Assembly: GCA_045603125.1 (NCBI GenBank) | Contig: JAZULN010000021.1 | Span: 106 to 64,105, forward strand | Direction of reading: 5' to 3' | Length of the DNA: 64,000 nucleotides | Origin: Clostridia bacterium | Lineage (GTDB): Bacteria > Bacillota > Clostridia > UBA1381 | Shown here: positions 1 to 64,000 of the stretch, piece after piece | Position numbering within the stretch: the first letter of the stretch is position 1 | Layout of the letters: every line of letters starts with the position of its first letter | Program-made: the position numbers and the translations under genes | Notes under the pieces: generated by a model | What the model was told of the DNA's origin: nothing | Seen by the model: only the letters and a program-made list of their open reading frames with translations | The model's database searches: none

Positions 1-2
1 AG

Positions 3-656
3 ATGATACATACCTATTCGTTAATCCACGATGACTTGCCTGCTATGGATAACGATGACCTAAGACGGGGAAAACCAACAAACCATAAGGTGTTTGGCGA
101 GGATATGGCGATTTTAGCCGGTGACGCACTCCTAAACCGAGCAATGGAAGTAGCACTTTTATCAGAGGTTTCGGATGATGTTAAAGTAAGGGCTTTAAAA
201 GTTCTATTTAATTCTTCCGGCACCGAAGGAATGATAGGCGGACAGGTTATTGACATAAAAAATCAGAAGCATACCCGCGAAGAACTTTTAAATCTTCACC
301 TTTTAAAGACCGGTGCAATTATTCGCTCATCTGGAGTTTTGGGCGGAATTTTATCGGGTGCATTGGAAAATGAGATTGATGCAATCGACGAATTTTGTAA
401 AAATCTCGGAATTGCGTTCCAGATTCAAGACGATTTGCTGGATGTTTTAGGAAATGTTGAGGAGTTAGGCAAGCCTGTGGGAAGCGACGAGGATAACGAA
501 AAAACCACCTATGTAACCCTTTTTGGTTTAGAAAAGTCCAAGGAGTTGGTAAGCGTTTATACTGCTAAAGCAAAGGAAAGTTTAGAAAACTGCTTTGGCG
601 AAAAAGGGAATATTTTATTAGAACTTGCCGATTTTTTGGTGGGAAGGAAAATATAA
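3..656 (+). CDS. Polyprenyl (farnesyl/geranylgeranyl) diphosphate synthase, IspA-like; 5' end lies outside the window
   Basis: Both aspartate-rich motifs are present: LIHDDLPAMDNDDLRRGKPT (first) and FQIQDDLLD (second). The ORF is open to the window edge. Confidence 0.85.
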   Translation: MIHTYSLIHDDLPAMDNDDLRRGKPTNHKVFGEDMAILAGDALLNRAMEVALLSEVSDDVKVRALKVLFNSSGTEGMIGGQVIDIKNQKHTREELLNLHLLKTGAIIRSSGVLGGILSGALENEIDAIDEFCKNLGIAFQIQDDLLDVLGNVEELGKPVGSDEDNEKTTYVTLFGLEKSKELVSVYTAKAKESLENCFGEKGNILLELADFLVGRKI

Positions 657-669
657 ATCGGAGGACAAA

Positions 670-1110
670 ATGGTTGGAATTTTAAATGATTCTATAATAT
701 TTACGGCGATTTTATCGTGGTTTATAGCCCAATTATTAAAGGTTATAATTGTGATTATAAAAGAGAAAAAGGTAGATTTTTACCGATTCATCGGTTCTGG
801 CGGAATGCCAAGCTCACACGCCGCATTTGTGACAAGTCTTTCAACTGCGGTTGGGCTGGTTGATGGCTTTGACAGTAGTATTTTTGCTATAACTGTGGTG
901 CTTTCATTAGTGGTTATGTATGATGCGGCAGGTGTCAGACGTTCAGCCGGTCAGATGGCAAGAATTTTAAATAAAATTGTCGATGAATGGGATAAAGAGG
1001 ACGGAAAGCGTCGTGAAAAACGCTTAAAAGAACTTTTGGGTCACACTCCGGTTGAGGTTTTTGCCGGTGCGGTGCTTGGGATTTTAATAGGAATAATAAG
1101 GCATTTTTAA
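670..1110 (+). CDS. Divergent PAP2 / acid-phosphatase-like membrane protein (YuiD/DUF212 type)
   Basis: Has the GGMPSSHAAF motif and hydrophobic segments. I chose the ATG at 670 because GGAGG sits at 661-665; the 625 start overlaps the upstream gene. Confidence 0.7.
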   Translation: MVGILNDSIIFTAILSWFIAQLLKVIIVIIKEKKVDFYRFIGSGGMPSSHAAFVTSLSTAVGLVDGFDSSIFAITVVLSLVVMYDAAGVRRSAGQMARILNKIVDEWDKEDGKRREKRLKELLGHTPVEVFAGAVLGILIGIIRHF

Positions 1111-1176
1111 TATTGAATAAAAACTCTCGGAAGCTGAAAAAATAATTTTAAAAATAAAGCTTTAGGGAGTTTTTTT

Positions 1177-2835
1177 ATGTTAGCCACAGTTTTGGGGATT
1201 ACCCAGTTTGCATTTACAATGATTATAGGTATGTATTTTTTGCAAGCCTTAAAAAATCAACACGACCAAAAACCTAATTTAAATGAAGAAACCAAGCGGG
1301 ATATGGAGAGGTTAAATAAAATGCGGCGTATTCACTTAACAGAGCCCTTGACCGAACAAACAAGGCCGAAAAACTTTAATGAGATTATTGGGCAAAAAGA
1401 TGGAGTTCGGGCGGTAAGAGTTGCTCTTTGCGGACCAAATCCACAGCATATCCTGATATACGGCCCGCCCGGAGTTGGGAAAACCGCAGCCTCCAGAATT
1501 GCTATGGAGGAGGCAAAGCGAAGCGAGGGTACGCCATTTTTGCCGGACGCTGTTTTTATAGAGGTCGATGCTAACACCATGCACTATGACGAGCGAAGTA
1601 TTGCCGACCCCCTAATCGGCTCGGTACATGACCCCATCTATCAAGGGGCGAGTGCATTGGGGGTGGCAGGGATACCACAACCCAAGGAGGGTGCGGTATC
1701 GAAAGCCCACGGCGGTGTGCTTTTTATAGACGAAATCGGGGAACTTCAACCCATACAGATGAATAGACTCTTAAAGGTTTTGGAAGACAGAAAAGTTCAT
1801 TTTGAGAGTGCTTATTATTCTAAAAGCAACAAAAACATCCCAAGATATATCCATGAACTCTTCCAAAACGGCATGCCGGCAGATTTCAGACTAATTGGTG
1901 CAACTACCCGGTCTCCTGAAGAAATCCCGCCGGCGGTAAGGTCTAGGTGTGTAGAGATTTTTTTCAATAGCCTAACCGACGATGATTTGATAGAGATTAT
2001 AGATAATGCTCTCAAAAAACTAAATATCTCTATGAACGATGCATTAAAGAAAAAAATCTGCCGATATACCGCAAACGGAAGAGACGTTGTGAAAATTCTG
2101 CAAACGATATCGGCAAAACTTAGCCTTGAGAAAAGAAGAGAGGTAAGAGAAGAGGATGTTGATTGGGTGATAAGGTGCGGAAGATACCGTGCAAAATACA
2201 CCTATACTGTGTCAGAGGGTAGTAAGATAGGGGTTGTAAACGGCCTTGCAGTATCGGGAGATGGAGTAGGACTTATTATGCCGATTGAGGTAAGTGCCAC
2301 ACCATCTCCAAAAGGTCGGGTATGTTACGGCGGGATTTGCGAGAATGAAACGATAAATTTCAGAAACAGAACCATAACCGGAAAGAGCAGTGCAAGGGCG
2401 TCTTTGGATAATGTGTTGACAGTTTTAGCAGAACAGTTCGGCATCGGGGTTGATGGGTATAATATAACGGTGAATTTTCCGGGTGGTATGCCGGTGGACG
2501 GACCTTCTGCCGGAATTACACTTTTTGCCGGAATTTATTCTGCCATAAAAAAGATTGGAATTGACCAAAAAATTGCTTTCACAGGTGAGATTTCGGTGCT
2601 TGGCGGGATAAATCCTGTGGGAGGGGTTATGGAAAAGGTAGAGGCTGCAAAAAATGCCGGAGTAGAGACGGTTATAATCCCATATAAAAACTATTACCCC
2701 GACCTTGAGCGGGTAGGGGTCAAAATCATCCCATTAAAAGAGGTCCGGGAGCTTTGGGAGTATCTTTTTAAAATGGATTCGGGAGAAAATATTTATAATA
2801 AAGAGCCTGGTGCTATAGTCGCATCGGGGATATAA
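1177..2835 (+). CDS. lonB: Lon-family ATP-dependent protease LonB (sporulation-associated, membrane-anchored)
   Basis: N-terminal TM segment, Walker A GPPGVGKT, DPLIGSVHDPIYQG and GGVLFIDEIGEL motifs, and a C-terminal S16 protease domain with DGPSAGIT. At 552 aa it appears colinear, from memory, with B. subtilis LonB. Confidence 0.9.
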   Translation: MLATVLGITQFAFTMIIGMYFLQALKNQHDQKPNLNEETKRDMERLNKMRRIHLTEPLTEQTRPKNFNEIIGQKDGVRAVRVALCGPNPQHILIYGPPGVGKTAASRIAMEEAKRSEGTPFLPDAVFIEVDANTMHYDERSIADPLIGSVHDPIYQGASALGVAGIPQPKEGAVSKAHGGVLFIDEIGELQPIQMNRLLKVLEDRKVHFESAYYSKSNKNIPRYIHELFQNGMPADFRLIGATTRSPEEIPPAVRSRCVEIFFNSLTDDDLIEIIDNALKKLNISMNDALKKKICRYTANGRDVVKILQTISAKLSLEKRREVREEDVDWVIRCGRYRAKYTYTVSEGSKIGVVNGLAVSGDGVGLIMPIEVSATPSPKGRVCYGGICENETINFRNRTITGKSSARASLDNVLTVLAEQFGIGVDGYNITVNFPGGMPVDGPSAGITLFAGIYSAIKKIGIDQKIAFTGEISVLGGINPVGGVMEKVEAAKNAGVETVIIPYKNYYPDLERVGVKIIPLKEVRELWEYLFKMDSGENIYNKEPGAIVASGI

Positions 2836-2863
2836 AACAGGGTAAAGTCCCTGTTTTATTTTT
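2834..2863 (+). terminator. Rho-independent terminator after lonB
   Basis: Stem ACAGGG/CCCTGT with a 6-nt loop, followed by a T-run. Confidence 0.7.
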
Positions 2864-2908
2864 ATTAAATAAAATACTAAAAAAATTTCCTATAACCCTT
2901 TACTTTTC

Positions 2909-2937
2909 TTGACATTTGGTATATAATGTTGTAAAAT
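2909..2937 (+). promoter_or_regulatory. Sigma-A type promoter for the DUF975 gene
   Basis: TTGACA (2909-2914), 17-nt spacer, TAAAAT (2932-2937). Confidence 0.55.
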
Positions 2938-2971
2938 GGGCGTAGGATTTTAAAATATAGGAGGTTTTTTG

Positions 2972-3796
2972 ATGATCACGAGAAAAGAACTTAAAACCGA
3001 TGCTAAAAAAGTCTTAAAAAGTAAATACTGGCCGTTCTTTATAGTGGGACTAATCCAGGCGGTGTTGGTTTCGCTTTTATTTGTAAATGTCAGAGTGGGC
3101 GGTTTTGAAAGCTTAAAAGAAAGGTTTTTGTTTACAATAATATTCGGACTAAGCATGCTGATTGTGCAAGTTTTTTTGGTAAATCCGTTTCGGGCGGCAT
3201 ATGCAAGATTTGTAGTGGTAAATTCGGAAAATGAAAAAACCGATTACCGCGTGATGTGGGAAACACTAAAAGACAACTACATAGCTATCTTAAGAGCAAC
3301 ATTTATGAGGGATTTGCTTATTATGGTCTGCTCGATCCCTTTTTATATCGGACTTGGACTTATGGGAATGGGGCTTATCCCATGGTTTATGCGACTCCCC
3401 ATTGTGGAAAAGCTAATGGCTTTCCAGACCTTTTTCTCGCCGTCTTTGGTTATGACCACTTTCTATTATATGTTATTTTTCACAGGCTGCATAATTGCTG
3501 CAGGCGGTTTTATCCTGCTTTTATATAGAGCATATTCCTATAGAATGGTAGATTTTCTTGTATGCGAAATGCCGGATGAGAGTTGGGAAGATATTTTACT
3601 TAAAAGTAAAAAAATGATGAGAAGAAATAAGTTCTTTACATTAACCTTGGATATATCATTCTTTGGATGGATGATTTTAGCATCACTAATTCAGGTGGGA
3701 GGAATGTTCTTATATCCTTATATTGATGCAACATTTGCTCAGTTCTATCTTCACTTAAAAGGCAAGGAAAATAAACCTGAACAAACTATAATTTGA
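2972..3796 (+). CDS. DUF975-family integral membrane protein
   Basis: Multi-TM protein whose N-terminus (ITRKELKTDAKKVLKSKYWPFF) is typical of DUF975. GGAGG sits 7 nt upstream of the ATG at 2972. Confidence 0.6.
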   Translation: MITRKELKTDAKKVLKSKYWPFFIVGLIQAVLVSLLFVNVRVGGFESLKERFLFTIIFGLSMLIVQVFLVNPFRAAYARFVVVNSENEKTDYRVMWETLKDNYIAILRATFMRDLLIMVCSIPFYIGLGLMGMGLIPWFMRLPIVEKLMAFQTFFSPSLVMTTFYYMLFFTGCIIAAGGFILLLYRAYSYRMVDFLVCEMPDESWEDILLKSKKMMRRNKFFTLTLDISFFGWMILASLIQVGGMFLYPYIDATFAQFYLHLKGKENKPEQTII

Positions 3797-3853
3797 GAAT
3801 TTTAATTATGCCGCGGCATAATTTAAAATATAAAAAACGAAAGGATGACCATA

Positions 3854-4495
3854 ATGGAAAAAGAAAAAGTTTTACAGAAAATGACTGATGCCGGTCTTGT
3901 TGCAGTAGTCAGAGCAAACACAGCTGATGAGGCTATAAGAATTGCGGATGCATGCTTAGAAGGCGGATGCCCTTCAATCGAGCTTACATTCACAGTTCCG
4001 GGTGCTCATAAGGTAATCGAGGCATTGGCTAACAAATATTCAAATGGCGAAATGCTTTTGGGTGCAGGCACAGTTTTGGATTCAGAAACTGCAAGAACTG
4101 CAATTTTATCCGGTGCAAACTATATAGTAAGCCCTGGATTTAACCTAGAGGCTGCAAAGCTTTGTAACCGCTATAGAGTTCCCTATATGCCGGGTTGCAT
4201 GACAATTACAGAAGTTTTAACCGCAATGGAAGCAGGAGCGGATATCATTAAAATCTTCCCTGCTGACCTTTTTGGACCAACAATCATCAAGGACATCAAA
4301 GGCCCACTTCCACACGCAAAGCTTATGCCGACAGGCGGCGTTGACGTATCAAATGTTGATAAGTGGATTAAAGCAGGTGCAGTTGCAGTAGGAGCAGGAT
4401 CTAGCCTAACCGCAGGTGCAAAGACCGGTGATTATAAAAAGATTACAGAAACAGCAAGAGAATTTATTAAGAAGATTCAGGAAGCAAGAGCATAA
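3854..4495 (+). CDS. eda: 2-dehydro-3-deoxyphosphogluconate / 4-hydroxy-2-oxoglutarate aldolase
   Basis: KDPG aldolase-like sequence (VVRANTADEA, IELTFTVPGA, PTGGV) directly upstream of kdgK. The ATG at 3854 has AAAGGA 8 nt upstream. Confidence 0.85.
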   Translation: MEKEKVLQKMTDAGLVAVVRANTADEAIRIADACLEGGCPSIELTFTVPGAHKVIEALANKYSNGEMLLGAGTVLDSETARTAILSGANYIVSPGFNLEAAKLCNRYRVPYMPGCMTITEVLTAMEAGADIIKIFPADLFGPTIIKDIKGPLPHAKLMPTGGVDVSNVDKWIKAGAVAVGAGSSLTAGAKTGDYKKITETAREFIKKIQEARA

Positions 4496-4521
4496 TTTAC
4501 ATAAGAAAGGAATTTAAGATT

Positions 4522-5553
4522 ATGGCAAAGTTAGTTACAATGGGAGAAATCATGTTAAGATTATCAACTCCCGGAAATGAAAAGTTCATTCAGGCAGACG
4601 AATTTGATGTATGCTACGGCGGCGGTGAAGCAAACGTTGCAGTATCTGTTGCAAACTATGGACACGATGCAGAATTCGTAACAAAGGTTCCAAATAACCC
4701 AATAGGTGAATGTGCAGTTGCAGCACTAAGAAAACATAACGTTGAAACTAAGAACATCGCTCGTGGCGGCGAAAGACTTGGTATCTATTTCTTAGAAACC
4801 GGTGCTGCTATGAGAGCATCTAACGTTGTATACGATAGAGCTCACTCATCAATCTCAACTGCTAAAGCTGAAGATTTCGATTTTGATAAAATCTTTGAAG
4901 GTGCAGACTGGTTCCACTTCACAGGTATCACTCCTGCAGTTTCAGATGCTGCAGCAGAATTGACAGAAGCGGCACTAAAAGCTGCAAAGGCTAAGGGTAT
5001 CACAGTTTCTTGTGACCTAAATTTCCGTAAAAAGCTTTGGAGCTCAGAAAAGGCACAAAAGGTTATGTCAAACCTTATGCAATATGTTGATGTATGTATC
5101 GGAAACGAAGAAGATGCTGAAAAGGTACTTGGCTTCAAGCCAGGCAACACCGACGTTACAAGCGGTGAATTGGAGCTTGCAGGCTACAAAGACATTTTCT
5201 GCCAGATGGTTGAAAAGTTTAACTTTAAGTATGTTATAAGCTCCCTAAGAGAAAGCTTCTCTGCATCAGATAACGGCTGGTCAGCTTGTATTTACAGCAG
5301 AGATACAAAGGAATTCTATCACTCAAGAAAGTACAGAATTACTCCTATCGTTGACCGTGTTGGTGGCGGTGACTCATTTGCAGGCGGTGTAATCTGCGGT
5401 TTCTTAGACGGTAAGAACTTCAAGGAAGCTTTGGAATACGGTGTTGCAGCATCAGCCTTAAAACACACAATCCCTGGTGACTTTAACCTTGTTACAAGAA
5501 GTGACGTTGAAAATCTTGCAGGCGGCGACGGCTCAGGCAGAGTTCAAAGATAA
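4522..5553 (+). CDS. kdgK: 2-dehydro-3-deoxygluconokinase (PfkB/ribokinase family)
   Basis: N-terminal VTMGEIMLRLSTPG and C-terminal GGGDSFAGG anion-hole motif. Paired with eda. Confidence 0.85.
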   Translation: MAKLVTMGEIMLRLSTPGNEKFIQADEFDVCYGGGEANVAVSVANYGHDAEFVTKVPNNPIGECAVAALRKHNVETKNIARGGERLGIYFLETGAAMRASNVVYDRAHSSISTAKAEDFDFDKIFEGADWFHFTGITPAVSDAAAELTEAALKAAKAKGITVSCDLNFRKKLWSSEKAQKVMSNLMQYVDVCIGNEEDAEKVLGFKPGNTDVTSGELELAGYKDIFCQMVEKFNFKYVISSLRESFSASDNGWSACIYSRDTKEFYHSRKYRITPIVDRVGGGDSFAGGVICGFLDGKNFKEALEYGVAASALKHTIPGDFNLVTRSDVENLAGGDGSGRVQR

Positions 5554-5561
5554 GAGGTGTC

Positions 5562-5909
5562 GTGATGGCATCAGGTAAAATAATGGGGATAAGAATTAAA
5601 GAAGTCAGGAAGAAAAGAAAGATGACTCAGGCAGACGTGGCAGAGGCGTTAGGTATTTCAAGAAGCGTTGTAGCTTGTTGGGAAACCGGCGTATCCGAGC
5701 CGAATGCGGAGGAACTCAGAAAATTAAGAGACTTATTTAATATATCCTCAGACTATTTATGTGGATTTGTAGATGAGCATACGACCTACAATATTCCTGA
5801 AAGTTATGACATTGATTTTAGCAGATTAAATTCATTAGGAAAGACTGTTATGTGTGTAATATTCAATGCCATTGCAGAGTGTAAGTTGTTTAAAAATGAA
5901 AGATACTAA
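5562..5909 (+). CDS. XRE-family helix-turn-helix transcriptional regulator
   Basis: IKEVRKKRKMTQADVAEALGISRSVVACWETG is a classic HTH_3 segment. The true start could be the ATG at 5565 or 5583. Confidence 0.75.
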   Translation: MMASGKIMGIRIKEVRKKRKMTQADVAEALGISRSVVACWETGVSEPNAEELRKLRDLFNISSDYLCGFVDEHTTYNIPESYDIDFSRLNSLGKTVMCVIFNAIAECKLFKNERY

Positions 5910-5940
5910 AAATGAGAGAGCTTTAAGCTCTCTCATTTTT
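5908..5940. terminator. Bidirectional terminator between the XRE gene and ntpD
   Basis: AAAAATGAGAGAGC-TTTA-GCTCTCTCATTTTT: a perfect 10-bp stem flanked by A- and T-runs. Confidence 0.8.
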
Positions 5941-6598
5941 AGTTACTATTTTTGTTTGCTATATTTTCTGCCACCATCATATCCTTGATTTTCATAAGTC
6001 GTGTTGTGTTACTTCGCTCCTGTTCATCAAGCTTCATGGTGATATATTTAATTGTGTCTTCGTAGTTTGGAATCATAATATGCTCAAGGGCATTAACACG
6101 GCGGCGAGTTCTTTCAATCTCATCTGCCAATAGCTGAGCCGCCTTCTCCTTTTCTGCAAGAGATAGCATATCGGGTAGGATTTCTGATAGAAGTGAAACC
6201 GATTTATCTAAGTCGTAGCCTGTGAAGGCGTAGCCATAAGAATAGATGTCGCTTGAATTTTGACTTTTTGTCTTGGTCTTAAATTTTGGAACGTCTACAC
6301 TCATAATGTTTTTTGTGTCGACTTCCAGCTCCACCCCTTGCTTTGGCATCATAAGTGCCGATAAAAGAACCTCTTTTTTCATAACAGACCCTGCTACCGC
6401 CATATATTTATTGGCCTCGATGAGTTGTTTTTCAACCCGTTCTCTTAAAATTTTATTTTCTCTTACAATATCCAAAAACTGTCGCATCATCTCGTCACGC
6501 TTATCTTTTAAAAGCTTATGACCACGTTTTGCTGTTGCGAGGCTTTTTTTGAGCCGTGATAATTCCATTCTCGTTGGATTTACATTTAACTGTGCCAA
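5939..6598 (-). CDS. ntpD: V-type ATP synthase subunit D
   Basis: Starts (TTG)AQLNVNPTRMELSRLK, typical of V/A-ATPase D. It is the last gene of the operon. Confidence 0.9.
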   Translation of the reverse strand: MAQLNVNPTRMELSRLKKSLATAKRGHKLLKDKRDEMMRQFLDIVRENKILRERVEKQLIEANKYMAVAGSVMKKEVLLSALMMPKQGVELEVDTKNIMSVDVPKFKTKTKSQNSSDIYSYGYAFTGYDLDKSVSLLSEILPDMLSLAEKEKAAQLLADEIERTRRRVNALEHIMIPNYEDTIKYITMKLDEQERSNTTRLMKIKDMMVAENIANKNSN

Positions 6599-6609
6599 AA
6601 AACATCACC

Positions 6610-7980
6610 TCACTTTTGATAGTAAAGGTCTAAATACTCGTCTTTAATACGCTTTAATTCGCTTCTTGGTAGAATTGATAAAAGCTTCCAGCCAATCTCC
6701 AGAGTTTCCTCGATATTTCGGTCTGTTGTGTAGCCTTGGGAGATATATTCTTCTTCAAAGGCATCGGCAAATTTTGCGTATAGTTTATCAATATCGGAAA
6801 GTGCCGCATCGCCCAGAATAACCATCAATTCTTTTGCCTCTTTTCCTCTTGCATAGGCAGCGAAAAGTTGGTTCATGGTATTTGCATGGTCTTCTCTTGT
6901 TTTACCCTTACCGATACCCTTGTCTTTTAAACGGGATAGTGACGGTAAAACGTCGATCGGCGGCGCGATATTTTTTCTGTAGAGCTCACGGCTTAGGATT
7001 ATCTGTCCTTCGGTGATGTAGCCGGTAAGGTCGGGGATTGGGTGGGTCTTATCGTCTTCCGGCATGGTAAGAATTGGAATCAGGGTAATACTACCGTCAC
7101 GCCCTTTTAGTCTTCCGGCACGCTCATATAGTGATGCTAAGTCTGTGTACATATATCCCGGGTATCCTCGTCTTCCGGGGACTTCCTTTCTTGCGGCCGA
7201 CACTTCTCTTAGAGCGTCGGCATAGTTTGTGATGTCGGTCATGATAACCAGTACGTGCATATTTAAGTCAAATGCAAGGTATTCAGCCGCGGTCAACGCC
7301 ATTCTTGGGGTGGCAATTCTCTCAATTGCCGGGTCGTTTGCAAGGTTTATGAACAACACTGTTCTCTCCATTGCCCCTGTTTTTTTGAAGTCTTCAATAA
7401 AGAAGTTGGCTTCTTCAAAGGTTATACCAATCGCCGCAAAAACAACGGCAAAGTTTTCGTTTTCGCCCAAAACCTTTGCCTGACGAGCAATTTGTGCGGC
7501 GAGGTTTGCGTGGGGTAGACCACTTCCTGAGAAAATTGGTAGCTTTTGACCACGAACCAAAGTGTTTAGCCCGTCAATGGCACTAACACCTGTCTGGATA
7601 AACTCCTCAGGATAGTTTCTTGCAGCCGGATTCATAGGCACGCCGTTTATGTCGATTCGTCTGTCGGGAAGGATTTCGGGGAGGTTATCCTTTGGATTAC
7701 CAAGCCCGTCAAAAACACGTCCTAACATATCCTCCGACACGCCAAGTTCAATCCCGTGACCTAAAAATCTTACCTTACTGTTAGATAGATTTATGCCGGC
7801 ACTGCTTTCAAATAATTGAACAAGTGCATTAGAACCGTTAACTTCCAAAACACGGCAACGTCTTTTTTCGCCGCTTGCAAGTTCAATTTCACCAAGTTCG
7901 TTGAAGGTTACTCCACTTACGCCTTCTACAAGCATCAAAGGTCCTGACACTTCTTTAATTGTACGGTACTCTTTAGGCAT
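6610..7980 (-). CDS. ntpB: V-type ATP synthase subunit B
   Basis: [17 protein letters not shown]-terminus; nucleotide-binding fold without a catalytic P-loop. Gene order is A-B-D. Confidence 0.95.
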
Positions 7981-7983
7981 AGC

Positions 7984-9762
7984 TTACATCTCCTCCTTCT
8001 GACTTTTTAGTTTGCTGATTTCGGATGCGATTGCGTCTTTAATAGATGAATATTCTTCCAATACGCTGTCTTCTTTTAGATACTTTATTCTGCCGATTCT
8101 CTCGCGTACCGGAAGGGCAATCAACTTTGATACGTTAATATCACTCTTTAGTGCCAGCTCCGACATATCGTAAAAATCGAGAAGCAGTCGCATCATTATG
8201 CACTGTTTTTTTAGTGATGCATAAGTGTCTATTTCATGGAAAGCATCCTGATGAAGATAGTCTTCACGAATTGAACGGGCAACCTCTAATTTTAGTCGGT
8301 CGTGGGAGTTTAGCGCGTCCATTCCTACAAGCTTTACGATTTCTTCAAGTTCTGCTTCGTCTTGTAAAAGTGCCATAAGACGGTTTCTCAAAGGCATCCA
8401 GTCTGACGATACATTTTTTGAATACCAGTCGGATAGCATATCAAGGTATAGTGAATAACTCTTAAGCCAGTTGATGGCAGGGAAGTGTCTGCGGTAGGCT
8501 AATGATGAATCCAGTCCCCAGAATACCTTTACAATCCTAAGAGTTGCTTGGGAAACCGGTTCTGATATGTCGCCGCCCTGCGGTGAAACCGCACCAATGA
8601 TACTAAGTGCACCCTCTCTTGGCTCGCTACCTTTTGACATAACTCTTCCTGCTCGCTCATAAAAGCTGGCAAGTCGGCTTCCAAGATACGCCGGATATCC
8701 TTCTTCACCCGGCATTTCTTCTAATCGACCCGACATTTCACGAAGTGCCTCTGCCCATCTTGATGTTGAATCGGCAAGGAGCACCACGCTATATCCCATG
8801 TCTCTGAAATATTCTGCAATAGTAATGCCTGTGTAGATCGATGCCTCACGTGCCGCCACCGGCATATCCGATGTATTTGCAATCAAAACCGTTCTTTCCA
8901 TTAAAGTTTTACCGGTTTTTGGGTCCTTGATTTCGGGGAATTCGTTTAGAACGTCGGTCATCTCGTTACCACGCTCACCACAGCCGATATATACAACGAT
9001 ATCTGCGTCTGCCCACTTTGCAAGCTGATGCTGTACTACAGTCTTGCCGCTTCCGAAAGGCCCTGGGACAGTACCCACACCGCCCTTTGCAATAGGGAAG
9101 AGTGTGTCGATTACTCTTTGTCCGGTTACCAACGGTACATCGGGGGATAGCTTTTCGGTGTAGGGTCTGCCTACACGAACGGGCCATTTTTGCATAAGGG
9201 TAAGGTCTATAATTTCGCCCTTGTCGGTCTTTAATTTTCCGATTGTGTCGGTTACGGTATATACACCTTTATTGATTTCTAAAATCTCACCCGATAGGTT
9301 TGGTGGAACCATAATTTTATGGGTTATAATCTCGGTTTCCAAAACTGTACCCAATATGTCACCGCCCTGAACCTTGTCGCCTGCAAAAACCACCGGGTCA
9401 AAGCTCCACTTTTTATCACGATCAAGTGCGGGAACGTTAACACCACGCTTTAGGTTTGTGCCGGCTTTTTCCATAATCGCATTAAGAGGACGCTGAATTC
9501 CGTCATAAATGCTTTTTATAAGACCGGGGCCCAGCTCAACGCTCAAAGGGGCACCGGTAGATATAACATCTTCGCCGGGGCCAAGGCCTGAGGTTTCCTC
9601 ATATACCTGAATTGACGCCAATTCCCCGTGCATCTCGATTATTTCGCCAATAAGCCCTTCCTTTGATACACGGACAACATCGTACATATTGGCGTCATAC
9701 ATATGGTCGGCAATAACCAGTGGTCCCGACACCTTTTTTATAACACCTTTACTTTCGCTCAT
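7984..9762 (-). CDS. ntpA: V-type ATP synthase catalytic subunit A
   Basis: Walker A GPFGSGKT, 592 aa, with the non-homologous insert typical of V-type A subunits. Confidence 0.95.
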
Positions 9763-9773
9763 ATTTTATCTCC

Positions 9774-10097
9774 TTATTTATCATCATTAAATATTATATC
9801 TGAACCAACTGCCTGCTCCACATATTGCTTAACCTTTTTAATGCCGAATCCCGATGTGCTGTTTCCGGACGGGATGGGAATTATTGTAGGGGTAAGCTGT
9901 ACTTTATATTTTTCAAATAGCTCCGGCATTTTTTCTATATAGTTTTCTGCAATATAGATAATTGCAAAGTCTTTCTCTGCCAATCTTTTTAAAGTGTCCT
10001 CGGCTTCTTTTTGATTAGACACTCCAAAAATATCTAGTCCGAGAGCAGAAAAACCGCAGATGTTCTCGTAATCTCCTATTACTGCTATTCTCTTCAT
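9774..10097 (-). CDS. V-type ATP synthase subunit F
   Basis: 107 aa beginning MKRIAVIGDYENICGF. Sits between subunits C and A. Confidence 0.8.
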   Translation of the reverse strand: MKRIAVIGDYENICGFSALGLDIFGVSNQKEAEDTLKRLAEKDFAIIYIAENYIEKMPELFEKYKVQLTPTIIPIPSGNSTSGFGIKKVKQYVEQAVGSDIIFNDDK

Positions 10098-10100
10098 TTT

Positions 10101-11024
10101 TTATAGCCTCTTTCTGATTATTTCGGTTGGAATATTATTTTTAAGGCAGGAAAGAATAATTCTTACCTTTTTAATTTCTTCTTCCTTTGAAAGAATAAAG
10201 GAGAATATCGGCTCAATTCCAAAAAAATGATTTCTGTATAATCCAAAGAGTTCAGATTTTTTCTTTTCGCACCATTTTTCAAATTCGCCAATATCTATAT
10301 TATCCCCCTCGGGGGCATATCCAACTTTTTTCAGGATTTCTCCAAAGTCACCGGTTTCGGATGCTGTTTTTAAAGCCAAAGAATCGAACGTATCCATTTC
10401 AATAAATGCAGAATCAGCTGAATTTGACCCTAGCTTATGGCATCTCATGGCGATCAGGATATTTATAAATAAAATGTTTTTATCAATCCACTCGCCTAAA
10501 AAGGCGTTTGACTCGGATAGTTTTTTCATATATGAAAAAGCCATTTTATCTATATAAATCTCTGCCTTTTGACCGTCGTGCTCCTTTGTGATTATCCCGT
10601 AAGCATTTTTTCCAACTTCGCTTAAAAACTCGGGCAAATCGGAAAAATCGTTGGATGTGACAGAGGAATATATATCCTCAGGATTTACAATTGACGGGGT
10701 TAAAACGAGATTTTTCCAAGGCATATTTGTGATAAATGCTTTTAGAATTGTCTTTAGGTTATGAAAATCATTTTTGCATTTTAGGATATCCAAAATCCCG
10801 GGCTCGGGGAGAACACTCTCAGCTTCCCGCCAGATTTTTTCTGCCTCATCATCTAAAATTGATGAATCTCGGCTATCCTTTTTACCAAAACCCTTATCCT
10901 GAAGAAATTTAATCGCATCGTCAAAACTTCCGGATATAAGAGTCTCAAAGTCGGAATCGGTCAGCATTTTATTTTCAAGGGTTTTTAAATATGAAACGGC
11001 ATATGTTAATTCTGAATCCTTCAT
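10101..11024 (-). CDS. ntpC: V-type ATP synthase subunit C
   Basis: About 307-aa helical protein between E and F. I prefer the ATG at 11024, which has GGGGTG upstream, over 11051. Confidence 0.75.
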   Translation of the reverse strand: MKDSELTYAVSYLKTLENKMLTDSDFETLISGSFDDAIKFLQDKGFGKKDSRDSSILDDEAEKIWREAESVLPEPGILDILKCKNDFHNLKTILKAFITNMPWKNLVLTPSIVNPEDIYSSVTSNDFSDLPEFLSEVGKNAYGIITKEHDGQKAEIYIDKMAFSYMKKLSESNAFLGEWIDKNILFINILIAMRCHKLGSNSADSAFIEMDTFDSLALKTASETGDFGEILKKVGYAPEGDNIDIGEFEKWCEKKKSELFGLYRNHFFGIEPIFSFILSKEEEIKKVRIILSCLKNNIPTEIIRKRL

Positions 11025-11038
11025 AATTTCACCCCTTT

Positions 11039-11614
11039 TTATGAAATGCATGATTTGATTATGTCATAGATTTTGTTTTTTCTCTCCTCAAAGATTGAGT
11101 CAATAGAGCAGTTTATGTCAACCTTGCCGTATTTTATAATAAATCCGCCGTCAATATTGATAGCTTCTGGGGAGATTGAAATATTGCCCTTTGAAACGTC
11201 CTGTGCTTTTTTCGAAAAATCTTCAGGGAGCCTTTTTAAATCATTCTCCGACATATACATAACTCCGTCTTTTTCTTCGCTATAGTTTTTTAATAATTTA
11301 AGGAGCATATCAAAATATTCAGGTGAATTTTTAAAATCGGTTTTAATGTATTCAAAAACTTCTTTTATAATTTTGGTTTTGGAAGCCAGAACCATCTGAC
11401 GCGCCTCGGATTTTGCTGATAACTCCATAAGATCTGTGAGCTTCATGCACGCATCTTGTGCCTCGGCTTTCTTTTCTTCTATAAGGATTTCTTTATCCTT
11501 TTCGCATTGAATTCTGATTTCGGCAGCTTCCTTGTTGGCCTTTTCCAAAATCACGTCTGCCTCTCTTTGAGCGTCCTTTAGGATTTCGTCAATTATAGTT
11601 GAAAGACCTCCCAT
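11039..11614 (-). CDS. ntpE: V-type ATP synthase subunit E
   Basis: 191-aa protein with a charged coiled-coil N-terminus and a globular C-terminus. Assigned partly by operon position. Confidence 0.8.
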   Translation of the reverse strand: MGGLSTIIDEILKDAQREADVILEKANKEAAEIRIQCEKDKEILIEEKKAEAQDACMKLTDLMELSAKSEARQMVLASKTKIIKEVFEYIKTDFKNSPEYFDMLLKLLKNYSEEKDGVMYMSENDLKRLPEDFSKKAQDVSKGNISISPEAINIDGGFIIKYGKVDINCSIDSIFEERKNKIYDIIKSCIS

Positions 11615-11644
11615 TAAATCAGTCCCTTCCTTTTAATATAGTTT

Positions 11645-12145
<501 letters not shown>

Positions 12146-14107
12146 TTATTTTTCATTTGAAAATTCAAAATATTTTGTATTCATTGAAAGTGGGGTAAAT
12201 TTACGCCCGCCGCCTTCATAGAATTTTTGATAAAACTCAACATATTGCAGTCGGTTTGTGTGAACATAAGCTCCTAACATATTTATTGCAAAGTTCAGGC
12301 TGTGGCCGACTAAAGATATCAGGATATACATAAAAAGTCCCATAATACTGTTGCCACCAAGTGAGCCTAAAACATTTATAACCGATGCAATAACGCCCGT
12401 TGCGAGGCCTAGGGCCATTAGTCTTGAATAGGACAAAACATCACCCACATAGCTTGTGATGTCATATAAACTAAGGACACCGCCAAAAATTTTTCCGATA
12501 AAGTTTTTACTGTTTCTGCCTTGGGTAACTATTAACCCCAAAGCTCCGAAGATTGCCATATATATACCGACATTTGAAAGTGTCTTTTTAGATAACCCCA
12601 TACCGGCTGCCATAACCGAAAGTCCTAATAGCACCAGTATCCAGAACCCTACATCAAATATTGCCGATAGCCGGTCTTTTTCCCGCCATAGCATATAAAA
12701 TTTTATTATAAGACCGGTTATAATGTGGATCATACCAAATGCAACACTTATAATCAGTAACTCCAGTGGTTTTGCCACAGGGTCGATTAAGATGGGGGAT
12801 AGTGTTATATTTCCAGACCCGAAGGTTTTGGAGATGGTTGGAATCATATCACCGAAGAAACTGCCGTACATCAATCCCCAGAAGGTTGTGGATACGCCGC
12901 AGTAGAAAAACATTTTAAAACTACGCCGTTTCTTCTTTTCCAAAAACTTTCCAAATCCCAAAAGCCCACAGACAATCATCAGAAGAAGTCCATAGCCTGC
13001 ATCGGAGAACATCATACCGAAGAACCAGTAATAGAAAAATGCCATAATCGGGTTCGGGTCAATGTCACGGGCTGACGGCATGCTGTAGTCAGATGTTATA
13101 CCTTCAACCGGTGATGAAAAGCCATTGTTTGAAAAAGCTATCGGCACATCGTCGCCCGATGCCTTTTCCGAAAAGACTAATACCGAGAACTTGTCCTCTA
13201 AATCCCGCTTGATTTTTTGGGCTTCATCGGAGGGGATGTAACCCTTTATTATAAAGGTGTTTTTTGTAAGCCGCACTTTGGATAATGCCTCATATTTTTC
13301 ACGCCGCATTGCTAAATGGTCATGGAATAGCTTGATTTCACCTATGAATTTTGCACATTCTCTTAAGTCTTCAAGGTAAGCGTTATTCTCAAAAGTGAGT
13401 GCTTTTTTTGCCTCTTCCAAAACTTCAATCTTTTTCTTTGGAGTGTGATGAGAAAGACTGAAATTCGGTTCTATAAATCCGATTTCACGAAACACCTCTA
13501 AAACCGAATCGTTGCAAACTTTTGGGTAAATGACCATAAGATATGTCCGTTCCTTGTCGCTTTTTATGATTTCCAAGTGAACGGCTTTGATGTCATTTCT
13601 CAAAAAGAACCCAAGCAGTTCTTCTTTTTTGTGTTCCCCCGAAACCGAGCCGATTTTTATAAAGGTTTTTGCGGTTTTTGAGGTCTTCATTGGGATATCC
13701 AAAGCCTCGTAGGGGGAGAGCATATTTTGTTTTGCTGTAATCTTTCCGATATTTTCCTCGTTGGCGGCAATCGACTTATGATTTTTAATAACCCGCCTGA
13801 TATAACCGTCGATACGGTTTATCTCCTCCTTGTCAAGGCTGTAATGGTCTTGACTGAGTTTGGGTCTTTTGGAAAATAGCGAACTCTTTTTTTCTTCGTA
13901 TTTTTCAAGAATAGAGATTGCCTCTAAAGCTGAGGCAATATATGAATCAAACTGAGAGATGTATTGGATAGTATCCTTTTTTTGGAGACCTTCATCGGTG
14001 ATGTCGGAAAACTCCATGACCTGTGATTTATGAAGATATTCAAGGACTGCTTTTCTCGTCTTGTTTAATCCGTATATTTCAACTCTATCCATCTTAACGA
14101 TAGCCAA
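12146..14107 (-). CDS. ntpI: V-type ATP synthase subunit I
   Basis: 653 aa with a soluble N-terminal half and a multi-TM C-terminal half. TTG start with AGGAGG 7 nt upstream. Confidence 0.9.
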   Translation of the reverse strand: MAIVKMDRVEIYGLNKTRKAVLEYLHKSQVMEFSDITDEGLQKKDTIQYISQFDSYIASALEAISILEKYEEKKSSLFSKRPKLSQDHYSLDKEEINRIDGYIRRVIKNHKSIAANEENIGKITAKQNMLSPYEALDIPMKTSKTAKTFIKIGSVSGEHKKEELLGFFLRNDIKAVHLEIIKSDKERTYLMVIYPKVCNDSVLEVFREIGFIEPNFSLSHHTPKKKIEVLEEAKKALTFENNAYLEDLRECAKFIGEIKLFHDHLAMRREKYEALSKVRLTKNTFIIKGYIPSDEAQKIKRDLEDKFSVLVFSEKASGDDVPIAFSNNGFSSPVEGITSDYSMPSARDIDPNPIMAFFYYWFFGMMFSDAGYGLLLMIVCGLLGFGKFLEKKKRRSFKMFFYCGVSTTFWGLMYGSFFGDMIPTISKTFGSGNITLSPILIDPVAKPLELLIISVAFGMIHIITGLIIKFYMLWREKDRLSAIFDVGFWILVLLGLSVMAAGMGLSKKTLSNVGIYMAIFGALGLIVTQGRNSKNFIGKIFGGVLSLYDITSYVGDVLSYSRLMALGLATGVIASVINVLGSLGGNSIMGLFMYILISLVGHSLNFAINMLGAYVHTNRLQYVEFYQKFYEGGGRKFTPLSMNTKYFEFSNEK

Positions 14108-14118
14108 ATTATCGCCTC

Positions 14119-14430
14119 CTATCTTGAAAGTTCTTCATAAACTGCCTTTTTGGCTTTTGCTTTATTTAATTCTAAATTCTCGTTTATAAAGTCTATTTCC
14201 AGTTTGGCAGAGTCTTTTATCGTTTTTGATTTATCGTCAGCGAGCTGTTTTGCGGCAGCTAAAACCTGTTCTTTGTCGAGTTCTAAATTTTGCTTTGTCT
14301 GTTCTATTTCATTTACTGCTTTGGCAGTAGCTTCTGAAATAATTCGCTCGGCTTCGCCAAGTGCCCGGTCAATAATCGCCTGGGCATCGCTTTCTGCCTG
14401 ACGGATTTTTTCTAATGCATCATGTGCCAT
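14119..14430 (-). CDS. V-type ATP synthase small peripheral-stalk subunit (G/H-like)
   Basis: 103-aa all-helical charged protein and first gene of the operon. Equivalent to the first gene (NtpF) of the Enterococcus hirae ntp operon. Confidence 0.7.
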   Translation of the reverse strand: MAHDALEKIRQAESDAQAIIDRALGEAERIISEATAKAVNEIEQTKQNLELDKEQVLAAAKQLADDKSKTIKDSAKLEIDFINENLELNKAKAKKAVYEELSR

Positions 14431-14473
14431 AAAAAGCCTCCTTTTTTAAATTACTATAATAAAATAGGGCATG

Positions 14474-14620
14474 CTAAGAAACAATGCCCTCACAACTATA
14501 TTTAGTATGAACGTAAATTTTGGTTTCATTCCCCAAAAAAATGCACATCGAAAGAAGGTCACATAACTTTTCTAAAACGTTAATGACTTTGTTTTTATAT
14601 GAATATAAAAGAATGTTCAT
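14474..14620 (-). CDS. Possible 48-aa small ORF between scfB and the V-ATPase operon (not in the ORF track)
   Basis: GGAGG sits 8 nt upstream of the ATG at 14620. Product is MNILLYSYKNKVINVLEKLCDLLSMCIFLGNETKIYVHTKYSCEGIVS. The stop is embedded in the hairpin GGGCAT..ATGCCC followed by a T-rich run. I recognise no homology. Confidence 0.25.
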   Translation of the reverse strand: MNILLYSYKNKVINVLEKLCDLLSMCIFLGNETKIYVHTKYSCEGIVS

Positions 14621-14667
14621 AATTATAACCTCCAAACAAGGCATTTTTCAGGGGGTTTAGAATCTGA

Positions 14668-16041
14668 TTATTTGTCCATTGCCTTTATTGCCTCTATTGC
14701 AATAGCGCATTCCACTCTCTTTTTCTCAAATTCACAAGCAAGAGCATAGGGCTTATTGATATCTTTATTGAAATTATAAGCATTGGCAGAACAGCCACCG
14801 CTACAATAGAATTTTGCAAAACAATCCTTACATTTTTCCTTGGTATATACGTTTGATTTTTCAAAGCCTAAGCGGATATCCTCGTTAATTTTATCATCAA
14901 AAACTGTACCCATTTTAAAGTCTTGGTTTCCAACAAACTGGTGACACGGATAGATGTCGCCATCGGGAGTAACTGCAAGGTATTCGTGTCCTGCACCACA
15001 CCCTGACAGCCTTTTTACAACGCAAGGACCCTGGTCTAAATCTATCATGAAATGGAAGAAATTAAAGCCTTTTCCTTCCTTTCGTCTCTTAACATATTCC
15101 TTGGCAAGCTTTTCATATTCCGCAAATACCACAGGGATATGCTCCTCGGTCAGGGCATAGTCCTCGGTTTCGGGAGCAACAACCGGCTCAACGCTTGTCT
15201 GCTTAAAGCCAAGGTCTGCCATATGTAAAACATCCTCTGAAAAATGCAGATTTTTTGCAGTAAATGTACCACGAACATAATAGTTGTCCTGATTACGGCT
15301 ATTGGCAAGGTCGATAAACTTCGGAACAAGGGCATCATATGTGCCGCTGCCATCAACACGATATCTCATGCGGTCATTGGTTTCTTTCTTGCCGTCAAGA
15401 CTCAAAACCACGTTGGACATATTCTTATTTACATATTCCTTGACCTCGTCGTTTAGTAAAATTCCGTTGGTTGTAATTGTAAAACGGAAATTTTTGCCGT
15501 GGATTTTCTCCTGTTCCTTTGCGTATTCTGTGATTCCCTTTACAACCTCAAAGTTCATTAAAGGCTCGCCACCAAAATAATCAATTTCGATATTTTTTCT
15601 GGTGCCTGAATTTTTTATTACAAAATCTATTGCCTTTTTTCCAACTTCCAGGGTCATCATACCGCGACGACCGTGAAACTCGCCGGTATCGGCAAAGCAG
15701 TATTTACAGCGAAGGTTACAGTCGTGGGCAATGTGAAGGCAGAGTGCCTTTACCACTGACTTTTTATTCCAGTTTTTTGCGATTTCCTCATACATGTCCT
15801 CGGAAAAGAGTGAGCCGTCTTTATAAAGGGCCACCATTTCCTCGTATGTTTCCAGGATATCCTCTTCCTTATATTTATCCGACATCTTCTCTAAAAAGTA
15901 ATCTTTTTTATACTCTTCCTCAGAGAAGGGTTCCTTGACAAAATCCAACATATCATAAAAGATGTCGTCCAAAACATGCACACTTCCGCTATATACGTCA
16001 AGGACAAGATTTAGTCCTAACTGTTTAAATTTATGTATCAA
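14668..16041 (-). CDS. scfB: Radical SAM/SPASM thioether-forming SCIFF peptide maturase
   Basis: CxxxCxxC cluster (CNLRCKYC) plus C-terminal SPASM cysteines (CKDCFAKFYCSGGC). Lies directly downstream of a SCIFF precursor. Confidence 0.9.
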   Translation of the reverse strand: MIHKFKQLGLNLVLDVYSGSVHVLDDIFYDMLDFVKEPFSEEEYKKDYFLEKMSDKYKEEDILETYEEMVALYKDGSLFSEDMYEEIAKNWNKKSVVKALCLHIAHDCNLRCKYCFADTGEFHGRRGMMTLEVGKKAIDFVIKNSGTRKNIEIDYFGGEPLMNFEVVKGITEYAKEQEKIHGKNFRFTITTNGILLNDEVKEYVNKNMSNVVLSLDGKKETNDRMRYRVDGSGTYDALVPKFIDLANSRNQDNYYVRGTFTAKNLHFSEDVLHMADLGFKQTSVEPVVAPETEDYALTEEHIPVVFAEYEKLAKEYVKRRKEGKGFNFFHFMIDLDQGPCVVKRLSGCGAGHEYLAVTPDGDIYPCHQFVGNQDFKMGTVFDDKINEDIRLGFEKSNVYTKEKCKDCFAKFYCSGGCSANAYNFNKDINKPYALACEFEKKRVECAIAIEAIKAMDK

Positions 16042-16072
16042 CTCAAAAAACTCCTTAAATTATGATAATCCT

Positions 16073-16106
16073 ACAAAACCGAAAGCGAAAAGGCTTTCGG
16101 TTTTGT
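16073..16106 (-). promoter_or_regulatory. Intercistronic hairpin between scfA and scfB (putative attenuator or transcript-stabilising element)
   Basis: ACAAAACCGAAAGC..GCTTTCGGTTTTGT: a 12-14-bp stem between the precursor and maturase genes. Confidence 0.55.
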
Positions 16107-16143
16107 GATTCGTTCTTTAATTAGAATAGTTAAATAAAGAGAA

Positions 16144-16284
16144 TTATACTCTTTCGCACTTTTGGTTTGCAACTGTGCAAGATGTCTTACAAGCAGATTG
16201 GCATGATGTCTGACATTCGCCACAACCGCCGTGCTTTGCACTGTCCTTAAGAGTTTTGCTGTTTAATGTTACTGAATGTTTCAT
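16144..16284 (-). CDS. scfA: SCIFF (six cysteines in forty-five residues) ribosomal peptide precursor
   Basis: Hand-translated as MKHSVTLNSKTLKDSAKHGGCGECQTSCQSACKTSCTVANQKCERV. The GGCGECQTSCQSACKTSCTV core is the SCIFF signature. GGGAGG RBS upstream. Confidence 0.9.
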   Translation of the reverse strand: MKHSVTLNSKTLKDSAKHGGCGECQTSCQSACKTSCTVANQKCERV

Positions 16285-16338
16285 TTTAAAATCCTCCCAA
16301 AATTTCAATTAAATGGTATATTTAAATACATTACCCAT

Positions 16339-16367
16339 ATTATACCACAAAAAATTTAATATTGCAA
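16339..16367 (-). promoter_or_regulatory. Sigma-A type promoter for scfAB
   Basis: On the minus strand: TTGCAA, 17-nt spacer, TATAAT, preceded by an extended TGG. Confidence 0.55.
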
Positions 16368-16410
16368 TGAATTTTTAAAAAAATACGGGCATTTTCCAGA
16401 AAATTAAATA

Positions 16411-16875
16411 TCAAAGAAATTCGCTTCCGTCTTCAGGCACGTCTTCGATTTCAATATCCTCTACCAAAATATCATCAGCATTGTTTTTTGCGTTTTCCTT
16501 TTCAAAGCTAACCCCGTCGATGTGAATGTTTACCTTTTCAACTGTAAGGCCTGTCATACTCTCAACGCTTTCTTTAACATTTTCCTGAATTTCCCAGGCA
16601 AGCTCAGGGATTCTGATGCCGTAGTCAACAATAACGAATAAATCGATTGTAGCAACGTCTTCCTGAATCTCAACCTTTACACCCTTAGTAGGGCTTTTTT
16701 TGCTTCCCAAAAATTCAGCGATTCCGCCTGCGATACTTCCGCACATGCCCGCCACACCTTCAATTTCGTTAGCAGCTATTCCGGCGATGGTTGCCACAAC
16801 ATCTACCGAGATTTTAACGTTGCCTTTTTCCTCGCATGCATTGTTTTCAAGAATTGGGTTATTCATATCTACCAT
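16411..16875 (-). CDS. Asp23/Gls24-family envelope stress (alkaline shock) protein
   Basis: KISVDVVATIAGIAANEIEGVAGM core and an acidic C-terminal tail. Confidence 0.8.
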   Translation of the reverse strand: MVDMNNPILENNACEEKGNVKISVDVVATIAGIAANEIEGVAGMCGSIAGGIAEFLGSKKSPTKGVKVEIQEDVATIDLFVIVDYGIRIPELAWEIQENVKESVESMTGLTVEKVNIHIDGVSFEKENAKNNADDILVEDIEIEDVPEDGSEFL

Positions 16876-16990
16876 AGTAAATCCTCCTAGAATATTTAAA
16901 GTTCATTTGTATCAAGTTTTATTATATTATACCACTAATTTCTAAATACTTCAATATTATTTATAAAACATTCATATTTTTTTAAAAATT

Positions 16991-17530
16991 TTATTTAACC
17001 TCCACAATTTTTACTGCCGACGGATCGATGGAGAGTTGGCTTGATGCGATATCTTTTAGTTTTATAACATCCTGATCGGAAAAGCCGTCTTTTTTAACTA
17101 TAATCTCCACTGAATCACCATCTATGTATGCAGAGATATTTTCATAGCCCTTTGCCTTTGCGGTGTTTTCTATGGCGTTTTCCTTTTCCACATATTTTGC
17201 AATATCTAAGATTTCTGTTTGTGCTTTTTTTCTTATATTTTCATCAAAACTTTGATTGTTTGCAGTTTCTTCTAAAATTTCCAAAGCCTTTGAACGTGCG
17301 TTTTCCTTCTCCATTTTAGCACTTGTAAAGTAGTTTGTAGATGCTACCGCCTGAACCTCGCCGTCCTGATTACTTACATACTGTGCTTCACCAAGACGCT
17401 TTGCCTCATCAAAAGACTCACCGTCGGTAACACGGATAGTATCCTGATATGACCAGTTTAGGTAGCCTGCCACACCGATTAAAACCACCAAGCTTGCCGC
17501 AATTATTTCCTTCTTTTTTAAAACCAACAT
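16991..17530 (-). CDS. spoIIIAH: Stage III sporulation protein AH
   Basis: N-terminal TM segment plus a YscJ/FliF-like C-terminal domain. Last gene of the spoIIIA operon. Confidence 0.8.
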   Translation of the reverse strand: MLVLKKKEIIAASLVVLIGVAGYLNWSYQDTIRVTDGESFDEAKRLGEAQYVSNQDGEVQAVASTNYFTSAKMEKENARSKALEILEETANNQSFDENIRKKAQTEILDIAKYVEKENAIENTAKAKGYENISAYIDGDSVEIIVKKDGFSDQDVIKLKDIASSQLSIDPSAVKIVEVK

Positions 17531-17548
17531 ATTTTTCGTTCCCTTCTT

Positions 17549-18019
17549 TTATTTTGATAATATACACACCTTGTGCGGAGCAATGTCGTAGGCCGTCATT
17601 ACAGCATCTAATATGTCCGCTTTTACTTTTGCATTCTCAGTCCCTTTGGCAATAACCACCACTCCTTTCACCTTCGGGTAGGATTTGCTTTGGACAAACG
17701 GCCCGTCGTCAGACATTATCACCCTTTTGTCCACCGTTTCCTCGTAACCTTCCGAACCTCTGTCAAAAGTGTCGGATTGGATTTCATAGGCTAGATTACT
17801 TTCGACCGTGCCATGGAACGTAACCATAACCGAAACATCCCTGACCCCGTCGATTTCTTCTAAGATTTCTTTGAGCCGCTGGTCGTCATTATATTGCTCA
17901 AGGGTCTCGGTTTTCGTCTTCGGGGAAGGGAGCATCATAAGAAGTGCTCCGATTATCAGTATTATAGTAATTATTATATTATTCTTTTTTTTGAAAAATT
18001 CCATTAGTTTTTTATTCAA
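17549..18019 (-). CDS. spoIIIAG: Stage III sporulation protein AG
   Basis: Assigned by operon position. Single TM segment followed by a ring-forming domain. Confidence 0.8.
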   Translation of the reverse strand: MNKKLMEFFKKKNNIIITIILIIGALLMMLPSPKTKTETLEQYNDDQRLKEILEEIDGVRDVSVMVTFHGTVESNLAYEIQSDTFDRGSEGYEETVDKRVIMSDDGPFVQSKSYPKVKGVVVIAKGTENAKVKADILDAVMTAYDIAPHKVCILSK

Positions 18020-18456
18020 ACCCAGGTCACCTCGTCAGCACCGTATATAAATTTTACTCGGTCGGTTATTTTTTGATTTTCCCGCCCCTTTATAGTAATT
18101 TTCTTAACTTTCTCAATTTTTCCGTTTTTATCGCATAAAACTGTCACATCTGCCGTGACGTTTTCTGAAAATTCCTCTAATACCCGTCGTTCTAGGTCGG
18201 AAGCTACCTTCTCCTCAAGCTCCTTTTTTACATTTTCATATAAAATCTCGTTACCTTCTTTTGAGTAATCTGATTTAAGTTCAAACTCATCAAAGATTTT
18301 TATGTCCCTTTTAAATGTGAAAGGGGATAAAAGAACACTAATTATCATGAATCCTGAAATAAGGTTTATATATTTTTTCCACTTTTTGTCCACCAGGTGT
18401 TCCGAAAATGCGGCAAGAAGGCTTACCCCCACAATTTTTAAAATATATTCTTTCAT
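18016..18456 (-). CDS. spoIIIAF: Stage III sporulation protein AF
   Basis: Assigned by operon position. Two N-terminal TM segments; 146 aa. Confidence 0.75.
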   Translation of the reverse strand: MKEYILKIVGVSLLAAFSEHLVDKKWKKYINLISGFMIISVLLSPFTFKRDIKIFDEFELKSDYSKEGNEILYENVKKELEEKVASDLERRVLEEFSENVTADVTVLCDKNGKIEKVKKITIKGRENQKITDRVKFIYGADEVTWV

Positions 18457-18467
18457 ATGTACCTCTC

Positions 18468-19523
18468 TTAGTTTGCACCAATTATTATGGCAATGCTTAT
18501 TATAAAGAGCATTGATGTGGCAATAACCATTGAAAAGACTGTGGTTATGGGGGAAATAATGTCGGAAATCATATCAGAAATCCGCTTATCAGTTAAAGGC
18601 TCCACCGATGCCTGAGCAAGCTTTAGCATTAAAATTATTGCACCAAGTTTTAAAATCGGGACAGTACATATTGTGATTACCGTAATTATTCCGGCAGTTC
18701 CCACGGCATTTTTCATAAGCTTTGCACCGGTTAATACTGTTTCCACTGTATCCGATACAAGCCCGCCAACTACCGGCACACAGCTACCGACGGTAAACTG
18801 CAGGGCCTTAAGACTTACAGCATCTAACACGGGGACACTAAATCCATATATGGCATTTATACCGGTAAAAACAGTTAAAATTCCGGTTAAAATCCATTTT
18901 GAAAAGCTTTTTATAAGATTAGTAAGGCTTTTTAATTGTACACGTTTTGAAATGTTATTTACAATCCCAAGGATAGCACTTAAAGTTACCATGGGGATAA
19001 TAAATTGGTTTATAATAACCGATACAACATAAATTGCACCCGACAAAACCGGATAGAAACTGCCGGCAGATGCGACTTTGCCACTGGCTATCAGCGAGAT
19101 TGTAAGAACGGGTGCAATTTTGGTTGTAAAGTCGGTCAAGTTTTTTATAACCTCAGCACCATATCCCACAATCTCTGAAATAAGGCTCGATAGCAAAATA
19201 GCAATCAAGGTAAAGCAAGTAAAAAAGGCAGCCTCACCGCTCGCGGAATTTCCAAAGGATAACTGCAAGACGTTTAGTGTCCCCGAAATTGCGGCGATAA
19301 CCACAATATTTATAATTAGTTTTTTGCTGTTTTTGACTTCCTTCATAAATGTATCCAAGGCGGTGTTTATGATTTTTGCCGGACTCAAAGTAAACTCGCC
19401 CGAGAGTATGTCGCTGACATTCTTATTGTATTGGGATTCGCCTTGGATATAGAAGTCGGTTTTAGCATATGCCGGGGACATAAAACTAAAAAGGAGAAGG
19501 GTTAGTATAAATATTTTTTTCAT
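18468..19523 (-). CDS. spoIIIAE: Stage III sporulation protein AE
   Basis: Signal peptide plus a polytopic membrane protein. The ATG at 19523 has AGGTGA 5 nt upstream. Confidence 0.85.
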   Translation of the reverse strand: MKKIFILTLLLFSFMSPAYAKTDFYIQGESQYNKNVSDILSGEFTLSPAKIINTALDTFMKEVKNSKKLIINIVVIAAISGTLNVLQLSFGNSASGEAAFFTCFTLIAILLSSLISEIVGYGAEVIKNLTDFTTKIAPVLTISLIASGKVASAGSFYPVLSGAIYVVSVIINQFIIPMVTLSAILGIVNNISKRVQLKSLTNLIKSFSKWILTGILTVFTGINAIYGFSVPVLDAVSLKALQFTVGSCVPVVGGLVSDTVETVLTGAKLMKNAVGTAGIITVITICTVPILKLGAIILMLKLAQASVEPLTDKRISDMISDIISPITTVFSMVIATSMLFIISIAIIIGAN

Positions 19524-19532
19524 ATGTATCAC

Positions 19533-19925
19533 CTAAAGAGTGTTTAAAATTTCAATAACTATATTTAAAAACTCTGAAATAACAGGGACAGTTAAGGAAA
19601 TAACGCAAATTTTTCCGGCAGCATCGACTTTTGTTGCAATAGAGTTATAGCCTGAATCTTTGCAAATTTCGGAGCCGAATTGTGTTACATAGGATATACC
19701 GATGACTTTTAAAATAATTTTAAAGTATCTTGACTCTATGCCTGTCTTTAATATAATTTTTCGGAGAGCATCAATTACCGAAAATATATTCTGAGAAATA
19801 ACTAGTATTATAAAAATTCCTGTCGCAAGAGCAGTTATTATTGCGTATTCGGGTCGGTAATTTTTAAGTGTAACAGAAAAAAATGCTCCGATAATGGCAA
19901 TAGAGATTATCTGGAATATGTTCAC
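19533..19925 (-). CDS. spoIIIAD: Stage III sporulation protein AD
   Basis: 130-aa, four-TM protein beginning NIFQIISIAIIGAFF. Confidence 0.85.
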   Translation of the reverse strand: MNIFQIISIAIIGAFFSVTLKNYRPEYAIITALATGIFIILVISQNIFSVIDALRKIILKTGIESRYFKIILKVIGISYVTQFGSEICKDSGYNSIATKVDAAGKICVISLTVPVISEFLNIVIEILNTL

Positions 19926-19939
19926 GAAAATGTTCCTTT

Positions 19940-20134
19940 CTAAAGATCGAAAATGTTTTTTAGGGTATCAAACAGATTGCCGATTTCTTGCGATAGCATC
20001 ACTAAAACCACTAAAAGTCCGGCGATTGTAGTGAGGAGGGCTTGTTCCTCACGGCCCGCGCGAGATAAAAGTTGGTTCAGTATTGCAACTACCATTCCAA
20101 CCCCCGCAATTTTGAATATTAAGTCTACATTCAA
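19940..20134 (-). CDS. spoIIIAC: Stage III sporulation protein AC
   Basis: 64-aa, two-TM protein with the AGREEQA motif. Confidence 0.85.
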   Translation of the reverse strand: MNVDLIFKIAGVGMVVAILNQLLSRAGREEQALLTTIAGLLVVLVMLSQEIGNLFDTLKNIFDL

Positions 20135-20145
20135 TGAAATTCCTC

Positions 20146-20652
20146 CTAAATAAGCAGTATTATTGCACCAATTCCGACAGATAGACTTATGCTTCGGTAA
20201 AGCCTTGACAGAGTTTTAAAGTTTTTTTGAGCATCGTCTATGGGGCTTTTTAACAATTTCTGGATATACTGTATGTTCTTTACCTGATTATCTATGTCGG
20301 TTGTACCGAGTTGATGGGAAAGAGATAAAAGAATTTTTATGTCCCCATCGGTAAGTGAAAGCTCGGATTTAAAGGCTTTAATGCTTCTTTGCCAGGATAA
20401 CTTTATCCCGTCTTTTTTTATCCCGGATATTAAATGGGGTAAAAAATCGCCAAGGTCTACCGAGTATGAAATATTTAAAAAAGCAGTCTCCAATGGGTTA
20501 TTTAAATAGGCTATTTCGGTTTCCAAAAGAATTAAAAGCCTGTCAAAAGCCTTTAGGGAATCCCGTCGTTTTCTTAGCTTGTCTGTCAGGCAGTTGCTAA
20601 AAAACATACAGGATACTATTATAAATATCGCCCCTATTAACTTACGAAACAC
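20146..20652 (-). CDS. spoIIIAB: Stage III sporulation protein AB
   Basis: Assigned by operon position. I prefer the GTG at 20652 (GAGGAAG upstream, short overlap with the spoIIIAA stop) over the tracked 20682 start, which gives a 41-nt overlap. Confidence 0.75.
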   Translation of the reverse strand: MFRKLIGAIFIIVSCMFFSNCLTDKLRKRRDSLKAFDRLLILLETEIAYLNNPLETAFLNISYSVDLGDFLPHLISGIKKDGIKLSWQRSIKAFKSELSLTDGDIKILLSLSHQLGTTDIDNQVKNIQYIQKLLKSPIDDAQKNFKTLSRLYRSISLSVGIGAIILLI

Positions 20653-21568
20653 CGTAAACTTCCTCAATGGTTCCAACGCCAAAACGTCGGCTCAGGACAA
20701 TAAAACACTTGAAAAAATCAAGGAGTTCTGATATGTTTTTATTTTTCCTCAAATCTTCCTCGTTTTTTCCATGGATTGTTGCAATAACGCTTACGCCTGA
20801 ACATACAATTTTCTTGATAGCATCAATGTCATTATATGTCCCTAACTCGTCTGTAGCAATCACCTGCGGGGACATGCTTCGTAGCATCATAAGCATGCCC
20901 TGGGCTTTATCGCAATTGGTTAATATATCTATAGAATGGCCTAAATCGTAGCCTGAAAAACCGCCTTCGCAAGATGCAATCTCCCCTCGCTCATCAACCA
21001 CGCTTACCTTAATTTTTAAATTGGAAATATTTCTTATAATGTCCCTTAAAAGGGTTGTCTTTCCGCATTCGGGAGGGGAGATGATAAGAGTGTTTCGAAC
21101 CTGATGATTATCTAAAATAAAATCCATAAGGTTGTCCGAACAACCCACAACCTCGTGGGCAATACGATAGTTTAAAGACATTATATCTTTAATTCCGGAA
21201 ATTTTACCGTCGGTGGATATTGCTTTGCCCGAAATACCCACTCGGTTTCCGCCGGGGATTGTGATAAATCCTTTTGCTAAGTCATCCTGATATGCATAAA
21301 TAGACGAGCGGCTAATTAACTCAAGAGCCTCCTTTATATCCTCTTTTGATGGGATAAAAAGGTTATCACCCACCAATACAGGACTTCCTTTGTCGTTTAG
21401 GAAAAACACACCATCCCGATATTGTAATGTAACAGGTAACCCCTGACGAAGTCTTATTTCCTCCAGTTCAAAAAAATCTACAAAATTCATAAGCCGCCTT
21501 ATTCGTTTTGGTAAAAATGTAAGAATTTCTGAGGCATCTGGAGAGTATGAGTTATTAACAATCAGCAT
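20642..21568 (-). CDS. spoIIIAA: Stage III sporulation protein AA (secretion-type ATPase)
   Basis: Walker A PPECGKTT; 308 aa; first gene of the operon. Confidence 0.9.
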   Translation of the reverse strand: MLIVNNSYSPDASEILTFLPKRIRRLMNFVDFFELEEIRLRQGLPVTLQYRDGVFFLNDKGSPVLVGDNLFIPSKEDIKEALELISRSSIYAYQDDLAKGFITIPGGNRVGISGKAISTDGKISGIKDIMSLNYRIAHEVVGCSDNLMDFILDNHQVRNTLIISPPECGKTTLLRDIIRNISNLKIKVSVVDERGEIASCEGGFSGYDLGHSIDILTNCDKAQGMLMMLRSMSPQVIATDELGTYNDIDAIKKIVCSGVSVIATIHGKNEEDLRKNKNISELLDFFKCFIVLSRRFGVGTIEEVYGVS

Positions 21569-21623
21569 TTGTAATCAGTCCTTTTTATGTAGTTAGTTAA
21601 TTCTATTATAAAAAGGTTTTTTT

Positions 21624-21664
21624 TAGAACAAAAAAATAACAGTGCATTTTGCACTGTTACTTTT
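21624..21664 (-). terminator. Terminator after the 358-aa gene, upstream of spoIIIAA
   Basis: Stem TAACAGTGC/GCACTGTTA with a 5-nt loop and a T-run on the minus strand. Confidence 0.7.
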
Positions 21665-21674
21665 CCACAATGAT

Positions 21675-22751
21675 TTAAGAATTTTTATCTGGATTTTCCT
21701 TTATGGCTTTATATAGCTCTTCGCATATATTTCGCTTCAAGGTAAAACCCGTGCCTGCTAAATTTATGCATAAAGCCTCAACTTTTGGTGCCATCAAAAA
21801 CTCCTCCAATTCCGGAAAGGATAAACTCTTAATTTCGGCCGTTTCCAAAAACTTGCAAATAGATTCATTATCTTTTTTTGCATTTTCCAGTTCTCTATTG
21901 TCGGTAAAAGCAAGTATTAAGGATGATTCAGGTTGCTGCATGGCGGCTACAATGAATTTCCCGTTTATGGTTTTACCTGGGCATATAAATTTTGATGATA
22001 AAATACTATTTAAAACCGCACCATGAGCAACGTTTGCATCTTTCTGAAAGATTTTACTCCGAAGGACCTGAACAAATCGGATAGAGAAAAATTGTAAAGA
22101 TGGGTGGGATACCGTCTCAAAGGTTGTGTCAAATATAGGTTGGTGGTGCATAATCATCTGAGATATATGTGGCTCGACACCGATAGTCTTAATCCCTAAA
22201 GCGGTTAAAAGTTCGAAATATTCTTTTATTTCATCCCTTGAGAATGCTTTTATAAATACTTCACTCTCATGTTCTCTATGATATTTTTCGGCCCAGGCTT
22301 TGGCGTCAGATTCTGAAAAGAATATAAGGGCATATCCCAGGGTTATTAGTGGGAATGGCTTTTTTAAGGCAGAACTAAAAACTGAATATAGAGTTTTTGC
22401 AGATTTAATTTTCAAAGCTATTCCACCGGCTAAGATGTTTAAAAAAGTTGGTCCGAAGCCTTTTTCACCCTTTGGGTCTTTGGCGATAAATTCTTGCGAG
22501 AAAGCTGCCAGAGTTAATATATCTGAAAGTGAGGCTTCGTTTACTGAGTTCGTTAAAACTTCAGCATTATAGACTGACGGGATGAGGTTTATATCTCCGT
22601 TTGATATTACAGGAATGACGTTGCCGATTGATTTTTTAACATCTTCCGAAAGCCCGTAGTCGATAGATTCAGTTGTGTTTAAAGTCGGTTTTTCTTTTAT
22701 TGATTCGCTTTCGATAAAAGTTTCTTTTTTTCTTTTATTAAATAATCCCAT
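21675..22751 (-). CDS. Hypothetical cytoplasmic protein (faint SseB-like resemblance)
   Basis: Good RBS (GGAGG). I recognise no motif with confidence. Segments such as LILAFTDNRELENAKK resemble SseB-type domains. Confidence 0.3.
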   Translation of the reverse strand: MGLFNKRKKETFIESESIKEKPTLNTTESIDYGLSEDVKKSIGNVIPVISNGDINLIPSVYNAEVLTNSVNEASLSDILTLAAFSQEFIAKDPKGEKGFGPTFLNILAGGIALKIKSAKTLYSVFSSALKKPFPLITLGYALIFFSESDAKAWAEKYHREHESEVFIKAFSRDEIKEYFELLTALGIKTIGVEPHISQMIMHHQPIFDTTFETVSHPSLQFFSIRFVQVLRSKIFQKDANVAHGAVLNSILSSKFICPGKTINGKFIVAAMQQPESSLILAFTDNRELENAKKDNESICKFLETAEIKSLSFPELEEFLMAPKVEALCINLAGTGFTLKRNICEELYKAIKENPDKNS

Positions 22752-22917
22752 TTTTATTCCTCCGTTTTATTTTAATTATTCTACCATAATTTGAAAATTA
22801 TTTCAACAGGTTTATTAGTATGCCTAAAAATCCACTAAATTCCAAAAATAATTTACATAAAAACACCTTTTTTGACAAATAATATCTTCATAAACAAAGA
22901 AAAAGGAGATATTTCTA

Positions 22918-23457
22918 ATGAAAGCGACAGGAATTGTAAGAAGAATTGACGATTTGGGAAGAGTTGTTATTCCAAAAGAAATAAGAAGAACTATGCGGAT
23001 TCGCGAAGGTGACCCTTTAGAGATTTACACCGAAAAGGATGGGGAAGTTATATTTAAAAAATACTCACCAATTGGTGAATTGGGGGATTTTGCCCTAAAC
23101 TATGTGGAAACCTTGTCAAAAACATCAGGAAAAGGCACAGTTATAACCGACCGTGATAGCGTAATTGCAGTATCCGGAATCCCTAAAAAAGAGCTTATGG
23201 AGAAAAGAGTAAGCCGGGACCTTGAAAATATTATGCAGGAAAAAAAGGCATTTAATTCAAAAAATGATGAAACCAAGGTTTTTATAGTAGACGGAATGGA
23301 TAAGTATAACGCCGGTGTCGTTGTGCCAATCGTGTCGGAAGGTGACACCATCGGCTCGGTAGTATTTGTTTTGAACGAGGGCGACGTTGCCGGTGAAGTG
23401 GAATCAAAGCTTGCCGAGTCGGCTGCGTGCTTTTTAGGGCGTCATATGGAAGGATAA
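22918..23457 (+). CDS. spoVT: Stage V sporulation protein T (AbrB-family regulator with GAF-like C-terminal domain)
   Basis: MKATGIVRRIDDLGRVVIPKEIRRTMRIREGDPLEIY is the SpoVT/AbrB swapped-hairpin N-terminus. Length is 179 aa. Confidence 0.9.
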   Translation: MKATGIVRRIDDLGRVVIPKEIRRTMRIREGDPLEIYTEKDGEVIFKKYSPIGELGDFALNYVETLSKTSGKGTVITDRDSVIAVSGIPKKELMEKRVSRDLENIMQEKKAFNSKNDETKVFIVDGMDKYNAGVVVPIVSEGDTIGSVVFVLNEGDVAGEVESKLAESAACFLGRHMEG

Positions 23458-23460
23458 CAA

Positions 23461-23490
23461 AAAAGACTGTTGCTAATGCAACAGTCTTTT
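23461..23490. terminator. Bidirectional terminator between spoVT and the 715-aa gene
   Basis: AAAAGACTGTTGC-TAA-GCAACAGTCTTTT. Confidence 0.8.
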
Positions 23491-23493
23491 ATG

Positions 23494-25641
23494 CTATTCT
23501 GCTAATTCTACGTCAACTACAGTTATACCGTTTGGATGAATCTTTGTGGTGAAGTTTCCGTAAAGTTTGCCGATAGTTTCATCATCGTATTTATATCTGT
23601 AATCTACCTCGTCTGTAGTATTGCCGTATTTTACAGGTAATTGCGGATAGAAACTGACAACTTTTGCTTCTTTTATGCCGACTTTGGAATCGACACGGGC
23701 TCTTCTGTAAATTTCGCGTTCCGGATTATATAAATAAATTCTGTATTTGCCGTTGTTGAGTTTTAATGTGATGTTTGGACAATCAAGCTCGATGTGGTCA
23801 TTGAAGGTAGGACAAATGCTTGTAAGTGCCATGTTTTTATCGTTTGCATGCGCCAAAAGCATTGAATATGCTTTTATAAACCCTGTGGTGTGCTTAATAA
23901 ACGGAATTGTACCCGGAACGTGCCAGAACCAATCAGGTGTTTCGTCGATTGAGTATTCAGGCTCGGGTTCAATATCGGGAAGTGATAGACATTCCCTGAT
24001 TTTTGACATCATATCTGCCGATAGAGTTGTTCCCGAGGCAAATATGGTCATTGGGAATTTGGAATTCTTGTCGGTAAAGGACATATCACATTCAAGACCG
24101 TAAGGTGTCATATCAAAGCCCTCGGCAAAGGTCAAAACAAGCGGCCCGTTTTTATAGTCGGCAACTGCTTTTCTTTCATCTTCCGGTAAAAAGTCAAAGT
24201 TTGGAACAAATAATGTACCCTTCGAAGCTTTAATGTTTTCAATTCGGACAGTTCCGCCGAGAGGTGCACCGTGAATTCCTGCTTCATACATAAATTTATG
24301 TACCGACCAACGTCCTGTTTTTATAATTTCAGGAAGTGAATTATACATTGCCTTGTCTGACCATACAATTACCGGTGTTTCCACACTCAAAACATCGCTT
24401 GTATATGCAACCCGGAAGTGTTTTTTAATAAATGCCCACTCGTCAGCCTCGATTGAGTCGCCAAGACAAATCATTGTGCCGTCAGCAGCACGTTTGCAAC
24501 CGTCAGCGGTTACGTGTTGTTGACCAAGCAGGGTATACATATCTCTTTGGAAAAGACATGGCACGTGCTGGAGCATATCCCATTCTTCGGTGGAGTCTTT
24601 AACTCCCAGCATACAAAGTTGCTCATTGCCGTTTATGAATGCGGCATTCAAGGAAGCGGTTGACATATAACGCCAGAATTTATCACAAAAACCGCTCATA
24701 TAAACACTTGTGGGAAGAGTATTTGGCATGATGTAGTCAACACCGGCTTTGAATAGGTGTTGAAGGTCGATGCCGATTGAATATAGGGTTTCGAATGGGT
24801 CGGTACAATATACCGCCAAAGCAATAACCTTTTTATTGAGAGCATGAACGGCATCGCATACTTTTTTAAGGAATCTGTCCCAACGCCAAACGTGGAATAA
24901 AATCCATTGTTCTCTAACATTTTTCCAAATCCATTCGCCTCGGAATCCTACCATTTTATCATCGTCATCACCCATGGTTTTTGCAATCTCTTCAGGAAGT
25001 GTAATCCCTGAATAATCAAGGAACTGTTCTATAAATTCAGTAGAAAAATCACTGTCGTGAAGTATTCCGGCAGGACAGAAACAGTCTGACATCTGGAAGC
25101 CGTCGAAGTCATAGTCTACCAAAAGTTTTGAAAGCTTTTCTACCAAGAAATCCTCATAATATGTACCGTCTTTAAAACGCTTTAACACCATAAGACACTT
25201 CTTGCCGTCGGCTCTTGAATACTGGTGAAGCTCGGGGTGGTCGGTAATCCATTCACGGTGGAAGGTGTTATTATAAGATGCGCCTTGTACACTCAAATAT
25301 GCAGGAATTCCTGCTTTTTTAAGTTCTTTAACAGCACCCCTTAGGTCATATTTTGTCCAGGGCTGGCGTTCGTGAACTGTGTTTTGCGGTATAGCACAGT
25401 ATGAACAGTCATCGGGATGAAGTTCAAATTCGGTTTCCATGTCGGTGTGGTCATGGATTATGTCGGGATGGCAAAGGAACAGACAAACCCCGTCGGGTGT
25501 GCAGTTCATACGCTTTTTAAATTCGCCAACACCGTAGTCGGGTTGATTGCGGTCAAGACCCAAAAGCTGCATCCATATAAACATTTTGCCGTTATCAACA
25601 ATCGGCCTATCTATTTCGGGAATATTTTTAAAGTTATCCAT
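23494..25641 (-). CDS. Large uncharacterised cytoplasmic protein (about 715 aa), possibly glycoside-hydrolase-like
   Basis: No signal peptide or TM segment. The ATG at 25641 has GGAGG upstream. Aromatic/acidic-rich composition reminiscent of TIM-barrel glycosidases, but I recognise no family signature. Confidence 0.3.
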   Translation of the reverse strand: MDNFKNIPEIDRPIVDNGKMFIWMQLLGLDRNQPDYGVGEFKKRMNCTPDGVCLFLCHPDIIHDHTDMETEFELHPDDCSYCAIPQNTVHERQPWTKYDLRGAVKELKKAGIPAYLSVQGASYNNTFHREWITDHPELHQYSRADGKKCLMVLKRFKDGTYYEDFLVEKLSKLLVDYDFDGFQMSDCFCPAGILHDSDFSTEFIEQFLDYSGITLPEEIAKTMGDDDDKMVGFRGEWIWKNVREQWILFHVWRWDRFLKKVCDAVHALNKKVIALAVYCTDPFETLYSIGIDLQHLFKAGVDYIMPNTLPTSVYMSGFCDKFWRYMSTASLNAAFINGNEQLCMLGVKDSTEEWDMLQHVPCLFQRDMYTLLGQQHVTADGCKRAADGTMICLGDSIEADEWAFIKKHFRVAYTSDVLSVETPVIVWSDKAMYNSLPEIIKTGRWSVHKFMYEAGIHGAPLGGTVRIENIKASKGTLFVPNFDFLPEDERKAVADYKNGPLVLTFAEGFDMTPYGLECDMSFTDKNSKFPMTIFASGTTLSADMMSKIRECLSLPDIEPEPEYSIDETPDWFWHVPGTIPFIKHTTGFIKAYSMLLAHANDKNMALTSICPTFNDHIELDCPNITLKLNNGKYRIYLYNPEREIYRRARVDSKVGIKEAKVVSFYPQLPVKYGNTTDEVDYRYKYDDETIGKLYGNFTTKIHPNGITVVDVELAE

Positions 25642-25670
25642 AATGAAACCTCCTAGCATTTGATAAGTTA

Positions 25671-25699
25671 ATTATATTATAATGAAAAATCACTGTCAA
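25671..25699 (-). promoter_or_regulatory. Perfect-consensus sigma-A promoter for the 715-aa gene
   Basis: On the minus strand: TTGACA (25699-25694), exactly 17 nt, TATAAT (25676-25671). Confidence 0.65.
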
Positions 25700-25764
25700 C
25701 CATAAAATAATCTTTAAAAATACTGAAATATTCTTTACATATAATAATGAATACCGGTGGGGTT

Positions 25765-25814
25765 ATGATTATTTTAAAATTTTAGTTGAAATTTATCGTG
25801 GATGGTGGTATAAT
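25765..25814 (+). promoter_or_regulatory. Promoter module copy A (50-nt exact repeat)
   Basis: ATGATTATTTTAAAATTTTAGTTGAAATTTATCGTGGATGGTGGTATAAT, containing TTGAAA (25786-25791), 17 nt, and a TGG-extended TATAAT (25809-25814). Identical to 26498-26547. Confidence 0.7.
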
Positions 25815-25842
25815 GAGTTCAATCGTTTTACGATTAAACTCA

Positions 25843-26024
25843 GCGATATAAATTCCTTACGAAATTTGCGATATACCTTGTGGTGCGATATATCCTGACG
25901 GATGCGATATGTGCCTTCGGCACAAGAAAAAAGAATTTATATCATATCGCAATCGAATAAAATGAGGTTATATCGCATTTGAACGGAGTGAAAATATATC
26001 GCACGAACGAAGTGAGTATATCGC
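25843..26024 (+). repeat. Inverted 4+4 array of GCGATAT / ATATCGC with fully self-complementary spacers, in the 5' leader of the four-helix-bundle gene
   Basis: GCGATAT at 25843, 25868, 25885 and 25904. ATATCGC at 25944, 25970, 25996 and 26018. All seven spacers pair from first to last nucleotide. Confidence 0.85.
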
Positions 26025-26039
26025 TGGAAAGAGGTTATT

Positions 26040-26399
26040 ATGAACGATAAAACTATTAAAGAATTAGCAGTTGAATTAACCGTTGAAGTAACTGCGGTCT
26101 GTGATAGTATAAAAGGTAGAGCAGTATTTACAAATCAACTTTTGAGGTCTTGCTCGTCAATAGGTGCGAATTCACACGAAGCAAAATATGCACAGAGTAG
26201 GGCAGATTTTATACATAAACTTGAAATCGCTCTAAAAGAGTGTTTTGAAACAGAATATTGGTTAGAAATTTTATTCAAAGTAAATGCAATAGATAAGACA
26301 ATATATGATACTTTGAATAACAAGTGCGGAACAATTCGCAGAAAGCTGATAGCATCAGTTACAACTACAAAGAAAAATCAGGATAATAATAACATCTAA
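26040..26399 (+). CDS. Four-helix-bundle protein (23S rRNA intervening-sequence protein / Avd-like family)
   Basis: 119 aa. FTNQLLRSCSSIGANSHEA...SRADFIHKLEIALKECFETEYWLEIL matches the hallmark pattern of this family. Confidence 0.8.
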   Translation: MNDKTIKELAVELTVEVTAVCDSIKGRAVFTNQLLRSCSSIGANSHEAKYAQSRADFIHKLEIALKECFETEYWLEILFKVNAIDKTIYDTLNNKCGTIRRKLIASVTTTKKNQDNNNI

Positions 26400-26453
26400 A
26401 TCGTTCACTGATTCCATAATGAACTTGCCAAACACAGGGTCAAGTGTTTTTCG

Positions 26454-26483
26454 TGCATCAACTATCCGTTGGTGCATTTTTTT
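26454..26483 (+). terminator. Rho-independent terminator after the four-helix-bundle gene (module T1)
   Basis: TGCATCAAC-TATCC-GTTGGTGCA followed by T7. Confidence 0.7.
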
Positions 26484-26497
26484 AATTCAAAGAAGTA

Positions 26498-26547
26498 ATG
26501 ATTATTTTAAAATTTTAGTTGAAATTTATCGTGGATGGTGGTATAAT
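26498..26547 (+). promoter_or_regulatory. Promoter module copy B (50-nt exact repeat)
   Basis: Identical to 25765-25814. TTGAAA at 26519-26524 and TATAAT at 26542-26547. Confidence 0.7.
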
Positions 26548-26553
26548 AAGCTT

Positions 26554-26659
26554 GCCAAACACAATTTGATATTTAATTTATTAGTGTATGAACTTTTACC
26601 TAGGTAAAAGCACATACCCTATTTTTCATATGCTAATAAATTATGAAATTGTGTTTGGC
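26554..26659 (+). other. 106-nt extended hairpin in the leader of the 67-aa gene
   Basis: Four paired segments: GCCAAACACAATTT (26554-67) with AAATTGTGTTTGGC (26646-59), 14 bp; AATTTATTAG (26575-84) with CTAATAAATT (26633-42), 10 bp; GTATG with CATAC; and the apical 18-nt perfect palindrome CTTTTACCTAGGTAAAAG (26593-26610). Confidence 0.75.
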
Positions 26660-26681
26660 CACACGGGGAATGTGTTTTTCG

Positions 26682-26708
26682 TGCACAGGCTCTGCTTGTG
26701 CATTTTTT
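26682..26708 (+). terminator. Leader terminator (module T2) 8 nt upstream of the RBS of the 67-aa gene; putative attenuator
   Basis: TGCACAGGC-TCT-GCTTGTGCA followed by T6. Shares its flanks (GTGTTTTTCGTGCA ... TGCATTTTTTAATT) with T1. Confidence 0.65.
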
Positions 26709-26728
26709 AATTTATGGAGGTAAATGCT

Positions 26729-26932
26729 ATGAAAGAAATTTTAGAGAAACTCCCGGGGATAGGAGTAGATAAAGATAGGGTGAAGGTGATAGAGGATAAT
26801 GCTTTGCAAATAATAAAAGAAAGCGGATGCCTGATTGTTGGGAAAACAGGCGATGATGAGTATACGATAGTATCCATTCTGGAGGATAAAACCCAGGAAG
26901 AAGTATTAAAATATATTGATGAATATAAATAA
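26729..26932 (+). CDS. Hypothetical 67-aa acidic protein
   Basis: GGAGG (26716-20) sits 8 nt upstream of the ATG at 26729. Product begins MKEILEKLPGIGVDKDRVKV. No family recognised. Confidence 0.5.
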   Translation: MKEILEKLPGIGVDKDRVKVIEDNALQIIKESGCLIVGKTGDDEYTIVSILEDKTQEEVLKYIDEYK

Positions 26933-27086
26933 AAATCTTATAAAAGGGGATGTAAAAAAAGTCCAGACCACAAAACGAAAGTAATATATAGAAAAATCTG
27001 AATTTTTCAATTTTTTTTATAATTTTATTCGTTTTGCTATAAAAAATATAGTCACTCGGCGTACCATTGTACGCTGTCGGATAACC

Positions 27087-27112
27087 AAAAGCAAGGCATA
27101 TGCCTTGCTTTT
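27087..27112. terminator. Bidirectional terminator-like palindrome
   Basis: AAAAGCAAGGCATATGCCTTGCTTTT. Confidence 0.6.
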
Positions 27113-27180
27113 GCTATATTTTTTCATTCTGAAACATTTTTTCCTATCCCCACAAAAAGGGGATGTAAATTATTACGTAA

Positions 27181-27220
27181 ATAAAAAGAACTATCTAAGC
27201 TGAGTGCTTAAATAGTTCTT
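27181..27220 (-). terminator. rpsT terminator
   Basis: AGAACTAT-CTAAGC..GCTTAA-ATAGTTCT stem of about 13 bp, with a T-run on the minus strand. Confidence 0.7.
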
Positions 27221-27224
27221 CTGA

Positions 27225-27491
27225 TTAGCCGTTTACTTTAGCCAACTTCACTGCAAGCTGTGATTTCTTTCTTGCAGCTTTGTTCTTGTGGATTATTCCG
27301 TGGCTTACGCCTTGGTCTAATTTCTTTGTTGCTTCGTTAAACAATGCCTTTACGTTTGCTGTGTCGTTTGCATCAACTGCTGCTTCAAACTTCTTAATAG
27401 CAGTCTTCAAAGCAGTTCTGTGCATTTGGTTGATAAGAGTCTTCTTTTCAATTACCTTAACACGCTTTTTTGCTGATTTAATGTTAGGCAC
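27225..27491 (-). CDS. rpsT: 30S ribosomal protein S20
   Basis: (GTG)[20 protein letters not shown]. The GTG start at 27491 has GGAGGTGG upstream. The tracked 27560 start adds a non-homologous extension. Confidence 0.9.
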
Positions 27492-27674
27492 AATTTCCAC
27501 CTCCAAATAGTTTAATACATAATACCGTAATATTCTACCACAGAAAATATAAAAAATCAAGTGCTTTTTTAAAAAAAATTAAAAATTTTTTATCCCGTTG
27601 AATTTGGGCGTTTTAGCATAAAAACTTTTTCTTTGGAATAGATATAATCTGTGACAATTTAAGGAGGAGAGAAT

Positions 27675-28295
27675 ATGGAAAACTATACATTTAATAATAG
27701 TGCTGAAATCTGGGGGCGTGTCGGTGGGGATTTTGAGTTTAGTCATGAAATTTACGGTGAGAAATTTTATATCTTCACTCTTGACGTCCCAAGACTTTCA
27801 GGGACTTTTGATAAGATAAAGGTTATGATTTCGGAAAGACTTATCCCTGAGGGAGAACTAGAAGATGGAGAAATTTTAAAGGTTATAGGACAGTTTCGGT
27901 CATATAACAGCTTTGAAAATGGTACAAATAGACTTATCCTTACGGTTTTTGCCAGGGACATCATAAAAGATGCCCCTGAGGAGGATAACCCGAATAGCAT
28001 TTATCTAAACGGGTACATATGTAAGGAGCCAATCTACCGGACCACGCCCTTTGGCAGGGAAATCACCGATATGCTTTTGGCGGTAAACAGAACCTATAAC
28101 AAATCCGATTATATTCCGGTTATTGCCTGGGGTAGAAATGCCAGGTTCTGCCAAAATCTCGGGGTAGGTGAGAATGTAAGGATCTGGGGCAGGATTCAGT
28201 CAAGAGATTATCAGAAAAAGCTTGATGATGATACAGTAATTACTAAAACCGCCTATGAGGTGTCGATTAGTAAGCTAGAGGTTGGGGAAAATTAA
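27675..28295 (+). CDS. SSB-like protein with two OB-fold-like halves and no acidic C-terminal tail
   Basis: The C-terminal half (IPVIAWGRNARFCQNLGVGENVRIWGRIQSRDYQKK) looks like an SSB OB fold. The N-terminal half is more divergent. Confidence 0.5.
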   Translation: MENYTFNNSAEIWGRVGGDFEFSHEIYGEKFYIFTLDVPRLSGTFDKIKVMISERLIPEGELEDGEILKVIGQFRSYNSFENGTNRLILTVFARDIIKDAPEEDNPNSIYLNGYICKEPIYRTTPFGREITDMLLAVNRTYNKSDYIPVIAWGRNARFCQNLGVGENVRIWGRIQSRDYQKKLDDDTVITKTAYEVSISKLEVGEN

Positions 28296-28325
28296 AAAGG
28301 AGTCCGCTTTAGCGGACTCCTTTTT
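28294..28325. terminator. Bidirectional terminator between the SSB-like gene and ldh
   Basis: AAAAAGGAGTCCGC-TTTA-GCGGACTCCTTTTT. Confidence 0.8.
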
Positions 28326-28330
28326 AATTT

Positions 28331-29275
28331 TTATAGCCCCATCTCACGAATCTGCTCTTTTAAAACATCTGCCGAGTTTCTTAAGCCCTTCATCTCTTCC
28401 CGGCTAAAGGGGACTTCTAATATTTTTTCTATTCCTTCACCGCCGACCTTTGTAGGTACAGACAATGCAACGTCTTCTAAACCGTATTCACCCTCAAAGA
28501 TACTGGAAACTGTAAGAATTGAATTTTCGTCACCTGCTATACATTCAACTATCCTTGCAACAGCCACGGCAATTGCATAGTATGTGGCACCCTTCTTTTT
28601 TATGATTTCATATGCCGAGTTTTTGACTTCTTCATACATTTGGTTTAAGTCGTCCAAGTTGCATTTTCCGGTGTAGCGGCAAAATTCGTGCATGGAAAGT
28701 CCGCCGATGTTGGTGATGCTCCATGCTGCGACCTCGCTGTCGCCGTGTTCACCTATTATATAGGTATGGCAGTTTCTGGCATCTATCCCTGTTTTCTTAC
28801 TTATTAAATATTTGAGTCGGGCAGTATCCAAAACCGTGCCGGAGCCGAGAATCTGATTTTTGGGAAGCCCCGATATCTTAAAGGTTGCATAGGTTAAGAT
28901 GTCCACAGGGTTTGTGACGGTAAGAAGAATTAAATCGTCGCTTGCAAATTTCATTACATTCTCGGTCACCGACTTTATAACCGACACGTTCCGCTTTAGA
29001 AGGTCAAGGCGGGTTTCGTCGGGCTTTTGTTGGGAAACTCCGGCGGTAATTATCACAATATCTGCATCTTTACAGTCGGAATAATCCCCGGCATAGACCT
29101 TGACCGGTTTTACCAAAGACACTCCGTGGGCGATATCTAAGGCATCACCCTCCGCCTTTTCTTTTTGAATATCGATTATTACAATCTCTGAAAAAAGTCC
29201 GCCGAGCATTATGGTAAAGGCGGTGGTCGACCCGACAAAGCCGTCGCCTACAATTACTAGTTTTCCTCTGAACAT
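28331..29275 (-). CDS. ldh: L-lactate dehydrogenase
   Basis: NAD-binding KLVIVGDGFVGST, the IGEHGDSE active-site loop, and a length of 314 aa. Confidence 0.9.
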   Translation of the reverse strand: MFRGKLVIVGDGFVGSTTAFTIMLGGLFSEIVIIDIQKEKAEGDALDIAHGVSLVKPVKVYAGDYSDCKDADIVIITAGVSQQKPDETRLDLLKRNVSVIKSVTENVMKFASDDLILLTVTNPVDILTYATFKISGLPKNQILGSGTVLDTARLKYLISKKTGIDARNCHTYIIGEHGDSEVAAWSITNIGGLSMHEFCRYTGKCNLDDLNQMYEEVKNSAYEIIKKKGATYYAIAVAVARIVECIAGDENSILTVSSIFEGEYGLEDVALSVPTKVGGEGIEKILEVPFSREEMKGLRNSADVLKEQIREMGL

Positions 29276-29327
29276 TTTTTAACCTCCAAAAGTTTGATTT
29301 TATCTATCTTTCCCCAAAAATTTTAAT

Positions 29328-30944
29328 TTAACTCTTTCTTTTTAAAAAAGACAGGCTGCCGTCGGGAGATAGCATAGAAAGGGTCAGGATATATGCCAAA
29401 AATCCGGAAAATGCACTAAACACGAGGGCAATAAAGCGGAATTTAAATATGTATTCTAATGGAAGTAAGGTTAGTTTTATTACAATAAACATAGGGATTG
29501 CCGAAAGGATTATCGAAAAAATCTCCCTTTTTTGAAACTTAATCCCTAATGTTTTTTTAAGAAGCAAGCCTTCAGAAATCATAATTATAAAAAAGGCTAA
29601 ATTTGAGCTGATTATTGCACCATAGATATTAAGATAGGGGATTTTGATTAAAATTAGGTTTCCCAAAAGCTTAATTCCGATGCCTAAAAGGTTTATAAAA
29701 AATGGTTCAAAAACCCTTCCCGCCGAATGGAAAATGGAGGTAAAAATCTGAGAAAGGCTCAAAAAAATCAGACAAGGGGAAATTAGTGTTAACATCTTTG
29801 CTGAGGCGGTGTTGTGAAAAAGAAGATGTAAAATACTCTCAGATGAGGTCATAAAAAGCACCGCCGCCGGCACTGAAAATGTGAGGGAAAGGTTTATTGC
29901 TGTCTTAGAATTTTTGCGGACTGATGCCATATCACCCCGGGCTATGCCGCCGGCAATTAAGGGGAGAATTGTGACAGATAGTGTGGCAATCATACCCAAT
30001 GGCAGATGGAATACCGTGAGGGCATAGCCGGAATACGCGCCGTAGAGCCAACGTGCCCCTTCGCCTGACAGTTTCAGGGTGTGCTGTAGGTTATCAAAAA
30101 GGGTGGTGTAGCTTGAAAAGTCAAGCAGGAAGGCTCGGGCACTCGTTGGGTTAAAGCGTATATTTAAAAGCTGATTTCGAATCAGGGCAGTGTCTAAAAT
30201 ATTTAAGGCGGATAGGGCGGTCTGGGATATAAATAATGGAAGTGCCACCGCCATTATCGATGAATATATGGTTTTATAGGACTTGTCGGGGATTATGGTT
30301 TTGGGGGTAGTTTTTTTATAAAAAAGATATATTAAACCTAAAAGAAGGGTTGCTAAAATCTCGCCGGTGGTGACCCCGAAGATTGCGGCACCTGTTTTGA
30401 TGCTCACCTGTTGGTTTATAAATAAAACCGCTAAAATAAATCCTACAAGGAGCCGCACCAGGGATTCCACCACCTGTATAACTGCGGTTGGAATAAGAGT
30501 TTTTGAGCCTTGAAAATAGCTTTTATATGCATTTCCCCAGGCTACAAAAAATATGGCGGGGGATATGATTTTTATGGATATTTCAGCACTCGGGTCCTTC
30601 ATTGCAAAGGCTAAAGGCTTTGCCAAAAAGTAAAGAATTAGGGAGGATAGCCCGCCGATTGCCATAAGAAGCCATTTTGAAAATCTGACGGTCTTTAGGG
30701 CGTCGGCCGGCTTTTTTAGTGCCATATCCTGAGAAATAAGCCGGGATGTTGCAAGGGGGATTCCTGATATTACGAGGGTTAAAAACATGGAATATACCGA
30801 GGATGCGGTGGAGTAGATAGCCATTCCTTCCTCTTTTAATATGTATGTTAAAGGGATTTTAAAGAGAGCTCCGAGGATTTTTGAAATTACGTTTGCGATT
30901 ATAAGAATTAAGCTTGCCTTAAAAAAACTGTTATCTTCTTTCAT
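29328..30944 (-). CDS. MOP-superfamily flippase (YabM/SpoVB-like polysaccharide or lipid II exporter)
   Basis: 538 aa, about 14 TM segments. Located next to mazG, as yabM is in Bacillus. Confidence 0.7.
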   Translation of the reverse strand: MKEDNSFFKASLILIIANVISKILGALFKIPLTYILKEEGMAIYSTASSVYSMFLTLVISGIPLATSRLISQDMALKKPADALKTVRFSKWLLMAIGGLSSLILYFLAKPLAFAMKDPSAEISIKIISPAIFFVAWGNAYKSYFQGSKTLIPTAVIQVVESLVRLLVGFILAVLFINQQVSIKTGAAIFGVTTGEILATLLLGLIYLFYKKTTPKTIIPDKSYKTIYSSIMAVALPLFISQTALSALNILDTALIRNQLLNIRFNPTSARAFLLDFSSYTTLFDNLQHTLKLSGEGARWLYGAYSGYALTVFHLPLGMIATLSVTILPLIAGGIARGDMASVRKNSKTAINLSLTFSVPAAVLFMTSSESILHLLFHNTASAKMLTLISPCLIFLSLSQIFTSIFHSAGRVFEPFFINLLGIGIKLLGNLILIKIPYLNIYGAIISSNLAFFIIMISEGLLLKKTLGIKFQKREIFSIILSAIPMFIVIKLTLLPLEYIFKFRFIALVFSAFSGFLAYILTLSMLSPDGSLSFLKRKS

Positions 30945-31036
30945 TTTTTACCGCCTTTTAAAATTTTTCTTGTTATAACAATTTATTTGTGATATACTTC
31001 AATTATGAATACAAGAGGTTTAAAAGGAGAATAAAT

Positions 31037-31822
31037 ATGGACATAAAAGAAAAATATACAATAGATGATTTATTAGAGATTGTCACAACTTTAAGAGCTC
31101 CCGGTGGTTGTCCATGGGACAGAGCCCAGACCCATGACACTATAAAAAAGAGCATGATTGAAGAGGTTTATGAAACAATTGATGCTATTGATAATAACGA
31201 CGATAAGATGTTTGCGAATGAGCTTGGGGACCTGCTTTTACAGATAGTTTTACATGCGGTTATTGCCAAAGAAAGAGATGCTTTTGATTTTTCGGTTATA
31301 TTAAAAGAAATTTGTGATAAACTAATTACCAGACACACCCATGTTTTTGGTAATGTTAAGGCAAAGGATGAAAAGGATGCCCTTAAGACCTGGGAAGAGA
31401 ATAAGAAAAAGGAAAAGGGTCAAAAAAGCTACAGCGAAATAATCAGCGATATCCCCAAAGGCTTGCCGGCTTTAATGAATGCCCAGAAGGTTCAGAAAAA
31501 GGCAAAGTCAAGCGGGTTTGACTGGACAAATACCGAGGATGTGTTTGAAAAGTTAAGAGAGGAAATAGATGAGCTTGAGGAGGCATATAACAGTGAAGGG
31601 GCGGATAGGATAAAGGAAGAGTATGGGGATGTACTCTTTTCAATGGTAAATCTTGGGAGGTTTTTGGAGGTGGATTCCGAAACTGAGCTTTTGAGGGCAA
31701 CAAAAAAATTCACCGAAAGATTTATAAAAATGGAGAATATGGCAAAGGATAAAAATACAAATCTAGACCAATTATCGCTTATGGAAATGAATAAATTGTG
31801 GGAAAAAGCCAAAGAAAAGTGA
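31037..31822 (+). CDS. mazG: MazG-family nucleoside triphosphate pyrophosphohydrolase (tandem MazG domains)
   Basis: PGGCPWDRAQTH, and EExYEtxDAI repeated in the second half as EExDELEEA. AAGGAG RBS before the ATG at 31037. Confidence 0.85.
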   Translation: MDIKEKYTIDDLLEIVTTLRAPGGCPWDRAQTHDTIKKSMIEEVYETIDAIDNNDDKMFANELGDLLLQIVLHAVIAKERDAFDFSVILKEICDKLITRHTHVFGNVKAKDEKDALKTWEENKKKEKGQKSYSEIISDIPKGLPALMNAQKVQKKAKSSGFDWTNTEDVFEKLREEIDELEEAYNSEGADRIKEEYGDVLFSMVNLGRFLEVDSETELLRATKKFTERFIKMENMAKDKNTNLDQLSLMEMNKLWEKAKEK

Positions 31823-31861
31823 TAAATTTTAAATATTTTGTGAAAAATTATAAAAATACTC

Positions 31862-31890
31862 TTGACAAAAGAAAAAAATTTATATAAAAT
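31862..31890 (+). promoter_or_regulatory. Sigma-A promoter for hup
   Basis: TTGACA, 17 nt, TAAAAT. Confidence 0.6.
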
Positions 31891-31944
31891 AGATGCAAGT
31901 GGGAAATAAAACCCAAATATAGTTTAACTTAGGAGGATAAAGTT

Positions 31945-32220
31945 ATGAACAAGTCAGAATTAATCGCATCTGTTGCAGAACAAGCTGCATTATCAAAGAA
32001 GGATGCAGAAAAGGCAATAAACGCTGTTGTTGAAACAATCTCTGGTGCTTTGGCAGAAGGTGAAAAGATCCAACTTATGGGATTCGGTACATTCGAAGTT
32101 AGAGCAAGAGAAGCAAGAACAGGTAAGAACCCAAGAACTGGCGAAACAATCAAGATCTCTGCTTCAAAAGTTCCTGCTTTCAAGGCTGGTCAAGCATTAA
32201 AGAACGCTGTTAACAAATAA
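31945..32220 (+). CDS. hup: HU-family DNA-binding protein
   Basis: [29 protein letters not shown]...GRNPRTGE; 91 aa. Confidence 0.95.
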
Positions 32221-32235
32221 TTTTTAGCAGAGTGA

Positions 32236-32271
32236 AAAGGACTTCTCTTTTAAAAGAAGTCCTTTATTTTT
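32236..32271 (+). terminator. hup terminator
   Basis: AAGGACTTCT-CTTTTAAA-AGAAGTCCTT followed by a T-run. Confidence 0.8.
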
Positions 32272-32289
32272 TATAAAAAGGAGAAATTT

Positions 32290-32532
32290 ATGCGTTTAGA
32301 TAAATATTTGAAGGTTTCAAGGCTTATAAAAAGACGCACTATTGCAAATGAGGCTTGCGATGCTGGAAGGATTTCGGTAAACGGTAAGGTGGCAAAGGCA
32401 TCTTACGATGTTAAGGTGGGCGATGTGATTGAGGTTCAACTTGGTGAAAAGCTGCTTCGGGCAGAGGTACTGCAGGTTTTGGAACATGCTCTTAAAAACG
32501 ATGCGGTTTTGATGTATAAAATACTGTCATAA
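32290..32532 (+). CDS. yabO: S4-domain RNA-binding protein (YabO-like)
   Basis: MRLDKYLKVSRLIKRRT...GRISVNGK S4 motif; 80 aa. Confidence 0.85.
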   Translation: MRLDKYLKVSRLIKRRTIANEACDAGRISVNGKVAKASYDVKVGDVIEVQLGEKLLRAEVLQVLEHALKNDAVLMYKILS

Positions 32533-32586
32533 TAAAGAACCTTCCGAATAAAATGATAAGGAAAACTTGATTCGGAGGGTTTAATA

Positions 32587-32886
32587 ATGGTTATAGACGA
32601 AAAAAGAGCAAAAATTTCGGAGGAGAGAAAACCAAACCATAAGCTTATAATGGAGGATAGGGCGCGGCTTACCATTGGCGGAGTGGAGAATGTGGAGAGC
32701 TTTTCCGACTGTTTGGTTTTACTCGACACTTCTATGGGAAGATTAGCTATAAAGGGTGAAAATCTTCATATAAATAAGCTTGATGTCACGGGTGGAGACT
32801 TTTCTTTAGATGGAAAAGTTAACTCCTTAGAATACCAGAAAAAGTCGGGTAAAAAAGGCGGATTTTTAGAAAATCTTTTCAAGTAG
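32587..32886 (+). CDS. yabP: Sporulation protein YabP
   Basis: HKLIMEDRARLTIGGVENVESFSD...LAIKGENLHI is typical of YabP. Confidence 0.85.
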   Translation: MVIDEKRAKISEERKPNHKLIMEDRARLTIGGVENVESFSDCLVLLDTSMGRLAIKGENLHINKLDVTGGDFSLDGKVNSLEYQKKSGKKGGFLENLFK

Positions 32887-32898
32887 AGAGGATTTAAG

Positions 32899-33510
32899 AT
32901 GAAACCTATTTTATCAAAAGAGCTTTTGGCCTTTTTTGCAATGGTGGGGCTAGGGGGTCTGATTGGTGTGATTTTTGACCTTTTAAGGGCATTTAGAAAA
33001 ATTATAAAGAGGGATTTTTTTGTCCACATAACCGACATAATTTTCTGGGTTTCCGCATTTTTTGTAACGGTTATAACTCTCTATCTTTTTTTAGATGGGG
33101 AGTTAAGATTTTTTTTGGTGATTTCTGCGTTTTTGAGCATGATTTTATATTTTTTAATCCTCTCAAAATGGGTTAAATATCTTTTTTTAAAAGTTTTAGA
33201 ATTTTTTTTCGCGATTTTTAAATTTATTTTTAAAATACTCTTGACACCGCTTGAATTTTTGTATAAAATTCTATTGATAAGGACTTTTATAAAATTACGA
33301 AAATTTTTAGATAAATTGAAAAAAAAGAGAGGTTGTCATAATGAGGAGAATTCCTGCCGTAACGGTTTCTTTAATCGTTGCATTTTTACTGGTAAAAGGT
33401 ATTGTAAAGCAACCGGAAATAACAAACAACAAAGAAAAAATTCAAAATTTAAATATGGAAATAGCAGAACAACAGGAAAAGCTAAACGAGTTAGACGGTC
33501 TGATGGATAA
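32899..33510 (+). CDS. yabQ: Spore cortex biosynthesis protein YabQ (3' end doubtful)
   Basis: Hydrophobic YabQ-like N-terminal 140 aa. The C-terminal 60 aa are basic and low-complexity, and overlap divIC by 170 nt. See the finding on the A8 run. Confidence 0.7.
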   Translation: MKPILSKELLAFFAMVGLGGLIGVIFDLLRAFRKIIKRDFFVHITDIIFWVSAFFVTVITLYLFLDGELRFFLVISAFLSMILYFLILSKWVKYLFLKVLEFFFAIFKFIFKILLTPLEFLYKILLIRTFIKLRKFLDKLKKKRGCHNEENSCRNGFFNRCIFTGKRYCKATGNNKQQRKNSKFKYGNSRTTGKAKRVRRSDG

Positions 33511-33607
33511 AGTCGACACCGATGAGTACATAGAAAAAGTTGCAAGAGAAAAACTTGACCTTGTTAAGGAAAATGAAATCATCTTTATAGATGTTGCGTC
33601 AGAGTAA
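33341..33607 (+). CDS. divIC: Septum formation initiator (DivIC/FtsB family)
   Basis: Single TM segment plus a coiled coil (NLNMEIAEQQEKLNEL), then the conserved EKVAREKLDLVKENE. Confidence 0.85.
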   Translation: MRRIPAVTVSLIVAFLLVKGIVKQPEITNNKEKIQNLNMEIAEQQEKLNELDGLMDKVDTDEYIEKVAREKLDLVKENEIIFIDVASE

Positions 33608-33648
33608 TATACAAAAATTTATCCCCTGAGGAGGAAAAGAAGGATAAA

Positions 33649-34095
33649 ATGGCAATCGAGGTTGGAAACATATTAGAAGGTAAAATTGTAAATGTCATGC
33701 CTTTTGGTGCTTTTGTGGCACTCCCTGAAGACAAGACAGGTCTTGTACATATTTCGGAGATTTCGTCAGAATATGTGGAGGACATAAACACCTGCATAAA
33801 ACGCGGCGATGTGGTGAAGGTTAAGGTTATAAAGATTGAAGACACAGGGAAAATCAGTCTTTCAATTAAAAAGGCAGAAGAGAAAAAGCGCGAGAAGAAA
33901 AAGGAAGAAAAACCTCAAAAACCGGCCATTATAAGACCGGCTGACATTGATTGGTCAAGAAAAGATGAAGATTTATCTTTTGAAGATAAACTGAGTAAAT
34001 TCAAGCAAGACAGTGATGAAAAGATGCTGTCACTAAAGCGTAGTAACGAGTCCAAGCGTTCGGGTGGCTACAAAAGAGGCGGAAGTTCATACTAA
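33649..34095 (+). CDS. yabR: S1 RNA-binding domain protein (YabR-like)
   Basis: VGNILEGKIVNVMPFGAFVAL...GLVHISE S1 motif with a basic tail. Confidence 0.85.
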   Translation: MAIEVGNILEGKIVNVMPFGAFVALPEDKTGLVHISEISSEYVEDINTCIKRGDVVKVKVIKIEDTGKISLSIKKAEEKKREKKKEEKPQKPAIIRPADIDWSRKDEDLSFEDKLSKFKQDSDEKMLSLKRSNESKRSGGYKRGGSSY

Positions 34096-34101
34096 AATAT
34101 T

Positions 34102-34126
34102 AAGGAGGATTCGTTCCTCCTTTTTT
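34102..34126 (+). terminator. yabR terminator
   Basis: AAGGAGGA-TTCGT-TCCTCCTT followed by a T-run. Confidence 0.75.
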
Positions 34127-34164
34127 GTCATTTTACTGTGGAAAAAGAAAAAAGAGGTGCAAAA

Positions 34165-35637
34165 ATGAGAAAAATAAATCTTACAATGCTAACAGATTTT
34201 TATGAGTTTACCATGTCAAACGGTTTTTTCAATGAAGGGTATGGAGAAAAAATCGCGTATTTTGATATGTTTTTTAGGTCAAACCCAGATAACGGTGGGT
34301 TTTCTATAATGGCAGGAGTCGAGCAGATTGTTGAATATATAAAGGATCTGGAGTTTGGACCTGAGGAGATTGAATATCTTGAGAGTAAGAAAATCTTTAG
34401 TGAGGAATTTATAGAATATTTAAGAAATTTCAAGTTCTCGTGCGACGTATGGGCAATCCCTGAGGGAACACCAATATTCCCGGGTGAGCCTATTGTTGTT
34501 GTAAGAGGCCCTGTCGTTCAGGCTCAATTCTTAGAAACTATGATACTTCTTACCATCAACCATCAAAGCCTGATTGCCACAAAGGCCAATAGAATTGTAA
34601 GAGCGGCTGGTGGACGCCCTGTTATGGAATTTGGCTCACGCCGTGCCCAAGGCTATGATGCGGCAATTTTAGGGGCAAGAGCTGCCTTTATCGGCGGATG
34701 TGCCGGAACCGCATGTGTATCTGCTGATTTAGAATATGGTGTGCCGGCACTTGGCACTATGGCACACAGTTGGGTTCAGTTATTTGATACAGAATACGAC
34801 GCATTTTTAGCTTATGCAAAAAATTATCCCGACAACTGTACTCTACTTGTCGATACCTATAACGTCTTAAAGTCGGGTGTACCGAATGCGATAAAGGTAT
34901 TTAATGAGTACCTTGTCCCGAGAGGTTATAGACCAAAGGGCATTAGAATCGACAGTGGTGACATTACCTATCTATCTAAAAAATGCAGAAAGATGTTAGA
35001 CGATGCAGGGTTCCCCGACTGTGGAATTGTTGCATCCAATTCACTTGACGAGTATCTGATAAGAGATACACTGGCACAAGGTGCGAAAATCGATTCCTTT
35101 GGTGTTGGCGAAAGACTTATAACCTCAAAATCTTCACCTGTTTTTGGCGGGGTATATAAGCTTGTGGCGGTTGAAGACGGCGATGGACAAATTATCCCGA
35201 AAATCAAGATAAGTGAGAATGTAGCAAAGATTACGACACCTGGATTTAAACAGGTATATAGACTTTATTCGAAGGAAAATTCGGCAGCGATTGCCGATGT
35301 TATAACCCTTTTTGACGAAGAGATGCCGGAGGGTGAATATGAGTTATTCGATCCGGAACATACATGGAAAAAGAAAAAGGTTAAGGATTTTTATGCACGT
35401 CCCCTTCTAAAACAGATTTTTAATAAGGGCGAGCTTGTTTATCAAAATCCGGAGCTTAAAGTCTTGAAGGAGTACTGTAAGATGGAAGTGGAAGGACTTT
35501 GGGAGGAAGTAAAGCGTTTTGAAAATCCGCACAAATACTATGTAGATATGTCGAAAAAGTTGTGGGAAATAAAGAACGATATGCTTGAGAAGTTCCAAAA
35601 CGGAGTTATAAATGGAAACAAAGATAGTCAAAATTGA
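34165..35637 (+). CDS. pncB: Nicotinate phosphoribosyltransferase
   Basis: LTMLTDFYEFTM N-terminus, plus MEFGSRRAQG and GTMAHSWVQ motifs. Confidence 0.9.
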   Translation: MRKINLTMLTDFYEFTMSNGFFNEGYGEKIAYFDMFFRSNPDNGGFSIMAGVEQIVEYIKDLEFGPEEIEYLESKKIFSEEFIEYLRNFKFSCDVWAIPEGTPIFPGEPIVVVRGPVVQAQFLETMILLTINHQSLIATKANRIVRAAGGRPVMEFGSRRAQGYDAAILGARAAFIGGCAGTACVSADLEYGVPALGTMAHSWVQLFDTEYDAFLAYAKNYPDNCTLLVDTYNVLKSGVPNAIKVFNEYLVPRGYRPKGIRIDSGDITYLSKKCRKMLDDAGFPDCGIVASNSLDEYLIRDTLAQGAKIDSFGVGERLITSKSSPVFGGVYKLVAVEDGDGQIIPKIKISENVAKITTPGFKQVYRLYSKENSAAIADVITLFDEEMPEGEYELFDPEHTWKKKKVKDFYARPLLKQIFNKGELVYQNPELKVLKEYCKMEVEGLWEEVKRFENPHKYYVDMSKKLWEIKNDMLEKFQNGVINGNKDSQN

Positions 35638-36640
35638 TGATAAAAATATAGATATCCGGGCGTTGGAGTGCCTTGGCAAAATCATAAGAGCCGGCGGCCT
35701 TGTGGCCTTTCCTACCGAAACGGTTTACGGGCTTGGGGCAGATGCTTTGAACGAAGATGCCGTTAAAAAAATTTTTGAAGCCAAAAATCGACCGGCAGAT
35801 AATCCGTTGATTGTTCATTTTTGTGAGATTTCGGACATTTCAGAGGTTGCACATTTAACCAACGCGGCAAAAAAGGTACTTGAAAAGTTTTCGCCGGGGC
35901 CTTTGACGGTTATTTTGAAAAAGAAGCCAACTGTCGGTAAAAATGTAACGGCAGAGCTAGATACTGTGGCGGTAAGAATACCGGAGAGTAAAACAGCCAG
36001 GGCGTTTATAAAGACAGCGGGCCGCCCCATTGCAGCACCTAGTGCCAACCTTTCAGGGAAACCCAGCCCGACCCGATTTGTGGATGTATTTGAGGATATG
36101 TCGGGTAGGATTGACGCAATAATTGATGGTGCTGACTGCTCGGTTGGGGTGGAATCTACCGTTTTGGATATGACAGGAGAAAAACCGGTAATTTTAAGAC
36201 CGGGTGGTGTGACGCTAAAGGAAATTCAAGCGATACTCCCTGATGCCGAGGTGGACAAGCATGTTTTAGAGGCAGTTTCAAAAGACGAAACTCCCAAAAG
36301 TCCCGGCATGAAATATAAACACTATGCACCTGATGCGGAGGTTTATGTTATAGAAGGGGACACTAAAAACACCAACGAAAAGATAAGAGAACTACTAGCG
36401 GAAAATAGAGATAAAAAGGTTGGGGTTTTCTCTCTTGGAGAGGACTTTTCTGCCGATTGTGTAATCTATGCCGGATGCGACAATAAAGAATATGCAAAAA
36501 ATCTATTTGCCGCACTAAGAGAGTTTGACCGCCGTGGTATGGATATTGTTTTTGCACAGTTTAAAAATGATGATGACTATGGTTTGGCGGTAAAAAACCG
36601 ATTATATAAATCGGCGGCAAACCGGGTTTTTAGAGTTTGA
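35612..36640 (+). CDS. tsaC: L-threonylcarbamoyladenylate synthase (Sua5/YwlC type with C-terminal Sua5 domain)
   Basis: GGLVAFPTETVYGLGADA, KIFEAKNRPADNPLIVH and SANLSGKPSPT motifs. Confidence 0.9.
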   Translation: METKIVKIDDKNIDIRALECLGKIIRAGGLVAFPTETVYGLGADALNEDAVKKIFEAKNRPADNPLIVHFCEISDISEVAHLTNAAKKVLEKFSPGPLTVILKKKPTVGKNVTAELDTVAVRIPESKTARAFIKTAGRPIAAPSANLSGKPSPTRFVDVFEDMSGRIDAIIDGADCSVGVESTVLDMTGEKPVILRPGGVTLKEIQAILPDAEVDKHVLEAVSKDETPKSPGMKYKHYAPDAEVYVIEGDTKNTNEKIRELLAENRDKKVGVFSLGEDFSADCVIYAGCDNKEYAKNLFAALREFDRRGMDIVFAQFKNDDDYGLAVKNRLYKSAANRVFRV

Positions 36641-36651
36641 GGAGAATATAG

Positions 36652-37083
36652 ATGAATATACTGTTTGTTTGTACTGGTAACACCTGCAGAAGTCCTATGG
36701 CGGCTGCCTTAATGAATAAGATTGCCGAGGACGAGGACTTGGATATTCGCATTGAGTCGGCAGGTATATTTGCAGAAGATGGCGAGCCGGCATCAACCGA
36801 GGCCATTGTTACCATGAAAAAATACGATATAGATCTTTTGGGGCATCATGCTCAACAGATAAATTCAGAGCTTATAGAAAAAAGCGATTTAATCCTTACA
36901 ATGACTGAGGGTCAAAAAATGTTATTTGCCGATGTAGCTGATAAAAAGGTATATACCGTTTGCGAATATGCCGGTGTTCCTGGCGACATTGACGACCCTT
37001 ATGGCGGAGATGTGGAAGAATATGAAGAAGTTGCCGAAATGTTATATCTTGCACTTCAGGCTATGGTGGAGAAATTAAGATGA
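36652..37083 (+). CDS. ywlE: Low-molecular-weight protein arginine/tyrosine phosphatase (YwlE-like)
   Basis: CTGNTCRSPMA P-loop and DPYG motif. Confidence 0.8.
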   Translation: MNILFVCTGNTCRSPMAAALMNKIAEDEDLDIRIESAGIFAEDGEPASTEAIVTMKKYDIDLLGHHAQQINSELIEKSDLILTMTEGQKMLFADVADKKVYTVCEYAGVPGDIDDPYGGDVEEYEEVAEMLYLALQAMVEKLR

Positions 37084-37523
37084 TATCGTTAAGATATATG
37101 AAAAAAGAGGACATCGACGGAGTTTTAACGGTTGAAAAAGAGTCCTTTTCAACCCCGTGGACCGAAAAGCTTTTTTATGATGAGGTTGAAAATCCAAGAA
37201 CTGTTTACTTTGTTGCCGTAACCGATAACGGAGAAATTGTGGGCTATGGTGGAATGTGGCACGTGGTCGATGAGGGACAGATAACCAACATCGCAGTTAA
37301 AAAGAATTGTAGAGGCGAGGGTGTAGGGTCAAAGATTCTTGAATCACTTATAAAGTGGGCGAAGGATAATGAAATTTTGGTAATACAGCTTGAGCTAAGA
37401 GAAGGAAATACTGCGGCTTTTGGACTATATAAAAAGTACGGTTTTTCCGTGGTTGGAAAGCGAAAGGACTACTATAAAAATCCGACAGAAGACGCAATCT
37501 TAATGGATTTAGCAGTAAACTAA
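37080..37523 (+). CDS. rimI: Ribosomal-protein-alanine N-acetyltransferase
   Basis: GNAT fold (ITNIAVKKNCRGEGVGSKIL). Immediately upstream of tsaD. Confidence 0.8.
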   Translation: MISLRYMKKEDIDGVLTVEKESFSTPWTEKLFYDEVENPRTVYFVAVTDNGEIVGYGGMWHVVDEGQITNIAVKKNCRGEGVGSKILESLIKWAKDNEILVIQLELREGNTAAFGLYKKYGFSVVGKRKDYYKNPTEDAILMDLAVN

Positions 37524-37536
37524 AGTGAGGTTTTAA

Positions 37537-38544
37537 ATGGACAAGTTGATTTTGGGAATAGAGAGTTCCTGTGACGAAACTGCGGCAGCGGTTGTTAAAA
37601 ACGGCACCGAGGTGATGTCGAATATTATAAACACACAAATAGATATACATAAGGTTTATGGCGGAGTTGTGCCGGAAATTGCATCAAGGAAGCATATAGA
37701 AAGCATTGACTATGTGGTTGACGAGGCGTTGAAAGAGGCAAATGTCACCTTCCAAGATATTGATGCAATTGCAGTAACTTACGGCCCCGGTCTTGTGGGA
37801 GCATTGCTTGTTGGGGTGTCTTTTGCAAAAGGATTAGCATACTCTTTGAAGAAACCGTTAGTGCCGGTTCACCACATAAGGGGACACATAACTGCCAACT
37901 TTTTAAATAATCCCGAGTTAAAACCACCTTTTGTGTCCCTTGTTGCATCGGGCGGGCATAGTCATATTGTTTTGGTAAAGAGCCATACCGATTTTGAAAT
38001 TTTGGGAAGAACAAGAGATGATGCAGCGGGTGAGGCATTTGATAAAATTGCAAGGGTTATTGGACTGGGGTATCCGGGAGGCCCGTTAATTGATAAACTT
38101 TCAAAAGAAGGGAATAAGGATGCATTTAAGTTCCCAAGAGTCAGAATGGATAAAGACTCCCTTGACTTTAGCTTTAGTGGGGTGAAGACGGCGGTAATAA
38201 ACGCACTCCATAAGCTGGACCAACAGGGAATAGCATATAATAAAGCCGATGTTGCAGCAAGTTTTCAAGACGCCGTTACCGATGTCCTTTGTGAGCATAC
38301 AATAGAGGCGGCAAAAAAGCATAATTCAAAAATTATTGCCCTTGCGGGGGGCGTTGCGTCTAACTCGGAGCTGCGTGAAAAGATGACCAATTGGGCAAAA
38401 AAAGGAGGAATAGATGTAATCTATCCTTCTCCCATATATTGTACCGATAATGCCGCAATGATAGCGGCGGCAGGCTATTATGAACTTTTAGCCGGCAAGA
38501 TTTCCGACCTTGATTTAAATGCAGTGCCGTCACTCACACTCTGA
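37537..38544 (+). CDS. tsaD: tRNA N6-adenosine threonylcarbamoyltransferase
   Basis: [23 protein letters not shown] and LASGGHSH motifs. Confidence 0.95.
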
Positions 38545-39135
38545 TTGAAGAACTGAAGCCAGACGCTCAAGCTCGTCTTTAGTGAGAAGTCGGTTAATGA
38601 CCGACAAAAGCATATTTGAAGAAATTTTTGAGGGCAAACCCAAAGTATCCAAAAGGGCTTGTCTTTTTTTTGCACTGTTATCTGTCCCTGATAAGCCTAA
38701 AAGATATAAATCCGACTTAGTGACCGGGGGAGATTTTTTAGGCATTGTTTTTTTGCCGTCTATTTCGCATCCGGCATCTTTTAAGGCTTTTATTATGATC
38801 TCGGGTAAAATCCCCTCGACCCCTAATAACCCTTCCTTGCCGGCTTTAGTCTTTCGCTTTTCTTTACCTTTTACTTCGGGGATGTATGCATGTTTTACCT
38901 GTCCCTCGGGGACGAGTTGTTTTATGTGGTTTCGTATTTGAAAGCCTGCGGAATCCGAGTCGGTGAGAATGACAATCCCCATGTTGGCGGCGAGGGTTTT
39001 TATCGTATCGGATTTCTTCTTATTATTTATAACACTAAATCCACCGGTTACGAAAATTACACCGTCAATAAAGCTTGAAAGCTTGATTTTATCGTATGTT
39101 CCCTCAACAACGATTGCCTCTTTAATTTTATACAT
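38530..39135 (-). CDS. Toprim-domain protein, RNase M5-like (DUF4093 type)
   Basis: [16 protein letters not shown] and [18 protein letters not shown] Toprim motifs. The ATG at 39135 has a GGAG RBS. Confidence 0.6.
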
Positions 39136-39273
39136 CCCGTCATCTCCTTTAGTTTTAATAATGATATCATAAGACCGGGTTAAAGTCAAGATATAAGGGT
39201 TTCACCAATGCTTTGGCCATTTCATATTATATATCATACGGGAAAAACCGTAAAAAAGGAAGGAGGATATAAT

Positions 39274-39531
39274 ATGGGGAATTTGCTTATAACTGTGGGA
39301 TCGGTGACAACGGCAAACAGGTTAAACCATCTTCTTTCGGGGGCTATGTGGACCAGGATTATCCATACCCCGATAAAGATTAGTGGTGGGGGTTGTTCAT
39401 ATTCTATTATAACCAAGGGCGAGAATTTAGAGCAGGTTAAGAGAATAATTAATGCTAATAACCTTAAAATTAAAGGCTTTTTTATAGAGATGGAAGCTAA
39501 GGGGGAGAAGGTTTATCATGCTTTATCTTGA
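39274..39531 (+). CDS. DUF3343-like small protein (putative S/Se carrier partner of the desulfurase)
   Basis: 85 aa. GGAGG RBS before the ATG at 39274. Overlaps the start of the class V aminotransferase gene. Confidence 0.5.
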   Translation: MGNLLITVGSVTTANRLNHLLSGAMWTRIIHTPIKISGGGCSYSIITKGENLEQVKRIINANNLKIKGFFIEMEAKGEKVYHALS

Positions 39532-40651
39532 TAATGCGGCAACAACATTGAAAAAGCCGGCAAGAGTCTTTGGGAGTATGATATATAATACGTTTTTTTA
39601 CAGTGCAAATGCCGGTCACGGAGGTCATTTTTATAGCTTAAAGACAGCATCAAGGGTCTATGAAACCAGTGAGAAATTGGCAGAATTTTTGGGCTGTGAA
39701 ACCCCTGAGCGAATTGCATTTACACAAAATGCAACCTATGCCCTGAACCTTGGGATAAAAGGGTATGTGAAAAAAGGCGACCATGTGGTAACAACGGCAA
39801 TGGAGCACAATAGCGTTTTGAGGACTCTTGAGGAGTGGTGCGAATATACTGTGGTGGATGCCGAAAAAGACGGGACTATAAGACCTGAAAAGATAAGACG
39901 GGCAATAACCCCTAAGACAAAGCTAATCGTTGTAAACCACGCATCAAATGTATGTGGGACTGTGCAAAATATAGAAAAAATCGGAAAGATTGCAAAAGAA
40001 ATGGGCGTGGCTTTTATGGTAGATGGGGCACAGAGCGTTGGTGTGATACCGATAGATGTAAAAAAAATGGGGATAGATATGCTGGCCATTTCAGGTCATA
40101 AAGGATTGATGTCACCTCTTGGAGTCGGGGCGTTATATGTAAGTGAAAAAATAGAATTAGAACCATTTATCACAGGCGGAACGGGAAGTGATTCAAAAAA
40201 CCTAAACCAACCAAGACAAATGCCGGACATTCTGCATAGCGGTACTCTAAATGCTCCTGCAATAATTGCATGTGGCAGGGGGATTGACTATATAAATAAG
40301 AAGGGAATCAGGGAGATTGAGGAGCAGGAAGTGTATCTTGCCGTAAGACTTATTGAAAAATTAAAGAATATGGATAAAGTGATAGTCTATGGGAAAACTT
40401 CAAAGGAGGGGCGAAATTCTACTGTGTTATTTAACATTAAGGGTAAAGACAGCACTGAGGTAAGCGGAATTTTAAACGACCGGTTCGGTATATGTACAAG
40501 AGGCGGATATCATTGTGCATATCTTGCGCATAAAGCTATCGGCAGTGACAAGACAGGAGGAGTTCGGGCAAGCTTTGGTATATTTAACACGATTTACTCT
40601 GTTGACAGTCTAGCAGATTCAGTGTATAAAATGAGTAAGAGTTGGGAATAA
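39518..40651 (+). CDS. Class V aminotransferase-fold cysteine desulfurase / selenocysteine lyase-like enzyme
   Basis: MLYLDNAATT start, PLP-lysine context SGHKGL, and active-site TRGGYHCA. Confidence 0.8.
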   Translation: MLYLDNAATTLKKPARVFGSMIYNTFFYSANAGHGGHFYSLKTASRVYETSEKLAEFLGCETPERIAFTQNATYALNLGIKGYVKKGDHVVTTAMEHNSVLRTLEEWCEYTVVDAEKDGTIRPEKIRRAITPKTKLIVVNHASNVCGTVQNIEKIGKIAKEMGVAFMVDGAQSVGVIPIDVKKMGIDMLAISGHKGLMSPLGVGALYVSEKIELEPFITGGTGSDSKNLNQPRQMPDILHSGTLNAPAIIACGRGIDYINKKGIREIEEQEVYLAVRLIEKLKNMDKVIVYGKTSKEGRNSTVLFNIKGKDSTEVSGILNDRFGICTRGGYHCAYLAHKAIGSDKTGGVRASFGIFNTIYSVDSLADSVYKMSKSWE

Positions 40652-40726
40652 TTTATTGGTGGTGGGGGAAGTTTTTCTCTCACCGGGGGTACATATAAAA
40701 AATTTTCAAAAAAATAGAAAAAACTG

Positions 40727-40755
40727 TTGACAAAACAAAACTCTTCTGTTATAAT
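40727..40755 (+). promoter_or_regulatory. Perfect-consensus sigma-A promoter of the tRNA operon
   Basis: TTGACA (40727-32), 17 nt, TATAAT (40750-55). Confidence 0.7.
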
Positions 40756-40794
40756 ATGTAAGTCGGCGAGAAAAAAGCCGACGATTACGTCTAT

Positions 40795-40868
40795 GCGGGT
40801 GTAGTTCAATGGTAGAATCCCAGCCTTCCAAGCTGGTCGCGTGGGTTCGATTCCCATCACCCGCTCCA
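40795..40868 (+). tRNA. tRNA-Gly (anticodon TCC)
   Basis: Cloverleaf folded by hand. Anticodon loop CTTCCAA, T-loop GGTTCGATTCC, encoded CCA. Confidence 0.9.
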
Positions 40869-40871
40869 CAC

Positions 40872-40948
<77 letters not shown>

Positions 40949-41034
40949 CATTTATTTTAAGGGTGGACTTGCCACATAAAAAGGATTTGCAATCAAGATG
41001 ACCACTGGCATTAAAATCCACCTTAAATTGATAT

Positions 41035-41112
41035 GGTGGGTATAGTTCAGTTGGTTAGAGCGTCAGATTGTGGTCCTGAATGTCGTGGGTTCAAATCCCA
41101 CTACCCACCCCA
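41035..41112 (+). tRNA. tRNA-His (anticodon GTG) with encoded G-1
   Basis: Extra 5' G opposite C73, anticodon loop TTGTGGT, T-loop GGTTCAAATCC, CCA. Confidence 0.85.
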
Positions 41113-41167
41113 CTTACTTTTTTATGGTTAGCCAAGGCTTAACCGCAAGAAATGCGTACTCTTACAT

Positions 41168-41244
41168 AGGGATATAGCCAAGTCGGTAAGGCACCAGATT
41201 TTGATTCTGGCATTTCGTAGGTTCGAGTCCTGCTATCCCTGCCA
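41168..41244 (+). tRNA. tRNA-Gln (anticodon TTG)
   Basis: Anticodon arm CCAGA-TTTTGAT-TCTGG, T-loop GGTTCGAGTCC, CCA. The exact 5' end could be off by 1-2 nt. Confidence 0.8.
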
Positions 41245-41246
41245 AC

Positions 41247-41322
41247 GGACCATTAGCTCAGTCGGTAGAGCACTTGACTTTTAATCAAGTTGTCCGGAGT
41301 TCGAATCTCCGATGGTTCACCA
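41247..41322 (+). tRNA. tRNA-Lys (anticodon TTT)
   Basis: Anticodon arm CTTGA-CTTTTAA-TCAAG, T-loop AGTTCGAATCT, CCA. Confidence 0.9.
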
Positions 41323-41358
41323 AAAATCGACATTCTTCGACAGAGGAATGTCGATTTT
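41323..41358 (+). terminator. tRNA operon terminator
   Basis: AAAATCGACATTC..GAATGTCGATTTT. Confidence 0.75.
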
Positions 41359-41445
41359 ACTTATTACCTATTCACTCTTCACTATTCCCTAAAATAAATG
41401 TCGATTTTTGGAAAGTAATAAGTAATAGTGAATAAGGAAGAGGTT
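41359..41445. repeat. Opposed blocks of tandem degenerate YTATTCAC-type 7-8-mers
   Basis: Pyrimidine-strand block ACTTATTAC-CTATTCAC-TCTTCAC-TATTCCC (41359-89). Purine-strand block GTAATAA-GTAATA-GTGAATAA-GGAAGAGG (41410-45). The 12-nt direct repeat AATGTCGATTTT (41347-58 and 41397-408) brackets the first block. Confidence 0.6.
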
Positions 41446-41501
41446 AATGTTGCTTTGCTTTCGCAAAGCTTATTTTTATATGACATCTAAATCGTTCGGC
41501 T

Positions 41502-41579
41502 ATTTCACAGAAAGCGTAAGCTTTCTATTTCACAATTTACGAAGTAAATTATTTCATATCAGCGAAGTTGATATTTCAT
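41502..41579 (+). repeat. Array of 4 x ATTTCAY separated by three flush hairpins with C-GNA-G loops
   Basis: ATTTCAC at 41502 and 41527; ATTTCAT at 41551 and 41573. Spacers: AGAAAGC-GTAA-GCTTTCT, AATTTAC-GAA-GTAAATT and ATCAGC-GAA-GTTGAT. Confidence 0.8.
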
Positions 41580-41606
41580 TTAAATAATGTCATTAACATC
41601 AATAAA

Positions 41607-41635
41607 ATAACACCCGTTCAGGGTGTTATTTTTTC
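41607..41635. terminator. Bidirectional terminator at the 3' end of the AraC-family gene
   Basis: AACACCC-GTTCA-GGGTGTT flanked by A- and T-runs. Confidence 0.75.
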
Positions 41636-41639
41636 ATCA

Positions 41640-42410
41640 TCAATCCTCATGATACCGCCTCCCATACTCAGACGGTGATACCCCAAAATGGCGTTTAAAA
41701 CTTTTTGAGAAGGTGAATAAATCGGAATATCCGACAGAATTTGCCGCAATAGTTACCGATATGTTATTTTTAGAAATCAGCGATGCGGCAGTATTCATTC
41801 TGTAGTTTAAGAGATATTGTTTGGGTGCCATGCCAATTTTTCTTTTAAAAGTAACGGAAAAATATGTCCTGTCAAGATTTAGATGCCGGGCGATTTTTTC
41901 GATTGTAATATCGTGCATATATTCTGAATGTATGTATTCTAATGCTAAATCGACGTAATCGGTTTTGGGTTGTTCCTCTTTTGAGAGGAGTGCGAATAGT
42001 TCCCATAATTTCCCCGTAAGGTAAGCACTTCTCCCGACGGAGTAGGACTCGCAACCTTTCATTTGCTGGAAGATTTTTTCTGCCTGTGGACATAAAATCA
42101 CATCTTTTAAATGATTTAAAATTGGACTTTCAGATGTAAAACCAATCCAGATATAGTTCCACGGAAGTTTATCGTCGGCACAGTAATAGACTTCTTCAAA
42201 TGGTGGAATAACAAACATTTCGCCAGGTTTTACATTATATGTTTTACCCTTGATTTTAAAAAGCCCGCAACCTGATACAACAAAATGAATAAGCCAGTGC
42301 GTGCGGATAGCAGGCCCAAAATAGTGGGATTTTGGGCAGTTTTGGTAGCCAAAACTGATGGGATTTAAGTCGCGATAGTGCTCATCTGTAACAATTACAT
42401 GATGTTTCAT
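41640..42410 (-). CDS. AraC-family transcriptional regulator (cupin sensor plus HTH), likely regulator of melA-galT
   Basis: C-terminal AraC HTH (LNLDRTYFSVTFKRKIGMAPKQYL ... SVGYSDLFTFSKSFKRHFGVSPSEY). Divergent from melA. Start is uncertain among 42410, 42431 and 42458. Confidence 0.8.
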   Translation of the reverse strand: MKHHVIVTDEHYRDLNPISFGYQNCPKSHYFGPAIRTHWLIHFVVSGCGLFKIKGKTYNVKPGEMFVIPPFEEVYYCADDKLPWNYIWIGFTSESPILNHLKDVILCPQAEKIFQQMKGCESYSVGRSAYLTGKLWELFALLSKEEQPKTDYVDLALEYIHSEYMHDITIEKIARHLNLDRTYFSVTFKRKIGMAPKQYLLNYRMNTAASLISKNNISVTIAANSVGYSDLFTFSKSFKRHFGVSPSEYGRRYHED

Positions 42411-42529
42411 AAAAATTTTCACTTCCCTCATAAAACAACAAAATGACAAATTATGCAAACATTATATCATTCCATTTAACCTTTAGTCAATATATAATTT
42501 AATAAAAAGGATAAAAGGAGTTGGGTTTG

Positions 42530-43849
42530 ATGAAAATTACGTTTTTAGGAGCAGGAAGCACCGTGTTTGCACGAAACGTCATAGGTGACTGTATGTGTGC
42601 AGAGTCTTTAAGAGACAGTGTTTTTGCTCTTTATGACATTGATGCCGGACGTGTGGAGGAGAGCAGGGTCATATTAGAGGCTATGCGTAAGGAAAAAGGT
42701 GGTTTCGGAAAGATTGAATGCTATGTTGGTGTTGAGAATCGAAAAGAGGCGCTTCGTGGAGCCGATTTTGTCATAAATGCGATTCAAGTTGGAGGATATG
42801 AGCCGTCTACCGTTATAGATTTTGAAATACCAAAAAAATACGGACTTCGCCAAACAATTGCAGACACCCTTGGTATTGGCGGAATTATGCGTGGACTTCG
42901 CACAATCCCGGTGATGGAGGATTTTGCCCGGGATATTGAGGAAGTTTGCCCTGATGCTCTGTTTTTAAACTACACAAACCCAATGGCGATATTAACAGGA
43001 TATATGCAGCACTATACTGGCGTCAGGACTATAGGACTATGCCACAGTGTACAGGTATGCACAGAGCGTTTATTAAAAGAGCTTGGTATGGAGGATAGAT
43101 TAGAGGGCAGAAAGGAATTGATTGCCGGGATTAACCACATGGCGTGGCTTTTGGAAATAAAAGATAAAAACGGCAATGACCTTTATCCAGAAATTAAGGC
43201 AAAGGTTGATGCCTATATAGAAGCCCCTGAGAAAAAGGATAAAGTTCGCATGGATTATATAAGAAATTTCGGGTTTTACTGCACTGAGTCCAGCGAGCAT
43301 AATGCAGAATACAATCCATATTACATAAAGAGCAAGTACCCTGAACTTATTAAAAAATATAATATCCCACTTGATGAGTATCCGCGTCGTTGTGTAAATC
43401 AGGTTGAGGCCTGGAAGAAAGAATACGAGGAAATGCTTGAAAATGGCATTAAAGAGCATTCAAGAAGCCGTGAATACGCATCAAGGATTATGGAAAGTAT
43501 TGTGGGGGATATTCCGTATAAAATAGGTGGAAATGTCCTAAATAAGGGTCATTTAATAACAAATATTCCGGAGGATGCTTGTGTTGAAGTGCCGTGTCTT
43601 GTAGATGGGGCGGGGATTCATCCATGCCATGTTGGAAAACTTCCCGTTCAGTGTGCGGCTATGAATATGACAAATATCAATGTTCAACTACTTACTATTG
43701 AGGCGGCAAGAACGCACAAAAAGGAGCATATCTATCAGGCGGCCATGCTGGACCCACATACTTCAAGCGAACTTGACATTGATACAATCAAGAAGATGGT
43801 CGATGAACTGATAGATGCACATGGCGACTTCTTGCCAAAATATTTTTAA
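42530..43849 (+). CDS. melA: GH4-family alpha-galactosidase (NAD/Mn-dependent)
   Basis: MKITFLGAGSTVFARN Rossmann start, and the GLCHSVQ and NHMAW motifs typical of GH4. Confidence 0.85.
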   Translation: MKITFLGAGSTVFARNVIGDCMCAESLRDSVFALYDIDAGRVEESRVILEAMRKEKGGFGKIECYVGVENRKEALRGADFVINAIQVGGYEPSTVIDFEIPKKYGLRQTIADTLGIGGIMRGLRTIPVMEDFARDIEEVCPDALFLNYTNPMAILTGYMQHYTGVRTIGLCHSVQVCTERLLKELGMEDRLEGRKELIAGINHMAWLLEIKDKNGNDLYPEIKAKVDAYIEAPEKKDKVRMDYIRNFGFYCTESSEHNAEYNPYYIKSKYPELIKKYNIPLDEYPRRCVNQVEAWKKEYEEMLENGIKEHSRSREYASRIMESIVGDIPYKIGGNVLNKGHLITNIPEDACVEVPCLVDGAGIHPCHVGKLPVQCAAMNMTNINVQLLTIEAARTHKKEHIYQAAMLDPHTSSELDIDTIKKMVDELIDAHGDFLPKYF

Positions 43850-43873
43850 ATTAAGAGGGGGATATAGCATAAA

Positions 43874-45364
43874 ATGACACTTTATGAAGGGATTTTAAGA
43901 CTTACAGAGTATGGCATAAAAAACGGCTTGATTGAAGAGGAAGACAGAGTCTATATCATAAATAGATTTTTAGAGATATTTGGTGTCGATGAATTTGAAG
44001 AGGTAAAAATAACGGGAGACTGCAAATTGGCTGAAATATTAAATTCTCTGACCGACGTTGCCCTTAGTATGGGGCTTTTGGAAAATGACGGGATAACCCA
44101 AAGAGATTTATTTGATACAAAACTAATGGGTGTTTTGACGCCGCTACCGAGTAGTGTGATAAAAGAATTTTGGACACTTTATAAAAATGACCCGAAGTTG
44201 GCTACCGATTTCTTTTATAAACTCTCCCAGGATACCAACTATATCCGCCGAGACAGGGTGAAGAAAGATAAAAAATGGAAGGTTAAAAGCCGCTATGGTG
44301 ATATTGAAATCTCTATCAATTTATCAAAGCCGGAAAAAGACCCCAAGGCTATTGCTCTTGCCGGAAAAACCAAGTCGGCAGGATATCCGAAATGTCAGCT
44401 TTGCATAGAAAATGAAGGGTATAGAGGAAGAAACAATCACCCGGCGAGACAGAATCACAGAATTATTCCCATTATCATTCAAAACACCGACTGGGGACTT
44501 CAATATTCGCCCTATGTTTACTATAATGAGCATTGCATAGTGTTAAATTCTAATCATACACCTATGAAAATTGAGCGGGCAACTTTTGAGAAATTGTTAG
44601 ATTTTATAGAACAGTTTCCGCACTATTTTCTGGGATCTAATGCGGATTTACCCATTGTTGGCGGTTCAATTTTGAGTCACGACCATTTTCAGGGCGGAAA
44701 CCACACCTTCCCGATGGAAATAGCAGAGATTGAAAAAAGATACATAGTCCCAGGATTTGAAGATGTGGATGTGGGAATCCTTAATTGGCCATTATCTGTT
44801 ATACGCCTTAGATCGAAAAACAGAGAAAGTATTATAAATCTTTCTGAACACGTTCTTAATATATGGCGGAATTACACCGATGAGGATGCATATATTTTTG
44901 CTGAAACGGACGGCGAAAAGCATAACACAATTACACCTATTGCCCGAATGAAAGACGGGTGTTATGAAATTGACCTGACTCTTCGAAATAACATTATAAC
45001 CGAGGAGTGCCCACTCGGGTTATACCATCCGCACAATGAAAGGCATCACATTAAGAAGGAAAATATCGGCTTAATTGAGGTTATGGGATTGGCAATTCTT
45101 CCTGCAAGACTGGACAAGGAAATGGCGTTACTTTCGGAGTGTTTGGTTGGAAAGAAAAACATTGACGATTTTGAAGAACTTTCAAAGCACAAGAAATGGT
45201 CAGAAATGCTAAAAAAAGAATGTGAAATAACCGAGGAAAACGTCAACGAGATAATAGAAAAAGAGATTGGAAAGGTCTTTATTGGAGTATTAGAAGATGC
45301 AGGGGTATATAAATGTACGATTGAGGGAAGACGAGACTTTGAGAGATTTATAAAGAGTTTATAG
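43874..45364 (+). CDS. galT: UDP-glucose--hexose-1-phosphate uridylyltransferase (long Firmicute-type GalT)
   Basis: 496 aa with an HDHFQGG active-site region and YSPYVYYNEHCIV. Confidence 0.85.
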   Translation: MTLYEGILRLTEYGIKNGLIEEEDRVYIINRFLEIFGVDEFEEVKITGDCKLAEILNSLTDVALSMGLLENDGITQRDLFDTKLMGVLTPLPSSVIKEFWTLYKNDPKLATDFFYKLSQDTNYIRRDRVKKDKKWKVKSRYGDIEISINLSKPEKDPKAIALAGKTKSAGYPKCQLCIENEGYRGRNNHPARQNHRIIPIIIQNTDWGLQYSPYVYYNEHCIVLNSNHTPMKIERATFEKLLDFIEQFPHYFLGSNADLPIVGGSILSHDHFQGGNHTFPMEIAEIEKRYIVPGFEDVDVGILNWPLSVIRLRSKNRESIINLSEHVLNIWRNYTDEDAYIFAETDGEKHNTITPIARMKDGCYEIDLTLRNNIITEECPLGLYHPHNERHHIKKENIGLIEVMGLAILPARLDKEMALLSECLVGKKNIDDFEELSKHKKWSEMLKKECEITEENVNEIIEKEIGKVFIGVLEDAGVYKCTIEGRRDFERFIKSL

Positions 45365-45369
45365 AATAG

Positions 45370-45397
45370 AAAATCCACCCAAAAGGGTGGATTTTTT
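45370..45397. terminator. Bidirectional terminator between galT and argH
   Basis: AAAATCCACCC-AAAA-GGGTGGATTTTTT. Confidence 0.8.
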
Positions 45398-46775
45398 AAA
45401 TCTTCTCAATATATTCTTTTGCATCGGCAATCGCTTTTTTGGTGGTCTCCATTGCAGGCCCGCCGATTAGGTTTCGGTCGTTAACACAAGTCTCCATTGA
45501 GATTGCATCATAGATATCGTCTTCAATAATGTCGGAGAATTCCTTAAATTCTGCCATGGTAAAATCGTCTAAATCCTTTTTATGCTCGATTGCATAGAAA
45601 ACCATTCTTCCAACAACCCCATGGGCTTCTCTAAATGGCAGGCCTTTTTTTACAAGGTAGTCTGCAAGGTCGGTTGCATTGGTAAATCCGCCTTTTGCAC
45701 CCTTTAGCATGGTATCTTTATTTACCTTCATTGTGGCAATCATATCGCAGAAAACCGGAAGGCAAAGGGTGACGGTGTCAATAGAGTCAAAAATCGGCTC
45801 TTTATCTTCCTGCATATCTTTATTGTATGCAAGGGGGATTCCCTTCATAGTAGTTAAAAGTCCCATAAGATGCCCGTAAACTCTGCCGGTTTTACCACGG
45901 ATTAACTCAGCCACGTCGGGGTTTTTCTTCTGTGGCATAATAGATGAGCCGGTGGAGAATGCATCGTCCATTTCAACAAAGGAGAACTCGTGGCTGGACC
46001 ATAAAATTAACTCCTCCGAAAAACGGGATAGGTGCATCATAATAATCGAAAGACAGCTAGCAAGTTCGATTACAAAATCTCTGTCTGAAACTCCGTCTAG
46101 TGAGTTTTTGGTAACGGCAGAAAAACCAAGTTCTTCTGCTACAAACTCACGGTCTAGGGGATAGGTTGTGCCGGCCAAAGCCCCTGAGCCTAACGGCATA
46201 ACATTCATTCTCTTTTTGCAGTCGGAAAGCCTTTCTAAATCCCTTTTAAACATCTCAAAATATGCCATTAAGTGATGGGCGAAGGTGATAGGCTGTGCCT
46301 TTTGTAAATGAGTGTAGCCCGGCATAATTGTTGCGGTATGTTCCTCTGCCAAGTCGGTTAAGACTATTAAAAGATGCTTTAACATTTCGGCAATTTTCAT
46401 GCTTTCGTCTTTTAGGTACATTCTGATGTCGAGGGCTACCTGGTCGTTACGGCTTCTGCCGGTATGTAAGCGTTTTCCTGCCTCGCCGATTCGCTCGATT
46501 AAAAGCTTTTCAACGTTCATATGGATATCTTCTGCATCAATTTCAAATGTGACTTTATTCTCCTCAATATCTGAAAGAATTTCTTTTAAGCCCGATACAA
46601 TAAGCTCTGCATCAGCTTTTGGGATAATGCCCTGATTTCCAAGCATTGTGGCATGGGCAATACTTCCCGTGATATCCTGACGGTACATTCTTTGGTCAAA
46701 TCTAATGGAAGAGTTAAAGTCGTCTACCTTTTTATCGGTATTTTTCTGAAATCTTCCGCCCCAGAGTTTCGCCAT
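45396..46775 (-). CDS. argH: Argininosuccinate lyase
   Basis: MAKLWGGRF start and the [12 protein letters not shown] fumarate-lyase signature. Confidence 0.95.
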
Positions 46776-46833
46776 TTTTTATCCTCCTGAAAAATTTAAA
46801 TATTCCCGCAAAAACTTGCAGGAATATCTAAAA

Positions 46834-48054
46834 TTATTTGTTTTCTTCAGCCTTTTTTTGCATCATTGCTCTAACCTTTAGCGGTAAGCCGAACAGGTTA
46901 ATAAAGCCTTCTGCATCCTTGTGGCTATATAGCTCCTGACTGTCGCCGAAGCTTGCAATATCTTCGTTATATAGTGAATATGGGCTCTTTGCACCGGCAG
47001 GTGTAACAGAACCTTTATAAAGTTTTAGTCTAACTTCACCTGTAACGGTTTCTTCCATAGAATCCACCATCTTAGATAGTGCCTCACGAAGAGGTGTGTA
47101 CCACTTTCCGTCATATACAAGCTCTGAGAACTTGATTGCAGCCTGACGCTTAAAGCTTTGAGTGTCACGGTCAAGACATAGGTATTCTAGCTCTTCTAAC
47201 GCCTTATAAAGGATAGTTCCGCCCGGTGTTTCATAAACGCCTCTTGACTTCATACCAACAAGTCTGTCTTCAACTATATCTGCAACACCAACGCCGTATG
47301 CACCGCCAATTTCGTTTAGCTTTTCAACTAACTCACGTGGGCTTAATTTTTCACCGTCTAGTGATACAGCGTCACCCTTTTCAAAACCGATTGTGATATA
47401 CTTTGCTTCGTCCGGTGTCTTTTCAACAGGAACGGTAAGCTTTAGAAGATTATCAAACTGCGGTTCGTTTGCCGGGTCTTCCAAATCCATACCTTCGTGG
47501 CTTATGTGCCAGATGTTTCTGTCTCTTGAATATAAATCCTTCTTTGTTACAGGGATTTCGATATTATGTGCTTCTGCATAGTCAACAGCGTCTTCTCTTG
47601 ACTTAATATCCCAGATTCTCCAAGGAGCAATAATCTTTAAGTGTGGTGCTAAAGCCTTGATTGTAAGCTCGAAACGAACCTGGTCGTTACCCTTTCCTGT
47701 AGCACCGTGGCAGATTGCTGTTGCACCCTCAGCTAATGCAATTTCAACTAGTCTTTTTGCGATAATCGGTCTTGCGTGAGATGTACCTAAAAGATACTTT
47801 CCTTCATAAACTGCACCGGCCTTAAGAGTTGGGAATATGAAGTCTTTTACATATTCGTCTCTTAAATCTTCCAAATACAATTTTGAAGCACCAGCTTTTT
47901 TTGCACGTTCTTCAAGGCCTTCTGTTTCCTTACCCTGACCAACGTCACCGCATACTGCGATAACTTCACAGTCGTAGTTTTCCTTTAACCAAGGAATAAT
48001 AATTGAGGTATCGAGTCCTCCTGAGTAAGCTAATACAACTTTTTCTTTTGACAT
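46834..48054 (-). CDS. argG: Argininosuccinate synthase
   Basis: [13 protein letters not shown]-loop and [13 protein letters not shown]. Confidence 0.95.
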
Positions 48055-48133
48055 GGTTGCAATTCCTCCTAAAATAGTATAAAATATATGTATTAAAAAT
48101 GATTTTAAAAAAACATTTTAATATTTCCTAATT

Positions 48134-48162
48134 ATTATACATCAAATATTTATAATATGCAA
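48134..48162 (-). promoter_or_regulatory. Sigma-A type promoter for argGH
   Basis: On the minus strand: TTGCAT, 17 nt, TATAAT. Confidence 0.5.
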
Positions 48163-48205
48163 TAGAGAAATGTAATAAATAATAAAAAAAAGAGAGGCGT
48201 TTTTT

Positions 48206-48706
48206 GTGATAATTTTAGGTATCGACCCCGGATATGCAATCGTAGGGGTGGGAGTAATAGAATATAAGGGCAATAAATTCAGGCCCATTGAGTATGATGC
48301 TATAACCACCCACTCGTCAATGGCGTCGAGCTTGAGACTCAAATGGATATACGATGAAATATGCATTTTTTTGGATAAATATAAACCCGATGCGGTTGCA
48401 ATAGAAGAACTTTTTTTCAACACCAACGCAAAAACTGCGATTTTAGTGGCACAAGCAAGAGGTGTGTTGGTAGTTGCCGCAACAAATAGAGGAATCCCTG
48501 TATATGAATATACGCCTTTACAGATAAAGCAGGCGGTGACAGGGTATGGTAGAGCCGAAAAGCAACAGATTCAGCAGATGGTGAAGATGCTTTTAAATTT
48601 AAACGCCGTTCCCAAACCCGACGATGCGGCAGATGCTTTGGCTGTTGCTATATGCCACGCCCATTCGGGGAAGATAAACGAGGAGTTCGGGTTAAATAGG
48701 CTATAA
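48206..48706 (+). CDS. ruvC: Crossover junction endodeoxyribonuclease RuvC
   Basis: (GTG)[17 protein letters not shown] start and C-terminal [15 protein letters not shown]. Confidence 0.9.
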
Positions 48707-48735
48707 AATTTGTCAAAAGAATGTAATATAATCTT

Positions 48736-48767
48736 AACGGTTAAGTCGTTGACTTGGCCGTTTTTTT
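48736..48767 (+). terminator. Terminator between ruvC and ruvA
   Basis: ACGGTTAAGTC-GTT-GACTTGGCCGT (two G-U pairs) followed by T7. Confidence 0.65.
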
Positions 48768-48830
48768 GTTTTATTATATAATAGGGTGTAAAATACGCTA
48801 CACTTATAATTTTTTAAAAGAGGAATGGCT

Positions 48831-49415
48831 ATGTATTACTATATAAAGGGCGAATTTGTGAAAAAAGGTGATAGCTTTATAGTTATCGATGCAGGCGGTG
48901 TTGGATATAAAATCTACACATCGGCTATGGCAATCGGCAAGATGCCTGAGGTTGGGGAAGAGGCAAAGATTTATACATATCTTCACGTAAGAGAGGATAC
49001 CTTCGACCTATATGGTTTTCCAACTAACGACGAGCTTTTGATGTTCCAAAACCTTATATCGGTATCAGGCGTAGGCCCAAAAGTCGGTCTTGCAATTCTA
49101 TCTGTTTTAACTCCTCAGGAGATTATAGTTGCAATCATGAAAAAAGATATAAAGGCAATCACAAAAGCGCCGGGGGTAGGGCCAAAAGTTGCAGAGAGAA
49201 TAATATTAGAGCTTAAGAATAAAATCAAGGATATTGACGCTATCCCTGAAGAATACGGGAATTTTGATAATTCCGACACAGAAAATGAGGCGGTTTTAGC
49301 ACTTGTGAGTCTTGGATATTCTCAAGCCGAGGCAAAGAAAGCGGTAGGCTTGGTAAGTGGTGACTTAGGTGTTGAGGAGATAATAAAAGAAGCCTTGAAA
49401 AAACTTATGAGGTAG
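48831..49415 (+). CDS. ruvA: Holliday junction DNA helicase subunit RuvA
   Basis: MYYYIKGEF start with HhH repeats (VSGVGPKVGLAIL, APGVGPKVAERI). Confidence 0.9.
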   Translation: MYYYIKGEFVKKGDSFIVIDAGGVGYKIYTSAMAIGKMPEVGEEAKIYTYLHVREDTFDLYGFPTNDELLMFQNLISVSGVGPKVGLAILSVLTPQEIIVAIMKKDIKAITKAPGVGPKVAERIILELKNKIKDIDAIPEEYGNFDNSDTENEAVLALVSLGYSQAEAKKAVGLVSGDLGVEEIIKEALKKLMR

Positions 49416-49425
49416 GTGATAGATT

Positions 49426-50436
49426 GTGATATTTAGCGAAGACGAAAGAATAGTTACAAGTGAATATACCGAGGCGGATATGGAGATAGAAACGGGACTA
49501 AGACCTCATAAATTAGAGGAATATGTGGGTCAGATAAAGGCAAAGGACAATCTATCTATCTACATAAAAGCCGCCCTTGACCGCCATGAGGCACTAGACC
49601 ATGTGTTATTATACGGTCCACCGGGGCTTGGTAAGACTACCTTAGCCGGTGTTATTGCCAATGAGATGGGAGTAAATATCAGGGTTACAAGCGGACCTGC
49701 CATAGAAAAGGCGGGGGATTTGGCGGCAATTTTAACCAACCTTTCTCAGCACGATATCCTTTTTATCGACGAGATTCATCGCCTTAGCCGTACTGTTGAG
49801 GAGATTTTATATCCTGCAATGGAGGACTATGCATTAGACATCATAATCGGAAAAGGGCCGTCGGCAAAGTCTATTCGTTTGGATTTACCAAAATTTACCC
49901 TGATTGGTGCAACAACAAGAGCCGGAAACTTAACAGCACCTCTAAGAGACAGATTCGGCGTGCTTTTGAGACTAGAACTATATGAAGTGGACGAGCTTAT
50001 AAAGATTATAACCCGTTCTGCAAAGCTATTGAACGTTGAAATCGCACCCGACGGTGCAAAAGAGATTGCAATGAGGTCACGTGGAACCCCGAGAATTGCA
50101 AATAGACTCTTAAAGCGAGTTCGTGACTATGCTCAGGTAAAATACGACGGAGTTATAACAAAGCAGGTCGCTGACGAGGCACTGCTTTCTATGGAAATAG
50201 ACAGCAAGGGTCTTGATAACATCGACCATAAAATGATTTTAACTATGATTCAAAACTTCGGCGGCGGTCCTGTCGGGTTAGATACCCTGGCGGCAACCAT
50301 CGGCGAGGATTCAAATACAATTGAGGATGTATATGAGCCATATTTGTTACAATTAGGATTTCTTGCAAGAACTCCTAAAGGGAGAATTGTGACAAAGCTT
50401 GGCTATGAGCATTTTAATATGCCGTATACCGAGTAA
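49426..50436 (+). CDS. ruvB: Holliday junction DNA helicase RuvB
   Basis: [12 protein letters not shown], Walker [10 protein letters not shown], Walker B FIDEIHRL. Confidence 0.95.
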
Positions 50437-50477
50437 TTTTTAAAAAAGTGTGGATATGGAGGGAGTGAAAAAGGGTT

Positions 50478-52142
50478 TTGAAAAGGATTTTTGCGACAAT
50501 TTTTAGTCTTATAATATTAACTTTATCCCTGCCGGCGTCGGCAAAGGGAATTGAGCTTTTTTATGATAATGAATATCATCTTTATAAGGGGAGTATATTT
50601 TCACTTTATGTAAATGATACCCCGGTTCAGTCTGTAATGGAGCCGATTATATTTAATAACCGGGCGTTAGTGCCATTAAGAGAAGTATTTGAAGGCTTGG
50701 GTCAAAAGGTGGAATATGATAATTTGACAAAGGAAATTACAGTTTCGGGTGGTGAAAAATCGGTAAAACTTCAGATTGGGAACCCGACGGCTTATATAGA
50801 CGGCAAGGAAACCACAATACCTGACGGTGTTGTGCCAAAACTCATAACCAAGGTGGGAGTGGAAACCAAGACCATGGTGCCGGTTCGGTTTGTATCGGAG
50901 AATGTGGGACTTTTGGTGAATTTTGATGAGAAAAACGGTGCGATAAGGATAAATAACCCGGAGCCTCAAAAACCGGAAGAGCCGGAAGAACCCGAGGAGG
51001 AAAAGATAATCATAAAAGCACCGGTAATAACCGAAAAGAGTGACCGTGTGACCCAGATTAAGATAAAACTGTCTTCGGCTATGGAGAATAAATTTAAGAC
51101 GTCAGTAACATCGGCAGGGGTATTATATTTTGATATAGAAAATGCAGAATATGAAGGAAAGTCACAGACAGAGGTAAACCATGGAGCAGTTAAGATGGTA
51201 AGACTGGGACTTCACGAAGATTACACAAGAGTTGCCGTTGATATGGAAGACTACTTAAAGTATGACACTGCTATTTCTGCAGACAAAAAGACTATAACCA
51301 TAATTGTAACTAAAAAATCGGAGAACTCGGAAGAAGAACCGGATGACGAGGAGATACCAAACGACGAGGAAGAAAAAGACCCTGAAGAAGGTGAGGGTGA
51401 CGCTCCGGTAGAGGTGCCTGAAAATGATACTGTTACGGTAGATGTTAAAGGTATGATGGATTACACTCCGTCAGAGGGTGTGAAATATGTTATAATTGAT
51501 GCAGGTCACGGCGGAACCGACCCGGGGGCACAAGGTATAATAGAAGATAAAAAATATAACGAAAAGGATATAAATTTAAGTGTTGCAAAAATGGTACGGG
51601 ATAAGCTGGAAGATGAGGGCGTTAAGGTTATTATGACTCGGGAAACCGATACCTTCCCGACCCTGCAGGAGCGTCCGAAACTTGCAAACAGTATGGACGC
51701 GGCAATGTTTGTGAGTATCCATGTAAACTCTGCTGCCAATGCCCCGAAGGCAAACGGTATTGAGGTTTATTATGCAAAAGGTAATAACGAAAACTATTAT
51801 GGCACCACATCCAAGGCATTGGCTACATCTGTTTTAAATTCAATGTTAGCTTCAACCGACGCATTCAGCCGTGGGGTGAAGGTGGAAAGCCATCTGGTAA
51901 CAAGAAAGAGTCTGATGCCGGCAATTTTGGTAGAGGTTGGATTTATCAGTAATGAAGAAGAAATTCTAAAGCTAATCGACGAAGATTATCAGGAGCTTTT
52001 AGCTGACGGCATTGTGGAAGGGATATTGGCACATTTAGATAAGATTGAAGTGCCGGATAGACGTGAGCTTGCCGAGATGATGGTCGCAAAAGAAATAGGC
52101 GAGGAAAAAGCAAAGGAATATATTGAAAAAGTGTGGAAATAG
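50478..52142 (+). CDS. Secreted N-acetylmuramoyl-L-alanine amidase (copper-amine-oxidase-like N-terminal domain, AMIN-like middle, Amidase_3 C-terminus)
   Basis: Signal peptide, NNRALVPLREVFEGLG stalk domain, an acidic PEEPEE linker, and IIDAGHGGTDPGA...SIHVNS amidase_3 motifs. Confidence 0.8.
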   Translation: MKRIFATIFSLIILTLSLPASAKGIELFYDNEYHLYKGSIFSLYVNDTPVQSVMEPIIFNNRALVPLREVFEGLGQKVEYDNLTKEITVSGGEKSVKLQIGNPTAYIDGKETTIPDGVVPKLITKVGVETKTMVPVRFVSENVGLLVNFDEKNGAIRINNPEPQKPEEPEEPEEEKIIIKAPVITEKSDRVTQIKIKLSSAMENKFKTSVTSAGVLYFDIENAEYEGKSQTEVNHGAVKMVRLGLHEDYTRVAVDMEDYLKYDTAISADKKTITIIVTKKSENSEEEPDDEEIPNDEEEKDPEEGEGDAPVEVPENDTVTVDVKGMMDYTPSEGVKYVIIDAGHGGTDPGAQGIIEDKKYNEKDINLSVAKMVRDKLEDEGVKVIMTRETDTFPTLQERPKLANSMDAAMFVSIHVNSAANAPKANGIEVYYAKGNNENYYGTTSKALATSVLNSMLASTDAFSRGVKVESHLVTRKSLMPAILVEVGFISNEEEILKLIDEDYQELLADGIVEGILAHLDKIEVPDRRELAEMMVAKEIGEEKAKEYIEKVWK

Positions 52143-52145
52143 ACT

Positions 52146-53171
52146 ATGTTTGAAACTAAGGATTTTTATTATGACCTGCCCGAGGAATTGATTGCACAGA
52201 CTCCATTAAAAAACAGGGCAGAATCAAGGCTTATGTGCCTTGATAAAAAAAGTGGTGAAATTTCACATAAGCATTTTTATGATATTTTAGATTATTTAAC
52301 CGAAGGCGACGCATTGATTTTAAATGACACAAAGGTTCTTCCGGCAAGACTTTATGGTGAAAAAGAGGGAACGGGCGGTGCAATAGAGTTTTTGCTCTTA
52401 AATAAAAGGAGCCTTGATGAATGGGAAGTAATCTTAAAGCCGGGCAGACGTGCAAAACCGGGTGCTAGATTCATATTTGGTGGCGGGAAACTAAAAGCTG
52501 AGGTCTTGGATATCGTAAATGAAGGAAACCGTCTTGTAAAGTTTTATTACGACGGCGTATTTGAAAATATCCTGGATGAGCTGGGTGAAATGCCGCTGCC
52601 GCCATACATTACCGAAAAGCTTGAAGATAAAAATCGCTATCAGACCGTGTATGCACGCCACGAAGGTTCGGCGGCAGCTCCTACTGCCGGGCTTCACTTT
52701 ACCGAAGAGCTTTTGGAAAAGATAAAGAATAAGGGTGTAAATATTGGGTATGTTACCCTTCATGTGGGACTCGGAACCTTCAGACCCGTAAAGGTAGAAA
52801 ATATCTCGGACCACAAGATGCACTCGGAGTTTTACGTGATGCCACCTGAAACCGCAGAGCTTATAAATAAAACCAAGTCTAGCGGGAAACGTGTTATTTC
52901 TGTTGGAACAACTGCAACGAGGGTTATGGAAACAGTTGGAGCAAAGGGTGAGATTAAAGCCGATTCCGGCTGGACAGATATTTTTATATATCCGGGAAAA
53001 GAGTTTCGGGTAATAGATGCCTTAATTACCAACTTTCATCTGCCTGAATCTACCTTGATTATGCTTGTAAGTGCTCTTGCCGGGCGAGAGAACGTACTGA
53101 ATGCCTACGATGTGGCGGTAAAGGAAAAGTATAGATTTTTTAGCTTTGGCGATGCGATGTTTATTCAATGA
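52146..53171 (+). CDS. queA: S-adenosylmethionine:tRNA ribosyltransferase-isomerase
   Basis: [21 protein letters not shown] and HAGLGTF-like ([10 protein letters not shown]) motifs. Confidence 0.95.
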
Positions 53172-53197
53172 GTTTCATTGAATAAACAAGGGAAGAG

Positions 53198-53249
53198 GTA
53201 ATAGCGAATAGTGAAGAGGTTTGGTAGGTTTTCGCTTTTAGCGAAAACC
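53198..53249 (+). repeat. 24-nt purine-rich box plus 9-bp hairpin; second copy of the element at 41422-41469
   Basis: GTAATAGCGAATAGTGAAGAGGTT (53198-221) is 21/24 identical to 41422-41445. It is followed 5 nt later by GGTTTTCGC-TTTTA-GCGAAAACC. Confidence 0.65.
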
Positions 53250-53277
53250 TGAAAACCGTATTTTGTGGAGGAAGAGT

Positions 53278-54303
53278 ATGAGGGAAACTGTTAAAAGAGA
53301 TATTGGAATAGACCTTTTGAAGGTTTTTGCAATCTTTGGGGTTTTGATAATCCATACATGCTCATACGATGCACCAATCGGGACCTCTAATTGGTATGGG
53401 AGCCTTTTTTGGGGGTCTTTGAGCCGTGCCTCAGTTCCGATATTTTTAATGACAAGCGGTGCTATGATGCTTTCAAAGGATTACACCCTAAAAAAGCTAT
53501 TTACAAAGAATATTTTAAGAATTATAATCGCAATGTTTTTCTGGGCGACTCTTTATAAAGCCTTTCATCTTTATATCGACTCAAATCTTACAAAAGACAC
53601 ATTTTTACAGGGTATAAAAGAGGTCCTTCTCTTTAACCAGGAGTTTCACTTTTATTATCTTCATATGATATTGATTGTATATTTATTCCTGCCAATTACA
53701 AGGATAATTGTAAAAAATGCGACAAAAAAGCAAATGCAGTATCTTTTGGGGATATGGTTTTTCCTTGCAATCTTTTTGCCAACGGCAATGCCATATAAAC
53801 CGCTTAGTATGATGGGTATACGGGGTATGTGGCCGATTGGAATTACTTATGCATCTATTGGTTATGGAATCTTGGGTTATTACATTAAAAAGCACCCGAT
53901 TCCGAGATTGATTTCAATTATTCTGATTTTAGCAGGATTTTCGGTAATATTTTTCGGAACTTCTTATATGTCTTTAAAATATAATATGTTATATGAACAT
54001 TTTCTTTCGGGGACAGGTATTGGTGCCTTTACTATGGCAGTCGGAATTTTTGGGTTTTTAAGCCGGGTTAATGTTAAAAATAAAGGCATAGAGAAGACGG
54101 CGATTGGGATTTCAAAGGCATCCTTCCTGGTTTATTTGGTTCACGTATTCTTTTTGATTATAATGAAAGAGGTTGGAATTACAGTAGGATTTTGTCCATA
54201 TGTAATCTCGATCCCTGTACTTTCGTTGGTTAATTTGGCGGCATCATTAGCGGTGTATGCTATATTATCCCGGATACCGGTATTGAGAAATTGGGTTATT
54301 TAA
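53278..54303 (+). CDS. Acyltransferase family 3 integral membrane protein
   Basis: About 10 TM segments. N-terminal DLLKVFAIFGVLIIH is typical of Acyl_transf_3. GGAGG before the ATG at 53278. Confidence 0.7.
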   Translation: MRETVKRDIGIDLLKVFAIFGVLIIHTCSYDAPIGTSNWYGSLFWGSLSRASVPIFLMTSGAMMLSKDYTLKKLFTKNILRIIIAMFFWATLYKAFHLYIDSNLTKDTFLQGIKEVLLFNQEFHFYYLHMILIVYLFLPITRIIVKNATKKQMQYLLGIWFFLAIFLPTAMPYKPLSMMGIRGMWPIGITYASIGYGILGYYIKKHPIPRLISIILILAGFSVIFFGTSYMSLKYNMLYEHFLSGTGIGAFTMAVGIFGFLSRVNVKNKGIEKTAIGISKASFLVYLVHVFFLIIMKEVGITVGFCPYVISIPVLSLVNLAASLAVYAILSRIPVLRNWVI

Positions 54304-54323
54304 AAGATATAAAATATTAATAA

Positions 54324-55469
<1,146 letters not shown>

Positions 55470-55485
55470 AAATTTGGAGGATAAT

Positions 55486-56814
55486 ATGGCAGCAAAACCA
55501 AAAAAGCATTTATCTTCGGCTCAGATAATTCTCTTTGGATTTTTGGGAGTAATACTTTTGGGAGCACTTCTTCTGATGTTACCGATATCATCAAAATCAG
55601 GGAATATAACGCCGTTTTTAGATGCCTTCTTTACCTCGACTTCTGCCACTTGTGTTACAGGGCTTGTTGTTAAAGATACGGCTACATATTGGTCGGAGTT
55701 CGGGCAGTTTATAATCCTTTTGCTTATTCAAATCGGAGGCTTGGGTGTTGTAACCATTGCCGTATCGTTGGCTGTGCTCTCAGGAAAAAAGATTGGGCTT
55801 ATGCAAAGAAGCACAATGCAGGAGTCGATTTCAGCTCCGAAAATTGGCGGAATGGTGAAACTGACAGGATTTATATTAAAAGGTACATTTTTAATTGAAC
55901 TTCTGGGGGCTTTGTGTCTTATGCCTGTATTTATTGGAAGTTTTGGCAAAAAAGGAATATGGATGTCCTTTTTTCATTCGGTTTCTGCTTTTTGTAACGC
56001 GGGATTTGACCTTATGGGCGGAGTGGAAAAGTTTTCTTCTTTAACGACCTATGCCGGCTCGGGTGTTGTAAATATTGTTATAATGACCTTGATTGTTGTG
56101 GGCGGTATTGGATTTTTGGTATGGGAGGACATAAAAACCAACAAGTGGAAGATAAAAAGATATAAAATGCAAAGTAAGGTAGTTTTGATTACAACGGCAA
56201 TCCTTATTATTCTGCCATTTATATATTTTTATTTTGTAGAATATTCATCAGAAAGTGGTGGCAGAAGGTTTTTGGTATCGCTTTTTCAGGCAGTCACTCC
56301 AAGAACCGCCGGATTTAACACGGCAGATTATTCTGCTATGAGCGAAACAGGAAGAACGATAACGATATTGTTAATGTTAATCGGCGGTTCGCCGGGATCT
56401 ACCGCCGGCGGTATGAAGACAACTACAGTTGCCATATTGATGTTTTCCGCTGTTTCGGTATTCAGAAGGAAAAATGACATAGAATGTTTTGGCAGAAGAG
56501 TTTCGGAAGATAGCATAAAAAATGCAGCGGCGATTCTTCTTATGTATCTGGTGCTTTTTGTAGGCGGCGGACTTTTAATAAACGCTTTAGAAAATGTACC
56601 TGTGGGCATCTGTTTTTTTGAAACGGCATCTGCAATAGGTACAGTAGGACTTTCTATGGGTCTTACTCCAACCTTGGGGGCGGCTTCCAAGGTGGTGCTT
56701 GCCGTATTAATGTTTTTTGGAAGAGTGGGCGGATTGACAGTTATCTTTGCAACTTTAACGCCCAAAAACAGAAATTTATCAAAAAAACCCATGGAAAAGA
56801 TTACAGTGGGCTAA
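55486..56814 (+). CDS. TrkH/KtrB-family potassium transporter membrane subunit
   Basis: Repeated selectivity-filter-like segments (TATCVTGL, NAGFD, RTAGFN, SAIGTVGLS). GGAGG before the ATG at 55486. Confidence 0.85.
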   Translation: MAAKPKKHLSSAQIILFGFLGVILLGALLLMLPISSKSGNITPFLDAFFTSTSATCVTGLVVKDTATYWSEFGQFIILLLIQIGGLGVVTIAVSLAVLSGKKIGLMQRSTMQESISAPKIGGMVKLTGFILKGTFLIELLGALCLMPVFIGSFGKKGIWMSFFHSVSAFCNAGFDLMGGVEKFSSLTTYAGSGVVNIVIMTLIVVGGIGFLVWEDIKTNKWKIKRYKMQSKVVLITTAILIILPFIYFYFVEYSSESGGRRFLVSLFQAVTPRTAGFNTADYSAMSETGRTITILLMLIGGSPGSTAGGMKTTTVAILMFSAVSVFRRKNDIECFGRRVSEDSIKNAAAILLMYLVLFVGGGLLINALENVPVGICFFETASAIGTVGLSMGLTPTLGAASKVVLAVLMFFGRVGGLTVIFATLTPKNRNLSKKPMEKITVG

Positions 56815-56826
56815 GGAGGAATTTTT

Positions 56827-57474
56827 ATGAAATCGGTGTTGTTGATAGGTATGGGACGTTTTGGAAGACACATTGCAAAAAAATTATCCCAGCTTAACCA
56901 TCAGGTAATGGCAATAGATAAGTGTGAAGAAAATATTGATGAAATTCTTCCTTATGTTACCAATGCACAGATTGGCGACAGTACTAATGAGGAATTTTTA
57001 AAAAGCCTTGGAGTTAATGATTATGACCTTTCAATAGTTGCCATAAGTGAAGACTTTCAAAGTTCACTTGAAACCACATCTCTTTTAAAAGAGCTTGGTG
57101 CAAAAATGATTATATCCAGAGCGGAAACTGATATTCATGCAAAGTTTTTGACCCGAAATGGTGCAGATGAGGTCATATATCCTGAAAAACAGGTAGCCGA
57201 CTGGACTGCCATAAGATACACATCAGACCACATCTTAGATTATATTGAAATAAATGATAAATATGCAATATATGAAGTGGAAATTCCGGGAAATTGGATT
57301 GGAAAGACTATTATGGAATTGGATATCAGAAAGAAGTTCAACGTAAACGTAATGGCTTTGAAGACTGACGGAAAGCTTTCTATGTCTGTTAGTCCGGAAC
57401 AAATTCTTGAAAAAAATCAAACTTTACTTGTAGTGGGAGAGTATGAAGATATTCAAAAATGCTTTCATATATAA
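56827..57474 (+). CDS. TrkA/KtrA-family potassium uptake regulatory subunit (RCK N and C domains)
   Basis: LLIGMGRFGRHIA Rossmann motif; 215 aa. Confidence 0.85.
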   Translation: MKSVLLIGMGRFGRHIAKKLSQLNHQVMAIDKCEENIDEILPYVTNAQIGDSTNEEFLKSLGVNDYDLSIVAISEDFQSSLETTSLLKELGAKMIISRAETDIHAKFLTRNGADEVIYPEKQVADWTAIRYTSDHILDYIEINDKYAIYEVEIPGNWIGKTIMELDIRKKFNVNVMALKTDGKLSMSVSPEQILEKNQTLLVVGEYEDIQKCFHI

Positions 57475-57480
57475 AAACTA

Positions 57481-57525
57481 ACCGCCAAGTGTCGGATTTT
57501 AGTCTGACACCTGGCGGTATTTTTT
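57481..57525. terminator. Bidirectional terminator between ktrA-like gene and the ATPase
   Basis: ACCGCCAAGTGTCGGA..TCTGACACCTGGCGGT followed by a T-run. Confidence 0.8.
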
Positions 57526-57529
57526 ACAA

Positions 57530-60136
57530 TTATTTTTTATGTCTAATTAAACCTATAGCCTTTGAAATCTCCATAATAATGAGCGGTACAAGGATTAACC
57601 CGAAGCAAAGAAGATAAAGTTTAATCGGTAAGGCAATGAGCCCGAATGCAACACGAAGGGGGGTAAATATTACTACTAATACCAACAAGATTGAAATCAA
57701 TGCGGCACCATTTAATTTCTTGTTTGTAAAAGCTCCGATTTTAAACAATGATTTATCCGACCTCATATTGTATGCCTGAATTACCTGAGAAAGTGCGAGG
57801 GTCATAAATGCCATAGTCTGACCACCCGCGAGCTTTCCGGTTAGAGTTTCGCCAACTCGAAAAGCTACCAGTGAAAGAATAGCAAACATAACACCTTGTA
57901 AAACAACTCGGATTCCAAGACCGTGTGCGAAAATTCCTTCATTTTTAGGTTTTGGCTTTCGGGTCATTATGTCGTTTTCTACCGCTTCCATACCAAGGGC
58001 AATGGCAGGCATACTGTCGGTAACTAAGTTAATCCATAAAAGCTGCATTGATAAAAGCGGAGTTTTGTGCCATAAAAGCATTGCCACAAATACAGTTATA
58101 ACCTCACCAATGTTTGTGCCGAGAAGGAAGCCCACAACTTTTTTGATGTTATCATAGATGCCCCTGCCTTCTCTTACGGCATCAACGATTGTAGCAAAGT
58201 TATCGTCGGTGAGGGTCATGTCGGCAGCACCCTTGGCAACGTCTGTGCCGGTGATACCCATAGCACAACCGATATCGGCAGCCTTTAGGGCGGGTGCATC
58301 GTTTACGCCGTCGCCTGTCATTGAAACTACTTGGTCCCGTCTTTGCCAAGCCTTTACAATTCTGATTTTATTCTCAGGCGACACTCGGGCGTAAACTGAG
58401 ATTTTTTCAACCACACTGTCGAGTTCACGGTCGGTCATGGCATCCAGCTCCGAACCGGTTATTGCCATATCCCCGTCTTCTAATATTCCTAATTCCCTTG
58501 CGATTGCAGAGGCAGTAACAACATGGTCACCGGTTATCATAATTGGCTTGATGCCGGCTTTTCTACAGATTGCCACGGCATCTTTTGCCTCAGGTCTTGG
58601 CGGATCAATCATGCCGACCAAACCCATAAAGGTTAAGCCGTTTTCAAGAACTTCCGGAGCAGGGACATTGTCAATCTCTTTATATGCAACCGCAAGAACT
58701 CTGAGGGCATTTTCGCTCATGCTCTCGGTAATCTCTTTTGCTTTTTCGAGGTTTCCTTTTATACAACGGCTTGCCATCACATCAAAAGCACCTTTTACAA
58801 TGCAAATATTTTTCCCGTCGATTTTATTTACCGTAGTCATAAGCTTTCGGTCTGAATCAAATGGGATTTCGGCAAGACGTGGGAATTTAGAGTTTAGGTC
58901 TTCCTTTTCCATGCCGTTTTTGTGGGCGGCTAATACTATTGCGGTCTCGGTCGGGTCGCCTATATGTTTTTCTTCGGTTTCGGTGATTATTACCGACCCG
59001 TCGCAACAAAGTGTTGCATATTTTAAAAGCTCCTTGACCTTTTCGGAACAGTTATTTGATATATCTTCAGTATCATTGTCTCCGTCAACAAAGGACTTGG
59101 TCAGGGTCATACGGTTTTGAGTCAGAGTTCCTGTTTTATCCGAGCAGATAATTGATGCACTGCCCAAGGTTTCAACGGCAGGAAGCCTGCGAATCAGTGC
59201 ATTTTTCTTAACCATTCTCTGAACACCGATAGAGAGTACAACGGTTACAATAGCAGGAAGTCCCTCAGGGATTGCTGAAACTGCCAAAGACACAGAGGTC
59301 ATAAATATTTCAAGTACCGGGATATTATTTAAAATTCCCACAATAAAGATTATGCCACAAGCAAGAAGTGCCAAAATTCCAAGATATTTTCCGAGCTGTG
59401 CAAGTTTTTCCTGAAGTGGTGTCTGACCGCCTTCTTCATTATCCAAAAGGTTTGCAATTTTACCCATTTCGGTGTCCATACCTGTTGCGGTAACAATGGC
59501 GGTGGCGGTACCGTAGGTGATAGAGCAGCCTGAGAAAACCATATTGGTTCTGTCACCCAATGGTGCATCGTCTTTTACCTCGGCTTCGGCATCCTTTTCA
59601 GAAGGCACAGACTCACCGGTGAGAGCCGATTCCTCACTCTTTAAGCTTACGCTTTTTAGTAGCCTTGCATCTGCCGGAACAAAGTCGCCGGCTTCAAGTT
59701 TTATTATATCGCCCGGCACAAGGAAAGCGGCGTCAATCAGCTCTTCCTTGCCGTCACGGATTACCCTTGCGTGGGGTGCTGACATATTCTTTAAGGCATC
59801 CAGGGCCTTTTCCGCTTTACTCTCCTGCATAACACCGATTACGGCATTTAACACGACGATTAAAAGAATCAGTGCCGGTTCAAAAAATTCTGCCGGATTT
59901 TTTTCAATGCAGGCAATCACGAAAGATATCCCTGCCGCAATCAAAAGAATTAAAATCATTACGTCTTTGAATTGCTCTAAAAATCTTTGAAAGTTTGTTT
60001 TTTTCTTCTTTTCCTTTAGCTTATTTTCACCGAATTCGGATTTTAACTTCTCGACTTTGTCGGGAGTAAGCCCTGAATTTTCATCAGAATTCAGATGTTT
60101 TATGACATCATCTTTTTTTTGGCTATAAAATTGCAT
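57530..60136 (-). CDS. P-type Ca2+-transporting ATPase (P2A/SERCA-like, YloB type)
   Basis: CSDKTGTLT phosphorylation site, TGES, MITGDH and MTGDGVNDAPALK motifs; 868 aa. Confidence 0.9.
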   Translation of the reverse strand: MQFYSQKKDDVIKHLNSDENSGLTPDKVEKLKSEFGENKLKEKKKKTNFQRFLEQFKDVMILILLIAAGISFVIACIEKNPAEFFEPALILLIVVLNAVIGVMQESKAEKALDALKNMSAPHARVIRDGKEELIDAAFLVPGDIIKLEAGDFVPADARLLKSVSLKSEESALTGESVPSEKDAEAEVKDDAPLGDRTNMVFSGCSITYGTATAIVTATGMDTEMGKIANLLDNEEGGQTPLQEKLAQLGKYLGILALLACGIIFIVGILNNIPVLEIFMTSVSLAVSAIPEGLPAIVTVVLSIGVQRMVKKNALIRRLPAVETLGSASIICSDKTGTLTQNRMTLTKSFVDGDNDTEDISNNCSEKVKELLKYATLCCDGSVIITETEEKHIGDPTETAIVLAAHKNGMEKEDLNSKFPRLAEIPFDSDRKLMTTVNKIDGKNICIVKGAFDVMASRCIKGNLEKAKEITESMSENALRVLAVAYKEIDNVPAPEVLENGLTFMGLVGMIDPPRPEAKDAVAICRKAGIKPIMITGDHVVTASAIARELGILEDGDMAITGSELDAMTDRELDSVVEKISVYARVSPENKIRIVKAWQRRDQVVSMTGDGVNDAPALKAADIGCAMGITGTDVAKGAADMTLTDDNFATIVDAVREGRGIYDNIKKVVGFLLGTNIGEVITVFVAMLLWHKTPLLSMQLLWINLVTDSMPAIALGMEAVENDIMTRKPKPKNEGIFAHGLGIRVVLQGVMFAILSLVAFRVGETLTGKLAGGQTMAFMTLALSQVIQAYNMRSDKSLFKIGAFTNKKLNGAALISILLVLVVIFTPLRVAFGLIALPIKLYLLCFGLILVPLIIMEISKAIGLIRHKK

Positions 60137-60276
60137 TTTATTGATTCCTCCATAATTTTTATAGAACTATAGTATTTTACCATATAATTTAAAATTTTAC
60201 AACGGCATAAAATGAAAAATTTGTTATATTTTTTTGGATATATTGTTAAATATGGAAAGAAAGTTATTGGTTTTAC

Positions 60277-60305
60277 TTGAAAATAACTTTTAAGTGGTGT
60301 ATAAT
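60277..60305 (+). promoter_or_regulatory. Consensus-like sigma-A promoter upstream of the LOG gene
   Basis: TTGAAA, 17 nt, TG-extended TATAAT. Confidence 0.55.
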
Positions 60306-60399
60306 TTGAAAAAAAAGATTGTATATTTTCGGTTTATTTTAATATATAATAAATTTTTGGCATATAATTTAGAGTTTATAATAAAAGGAGTGGATATTC

Positions 60400-60981
60400 A
60401 TGAAGATATGTGTATTTGGTGCGGCAAGCAACGAAATCAACAATACCTATATCGAGGCGGTTGAAAAGCTTGGCGAGGAGCTTGCAAAAAGAGGCCATGA
60501 GCTTGTGTTTGGTGCAGGCGGAAATGGTCTTATGGGTGCAGTTGCCCGTGGAGTTTACCGTGGCGGCGGAAAAATCTATGGAATCATACCCAAGTTTTTT
60601 AAGGACGAAGAAATCGAGCTTATATTTGATAAATGTGACGAACTAATCTATACAGAAACTATGGCAGATAGAAAATCTTTAATGGAAGATATGGCAGATG
60701 CGTTTATCACAGTTCCGGGTGGTATCGGGACATTTGAGGAGTTTTTCCAGATGATGACCCTAAAACAACTGGGTCGCCACACAAAACCTATGGGACTTTT
60801 CGATATAAACGGATATTTTGTGGATTTGGAGGCATTTTTAAAGAAGTCGGTTAGCGAGAGATTTATTCGTGAGGACTGTAAAATGCTATATAGATACTCA
60901 ACCGATATGGCGGAAATTTTTGATTATATTGAAAATGACAAGCGAATTAAAAAGGATGTTCATGATTTGAAAATTGGATAA
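60400..60981 (+). CDS. LOG-family (TIGR00730) nucleotide phosphoribohydrolase
   Basis: GAGGNGLMGAVA and PGGIGTFEE motifs. Confidence 0.85.
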   Translation: MKICVFGAASNEINNTYIEAVEKLGEELAKRGHELVFGAGGNGLMGAVARGVYRGGGKIYGIIPKFFKDEEIELIFDKCDELIYTETMADRKSLMEDMADAFITVPGGIGTFEEFFQMMTLKQLGRHTKPMGLFDINGYFVDLEAFLKKSVSERFIREDCKMLYRYSTDMAEIFDYIENDKRIKKDVHDLKIG

Positions 60982-61038
60982 TAGATGAAAATTTCAACCT
61001 TAAAAGTATGGTTAATTTTATGAAAGGAACCGGAATTT

Positions 61039-62208
61039 ATGCTAACCAATCTTTTAATCAGAATGTTTATTAAGGATAAGGATAATATAAAAAACCAGAT
61101 AGTCAGAAAAAAATATACAATGCTTGCAGGCGTTACCGGAATATTTGCAAATTTATTGCTGTTTTTGGTGAAATTTTTGGCGGGACTTTTCTCGGGCTCG
61201 GTTGCAATTATAGCCGACGGGTTTAATAACTTATCCGACAGTGCATCGTCGGTTGTGGCAATGCTGGGATTTCGGATGTCGGGAAAGCACGAGGACAAAA
61301 AGCATCCTTTAGGTCACGGAAGATATGAATATATAACCGCATTTATTGTGGATATAATTATTGTTGTTGTAGGCGTTGAGCTATTTAAAGCATCAATTGA
61401 AAAGATAATTTCTCCGAGGTTACCGGGAATAACCGGAGCAACCTTAATTGTGCTTGGGATTTCGGTGATATTAAAGCTATGGATGTTTTTCTTTTATCGA
61501 AAACTAGGGAGAAAAATAAATTCCATTACCCTGACCGCTGTTGGAACAGATAGCCTAAGCGACGTTTTCGCAACGGGTATCGTTATAATATCAGCAATAA
61601 TCTCCAAAATCTGGGGATTTTATATCGACGGATATGCAGGACTATTGGTTGCAGGGTTTATCGTGTTTAGCGGCATAAAGGCAGCAAAGGACACGGTGGA
61701 GCTTTTGCTTGGTGCATCTCCAGACCCTGAGCTTGTTGAAAAGATTTATGATTTTATAAAGGCATACCCTGAGGTTTTAGATATACATGACCTTATGGTA
61801 CACGACTACGGTCCGGGCAAACAGATTTTCACCTTCCATGCCGAGGTGTCATCGGAGAGCGATCTTTTACATGCCCACGATGTTATAGACGGCCTTGAGA
61901 GGGATATGGAAAGGGAATTTGGAAGTATCGTGACAATTCACCTAGACCCCATTGCCGTTTCCGACGAAGAGGTTGATAAGATGCGAAAATTTATAGAAGA
62001 TGCGGTAGGGGAAGTGGATAGTACCTTTACAATCCACGATTTCCGAATGACAACGAGCGAAAATAATGTTACGGTAATCTTTGACCTCTTAATCCCCAGT
62101 GATTCTAAATTCAGTGATGAGGTGGCAAAAGACAAGGTAACTGAAAAAATTTCAGAGAAAAACCCTGACCTTCGGACAGTGATTAAGGCAGAACACCCAT
62201 TCATATAG
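61039..62208 (+). CDS. Cation diffusion facilitator family transporter
   Basis: Six TM segments, ADGFNNLSDS and SDVFATG metal-site motifs, and a C-terminal cytoplasmic domain. Confidence 0.85.
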   Translation: MLTNLLIRMFIKDKDNIKNQIVRKKYTMLAGVTGIFANLLLFLVKFLAGLFSGSVAIIADGFNNLSDSASSVVAMLGFRMSGKHEDKKHPLGHGRYEYITAFIVDIIIVVVGVELFKASIEKIISPRLPGITGATLIVLGISVILKLWMFFFYRKLGRKINSITLTAVGTDSLSDVFATGIVIISAIISKIWGFYIDGYAGLLVAGFIVFSGIKAAKDTVELLLGASPDPELVEKIYDFIKAYPEVLDIHDLMVHDYGPGKQIFTFHAEVSSESDLLHAHDVIDGLERDMEREFGSIVTIHLDPIAVSDEEVDKMRKFIEDAVGEVDSTFTIHDFRMTTSENNVTVIFDLLIPSDSKFSDEVAKDKVTEKISEKNPDLRTVIKAEHPFI

Positions 62209-62248
62209 AAAAAAGAGAAATGTCTTTTGAAAAGACATTTCTCTTTTT
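62207..62248. terminator. Bidirectional terminator
   Basis: AAAAAAGAGAAATGTCTTTT-GAAA-AGACATTTCTCTTTTT. Confidence 0.8.
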
Positions 62249-62251
62249 CTA

Positions 62252-63340
62252 TTATTTTCTGTCGTCGTACATTTCCATGGCTTTTGCAATATCATCAAAG
62301 CTATTGCAATGACCGTTTTTAACATAAAGGTAAGAAGTGGTCATACCACTTATTAAACAGCTTTCAATGTCAAGGTCACCCAAAAGACCGGCTGAGAATC
62401 CGCTATTGAAGTTATCGCCGCCGCCTGTTGTCTTCTTTGGATTTTCACATACAATACCCTGAACCTCAACTTCGCCGCCGTCATATACTGCTGCGGAACT
62501 GTCCACCGGGTGGATTATTACAGTACCAATACCCGAGAACTCCTTAATTTTTCTTGCAATTGGAAGTGAGCCACTATACTCACCTTCGCCTAAGATTTGG
62601 TGCATAACCATAGCCTCACTCTTATTAAGACCTAAGTAGGTCGGAGCGTACTCGCTATATTTTCCAAACATCTTAAGAGCTGCCTTAATTTCTTCCGGCT
62701 GACGCTTTGCACAGTCTGCAATGTCTATGTAGATTTTTCTGTCTTTTTTAGATAGTCTTGGCATAACAATTTCCAAAAACTTTTCATAGATTTCATGGAA
62801 GTGAACAAGATAACTCCAGTTTACCAATGTTATAATATCGGCTTGGTCAAAATAATTTACCAAATCATCGATGCTGATTCTTTCAATTAAATCTTTCCAT
62901 CTTAACTGACTGATTTTTTCAATATCACTCATTATAACTTTACCGTCGGAAAATTCATATAAATATGAATACCCCGGCTCGCTAATAGAGATAGTTTCAC
63001 AGTTTGGGTTAAGGTTAAAAGCTGAATTTTTTTCAGGATATCCCATAGCACCGATACAGGTACATTTTACATCCATGTTGGCAAGACCATTTGCATAGTG
63101 AGGCCCACATCCGCCAAAATCTGTGCTTTCAAATATCAATTCTATATTACCGCTTCTGCCTGCAAGACTTGAAATTTTCTCACCGAACTGGTCGATTGTG
63201 GGATAGTATGTACAAGTTTTTTCGTCTTGTCTGGTTTTAACAGGGTGGATTAAATAATCCACAAATCCGTCAAAACCGATAGACACGGTTTTACTTTGAA
63301 TAAGTTCTTTTTTTGATTTAAATTGTTCTGAATATTTCAT
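62252..63340 (-). CDS. Ribokinase-superfamily carbohydrate kinase (ADP-dependent-kinase-like architecture)
   Basis: C-terminal TTGGGDNFNSGF anion-hole motif and N-terminal IGFDGFVD. Substrate unknown. Confidence 0.45.
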   Translation of the reverse strand: MKYSEQFKSKKELIQSKTVSIGFDGFVDYLIHPVKTRQDEKTCTYYPTIDQFGEKISSLAGRSGNIELIFESTDFGGCGPHYANGLANMDVKCTCIGAMGYPEKNSAFNLNPNCETISISEPGYSYLYEFSDGKVIMSDIEKISQLRWKDLIERISIDDLVNYFDQADIITLVNWSYLVHFHEIYEKFLEIVMPRLSKKDRKIYIDIADCAKRQPEEIKAALKMFGKYSEYAPTYLGLNKSEAMVMHQILGEGEYSGSLPIARKIKEFSGIGTVIIHPVDSSAAVYDGGEVEVQGIVCENPKKTTGGGDNFNSGFSAGLLGDLDIESCLISGMTTSYLYVKNGHCNSFDDIAKAMEMYDDRK

Positions 63341-63351
63341 GTTAATTCTCC

Positions 63352-64000
63352 TTAGTTTATTTCAAAAATCACTGCATCAAACGGCTTTATCTCATCAATA
63401 TCGCCATAGATAACTGAAGCCGGAGCACAAGCCTTGAATTTAAAATTAGGTTTTTGTGGATTTTTCGAGTAGTTAATTGCAACACAATATGACTTATTAC
63501 CGTCGGTGTGCTCGGTTACTGCTATAAATTGATTGTCAGATGCGACCTTCTTGTTTTCAATAATGTCTTTAAAGAAATGTCTGTATATTAAGTGAATATT
63601 GCCGTCAAAAGCGTTGGTTTCATCAAGAAGAGCGTATTCAAGCGGGAAGTTTACGAAGAAGACCCTACCTTTGCCGTATTGGTACTCTGTAATGATAGGA
63701 TTTCCTGCTTCATCTTTGGCAAGAACATCGGCACCATTAGCCTCAATCCGGAAGTTTCTTCTTTTCTTATATGGAATTTCAGAGTCATCAAATTTAAAAT
63801 TCCCTGATTTATTCTCATATGCTGCGTCAATAACTCTAAGGCCTGCGAGACTGTTAAAGTCAGATAATATGCCGTTATCTACAGAAATATAGAGACTTGC
63901 ACCATCTAAAACACGTTTTTTAAGGATTGCCCAGTTCTCACCCGACATAACTTTTCCGCCTGCCACAGAAGGCATAAGATAACAGTCGGATTCGGGAATT
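63352..64000 (-). CDS. C-terminal part of a glycoside-hydrolase-like protein (GH42 beta-galactosidase-like trimerisation and C-terminal domains); 5' end outside the window
   Basis: The reading frame stays open upstream of the tracked Met to the window edge. The ending ...IKPFDAVIFEIN resembles GH42 C-terminal domains. Confidence 0.4.
   Translation of the reverse strand, partial: IPESDCYLMPSVAGGKVMSGENWAILKKRVLDGASLYISVDNGILSDFNSLAGLRVIDAAYENKSGNFKFDDSEIPYKKRRNFRIEANGADVLAKDEAGNPIITEYQYGKGRVFFVNFPLEYALLDETNAFDGNIHLIYRHFFKDIIENKKVASDNQFIAVTEHTDGNKSYCVAINYSKNPQKPNFKFKACAPASVIYGDIDEIKPFDAVIFEIN

Follow-up and report, generated by a model that had tools for sequence, protein, structure and literature searches.

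A probable structured RNA upstream of an Avd-like protein gene in gut Clostridia is a sister of the orphan Gut-1 motif

The locus described here lies in a 64-kb stretch of Clostridia DNA (the window, by which we mean the whole stretch analysed) and centres on a gene for a 119-aa Avd-like four-helix-bundle protein of the 23S rRNA intervening sequence (IVS) protein family, encoded on the forward strand at 26040-26399 and assigned by profile matches (PF05635, 1.1e-22; TIGR02436, 1.5e-25). The closest solved structure, PDB 2RLD (1e-23), has five chains, and neither PADLOC nor PHROGs returned a match for the protein. A Shine-Dalgarno sequence, AGAGG, can be read at 26030-26034 on the same strand. 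Further upstream, a consensus scan predicts a near-consensus sigma-A-type promoter at 25786-25814 (forward strand; TTGAAA, a 17-nt spacer and TGgTATAAT, an extended -10 box; 11 of 12 consensus matches plus the TG), in agreement with a first-pass annotation of this DNA that had placed a repeat-rich leader between this promoter, its 'copy A', and the ATG at 26040. An identical promoter copy (26519-26547) stands in front of a 72-aa ORF. After the gene, an intrinsic terminator-like hairpin followed by a T run is predicted on the forward strand (26453-26485, hairpin 26453-26477) and ends the promoter-ladder-gene unit; no terminator was seen between ladder and gene in the window in the promoter and terminator scan.

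The DGR accessory protein Avd has been linked to the PF05635-type family and is a four-helix-bundle protein homologous to that of the window (PMC10053308). We rejected a DGR (Avd together with an RT and a TR/VR pair) at this locus, as Pfam searches of six neighbouring ORFs (21675-28295) gave SpoVT, SSB or nothing and no RT, and the repeats in 25600-27700 comprise only a promoter/leader duplication and no TR/VR-type pair. Within DGRs, Avd-type proteins are pentamers that bind RNA and RT, and Avd works with a structured RNA; to our knowledge, no role is known outside DGRs for the very common PF05635/TIGR02436 proteins. In 23S rRNA intervening sequences, a stem brackets an ORF homologous to PF05635. 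The window resembles these elements both in the protein family and in the association of the ORF with inverted repeats able to form a long stem, but in the window side hairpins interrupt the two arms, both of which precede the ORF. It is not itself such an element, which would lie inside a 23S rRNA gene at helix 25 or 45, since at Rfam gathering thresholds the 64-kb window contains five tRNAs only and no rRNA. A ToxIN-like type III toxin-antitoxin system was also discarded, given the PF05635 protein without a PADLOC match, the four direct and four inverted repeats, and the lack of a terminator before the gene.

Between promoter and gene, exact pattern searches recovered four copies of GCGATAT (25843, 25868, 25885 and 25904, forward strand; F1-F4) and then four of its reverse complement ATATCGC (25944, 25970, 25996 and 26018; R1'-R4'), all precisely where they had been reported. 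Eight of the 17 heptamer matches on both strands of the 64-kb window are packed into the 182 nt of this ladder. In the left half (L, 25843-25923, forward strand) one hairpin follows each GCGATAT, namely H1 at 25850-25867, H2 at 25875-25884, H3 at 25892-25903 and H4 at 25911-25923, while the right half (R, 25944-26024) carries H5 (25951-25969), H6 (25977-25995) and H7 (26003-26017) on the same strand, each with the tandem G.A/A.G mismatch described in the first-pass annotation. All seven spacers are paired end to end, again as claimed, with a single internal C.A mismatch inside H1 of the window copy. In the predicted fold, four GCGAUAU:AUAUCGC helices of 7-9 bp each would be joined by perfect four-way junctions. 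The last helix had been said to end 4 nt before the ribosome-binding site; the gap is 5 nt from the last heptamer, or 4 nt should T26025 be paired to A25842. A CRISPR-like array and a REP/BIME origin were rejected because the hairpin positions have their own conserved identities and the spacers are self-complementary.

A protein-anchored scan with one genome per species yielded 205 relatives; we retained the best 80, all of them from gut Oscillospirales/Clostridia MAGs. The 4+4 ladder lies upstream of the homologous gene in approximately 72 of these best 80 species-level genomes (65 with canonical spacing and seven more with apex insertions, the remaining eight of the 80 being contig-truncated or rearranged), at 20-25 nt from the start codon in the conserved loci and before PF05635, Avd-like proteins of 72-93% identity. 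In a structure-blind MAFFT alignment of 27 length-homogeneous loci (A3), the ladder structure gives 96.1% paired cells against 18-48% for slid controls, and compensatory change occurs in 21 of 63 pairs, a value reached by none of 500 shuffles. All 21 covarying pairs sit in the local hairpins H2-H7, and an anchor-based parse of the loci gave the same picture. Judged from these alignments, covariation proves the side hairpins, which bears out the suggestion, first made from the single sequence, that their stems differ in sequence but keep their pairing; most homologous loci retain the layout, and their hairpins show compensatory changes. This comparison is the decisive evidence that the element is real and under selection. 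Consensus folding with RNAalifold of a MAFFT alignment of 63 ladders was poor, because identical heptamers let the alignment register slip, and was superseded by the anchor parse, A3 and a covariance model.

As had been suggested as a check, this covariance model, R1, was built with the proposed ladder structure, from the 27 sequences of A3, which do not include the window. The window matches it over its full length, at 177.5 bits on the forward strand (model positions 1-181) and 49.7 bits on the reverse strand. When 70 ladders were aligned to R1, compensatory change was seen in 44 of 61 pairs, in an alignment that is itself model-fitted. The long-range helices behave differently from the side hairpins, for within the GCGAUAU family A3 holds no compensatory change in them, only invariance or one-sided changes. 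The nested long-range pairs of the first-pass annotation thus find support in complementarity kept across heptamer types (see below) but not in compensatory change within the family, where the heptamers are invariant, so that inverted DNA sites would explain the complementarity of L and R equally well. In the alignment of 70 ladders (A6), both sides of long-range helices are changed (C:G to U:A and U:A to A:U). That L pairs with R in vivo is what we infer from the complementarity maintained between types.

Two further elements extend the design. A 5' hairpin, P0, occupies 25814-25842 on the forward strand (13 bp with one mismatch) and leaves no free nucleotide before repeat 1. All 63 parsed loci have it; its stem ranges from 5 to 17 bp, its sequence takes 51 different forms, and 0-1 nt separate it from F1. 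The set of perfect junctions proposed earlier was incomplete, as P0 adds a fifth. In the window, the last T of the -10 box is also the first base of P0, so that a normal start site would lie inside the 5' arm of P0; from such a start, the outer 6-7 bp of P0 would be missing from the RNA of the window copy.

The second element lies in the 20 nt between the two halves, which had been taken for a mere A-rich linker. This region contains a conserved segment, a'' (GAATTTATATC, 25933-25943, forward strand), that is complementary to 25845-25855 (GATATAAATTC), i.e. to the 3' part of F1 and the 5' arm of H1. The resulting helix a:a'' (11 bp in the window) and the pairings H1 and F1:R1' are mutually exclusive. 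Across loci, the conserved segment measures 11-12 nt, and all 60 distinct sequences preserve a 12-bp pairing. The helix covaries together with H1 (U:A in 49 and C:G in 11 sequences at one pair, C:G in 37 and U:A in 12 at another), exists in variant forms (GAGAU:AUCUC in L045, GAUAC:GUAUC in L038) and recurs, with different sequences, in Gut-1-type and GUGAAG-type ladders. At equilibrium the a:a'' fold of the window is disfavoured (-49.7 versus -68.0 kcal/mol for the minimum free energy, MFE, structure), but for the nascent RNA 25815-25943, before any right-hand repeat is made, a:a'' gives the MFE fold. The alternative helix would therefore form first on the nascent chain, and it would have to be displaced before H1 and F1:R1' could close the ladder, which suggests a role as a folding or switching step.

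Folding energies lie below those of dinucleotide-shuffled controls on both strands (z = -4.6 on the forward and -7.0 on the reverse strand), which was the outcome looked for in the first-pass annotation, although the repeats alone would yield z-scores of such size. For the window, ViennaRNA retains the four long-range helices with a probability of at least 0.95 and omits the ladder's small side hairpins. The full ladder comes to -46.9 kcal/mol against an MFE of -68.0 kcal/mol in the window, and to a mean of -44.7 against -57.9 kcal/mol over 63 loci. The long-range part of the predicted fold is thus kept by the model, yet thermodynamics alone shows no preference for the full ladder, which in a nearest-neighbour model stands approximately 13-21 kcal/mol above the MFE, and this we count against our best explanation. 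The Turner 2004 parameters charge about 5-6 kcal/mol for each four-way junction and ignore coaxial stacking, and for this reason we regard the disfavour as weak counter-evidence.

Several features bear on the strand. Among 38 H5 sequences, the G.A of the tandem mismatch is kept in 31 and its A.G in 35, and the pairs beside it covary (G:C in 15 and A:U in 20; U:A in 15 and C:G in 20). Tandem G.A occurs on the forward strand only, the opposite strand having pyrimidine mismatches at the same place, and in 65 of the 73 H5-H7 hairpins in which the strands differ the forward version is the more stable. The Rfam orientation of Gut-1 is also that of the gene strand. Counts of G:U versus A:C gave no clear overall guide to the strand (30 versus 24 in the hairpins and 16 versus 9 in the long-range helices). 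The strand-specific tandem G.A and the R1 score of 177 versus 50 bits argue for RNA on the gene strand, and the element most probably acts in that form.

The first-pass annotation knew of no described element with this design, and here it has to be corrected. Gut-1 (RF01706) was reported as an RNA of the human gut metagenome in which a heptamer-hairpin unit is repeated three to four times (Weinberg 2010, PMC2864571), and proves to be the left half of a GUGAAAU-type sister ladder. In the literature that we examined, it appears only as 'human gut metagenome, noncoding RNA', with no right half, gene link or function. Its consensus consists of GUGAAAU-hairpin repeats, and the 77-nt Rfam model covers the left half only. 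Against this model, the best Rfam match of the element below the gathering thresholds, the window scores 22.5 bits on the forward strand (25841-25935), short of the gathering threshold of 50, with a weaker match of 16.5 bits on the reverse strand over the right half (25934-26026). Like Gut-1, the window has a series of units, each made of a conserved heptamer and then a variable hairpin that covaries, on the strand of the downstream gene; the heptamer differs, GUGAAAU in Gut-1 and GCGAUAU in the window, and only the GCGAUAU type has the tandem G.A hairpins.

Scans of viral contigs, in which most loose three-heptamer matches were dismissed as chance, uncovered complete GUGAAAU x4 / AUUUCAC x4 ladders. 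These share the P0, a:a'' and 4+4 layout of the window, with a P0 of their own and an a'' whose sequence matches (GGAUUUAUUUC versus GAAAUAAAUCC). The left half of each is bona fide Gut-1 (61.7-77.5 bits, gene strand), and model R1, although built on the GCGAUAU type, matches them end to end at 55-93 bits. A four-helix-bundle gene whose product is approximately 49-51% identical to the window protein lies directly behind two of these ladders (L254, L282), an internally deleted remnant of it behind three others (L252, L266, L270), and the ladders of L247/L271, L221 and L313 stand alone. A protein-profile scan added a GUGAAGC x4 / CCUUCAC x4 type in L325 and L326, with a:a'' as GAAGCGUGC:GCACGCUUC; L327 carries a reduced UCGAUAU/AUAUCGA form, and L328 has tandem heptamers upstream of the gene and an inverted copy downstream. 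Ladders of the GCGAUAU, GUGAAAU, GUGAAG and UCGAUAU types are all self-complementary, so complementarity between L and R has been maintained across heptamer types. Within the GCGAUAU type the proteins share at least 72% identity; against the L254 protein, the only comparison made for them, GUGAAG-type proteins are 52-53% and that of L327 60% identical. Heptamer type thus tracks protein subfamily. We define the heptamer-hairpin ladder superfamily, to which the window element belongs, by P0, four heptamer-hairpin units, a'' and four complement-hairpin units. By sequence and layout, the window ladder is a sister of Gut-1 and so a variant of a known, uncharacterised motif rather than something categorically new.

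The ladder also occurs away from the gene. A gene-independent metagenome scan with an apex 18-mer gave 57 instances, comprising 13 chance matches, 13 partial or cut elements and 31 full ladders. Of 27 full ladders with room downstream in this metagenome sample, nine are followed by the gene and 18 are not; the ladder is not strictly tied to the four-helix-bundle gene. Thirteen of the 18 gene-less ladders come from a single sample, Ga0256405, where the stand-alone copies lack P0 and each carry a TAtAAT box some 13 nt ahead of repeat 1. No four-helix-bundle gene was found in approximately 90 kb around these 13 copies, nor did Rfam find anything in the stand-alone multi-copy loci. Other gene-less ladders lie directly before a NUDIX gene (L378), hisB (L344) or a terminator (L348). 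Since the 3' end of a lost four-helix-bundle gene survives in L344 and L351, some gene-less copies are deletion products. Where the gene is present, a promoter-like TGcTATAAT box can separate it from the ladder, as in L323 and L282, and these two ladders need not be in the mRNA.

Such copies invite the view that the ladder is an autonomous structured RNA that needs no protein, either a sensor or switch alternating between the ladder and a:a'', or a processing and stability element cut by RNase III-type enzymes, much like the stem around the homologous ORF in 23S rRNA intervening sequences. The multi-copy ladders with a -10 box of their own and no gene nearby fit this view, as do those directly before NUDIX and hisB, the conservation of both exclusive helices, a:a'' and H1, and the repeats that in L038 and L328 enclose the gene as an IVS stem would; stacked F:R helices, moreover, would make a near-continuous duplex of approximately 30 bp. 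The same view must accommodate an adjacency to the gene that persists through three to four heptamer types and at protein identities as low as about 50%, the deletion products among the gene-less copies, and the absence of an unpaired conserved core resembling a ligand pocket, nearly all conserved nucleotides being paired. On balance, we consider it unlikely that the ladder works in this manner.

The DNA around the element has oddities of its own. In the window, the promoter segment X (25762-25817) is duplicated at 26495-26550 and the leader segment Y (26416-26498) at 26543-26563 plus 26665-26723. The 605-bp ladder-gene unit lies between X1 and Y1, right after the promoter -10 box and with ATAATGA on both sides, whereas the twin X2-Y2 is uninterrupted at the matching point and preserves an intact promoter twin (26495-26563). 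Short repeats flank the element elsewhere (GGTATAAT in L006, ATCCTAT in L026), and a gene-less ladder on a phage contig (L098) has an 18-bp flanking direct repeat and a P0 whose 3' arm repeats the flank in inverted form. In approximately 25 of the best 80 of 205 loci, P0 and/or the left half recur directly behind the gene or cargo, mostly at 90-100% identity, and in L040 and L080 the order is permuted, the right half preceding the left. The element is found in several copies per genome and at contig breaks, and the genes downstream of ladder-gene units are diverse. In 24 of the best 80 of 205 loci, an RlmD ORF (TIGR00479, 358-427 bits) runs into P0, its conserved C-terminal codons (HVE-T/C-V..LL) forming the 5' arm and its stop lying in GCGATATAA, inside repeat 1.

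These features speak for arrays and hairpins that would be cis sites, as folded single-stranded DNA or a cruciform, of a small mobile or recombinogenic cassette, with the gene as cargo or accessory factor. Yet no recombinase, transposase or RT was seen within approximately 4 kb in the window, and no recombinase, transposase, RT or integrase was obvious among the recurrent neighbours of the best 80 of 205 loci, of which only the commonest cluster was annotated. Flanking repeats are of irregular length and absent at most solo ladders, a tandem G.A on one strand would be lost if palindromes were maintained purely as DNA, and the position-specific identities of H1, H4 and H7 resemble an RNA architecture. 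The varied downstream genes and folded repeats also brought integron attC sites and cassettes to mind; no integrase was found among the recurrent neighbours. A search for an empty site by exact protein gave no match for the 72-aa ORF, or short contigs of only 786-2183 bp. The oddities keep a mobile or recombinogenic reading alive without defining a mechanism, and a DNA-level element seems to us improbable.

The rlmD junctions raise the further idea of an rRNA-related decoy, substrate or regulator of RlmD-type 23S rRNA m5U methyltransferases. Besides the ORFs that end within repeat 1, F1 with H1 (GCGAUAUAAAUUCCUGACGG) resembles E. coli 23S rRNA 1933-1949 (GCGAAAUUCCUUGUCGG), the site of m5U1939, and both GCGAUAU and GUGAAAU are one base away from GCGAAAU. 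Local alignment of the ladder with the whole 23S rRNA is, however, no better than that of shuffles (p ~0.65), on which ground we dropped the notion of an rRNA mimic. The window has no rlmD gene, 56 of the best 80 of 205 loci are not beside one, and the H1 sequence differs in the GUGAAG type, all of which makes a link with RlmD very improbable.

The window element is best explained as a structured RNA of approximately 210 nt, consisting of P0 and a ladder of four identical helices. As far as sequence comparison can tell, the element is still best read, as suggested earlier, as a cis-regulatory RNA or a platform to which the Avd-like protein would bind. More specifically, the ladder may be the cognate RNA partner or the operator of this protein, with four identical helix and junction sites and a:a'' as a folding or switching step, an explanation that we favour tentatively and rate at slightly less than an even chance. 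It is supported by the conservation of the ladder, the covariation of its hairpins, the complementarity of L and R, the match of heptamer with protein subfamily, the evidence for RNA on the forward strand, the promoter and terminator, and the precedent of Avd. Transcription from the promoter at 25786-25814 would make the ladder the 5' leader of the Avd-like mRNA, and the four identical helices and junctions of the ladder would offer repeated candidate sites to an oligomeric four-helix-bundle protein. Bound beside the Shine-Dalgarno sequence, the protein would feed back on translation of its own and coupled genes, whereas stand-alone ladder copies would act in trans as extra binding RNAs. Both the binding and the autoregulation are what we infer from this arrangement. 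How four sites would match a probable pentamer is not obvious, and this counts against the explanation, as do the ladders without an adjacent gene, the promoter-like box between ladder and gene in L323 and L282, the -10 box that abuts P0 and the invariance of the heptamers within the family.

CsrB/RsmZ, ToxI and the TRAP-binding trp leader similarly present several identical short sites on one RNA near a protein gene, and may serve as a working analogy, in which the stand-alone copies of the ladder could possibly act in trans. Their sites are single-stranded motifs, whereas those of the window would be double-stranded helices or junctions, and unlike ToxI systems the window has no ToxN- or AbiQ-like protein by PADLOC.

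A bolder extension of the protein-partner reading is that ladder and Avd-like protein together form an unrecognised two-part RNP module, in which the heptamer is matched to the protein subfamily and which spreads or rearranges by a hairpin-templated process, P0 arising from host flank plus its inverted copy and the left half being re-copied behind the cargo. We think this doubtful; were it true, the orphan Gut-1 and the dispersal of '23S rRNA IVS protein' genes would share one explanation. Whatever the function, four identical helices with junctions that leave no nucleotide unpaired are unusual among natural RNAs and of interest for RNA structure. Gut-1, an orphan RNA known only from metagenomes since 2010, now has a full-length architecture with a right half, P0 and an alternative helix, and gains relatives in Oscillospirales MAGs of cultivable lineages as well as a recurrent protein partner. 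Conversely, a structured RNA beside the gene makes the role of PF05635/TIGR02436 proteins directly testable.

The promoter region of the window is present in two tandem copies (25762-25817 and 26495-26550), and the leader is likewise duplicated in tandem, 26416-26498 corresponding to 26543-26563 plus 26665-26723. The first promoter/leader copy houses the ladder-gene unit, that is, the repeat-and-hairpin ladder together with its four-helix-bundle gene (~605 bp), immediately 3' of the -10 box, and the second copy is unbroken at the corresponding point. This unit is flanked at either end by ATAATGA. The second copy drives a 72-aa ORF for which no family match was found. An imperfect hairpin of ~100 nt (26554-26659), with arms at 26554-26578 and 26635-26659 that are 88% complementary, is set into the second leader copy at a position where the first is continuous (...AAACACA|GGG...); it appears to be a small insertion in its own right.

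Ladders also occur outside this arrangement. On a viral contig, a GCGATAT ladder without a gene lies between two phage ORFs (L098:4230-4560); an 18-bp direct repeat, CCCGGCTAAGCGAGCCGC, borders it on both sides. The final 9 nt of this repeat recur in inverted orientation as the 3' arm of the ladder's P0, the hairpin abutting repeat 1. A single metagenome, sample Ga0256405, contains at least 13 stand-alone ladders (including L332, L338, L340, L342, L343, L352, L362, L368, L370, L374, L376 and L381). These carry ACGATAT at the third and fourth forward repeats (F3/F4) and ATATCGT at the right-half repeats R3'/R2', and every one has another repeated element, GGGGG...GGGGGTTTTT, upstream; an Rfam search at these loci found no family.

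In 24 loci (L030-L078; for example L069:246-521 and L060:708-2057), an ORF for RlmD/RumA, the 23S rRNA m5U1939 methyltransferase, reads into the ladder: its final conserved codons constitute the 5' arm of P0 and its stop falls within repeat 1. Locus L078 has two paralogues of the methyltransferase, both terminating in this manner. Window positions 25843-25862 (GCGAUAU-AAAUUCCU...) are similar to GCGAAAUUCCUUGUCGG, positions 1933-1949 of E. coli 23S rRNA (L384), the site of m5U1939, and GCGAAAU is one change from GCGAUAU and one from GUGAAAU, the repeat of the sister Gut-1 type. When the whole 23S rRNA was locally aligned, its resemblance to the ladder was not significant (p ~0.65). Gut-1-type ladders are directly preceded by tRNA genes (L252, L254, L270, L247, L221, L249 and others), and there P0 is a bidirectional terminator-like hairpin, AAAAAGCACTTGC...GCAAGTGCTTTTT. 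Behind the ladders of L249, L262 and L227, the four-helix-bundle gene is replaced by a truncated transposase-like ORF, which we read as IS256-like.

Ladder layout itself varies. Two ladders stand in tandem in L323 (1058-1500) and L282, where a TGcTATAAT promoter-like box separates ladder from four-helix-bundle gene, and the ladder may lie outside the mRNA. Hairpin spacers are absent from L328 (1400-1900). Its four-helix-bundle gene (45% identical) lies between five tandem CAATTGA/CAATGGA heptamers on the 5' side and an inverted copy of this array on the 3' side; together the two arrays would form a stem enclosing the gene, as in 23S rRNA intervening sequences. Six loci (L004, L025, L028, L029, L049 and L076) have additional hairpins of 40-90 nt at the apex, between H4, the last left-half hairpin, and the linker segment a''; the ladder apex therefore tolerates insertions.

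L011 has a second full ladder (3906-4078, 111 bits), located past the NUDIX-like neighbour of the four-helix-bundle gene and ~560 nt 3' of that gene. Elsewhere the left half (forward repeats and H1-H4) recurs after the gene or cargo, mostly 90-100% identical, sometimes with P0 and often followed by a terminator, either immediately 3' of the gene (L035, L036, L043, L044, L046, L050, L051, L057, L059 and L079) or 0.2-1.6 kb downstream (L037, L070, L078, L007 and L058). Since the left half is present twice, the right half could pair with either copy.

Follow-up and report, generated by a model that had tools for sequence, protein, structure and literature searches.

The closest described systems are transcription attenuators of Firmicutes, namely the S-box (SAM-I) riboswitch, the PyrR-controlled pyr attenuators and the T-box. 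They place three mutually exclusive helices in a 5′ leader before the ribosome-binding site (RBS). The antiterminator engages the 5′ strand of the terminator, an upstream helix removes the other strand of the antiterminator, and a U-run pause site lies ahead of the terminator. The leader family described here appears to follow the same plan. It differs from these attenuators in that no Rfam aptamer or leader model matches it. In addition, its anti-antiterminator strand forms the tip of a rod of 100-170 nt with a freely varying interior, and about 19 copies per genome stand before unrelated accessory genes and not before the genes of one pathway.

In Clostridia, a single genome can carry many c-di-GMP-I (GEMM-I) riboswitches, which stand before surface, envelope and uncharacterised genes. 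The rod leaders are similarly present in many copies per genome before such genes, but their fold is different and they have no match to RF01051. Another likeness is to sRNA-Xcc1 (RF02221), also a short RNA with a defined structure, which has a promoter and a terminator of its own and is tied to gene cassettes. No RF02221 match was obtained at E <= 10 for the leader studied here or at E <= 1 for eight typical units, which sets the rod leaders apart from it. Integron attC sites, MITEs and the 'putative mobile promoters' of PMC3575422 share other traits with the family. They are imperfect palindromes in which the ends are conserved and the middle varies, they stand before accessory genes in many copies, and promoter-bearing modules are reused. 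Unlike attC sites and MITEs, the rods pair in a strand-specific manner at the RNA level, the promoter and tail are conserved outside the palindrome, and long-range covariation ties the rods to the tail.

We analyzed the leader of a 67-aa gene in the window, a 64,000-nt stretch of DNA from a Clostridia bacterium. As judged by its sequence, this leader is one copy of a multicopy promoter-rod-tail-terminator leader family found in Clostridia of gut and rumen. It is of the transcription-attenuation kind, and as a family it has no Rfam 15 model and no description in the literature searched. With moderate confidence, we propose that each unit is self-contained and operates by a terminator, antiterminator and anti-antiterminator logic, and that the window copy is a recombinant that would terminate mostly by default.

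The leader of the 67-aa gene

The locus carries the following features, all on the forward strand.

25762-25817 (+), promoter copy A: -35 box at 25786-25791 and -10 box at 25809-25814, an 11/12 match with TG
26413-26486 (+), unit 1, a rod-less leader remnant: -10 remnant CATAAT, 5′ strand of the basal rod helix P1, tail-like stretch, terminator and T-run
26495-26550 (+), promoter copy B: -35 box TTGAAA at 26519-26524, 17-nt spacer, TG at 26539-26540 and -10 box TATAAT at 26542-26547
26554-26659 (+), rod of the short-rod class, 106 nt, with a predicted fold of 14 bp, 3 bp, 17 bp and a 7-bp apical hairpin
26605-26621 (+), apex strand X, UAAAAGCACAUACCCUA: 3′ strand of the apical hairpin and start of the bulge, complementary to X′b
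26661-26675 (+), small hairpin ACACG / UGUGU around GGGAA, a predicted fold specific to the window copy
26664-26679 (+), tail segment X′b, CGGGGAAUGUGUUUUU: predicted to pair with X (anti-antiterminator) or with the terminator 5′ strand (antiterminator)
26665-26675 with 26683-26693 (+), weak antiterminator of the window copy: 9 bp with a 2x2 internal loop
26681-26708 (+), intrinsic terminator: 10-bp stem at 26681-26703, UCU loop and U6 (T-run 26703-26708)
26716-26932 (+), RBS GGAGG at 26716-26720, 7 nt after the end of the T-run, and the 67-aa ORF at 26729-26932 (ATG at 26729)

An earlier note on this DNA had described a promoter, a 106-nt rod, a small hairpin and a terminator, and all of these are present where it placed them. 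It also had the terminator just before the RBS, which is correct, although the distance is 7 nt and not 8. Promoter copies A and B are the two best matches of a promoter scan of 25700-27250, each with 11/12 consensus positions, and copy B (26519-26547) is TG-extended. The core of copy A (25786-25814) is identical to that of copy B (26519-26547), and both copies lie in a 56-nt duplication (25762-25817 and 26495-26550) with 96% identity. The putative promoter copy A now drives a Gut-1-like RNA and a PF05635 four-helix-bundle gene.

The -10 box of copy B (TATAAT, 26542-26547) ends 6 nt before the rod, which starts at 26554. The basal helix P1 pairs 26554-26567 with 26646-26659 over 14 bp (GCCAAACACAATTT / AAATTGTGTTTGGC) and fits the closing signature of the family, GCYAAAC... 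/ ...GTTTRGC. Further features of the predicted fold are an internal loop, GAUAUU, an apical hairpin and a 3′ bulge of 14 nt. The apex fits the family motif (U)AAAA(A)nGCA; the 3′ bulge after it is rich in pyrimidines, and the two are complementary to the tail. The rod alone is more stable in the sense than in the antisense direction (-41.3 vs -36.2 kcal/mol). The minimum free energy (MFE) of the whole leader (26548-26740) is -63.6 kcal/mol compared to -37.3 +/- 4.0 for shuffled sequences (z -6.57; 0/200 shuffles as good). The chance expectation in this region is only 0.5 terminator-like sites. The tail fits the strict pattern of the family, which consists of TGYGTTTTT, the terminator and GCATTTTTT.

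The duplex between X (26605-26621) and X′b (26664-26679) is worth -16.7 kcal/mol, and its differences from the family consensus are compensated: a change from GCAAAU to GCACAU in X is answered by a change from GUUUGC to AUGUGU in X′b. When the 3′ strand of the terminator is blocked, the leader folds at -52.4 kcal/mol compared with -59.5 for the terminator fold, a gap of about 7. Pairing of the linker with the terminator 3′ strand yields -8.8 kcal/mol against -16.3 for the terminator. Because its antiterminator is weak, the window copy is predicted to be mostly terminated. It probably terminates by default in most transcripts, with the 67-aa gene expressed by read-through, and the folding energies suggest that it may be incapable of switching. 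We regard the window copy as a divergent, somewhat degenerate and recombinant member of the family.

The 67-aa protein is an orphan. It has no Pfam family and no lead in the protein atlas, and only 4 clusters of it are found among 5.8 billion proteins. No promoter lies between terminator and RBS, either at the window locus or in the family units. Two paralogs are encoded in the same genome, on contigs C76 and C60. The leader of the C76 paralog has the family architecture (z -6.9), and the C60 paralog is without a leader of this family. Homologues in four other assemblies (loci L153-L156) have a family leader in front. The conservation of the leader before homologues of the gene, whose lack would have refuted the reading of the earlier note, is therefore borne out at L153-L156 and C76, with C60 as an exception.

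A leader family with unrelated rods

A blastn search of the window's own genome with the leader returned no further copy. Such a search is blind to other copies because the rods are unrelated, and a tail profile for nhmmer is needed to find them. With that profile, about 19 copies are found in the 1.79-Mb, 86%-complete genome, and the window copy is the eighth-best of them (32 bits, E 1e-7). When relatives were searched at the DNA level, a stretch matching the leader at 70% turned up at L027, in another family of the same order, where the leader (z -5.8) precedes a lipoprotein-like gene. The C76 and L027 units both have the -10 box, the 6-nt spacing, a rod bounded by GCYAAAC...GTTTRGC, the conserved tail, the terminator and the RBS. 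The interiors of their rods are unrelated in sequence, and the base helix is compensated.

The strict tail pattern has at least 118 matches in contigs sampled at one genome per species, where a rough estimate puts the chance expectation at about 10. It is present in 16 of 61 relatives, and the reversed control gave 0 matches. Among the matches listed, nearly all are metagenome-assembled genomes (MAGs) of gut and rumen Clostridia, with labels such as Oscillospiraceae, Acutalibacteraceae, Christensenellaceae, Ca. Scatosoma, Ca. Fimenecus, 'Eubacterium sp.' and similar. Only one match was found in 2.9 million viral contigs, and a phage origin of the family was rejected on this ground. The Rfam 15 models, including T-box, SAM-I, c-di-GMP-I/II, sRNA-Xcc1 and 6S, gave no match on the leader in a search of window positions 24000-29000 at E <= 10. 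Eight typical units gave none at E <= 1 except two chance-level overlaps. The same search scored T-box, tRNA and RNase P models elsewhere, which indicates that it was sensitive. The literature, searched by sequence words and by topic, contained no description of the family; the unnamed candidates in the supplement of PMC8040213 lay outside this comparison.

The anatomy of the units was determined from 73 of 80 pattern loci together with the own-genome copies. The tail sequence served to choose the pattern loci, and a rod had to form at least 12 of 14 basal pairs to be retained, so that some of the counts are partly circular. The units have a strong promoter of the sigma-A type. Of 72 units, 54 have a -10-like box whose end is 6 nt away from the rod, and in 7 others the distance is 7 nt (61/72). 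The TG extension is found in 56 of the 72, and a TTGnnn -35 box in 48. From this promoter spacing, transcription across the family appears to start at the first base of the rod. The rods are 102-170 nt long (median 146) and form a short and a long class. The first 12 bp of P1 are paired in 72/72 units, a count made partly circular by the pre-filter of at least 12/14 basal pairs. P1 covaries, and its positions 8 and 10-12 each show 4-5 pair types. Variants of the rod base within the window's own genome include GCGAAAC/GTTTCGC, CCACAT/ATGTGG and GTCACAT/GTGTGAC. The interiors of the rods pair in every case, although their sequences are unrelated. Few unpaired positions are conserved; these are AAUAU in 53 of 72 units and the 3′ bulge. 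The tail is conserved over about 55 nt and ends in an intrinsic terminator, and the RBS of an accessory gene follows a few bases later. In most units this RBS lies 5-25 nt after the U-run, and the gene has no promoter of its own.

The genes behind the units are heterogeneous. They encode zinc-ribbon proteins (5), BspA-type LRR proteins (3), and two each of Band_7_1, CHAP, ricin lectin, MazE/AbrB-like and YpsA-SLOG proteins. A superinfection-immunity protein, DUF805, DUF4236, many lipoproteins and tiny orphans are also encoded there. The commonest gene behind the leader belongs to a 40-60-aa family, M(P)DYKxLYFxLFNxITDxIExL, with an acidic tail. Four copies of this small protein are encoded in the window's own genome (C76:32218-32364, C43:174-308, C19:8005-8127 and C40:15427-15597), and it is present also at L065, L084, L096, L098 and L107. 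It has no Pfam family, and its atlas matches are only to 'hypothetical protein' clusters of Bacillota.

Several units adjoin tRNA arrays or the RNase P RNA gene (L059:1991-2872, L067:1326-1814 and L031:2312-2711). The L031 stretch (2312-2711) has the look of a structured RNA, and L067 has Gut-1-like matches beside tRNAs.

In these genomes, about one gene per 100 kb is under the control of one RNA design, or at least stands behind it. The design recurs at no fewer than 118 places that are almost all in gut and rumen Clostridia MAGs without genetics. The genes concerned form an accessory layer of surface LRR and CHAP proteins, lipoproteins, zinc-ribbon membrane proteins, SPFH and SLOG proteins, a superinfection-immunity protein and tiny orphans. 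The family deserves a covariance model for annotation; otherwise these 200-nt units pass as empty intergenic DNA.

Competing helices and alternative readings

Covariation within the leader family supports four helices: the rod, the terminator, an antiterminator and a 15-17-bp pairing between rod apex and tail. In the alignment of the terminator, 93.5% of cells are paired and 53 are double-change cells, and 0/500 shuffles are as good. The predicted antiterminator is formed by the linker and X′b with the end of the terminator 5′ strand, the UUCG loop and the upper 3′ strand. Its 14 pairs are formed in 90.1% of cells with 38 double-change cells (15.6 in shuffles), and slid controls are paired in 23-56%. 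Shuffles were as good in 0/500 cases on three of five measures and in 36/500 and 56/500 on the other two; where the sequences are related, this control is not a probability. The lower helix alone covaries too. The covariation in favor of the antiterminator is moderate. The terminator 3′ strand carries G and U where two different partners must be matched.

The apex strand X of the family, AAAAAUGCAnnnUCC, comprises the 3′ strand of the apical hairpin and the conserved 3′ bulge, and it is complementary to X′b, GGAGnnnUGCGUUUUU. The mean energy of the X:X′b duplex is -18.2 kcal/mol within a unit, -15.9 across copies and -10.3 with shuffled tails, and the self duplex is better than the cross duplex in 73 of 86 units. 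The apex-tail helix can be formed in 71/71 aligned units with 15-17 bp, in pairs picked by the duplex optimum, and A.U to G.C exchanges occur at no fewer than five columns. When the rod is kept closed, 61 of 86 units have the antiterminator as their MFE fold, which leaves GCGCA and the U-run unpaired. In the other 25, the window copy included, it is the terminator.

Two other candidates were tried and rejected. A classic antiterminator, in which the rod would pair with a terminator strand, gives no self-versus-cross signal and no covariation of the terminator strands with the rod. A five-codon mini-ORF in the consensus terminator (AUG CGU CUG CUU CGG UAG) was dropped on inspection; its start codon is unconserved and the GGAG is too distant.

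At the family level, a conditional terminator is the best reading of these sequence and folding data. Free X′b would, together with the linker, pair with the terminator strands, and this antiterminator would permit read-through. Capture of X′b by the rod-apex strand X would act as an anti-antiterminator and free the terminator to form. A closed rod would lock X in the apical hairpin, so that an opener of the rod apex or an outside source of X would decide the outcome. X lies at the top of a stem of 35-60 bp, and a linker of only about 8 nt separates the foot of this stem from X′b. So short a linker does not allow the apex-tail helix to form while the rod is closed, and the rod is completed before the tail is made. 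Hence an opener or an action in trans is required. Candidate openers would be a protein, a helicase, a cut by RNase III or a ligand; alternatively, X could come from another molecule. No RNA run was found to contain the DNA of the window. When sheep-gut metatranscriptome contigs were compared with a rumen copy, a single, uninformative contig of 216 nt matched; it covers an L044-like tail and continues 125 nt past the terminator, and DNA carry-over is possible. The earlier note had proposed an attenuator or riboswitch-like leader: the conserved structured leader and, at the family level, the conditional terminator stand, while the covarying alternative helices are different from those it had proposed.

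A bolder form of this reading is a new class of RNA sensor. The apex-tail pairing would be gated by a small signalling molecule at the conserved internal loop or bulge, or by sister rods that act in trans on nascent tails, which would create a self-referential regulon of about 20 envelope, zinc-ribbon and small-protein genes per genome in uncultured gut Clostridia. We regard this as a speculative and rather unlikely possibility. Should the switch be real, finding what triggers it would reveal a new regulon and perhaps also a new riboswitch or RNA-binding regulator.

The units could also be independent small RNA genes. Each would give rise to a stable rod RNA, about 170-230 nt long and stopped by the terminator of the unit, that works by itself, in trans or as a protein decoy, and the gene behind it would receive low constitutive read-through. 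Each unit indeed has its own promoter and a good terminator, and tandem units terminate without a gene in between. Three own-genome units lead into more non-coding hairpins, the default fold of the window copy is the terminator, and the apex-tail duplexes across copies nearly match those within a unit (-15.9 vs -18.2 kcal/mol). However, the promoterless genes with an RBS 5-25 nt past the U-run of most units need read-through, the antiterminator covariation is hard to square with the plain terminator of a small RNA, and the antiterminator is the predicted fold of the 61 units mentioned above. We therefore judge small RNA genes to be an unlikely explanation, though one that deserves to be kept in mind.

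The own-genome units that lead into hairpins (C36:65770+, C76:10584- and C104:13332+) form one sub-type with no RBS behind. In this sub-type, 1-4 tandem hairpins on CCAAATCnnnGATTTGG stand behind the unit and are followed by a terminator. Palindromes of the CCAAATCnnnGATTTGG type number 17 in the genome.

A further alternative is a repeat that acts at the DNA level, either a MITE- or attC-like mobile palindrome with the ends GCCAAAC...GTTTGGC or a 'mobile promoter' cassette, with the RNA folds being incidental. Integron attC core sites have the form RYYYAAC / GTTRRRY, which the rod ends resemble. The family is multicopy and patchy among relatives and stands before accessory genes, and near-identical promoter and terminator flanks surround unrelated rods, with recombination between units. 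Promoter reuse has a precedent in the 'putative mobile promoters' of PMC3575422. A DNA palindrome is argued against by the strand bias of the rods, since the sense strand is more stable than the antisense strand in 83 of 87 rods, by a mean of 11.4 kcal/mol, and G.U pairs favor it (5.4 per rod in sense vs 1.4 in antisense). Other observations against this alternative are that unrelated rod interiors always pair, that the promoter spacing is fixed outside the palindrome, and that the long-range helices covary within the transcript. Moreover, cassette arrays are absent, the ORFs listed near the loci examined include no integrase, and viral contigs gave only the single match. For identity with integron attC sites in particular, both sides of the core deviate at position 4, the fold favors the transcribed strand and not bottom-strand folding, and the units are dispersed or in promoter-bearing tandems, again with no integrase among the ORFs listed around the locus; this identity was rejected. 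Taken as a whole, a DNA-level repeat is improbable.

The weakest alternative is the switch of the earlier note, in which GCCAAACAC would alternate between the distal GTGTTTGGC of the rod and the GTGTT of the small hairpin (26672-26676) and so decide termination; the pairing is possible in the window copy, but five bp are no competitor for the 14-bp P1, no terminator strand covaries with the rod, the base-helix variants GCGAAAC/GTTTCGC and CCACAT/ATGTGG are not followed by the tail (by inspection, with no formal count), and the small hairpin is unconserved in the window register (A3 alignment, by inspection) and shows no covariation as a 4-bp helix in the family register, which removed it as a family feature, so that we give this switch hardly any credence.

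History of the locus and neighboring repeats

Unit 1 consists of a P1 5′ strand, GCCAAACACA (26427-26436), a tail-like part, GGGTCAAGTGTTTTT (26437-26451), and a terminator at 26453-26477. It lies behind the PF05635 four-helix-bundle gene and serves as the terminator of that gene. Its tail gives a partial nhmmer match of 15.6 bits to the family tail model. The earlier note had recognized a module shared between this site (26424-26483) and the leader. The module is real (repeat families D3-D6) and its stem interiors are compensated as described there; it is not a designed pair. What lies at 26424-26483 is left over from a tandem copy of this leader unit that has no rod.

Orthologous loci were located via the few homologues of the 67-aa protein. 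At L153, the order is SpoVT, one long-rod unit and the homologue of the 67-aa gene. In the sister strains at L154-L156, it is the four-helix-bundle gene, a rod-less unit 1 like that of the window, unit 2, a third promoter copy, unit 3 and the gene. Three tandem promoter-leader units thus precede the 67-aa gene at L154:1907-2500, as they do at L155 and L156. Unit 2 carries the rod of the window and unit 3 carries the long rod of L153. The two units have near-identical promoters, an identical terminator and RBS, and unrelated rods. In comparison with L154-L156, promoter 3 and rod 3 are absent from the window, and the junction lies within the common terminator. From this comparison, the window copy is best explained by a deletion through recombination between the identical terminators of units 2 and 3. 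Such a deletion would leave the rod of unit 2 fused to the 67-aa gene. Conserved flanks around rods that are free to vary would make the unit a natural recombination module, and gain and loss of whole units between strains is visible at this locus. The side of rpsT that faces the leader differs in each of three same-genus species, and none of the three has a leader unit next to rpsT. A second tandem pair of units is found in the window's own genome at C40:15189 and C40:15387.

The GCGATAT-unit leader (25818-26039) and the PF05635 four-helix-bundle gene form a cassette (25805-26413) that is 87% identical in the genome of another family (G045). The GCGATAT leader part alone is multicopy in the window's own genome and in many related genomes, often at contig ends, and a weak Gut-1 (RF01706) match of 22.5 bits lies at 25841-25935. 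The cassette stands between promoter copy A and the rod-less unit, with ATAATGA(G/A) on both sides, and it looks like an insertion just past the -10 box of a unit. On the other side of the leader, a stretch of about 35 nt at 26942-26975 (AAAAGGGGATGTAAAAAAAGTCCAGACC...) has dozens of near-identical copies in the genomes of relatives, and a 15-nt half-copy of it (D10) is found 213 nt downstream, at 27155-27169.

Follow-up and report, generated by a model that had tools for sequence, protein, structure and literature searches.

A short array of heptamers and hairpins at 41502..41579 (+), within the 64,000-nucleotide stretch of Clostridia bacterium DNA analysed here (the window), is best explained as a decayed arm of a Gut-1 element, a family that would act as a cis-acting platform for an oligomeric protein, PF05635 being the best candidate, and so serve an S23p cassette; we give this overall reading a probability of about 0.6. 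Its components are not equally firm. That the array is an arm of a Gut-1-type element is very likely, and it is therefore not a new element type but a copy of a catalogued orphan motif, Gut-1 (RF01706). Its status as a truncated relic, left where such elements usually lie downstream of tRNA genes, is probable, and the role of a PF05635 protein as its partner is a tentative proposal, drawn from sequence comparison, with the odds somewhat against it.

Anatomy of the array

Four heptamers, ATTTCAC at 41502-08 and 41527-33 and ATTTCAT at 41551-57 and 41573-79 (all on the + strand), alternate with three hairpins that lie flush against them, namely AGAAAGC-GTAA-GCTTTCT (41509-26, GTAA loop), AATTTAC-GAA-GTAAATT (41534-50, GAA loop) and ATCAGC-GAA-GTTGAT (41558-72, GAA loop), all on the + strand. 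One pair of the third hairpin is a G.T when the + strand folds and an A.C mismatch when the − strand does. The sequence-only reading that drew attention to the array had these sequences and the span of the array right, together with the grammar of constant heptamers and flush, C:G-closed hairpins with GNA/GNRA-type loops; of the start-to-start spacings that it gave as 25, 24 and 23 nt, the first two hold and the last is 22 nt.

The heptamer ATTTCAY is not enriched across the whole window (37 found, 39.5 expected). A pattern of heptamer, flush hairpin and same heptamer, repeated at least twice, did not occur in any of 100 first-order shuffles of the window, and the real window holds one such three-unit array, exactly at 41502-41579. 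Fold z-scores were −2.4 (+) and −3.0 (−) for RNA and −3.4 on either strand with DNA parameters, and generic RNA and DNA folding energies fail to tell the two strands apart. A heptamer scan of the window found no RTGAAAT partner arm near the array on the + strand, in agreement with the earlier remark that no complementary arm lies nearby. A reading of the short open reading frame 41447-41587 as a peptide repeat was rejected, the heptamers occupying three different frames.

Identity as Gut-1 RNA

The reverse complement of the ATTTCAY arm matches RF01706 at 41497..41581 (−) over model positions 1-77 of 77, with 48.6 bits and an E value of about 6e-9 to 9e-9. Unlike the published motif, the window copy has no partner arm and falls 1.4 bits short of the gathering score of 50 bits, a shortfall that we attribute to one non-standard pair (A.C) marked by cmscan in hairpin 1 of the match. 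A metagenome copy that is 94% identical and has a perfect hairpin 1 (L349, 278-362) reaches 50.1 bits, with 74.5 bits for its partner arm, and L043, L346, L347, L321, L262-L264, L108 and L159 are also above the gathering score. We regard this score as an annotation cut-off, not as a biological feature, and rested membership of Gut-1 on homology. In hairpin 3, changes on both sides among nine homologues retain pairing at six of seven pairs, and the covariation score was matched by none of 500 shuffles.

In 2010 Gut-1 was known from human gut metagenomes only, as a "candidate sRNA from uncultured gut bacteria", and it was placed by Rfam and by Weinberg et al. (2010) in the class "Gene; sRNA", with covariation (PMC2864571). 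The array resembles it in having four (R)UGAWAU heptamers with three short hairpins between them and in coming from gut Clostridia. A difference from the published model is that the strand favoured by the loops and wobble pairs of the family is the reverse complement of the modelled one. The published Gut-1 covers one arm of an element that is usually two-armed, and its range now extends beyond that of 2010 to Oscillospiraceae, Acutalibacteraceae, Faecousia and other genomes, to animal guts and to contigs classed as viral.

Genomic neighbourhood and truncation

Complete elements are laid out as follows: a tRNA or other gene, a terminator, a RYGAWAT arm of three to five heptamers with short hairpins between them, a centre and a mirror-image ATWTCRY arm. 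At 41.5 kb the upstream part of this order is present. A consensus promoter (40727-40755) precedes a Gly-Arg-His-Gln-Lys tRNA operon (40795..41322, +), an upstream neighbour of the kind usual for this class, whose tRNA-Lys ends at 41322 and is followed by an intrinsic terminator (41323..41358, +; inverted repeat I3). The ATWTCRY arm is distal to the tRNA genes and on their sense strand, a polarity also seen in L346, L347, L351, L355-L357, L263 and L331. Directly 3' of the arm, where a PF05635 gene is absent, a conserved outer flank, TTAAATAATGTCATTAA (41580..41596, +; the BLAST alignment to L043 spans 41502-41596), leads to a bidirectional terminator hairpin (41604..41632, inverted repeat I6) common to the array side and to a convergent araC (41640-42410, −). 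No promoter was found beside the array on either strand.

Only one arm is present. The arm is 94% identical to L349 (283-365), 91% to L352 and 87% to L346, and it aligns with the S23p-proximal arm of L354. All eight metagenome relatives are two-armed, as is L043, and the similarity of the window copy to two-armed relatives breaks off at 41501/41502; it follows that the centre and the partner arm have been lost from the window copy, which we filed as a truncated derivative. The junction is marked by a motif, ATCTAAATCGTTCGGCT (41484..41500, +), which in L354 stands before a complete element with its RTGAAAT arm, centre and ATTTCAY arm, and here is fused straight onto the ATTTCAY arm. A terminator-like hairpin, GCTTTGC-TTTC-GCAAAGC followed by a T-run (41452..41478, +), may be the remnant of one unit of the lost arm, as a weak alignment to an RTGAAAT-arm unit suggests. 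The proposal of the sequence-only reading that the lone arm is the functional unit thus loses its footing at this locus, the closest relatives (87-94%) all being two-armed. Single arms do occur between phage genes, with RYGAWAT on the sense strand, and a lone functional arm might be considered for the family on that ground; it is not supported at 41.5 kb, where the copy probably has no essential local role.

Between the tRNA terminator and the junction lies a long imperfect inverted repeat (41357..41445, +), a second type of S23p-associated upstream element. Its loop carries a copy of the 3' half of the tRNA terminator (41397-41408), and the RNA fold z for 41320-41500 is −5.0. It is homologous to a copy in L358 that is placed between tRNA-Tyr and a PF05635 gene.

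Dispersal among gut Clostridia

When a 19-mer taken from the middle of the published Gut-1 seeds was searched for, 103 stretches were found, nearly all in metagenome-assembled genomes (MAGs) of gut Clostridia. Several genomes have 6-8 or more stretches containing it, and it is present in the cultured species Faecousia intestinalis CLA-AA-H192. Comparison of the 41.5 kb copy with its relatives places one arm sequence in unrelated flanks. The Gut-1-type element is a repeat scattered in many copies through gut Clostridia, namely Oscillospirales and relatives, with some copies on contigs classed as viral. The sequence-only reading had named absence of the pattern elsewhere as grounds for abandoning it, and homologous arrays in many gut Clostridia MAGs, metagenomes and phage contigs dispose of that objection. 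It had also asked about conservation in orthologous tRNA-araC spacers: the array is not conserved at either of two AraC loci, and neither supplied an orthologous copy. At the locus with a 90%-identical AraC (L003) the array is absent and the rearranged spacer holds a 3' fragment of tRNA-Lys; the locus with an 80%-identical AraC (L001) has a different synteny; no record was found for the exact AraC product. As to how relatives were collected, two generic triple-heptamer scans of viral contigs returned at least 120 matches each, about 97% of those listed being chance or coding-repeat matches; a hairpin filter retained L043, L108, L133, L159 and L218 among the matches listed, and later relatives were gathered by lineage-specific exact words.

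The folding strand

To assess on which strand the hairpins are selected, 90 arms were read in the RYGAWAT orientation and their 151 distinct hairpins scored. The spacers are palindromic in all 151 scored cases. Their pairs comprise 856 Watson-Crick, 15 A.C and 3 G.T pairs (p = 0.0075, a significance reached only with the pooled 151 hairpins, the wobble count of the 19-mer lineage alone being too small). The closing pair is C..G in 139 of the 151, triloops are TNC in 48 of 81 and GNA in 1 of 81, and tetraloops are TNNC in 39 of 59 and never GNNA. Read on the ATWTCRY strand, the loops are C(GAA)G, C(GCA)G, C(GTA)G, C(GAAA)G, C(GCAA)G and C(GTAA)G. From these patterns we infer that it is on the ATWTCRY strand that folding of the family's hairpins has been selected; the sequence-only reading had described this same strand, although Rfam models its reverse complement.

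These loops are of the extra-stable d(C-GNA-G)/GNRA mini-hairpin type. C(GNA)G triloops are classic extra-stable DNA mini-hairpins, and d(GCGAAGC) is reportedly such a hairpin in the work of Hirao and Yoshizawa. An extra-stable mini-hairpin is, however, a structural motif and not a genetic system, and finding one is compatible with RNA and with single-stranded DNA alike. Wobble pairs make up about 2% of hairpin pairs, which is low for a functional RNA and leaves room for explanations at the DNA level. Orientation relative to neighbouring genes favours the modelled RYGAWAT strand, whereas the loops and the G.T/A.C asymmetry favour the opposite one. For the solo arms between phage genes the preferred folding strand is the antisense one, which sits uneasily with a simple RNA model. 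RNAalifold and minimum-free-energy folds of whole elements gave inconsistent long-range pairings. The sole covarying long-range pairing, P1, joins GTT-N-TATTCGCC with GGCGAATA-N'-AA in 19 of 19 elements, in three states, and this covariation could be explained by inverted duplication too.

Association with PF05635 (S23p) genes

The window also contains a complete two-armed relative at 25818..26039 (+), made of a long hairpin, four GCGATAT heptamers, a centre with the hairpin GTGCC-TTC-GGCAC, and four ATATCGC heptamers; its 3' end is the ribosome-binding site of the next gene, and a promoter at 25786-25815 was read by eye from the sequence. Its match to RF01706 is weak (22.5 bits, E 0.057). The kinship between the two loci noticed in the sequence-only reading is borne out, both matching the RF01706 model and both falling in the PF05635-associated class. 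A PF05635 gene (23S rRNA intervening-sequence protein, S23p; four-helix bundle) lies directly downstream of the 25.8 kb element, at 26040..26399 (+; Pfam 80.7 bits, E 1e-22), and not of the 41.5 kb array. The closest solved structure to its product is PDB 2RLD (E 1e-23), which holds five chains. In the window, the S23p module lies between copies of a 56-nt direct repeat.

The same gene recurs beside other copies. PF05635 is found in 10 of 104 element-flanking open reading frames, every other family in at most two. Among the genome-scan loci and the window there are 15 PF05635 reading frames, 12-13 of which are immediately preceded by a two-armed element in the same strand orientation. When five PF05635 loci were fetched independently, by protein similarity, four lay just after tRNA genes called by ARAGORN and four had two-armed heptamer arrays before the gene. 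Of 104 elements, 8 have a co-oriented tRNA no more than 450 nt upstream, and none has one in the opposite orientation. A PF05635 gene follows a sizeable fraction of copies; most, including the one at 41.5 kb, have no adjoining one. PF05635 protein clades match the heptamer types GTGATAT, GTGAAAT, GTGAAGS and GCGATAT, a congruence that could be plain co-inheritance of one unit. In several loci a promoter-like site can be read between the element and the S23p gene, so that the arm may lie outside the S23p mRNA. The possibility that the arms are terminal inverted repeats around the S23p frame, in the style of an intervening sequence, was discarded, both arms being upstream and another gene following S23p at most loci.

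Alternative interpretations

The interpretation under which Gut-1 was published, a free-standing trans-acting sRNA from the RYGAWAT strand (here the − strand, sense to araC), is improbable in our assessment. It can call on the Rfam and Weinberg et al. (2010) class assignment with covariation, on the RYGAWAT arm usually facing the incoming gene or tRNA after the terminator, on solo phage arms being sense-oriented and on upstream genes being co-oriented in 35 cases against 18, a crude measure in that 38 elements lie inside spurious long reading frames of GC-rich MAGs. It is opposed by the loop types and G.T/A.C asymmetry, which put selection on the other strand, by the missing promoter beside the 41.5 kb array on both strands, by the start of the arm at or just past terminators and by the published motif being only half of a mirror-symmetric element. 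That symmetry, with each arm favouring its own ATWTCRY strand, is one point in favour of mobile DNA, in which the array would be an end array or non-autonomous copy, the arms recognition arrays, insertion would occur 3' of stable-RNA terminators and the hairpins would act in single-stranded or extruded DNA with no RNA function. Near-identical arms occur in many copies amid unrelated flanks, their presence varies among close relatives, tandem amplification of units occurs, the stems are almost wholly Watson-Crick and the C(GNA)G triloops are those described above as extra-stable in DNA; the 56-nt repeat around the S23p module, the locus-specific duplication of a terminator half in the neighbouring element type and the view of S23p intervening sequences as selfish (PMC4990558) point the same way. 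Yet transposase, integrase and HUH genes are not enriched among the 104 flanking reading frames, no clean target-site duplications were demonstrated for heptamer elements, and the stems vary between copies, unlike those of an ordinary MITE or REP. We hold the mobile-DNA account to be unlikely.

A passive module at 3' ends, serving as back-up terminator, insulator or barrier to 3'-exonucleases as proposed for REP/BIME, would suit elements found between phage genes and right behind terminators, whether of convergent or of co-directional genes; moreover, the first heptamer (GTTTTAT or GTTATAT) of complete GTGATAT-lineage elements also serves as the U-tract for the long hairpin before it. It is nonetheless highly improbable: heptamers make poor U-tracts, and their strict conservation, the lineage-specific types tracking the protein clade, the mirror symmetry and the PF05635 association are all left unexplained. 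Least credible are phased double-stranded DNA sites, either integrase arm-type sites with a tRNA attachment site or repressor operators, with incidental palindromes. Spacings of 22-25 bp are about two helical turns, tRNA genes nearby are common integration sites, and the L043 element adjoins an integrase and a tRNA-Arg fragment and is flanked by an XRE-family gene; but this idea does not predict 151 palindromic spacers out of 151, compensatory change or biased loops, an integrase is missing from most loci, and the L043 element appears to lie on the host side of the tRNA fragment. Some better-known arrays were set aside on anatomy. CRISPR arrays and type III antitoxin repeats would show repeats of at least 24 nt, constant throughout and with a cas or toxin gene close by, against 7 constant nucleotides here in otherwise variable sequence, where the neighbours are tRNA genes and araC; in integron attC sites complementary core sites (RYYYAAC/GTTRRRY) would be expected around each hairpin, and the heptamers are direct repeats; cre/CcpA sites and iterons were likewise dismissed.

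Proposed role

Our best guess, on comparative sequence evidence, is that the arrays would either form a cis-acting platform for PF05635 oligomers or mark where a mobile cassette ends. Each arm would display about four identical single-stranded heptamers between stable mini-hairpins on the ATWTCRY strand, forming a platform of RNA or single-stranded DNA for an oligomeric protein. The best candidate reader would be the PF05635 protein encoded next to it, since protein clade and heptamer type change in step, and the platform would serve the control or propagation of the S23p cassette. The 41.5 kb copy itself is probably a decayed remnant, behind a tRNA operon where such elements prefer to land. 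A more specific version is rather doubtful: Gut-1 arrays would be the cognate ligand or cis-site of PF05635 oligomers that stand apart from diversity-generating retroelements, and the two together a hitherto unrecognised class of selfish cassettes lodged just 3' of tRNA and rRNA genes, of which the array at 41.5 kb would be a decayed footprint. Such cassettes would be the Clostridial counterpart of S23p-bearing 23S rRNA intervening sequences, and each arm would offer about four to five ATWTCRY-strand heptamers to a pentameric barrel.

Taken alone, the array is an ordinary, partly decayed copy of a known motif. As far as we found, what is new concerns the family: the ATWTCRY folding strand, the complete elements upstream of PF05635 genes and the heptamer type that tracks the PF05635 clade. 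Gut-1 as half of a mirror-symmetric element, hairpins that appear to be selected on the strand opposite to the modelled one, and the close tie to PF05635 make two old puzzles testable, and if the protein binds the array, this would provide the first ligand for the PF05635 family and a mechanism for widespread cassettes behind stable-RNA genes.

Comparison with known systems

Like the REP, BIME and REPIN sequences of Proteobacteria, the elements are short extragenic units of an oligonucleotide and a hairpin, multi-copy behind genes, often in inverted arrangement and with a strand-specific fold. REP hairpins, however, are conserved in sequence within a genome, whereas in Gut-1-type arms conservation is limited to the heptamer and to a loop type closed by C..G. 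RAYT (Y1 transposase) genes accompany REPs, and the units of Gut-1-type arms are tandem direct repeats. With stems that differ between units and copies, and no Y1 transposase (RAYT) among the 104 element-flanking reading frames, membership of REP/BIME was rejected.

The companion gene of complete elements belongs to the same family, PF05635, as Avd of diversity-generating retroelements. Avd forms a basic, pentameric barrel of four-helix bundles and acts together with structured RNA; we know of no assigned function for PF05635 members outside these retroelements. Unlike in Avd systems, no reverse transcriptase is among the top Pfam families of the flanking reading frames and no template or variable repeat was recognised beside the PF05635 genes. 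A second point of comparison is the S23p-bearing intervening sequences in 23S rRNA, for example of Coxiella and Leptospira, regarded as selfish and horizontally moving, which similarly combine a PF05635 gene in or near a stable-RNA operon with an inverted-repeat structure (PMC4990558). They lie inside helix 45 of 23S rRNA and have a single 28-bp terminal stem around the reading frame, cut by RNase III (PMC4990558). The Gut-1-type elements differ in having both arms upstream of the frame, built of heptamer-hairpin units and placed behind tRNA terminators, and at 41.5 kb there is no frame at all. In L332, the element and its S23p gene come right after a 5S rRNA gene and a tRNA.

Identity of the tRNA-Lys/araC array

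The spacer between tRNA-Lys (of the Gly-Arg-His-Gln-Lys operon) and the convergent araC gene contains four ATTTCAY heptamers on the forward strand (41502-41579), starting at 41502, 41527, 41551 and 41573. A sequence-only reading of this DNA had spaced them at 25, 24 and 23 nt; the first two distances are correct and the last measures 22 nt. As that reading had it, three flush hairpins (AGAAAGC-GTAA-GCTTTCT, AATTTAC-GAA-GTAAATT and ATCAGC-GAA-GTTGAT) exactly fill the spacers, the last with one G.T pair on the forward strand that is an A.C mismatch on the reverse strand. The heptamer alone is not enriched in the window (37 matches, 39.5 expected). The three-unit arrangement "7-mer, flush hairpin, same 7-mer" is present at this place in the real sequence, and 100 first-order shuffles of the window gave no instance of it repeated even twice; as a combination, the pattern lies well outside chance expectation, and the array first described is confirmed. 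Terminators of the tRNA operon (41323-41358 and 41452-41478) border it on the left and a bidirectional terminator shared with araC (41604-41632) on the right, and no promoter-like site was found beside it on either strand.

Scanned permissively against Rfam, the spacer gave one strong match, RF01706 "Gut-1 RNA", at 41497-41581 on the reverse strand, covering model positions 1-77 of 77 (48.6 bits, E 6e-9 to 9e-9); the gathering score of the family being 50 bits, the default scan misses the array. The RF01706 consensus, (G)UGAAAU x4 plus three hairpins, is the reverse complement of the array as originally drawn. The kinship proposed there with the 25.8 kb element, a two-armed relative at 25818-26039, is also right, both matching RF01706, the left arm of the latter weakly (22.5 bits, E 0.057). 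Gut-1 was first described from 43 representatives, all in human gut metagenomes, with the verdict "RNA: yes, not cis-regulatory" and no function given (Weinberg et al. 2010, PMC2864571), and no later study of it came up in a full-text literature search. In the published alignment (PMC2864571), many seeds extend into a further arm in inverted orientation (AUAUCAC x4), and seeds are preceded by a stop codon or by tRNA-Arg plus a terminator. The 41.5 kb array is a truncated member of this already known, function-unknown family.

Two-armed relatives and probable loss of one arm

Searching metagenomes with the middle hairpin of the array plus heptamer gave 8 contigs, and another relative (L043) was among the matches listed from a scan of viral contigs. 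All have two arms, an arm being a run of heptamers of one type separated by short hairpins, and on the tRNA-sense strand their order is terminator, ACGAAAT/GTGAAAT arm, centre (GTGGATTTATTTC) and ATTTCAC arm. RF01706 matches both arms, on opposite strands; in L349, the copy of the window's arm scores 50.1 bits and its partner 74.5 bits. The proximal arm lies beside tRNA genes in L346 (Trp), L347 and L351 (both Thr-Tyr), and beside a tRNA-Arg fragment in L043. Identity to window 41502-41584 is 94% in L349, 91% in L352, 87% in L346 and 82% in L043, with unrelated flanks, and among the relatives the pairing of hairpin 3 is kept through two-sided changes at 6/7 pairs. Similarity of the window to these elements ends exactly at the inner heptamer, 41502, and the motif ATCTAAATCGTTCGGCT, which precedes a complete element in L354, is here fused directly to the arm, from which it appears that the window copy has lost its centre and tRNA-proximal arm. 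The earlier proposal that the single arm is the functional unit is thus unsupported for this copy.

The array is absent from the closest AraC locus (L003, 90% identity). In the spacer of that locus (1716-2027), tRNA-Lys is represented only by a degenerate 3' fragment, and the araC terminator (AACACCC...GGGTGTT) seems to be present in a split or duplicated copy; this content suggests that the tRNA flank has been rearranged. On one side of the tRNA-Arg(ACG) 3' half in L043 (541-1777) are a tyrosine integrase and other genes of mobile elements; on the opposite side, past the tRNA's terminator, is the two-armed element.

Folding strand

The heptamers are constant, hairpin pairing is kept while sequence varies, and the fold is strand-specific. 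We pooled 90 arms with 151 distinct hairpins, each in its own RYGAWAT orientation, in which the stems have 856 Watson-Crick, 15 A.C and 3 G.T pairs (binomial p = 0.0075). C..G closes the loop in 139/151 hairpins; triloops are TNC in 48/81 cases vs GNA in 1/81, and tetraloops TNNC in 39/59 vs no GNNA. On the complementary ATWTCRY strand the same features are G.T wobbles and C(GNA)G or C(GNRA)G loops, which argues that the hairpins of every arm are selected to fold on its ATWTCRY strand; in two-armed elements, this would mean opposite folding strands for the two arms. The strand so favoured is that of the sequence-only reading, the Rfam model being on the other. Generic folding energies did not separate the strands. 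Wobbles are rare overall (~2%); given this rarity and the GNA triloops, single-stranded DNA remains a candidate besides RNA.

Spread and architecture of the family

The published Gut-1 seeds have a conserved centre, and a 19-mer from it was found in 103 stretches of a genome collection, almost all from gut Clostridia MAGs (among them Oscillospiraceae, Acutalibacteraceae, Ruminococcaceae and Faecousia, with cultured F. intestinalis) of humans, ruminants, deer and rabbit, with 6-8 or more stretches in several genomes. The arms are mirror images. The full element of the GTGATAT lineage is polar and ~190 nt long: a long variable terminator-like hairpin, GTT-N-TATTCGCC...GGCGA and GTGATAT-hairpin units are followed by TGCC-TGC-GGCA, GGCGAATA-N'-AA and ATATCAC-hairpin x3-4. 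The N/N' position covaries in 19/19 elements (T:A 7, A:T 7, C:G 5). Solo arms also occur, between co-directional genes of viral-classed contigs (L108, L159, L133) and with RYGAWAT on the sense strand, as does tandem amplification of heptamer-hairpin units.

In genome loci L248, L266 and L279, one amplified form is GTGATAT + TGCCTGCGGCA with an 18-nt period and another a four-unit block with a period of ~115 nt. The same conserved hairpin motif, AGGTACACGCTAAAGCGTGATTGGA, follows each of arrays 1 and 2 of L108 (around 1600-1640 and 2700-2740), where a further repeat, GGGCTGCGGACGGCCAGTGGCCGC, recurs at 1775 and 4430. In L244 (2222-2320), an element lies beside SRP RNA.

Association with PF05635 genes and tRNA flanks

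Among element-flanking ORFs compared with Pfam, PF05635 had 10 matches in one batch of 104 and any other family at most 2. PF05635 (23S_rRNA_IVP, hereafter S23p) is a four-helix-bundle family that includes DGR Avd; the nearest solved structure to the PF05635 protein is 2RLD, an uncharacterised protein with five chains in the deposited entry. A local search of the genome-scan loci plus window with the window's protein found 15 PF05635 ORFs, most of which (12-13 counted) directly follow a two-armed element on their own strand, including the window gene at 26040-26399, behind the 25.8 kb element. Another of these is a divergent PF05635 gene in L332 with a GTGAAGY/RCTTCAC array, after 5S rRNA and tRNAs (7176-7600).

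As an independent test, five PF05635 loci (L354-L358) were fetched from viral contigs by protein similarity. ARAGORN placed tRNA genes just upstream in 4/5 (L355-L358) and none in the stretch examined of L354. Two-armed heptamer arrays precede the gene in four of the five, with GTGAAAT/ATTTCAC heptamers in L354 and L355, the type of the 41.5 kb array, and GTGAAGC/CCTTCAC in L356 and L357; in L358 a long inverted repeat takes their place. Heptamer type goes with protein clade, and the family is linked to, and co-varies with, PF05635 genes. It prefers sites behind terminators and tRNA genes, with a constant polarity: stable-RNA gene (tRNA wherever upstream sequence was present), terminator, RYGAWAT arm, centre, ATWTCRY arm, S23p. 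Outside this setting, S23p ORFs have been described in 23S rRNA intervening sequences; these are regarded as selfish elements that move horizontally, and RNase III cuts their terminal inverted repeats (PMC4990558).

In L354 (1081-1500), a single PF05635 gene is preceded by two complete two-armed elements of the GTGAAAT type, arranged in tandem, with a TGGACA-17-TATAAT promoter-like site between the last heptamer and the gene. In the window, a 56-nt direct repeat (25762-25817 and 26495-26550, 96% identical) with a TTGAAA/TATAAT promoter flanks a module of long hairpin, GCGATAT two-armed element and PF05635 gene, and the leader of the downstream gene is partly duplicated too (26416-26498 vs 26543-26723). 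The arrangement suggests that the module was inserted into the promoter region of the small gene at 26714 or was duplicated along with it.

Possible role of the elements

The value of this work lies in family-level leads: strand reversal, two-armed architecture, tRNA-flank preference and PF05635 partnership. We propose that each arm would offer an oligomeric binder some four heptamers in single-stranded form, set apart by stable mini-hairpins; the PF05635 protein is the most plausible binder, and the purpose would be control or propagation of the cassette (upstream element(s) plus S23p gene). The main rival is a purely DNA-level end of a mobile element. Loops and wobbles contradict the published reading as a free sRNA on the RYGAWAU strand; neither the lineage-specific heptamers nor the palindromic spacers are accounted for by terminator or stabiliser models or by models of double-stranded DNA sites.

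History of the spacer

Judged by its modules, the tRNA-Lys/araC spacer appears to be a patchwork of S23p-cassette upstream parts without an S23p gene: from left to right, terminator, L358-type inverted repeat (the L358 repeat is homologous to 41357-41445, between the tRNA-Lys terminator and the array), terminator-like hairpin, junction motif and distal ATTTCAY arm. The simplest history would have one or more cassettes landing behind the tRNA operon and decaying later. The arm that is left probably has no local function, although solo arms persist in phage operons.

After the tRNA-Lys terminator, window 41320-41445 forms an imperfect long inverted repeat, ACTTATTACCTATTCACTCTTCACTATTCC paired with GGAAAGTAATAAGTAATAGTGAATAAGG, in whose loop the 3' half of the terminator, AATGTCGATTTT, occurs again (41347-58 and 41397-408). 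Over 15 nt, the loop copy shows 100% complementarity to a stretch made up of the tRNA CCA and the 5' half of the terminator. A target duplication and an antiterminator-like alternative pairing are the two readings of this arrangement. In L358, the same repeat lies between tRNA-Tyr and the PF05635 gene, and its loop copy matches L358's own terminator.
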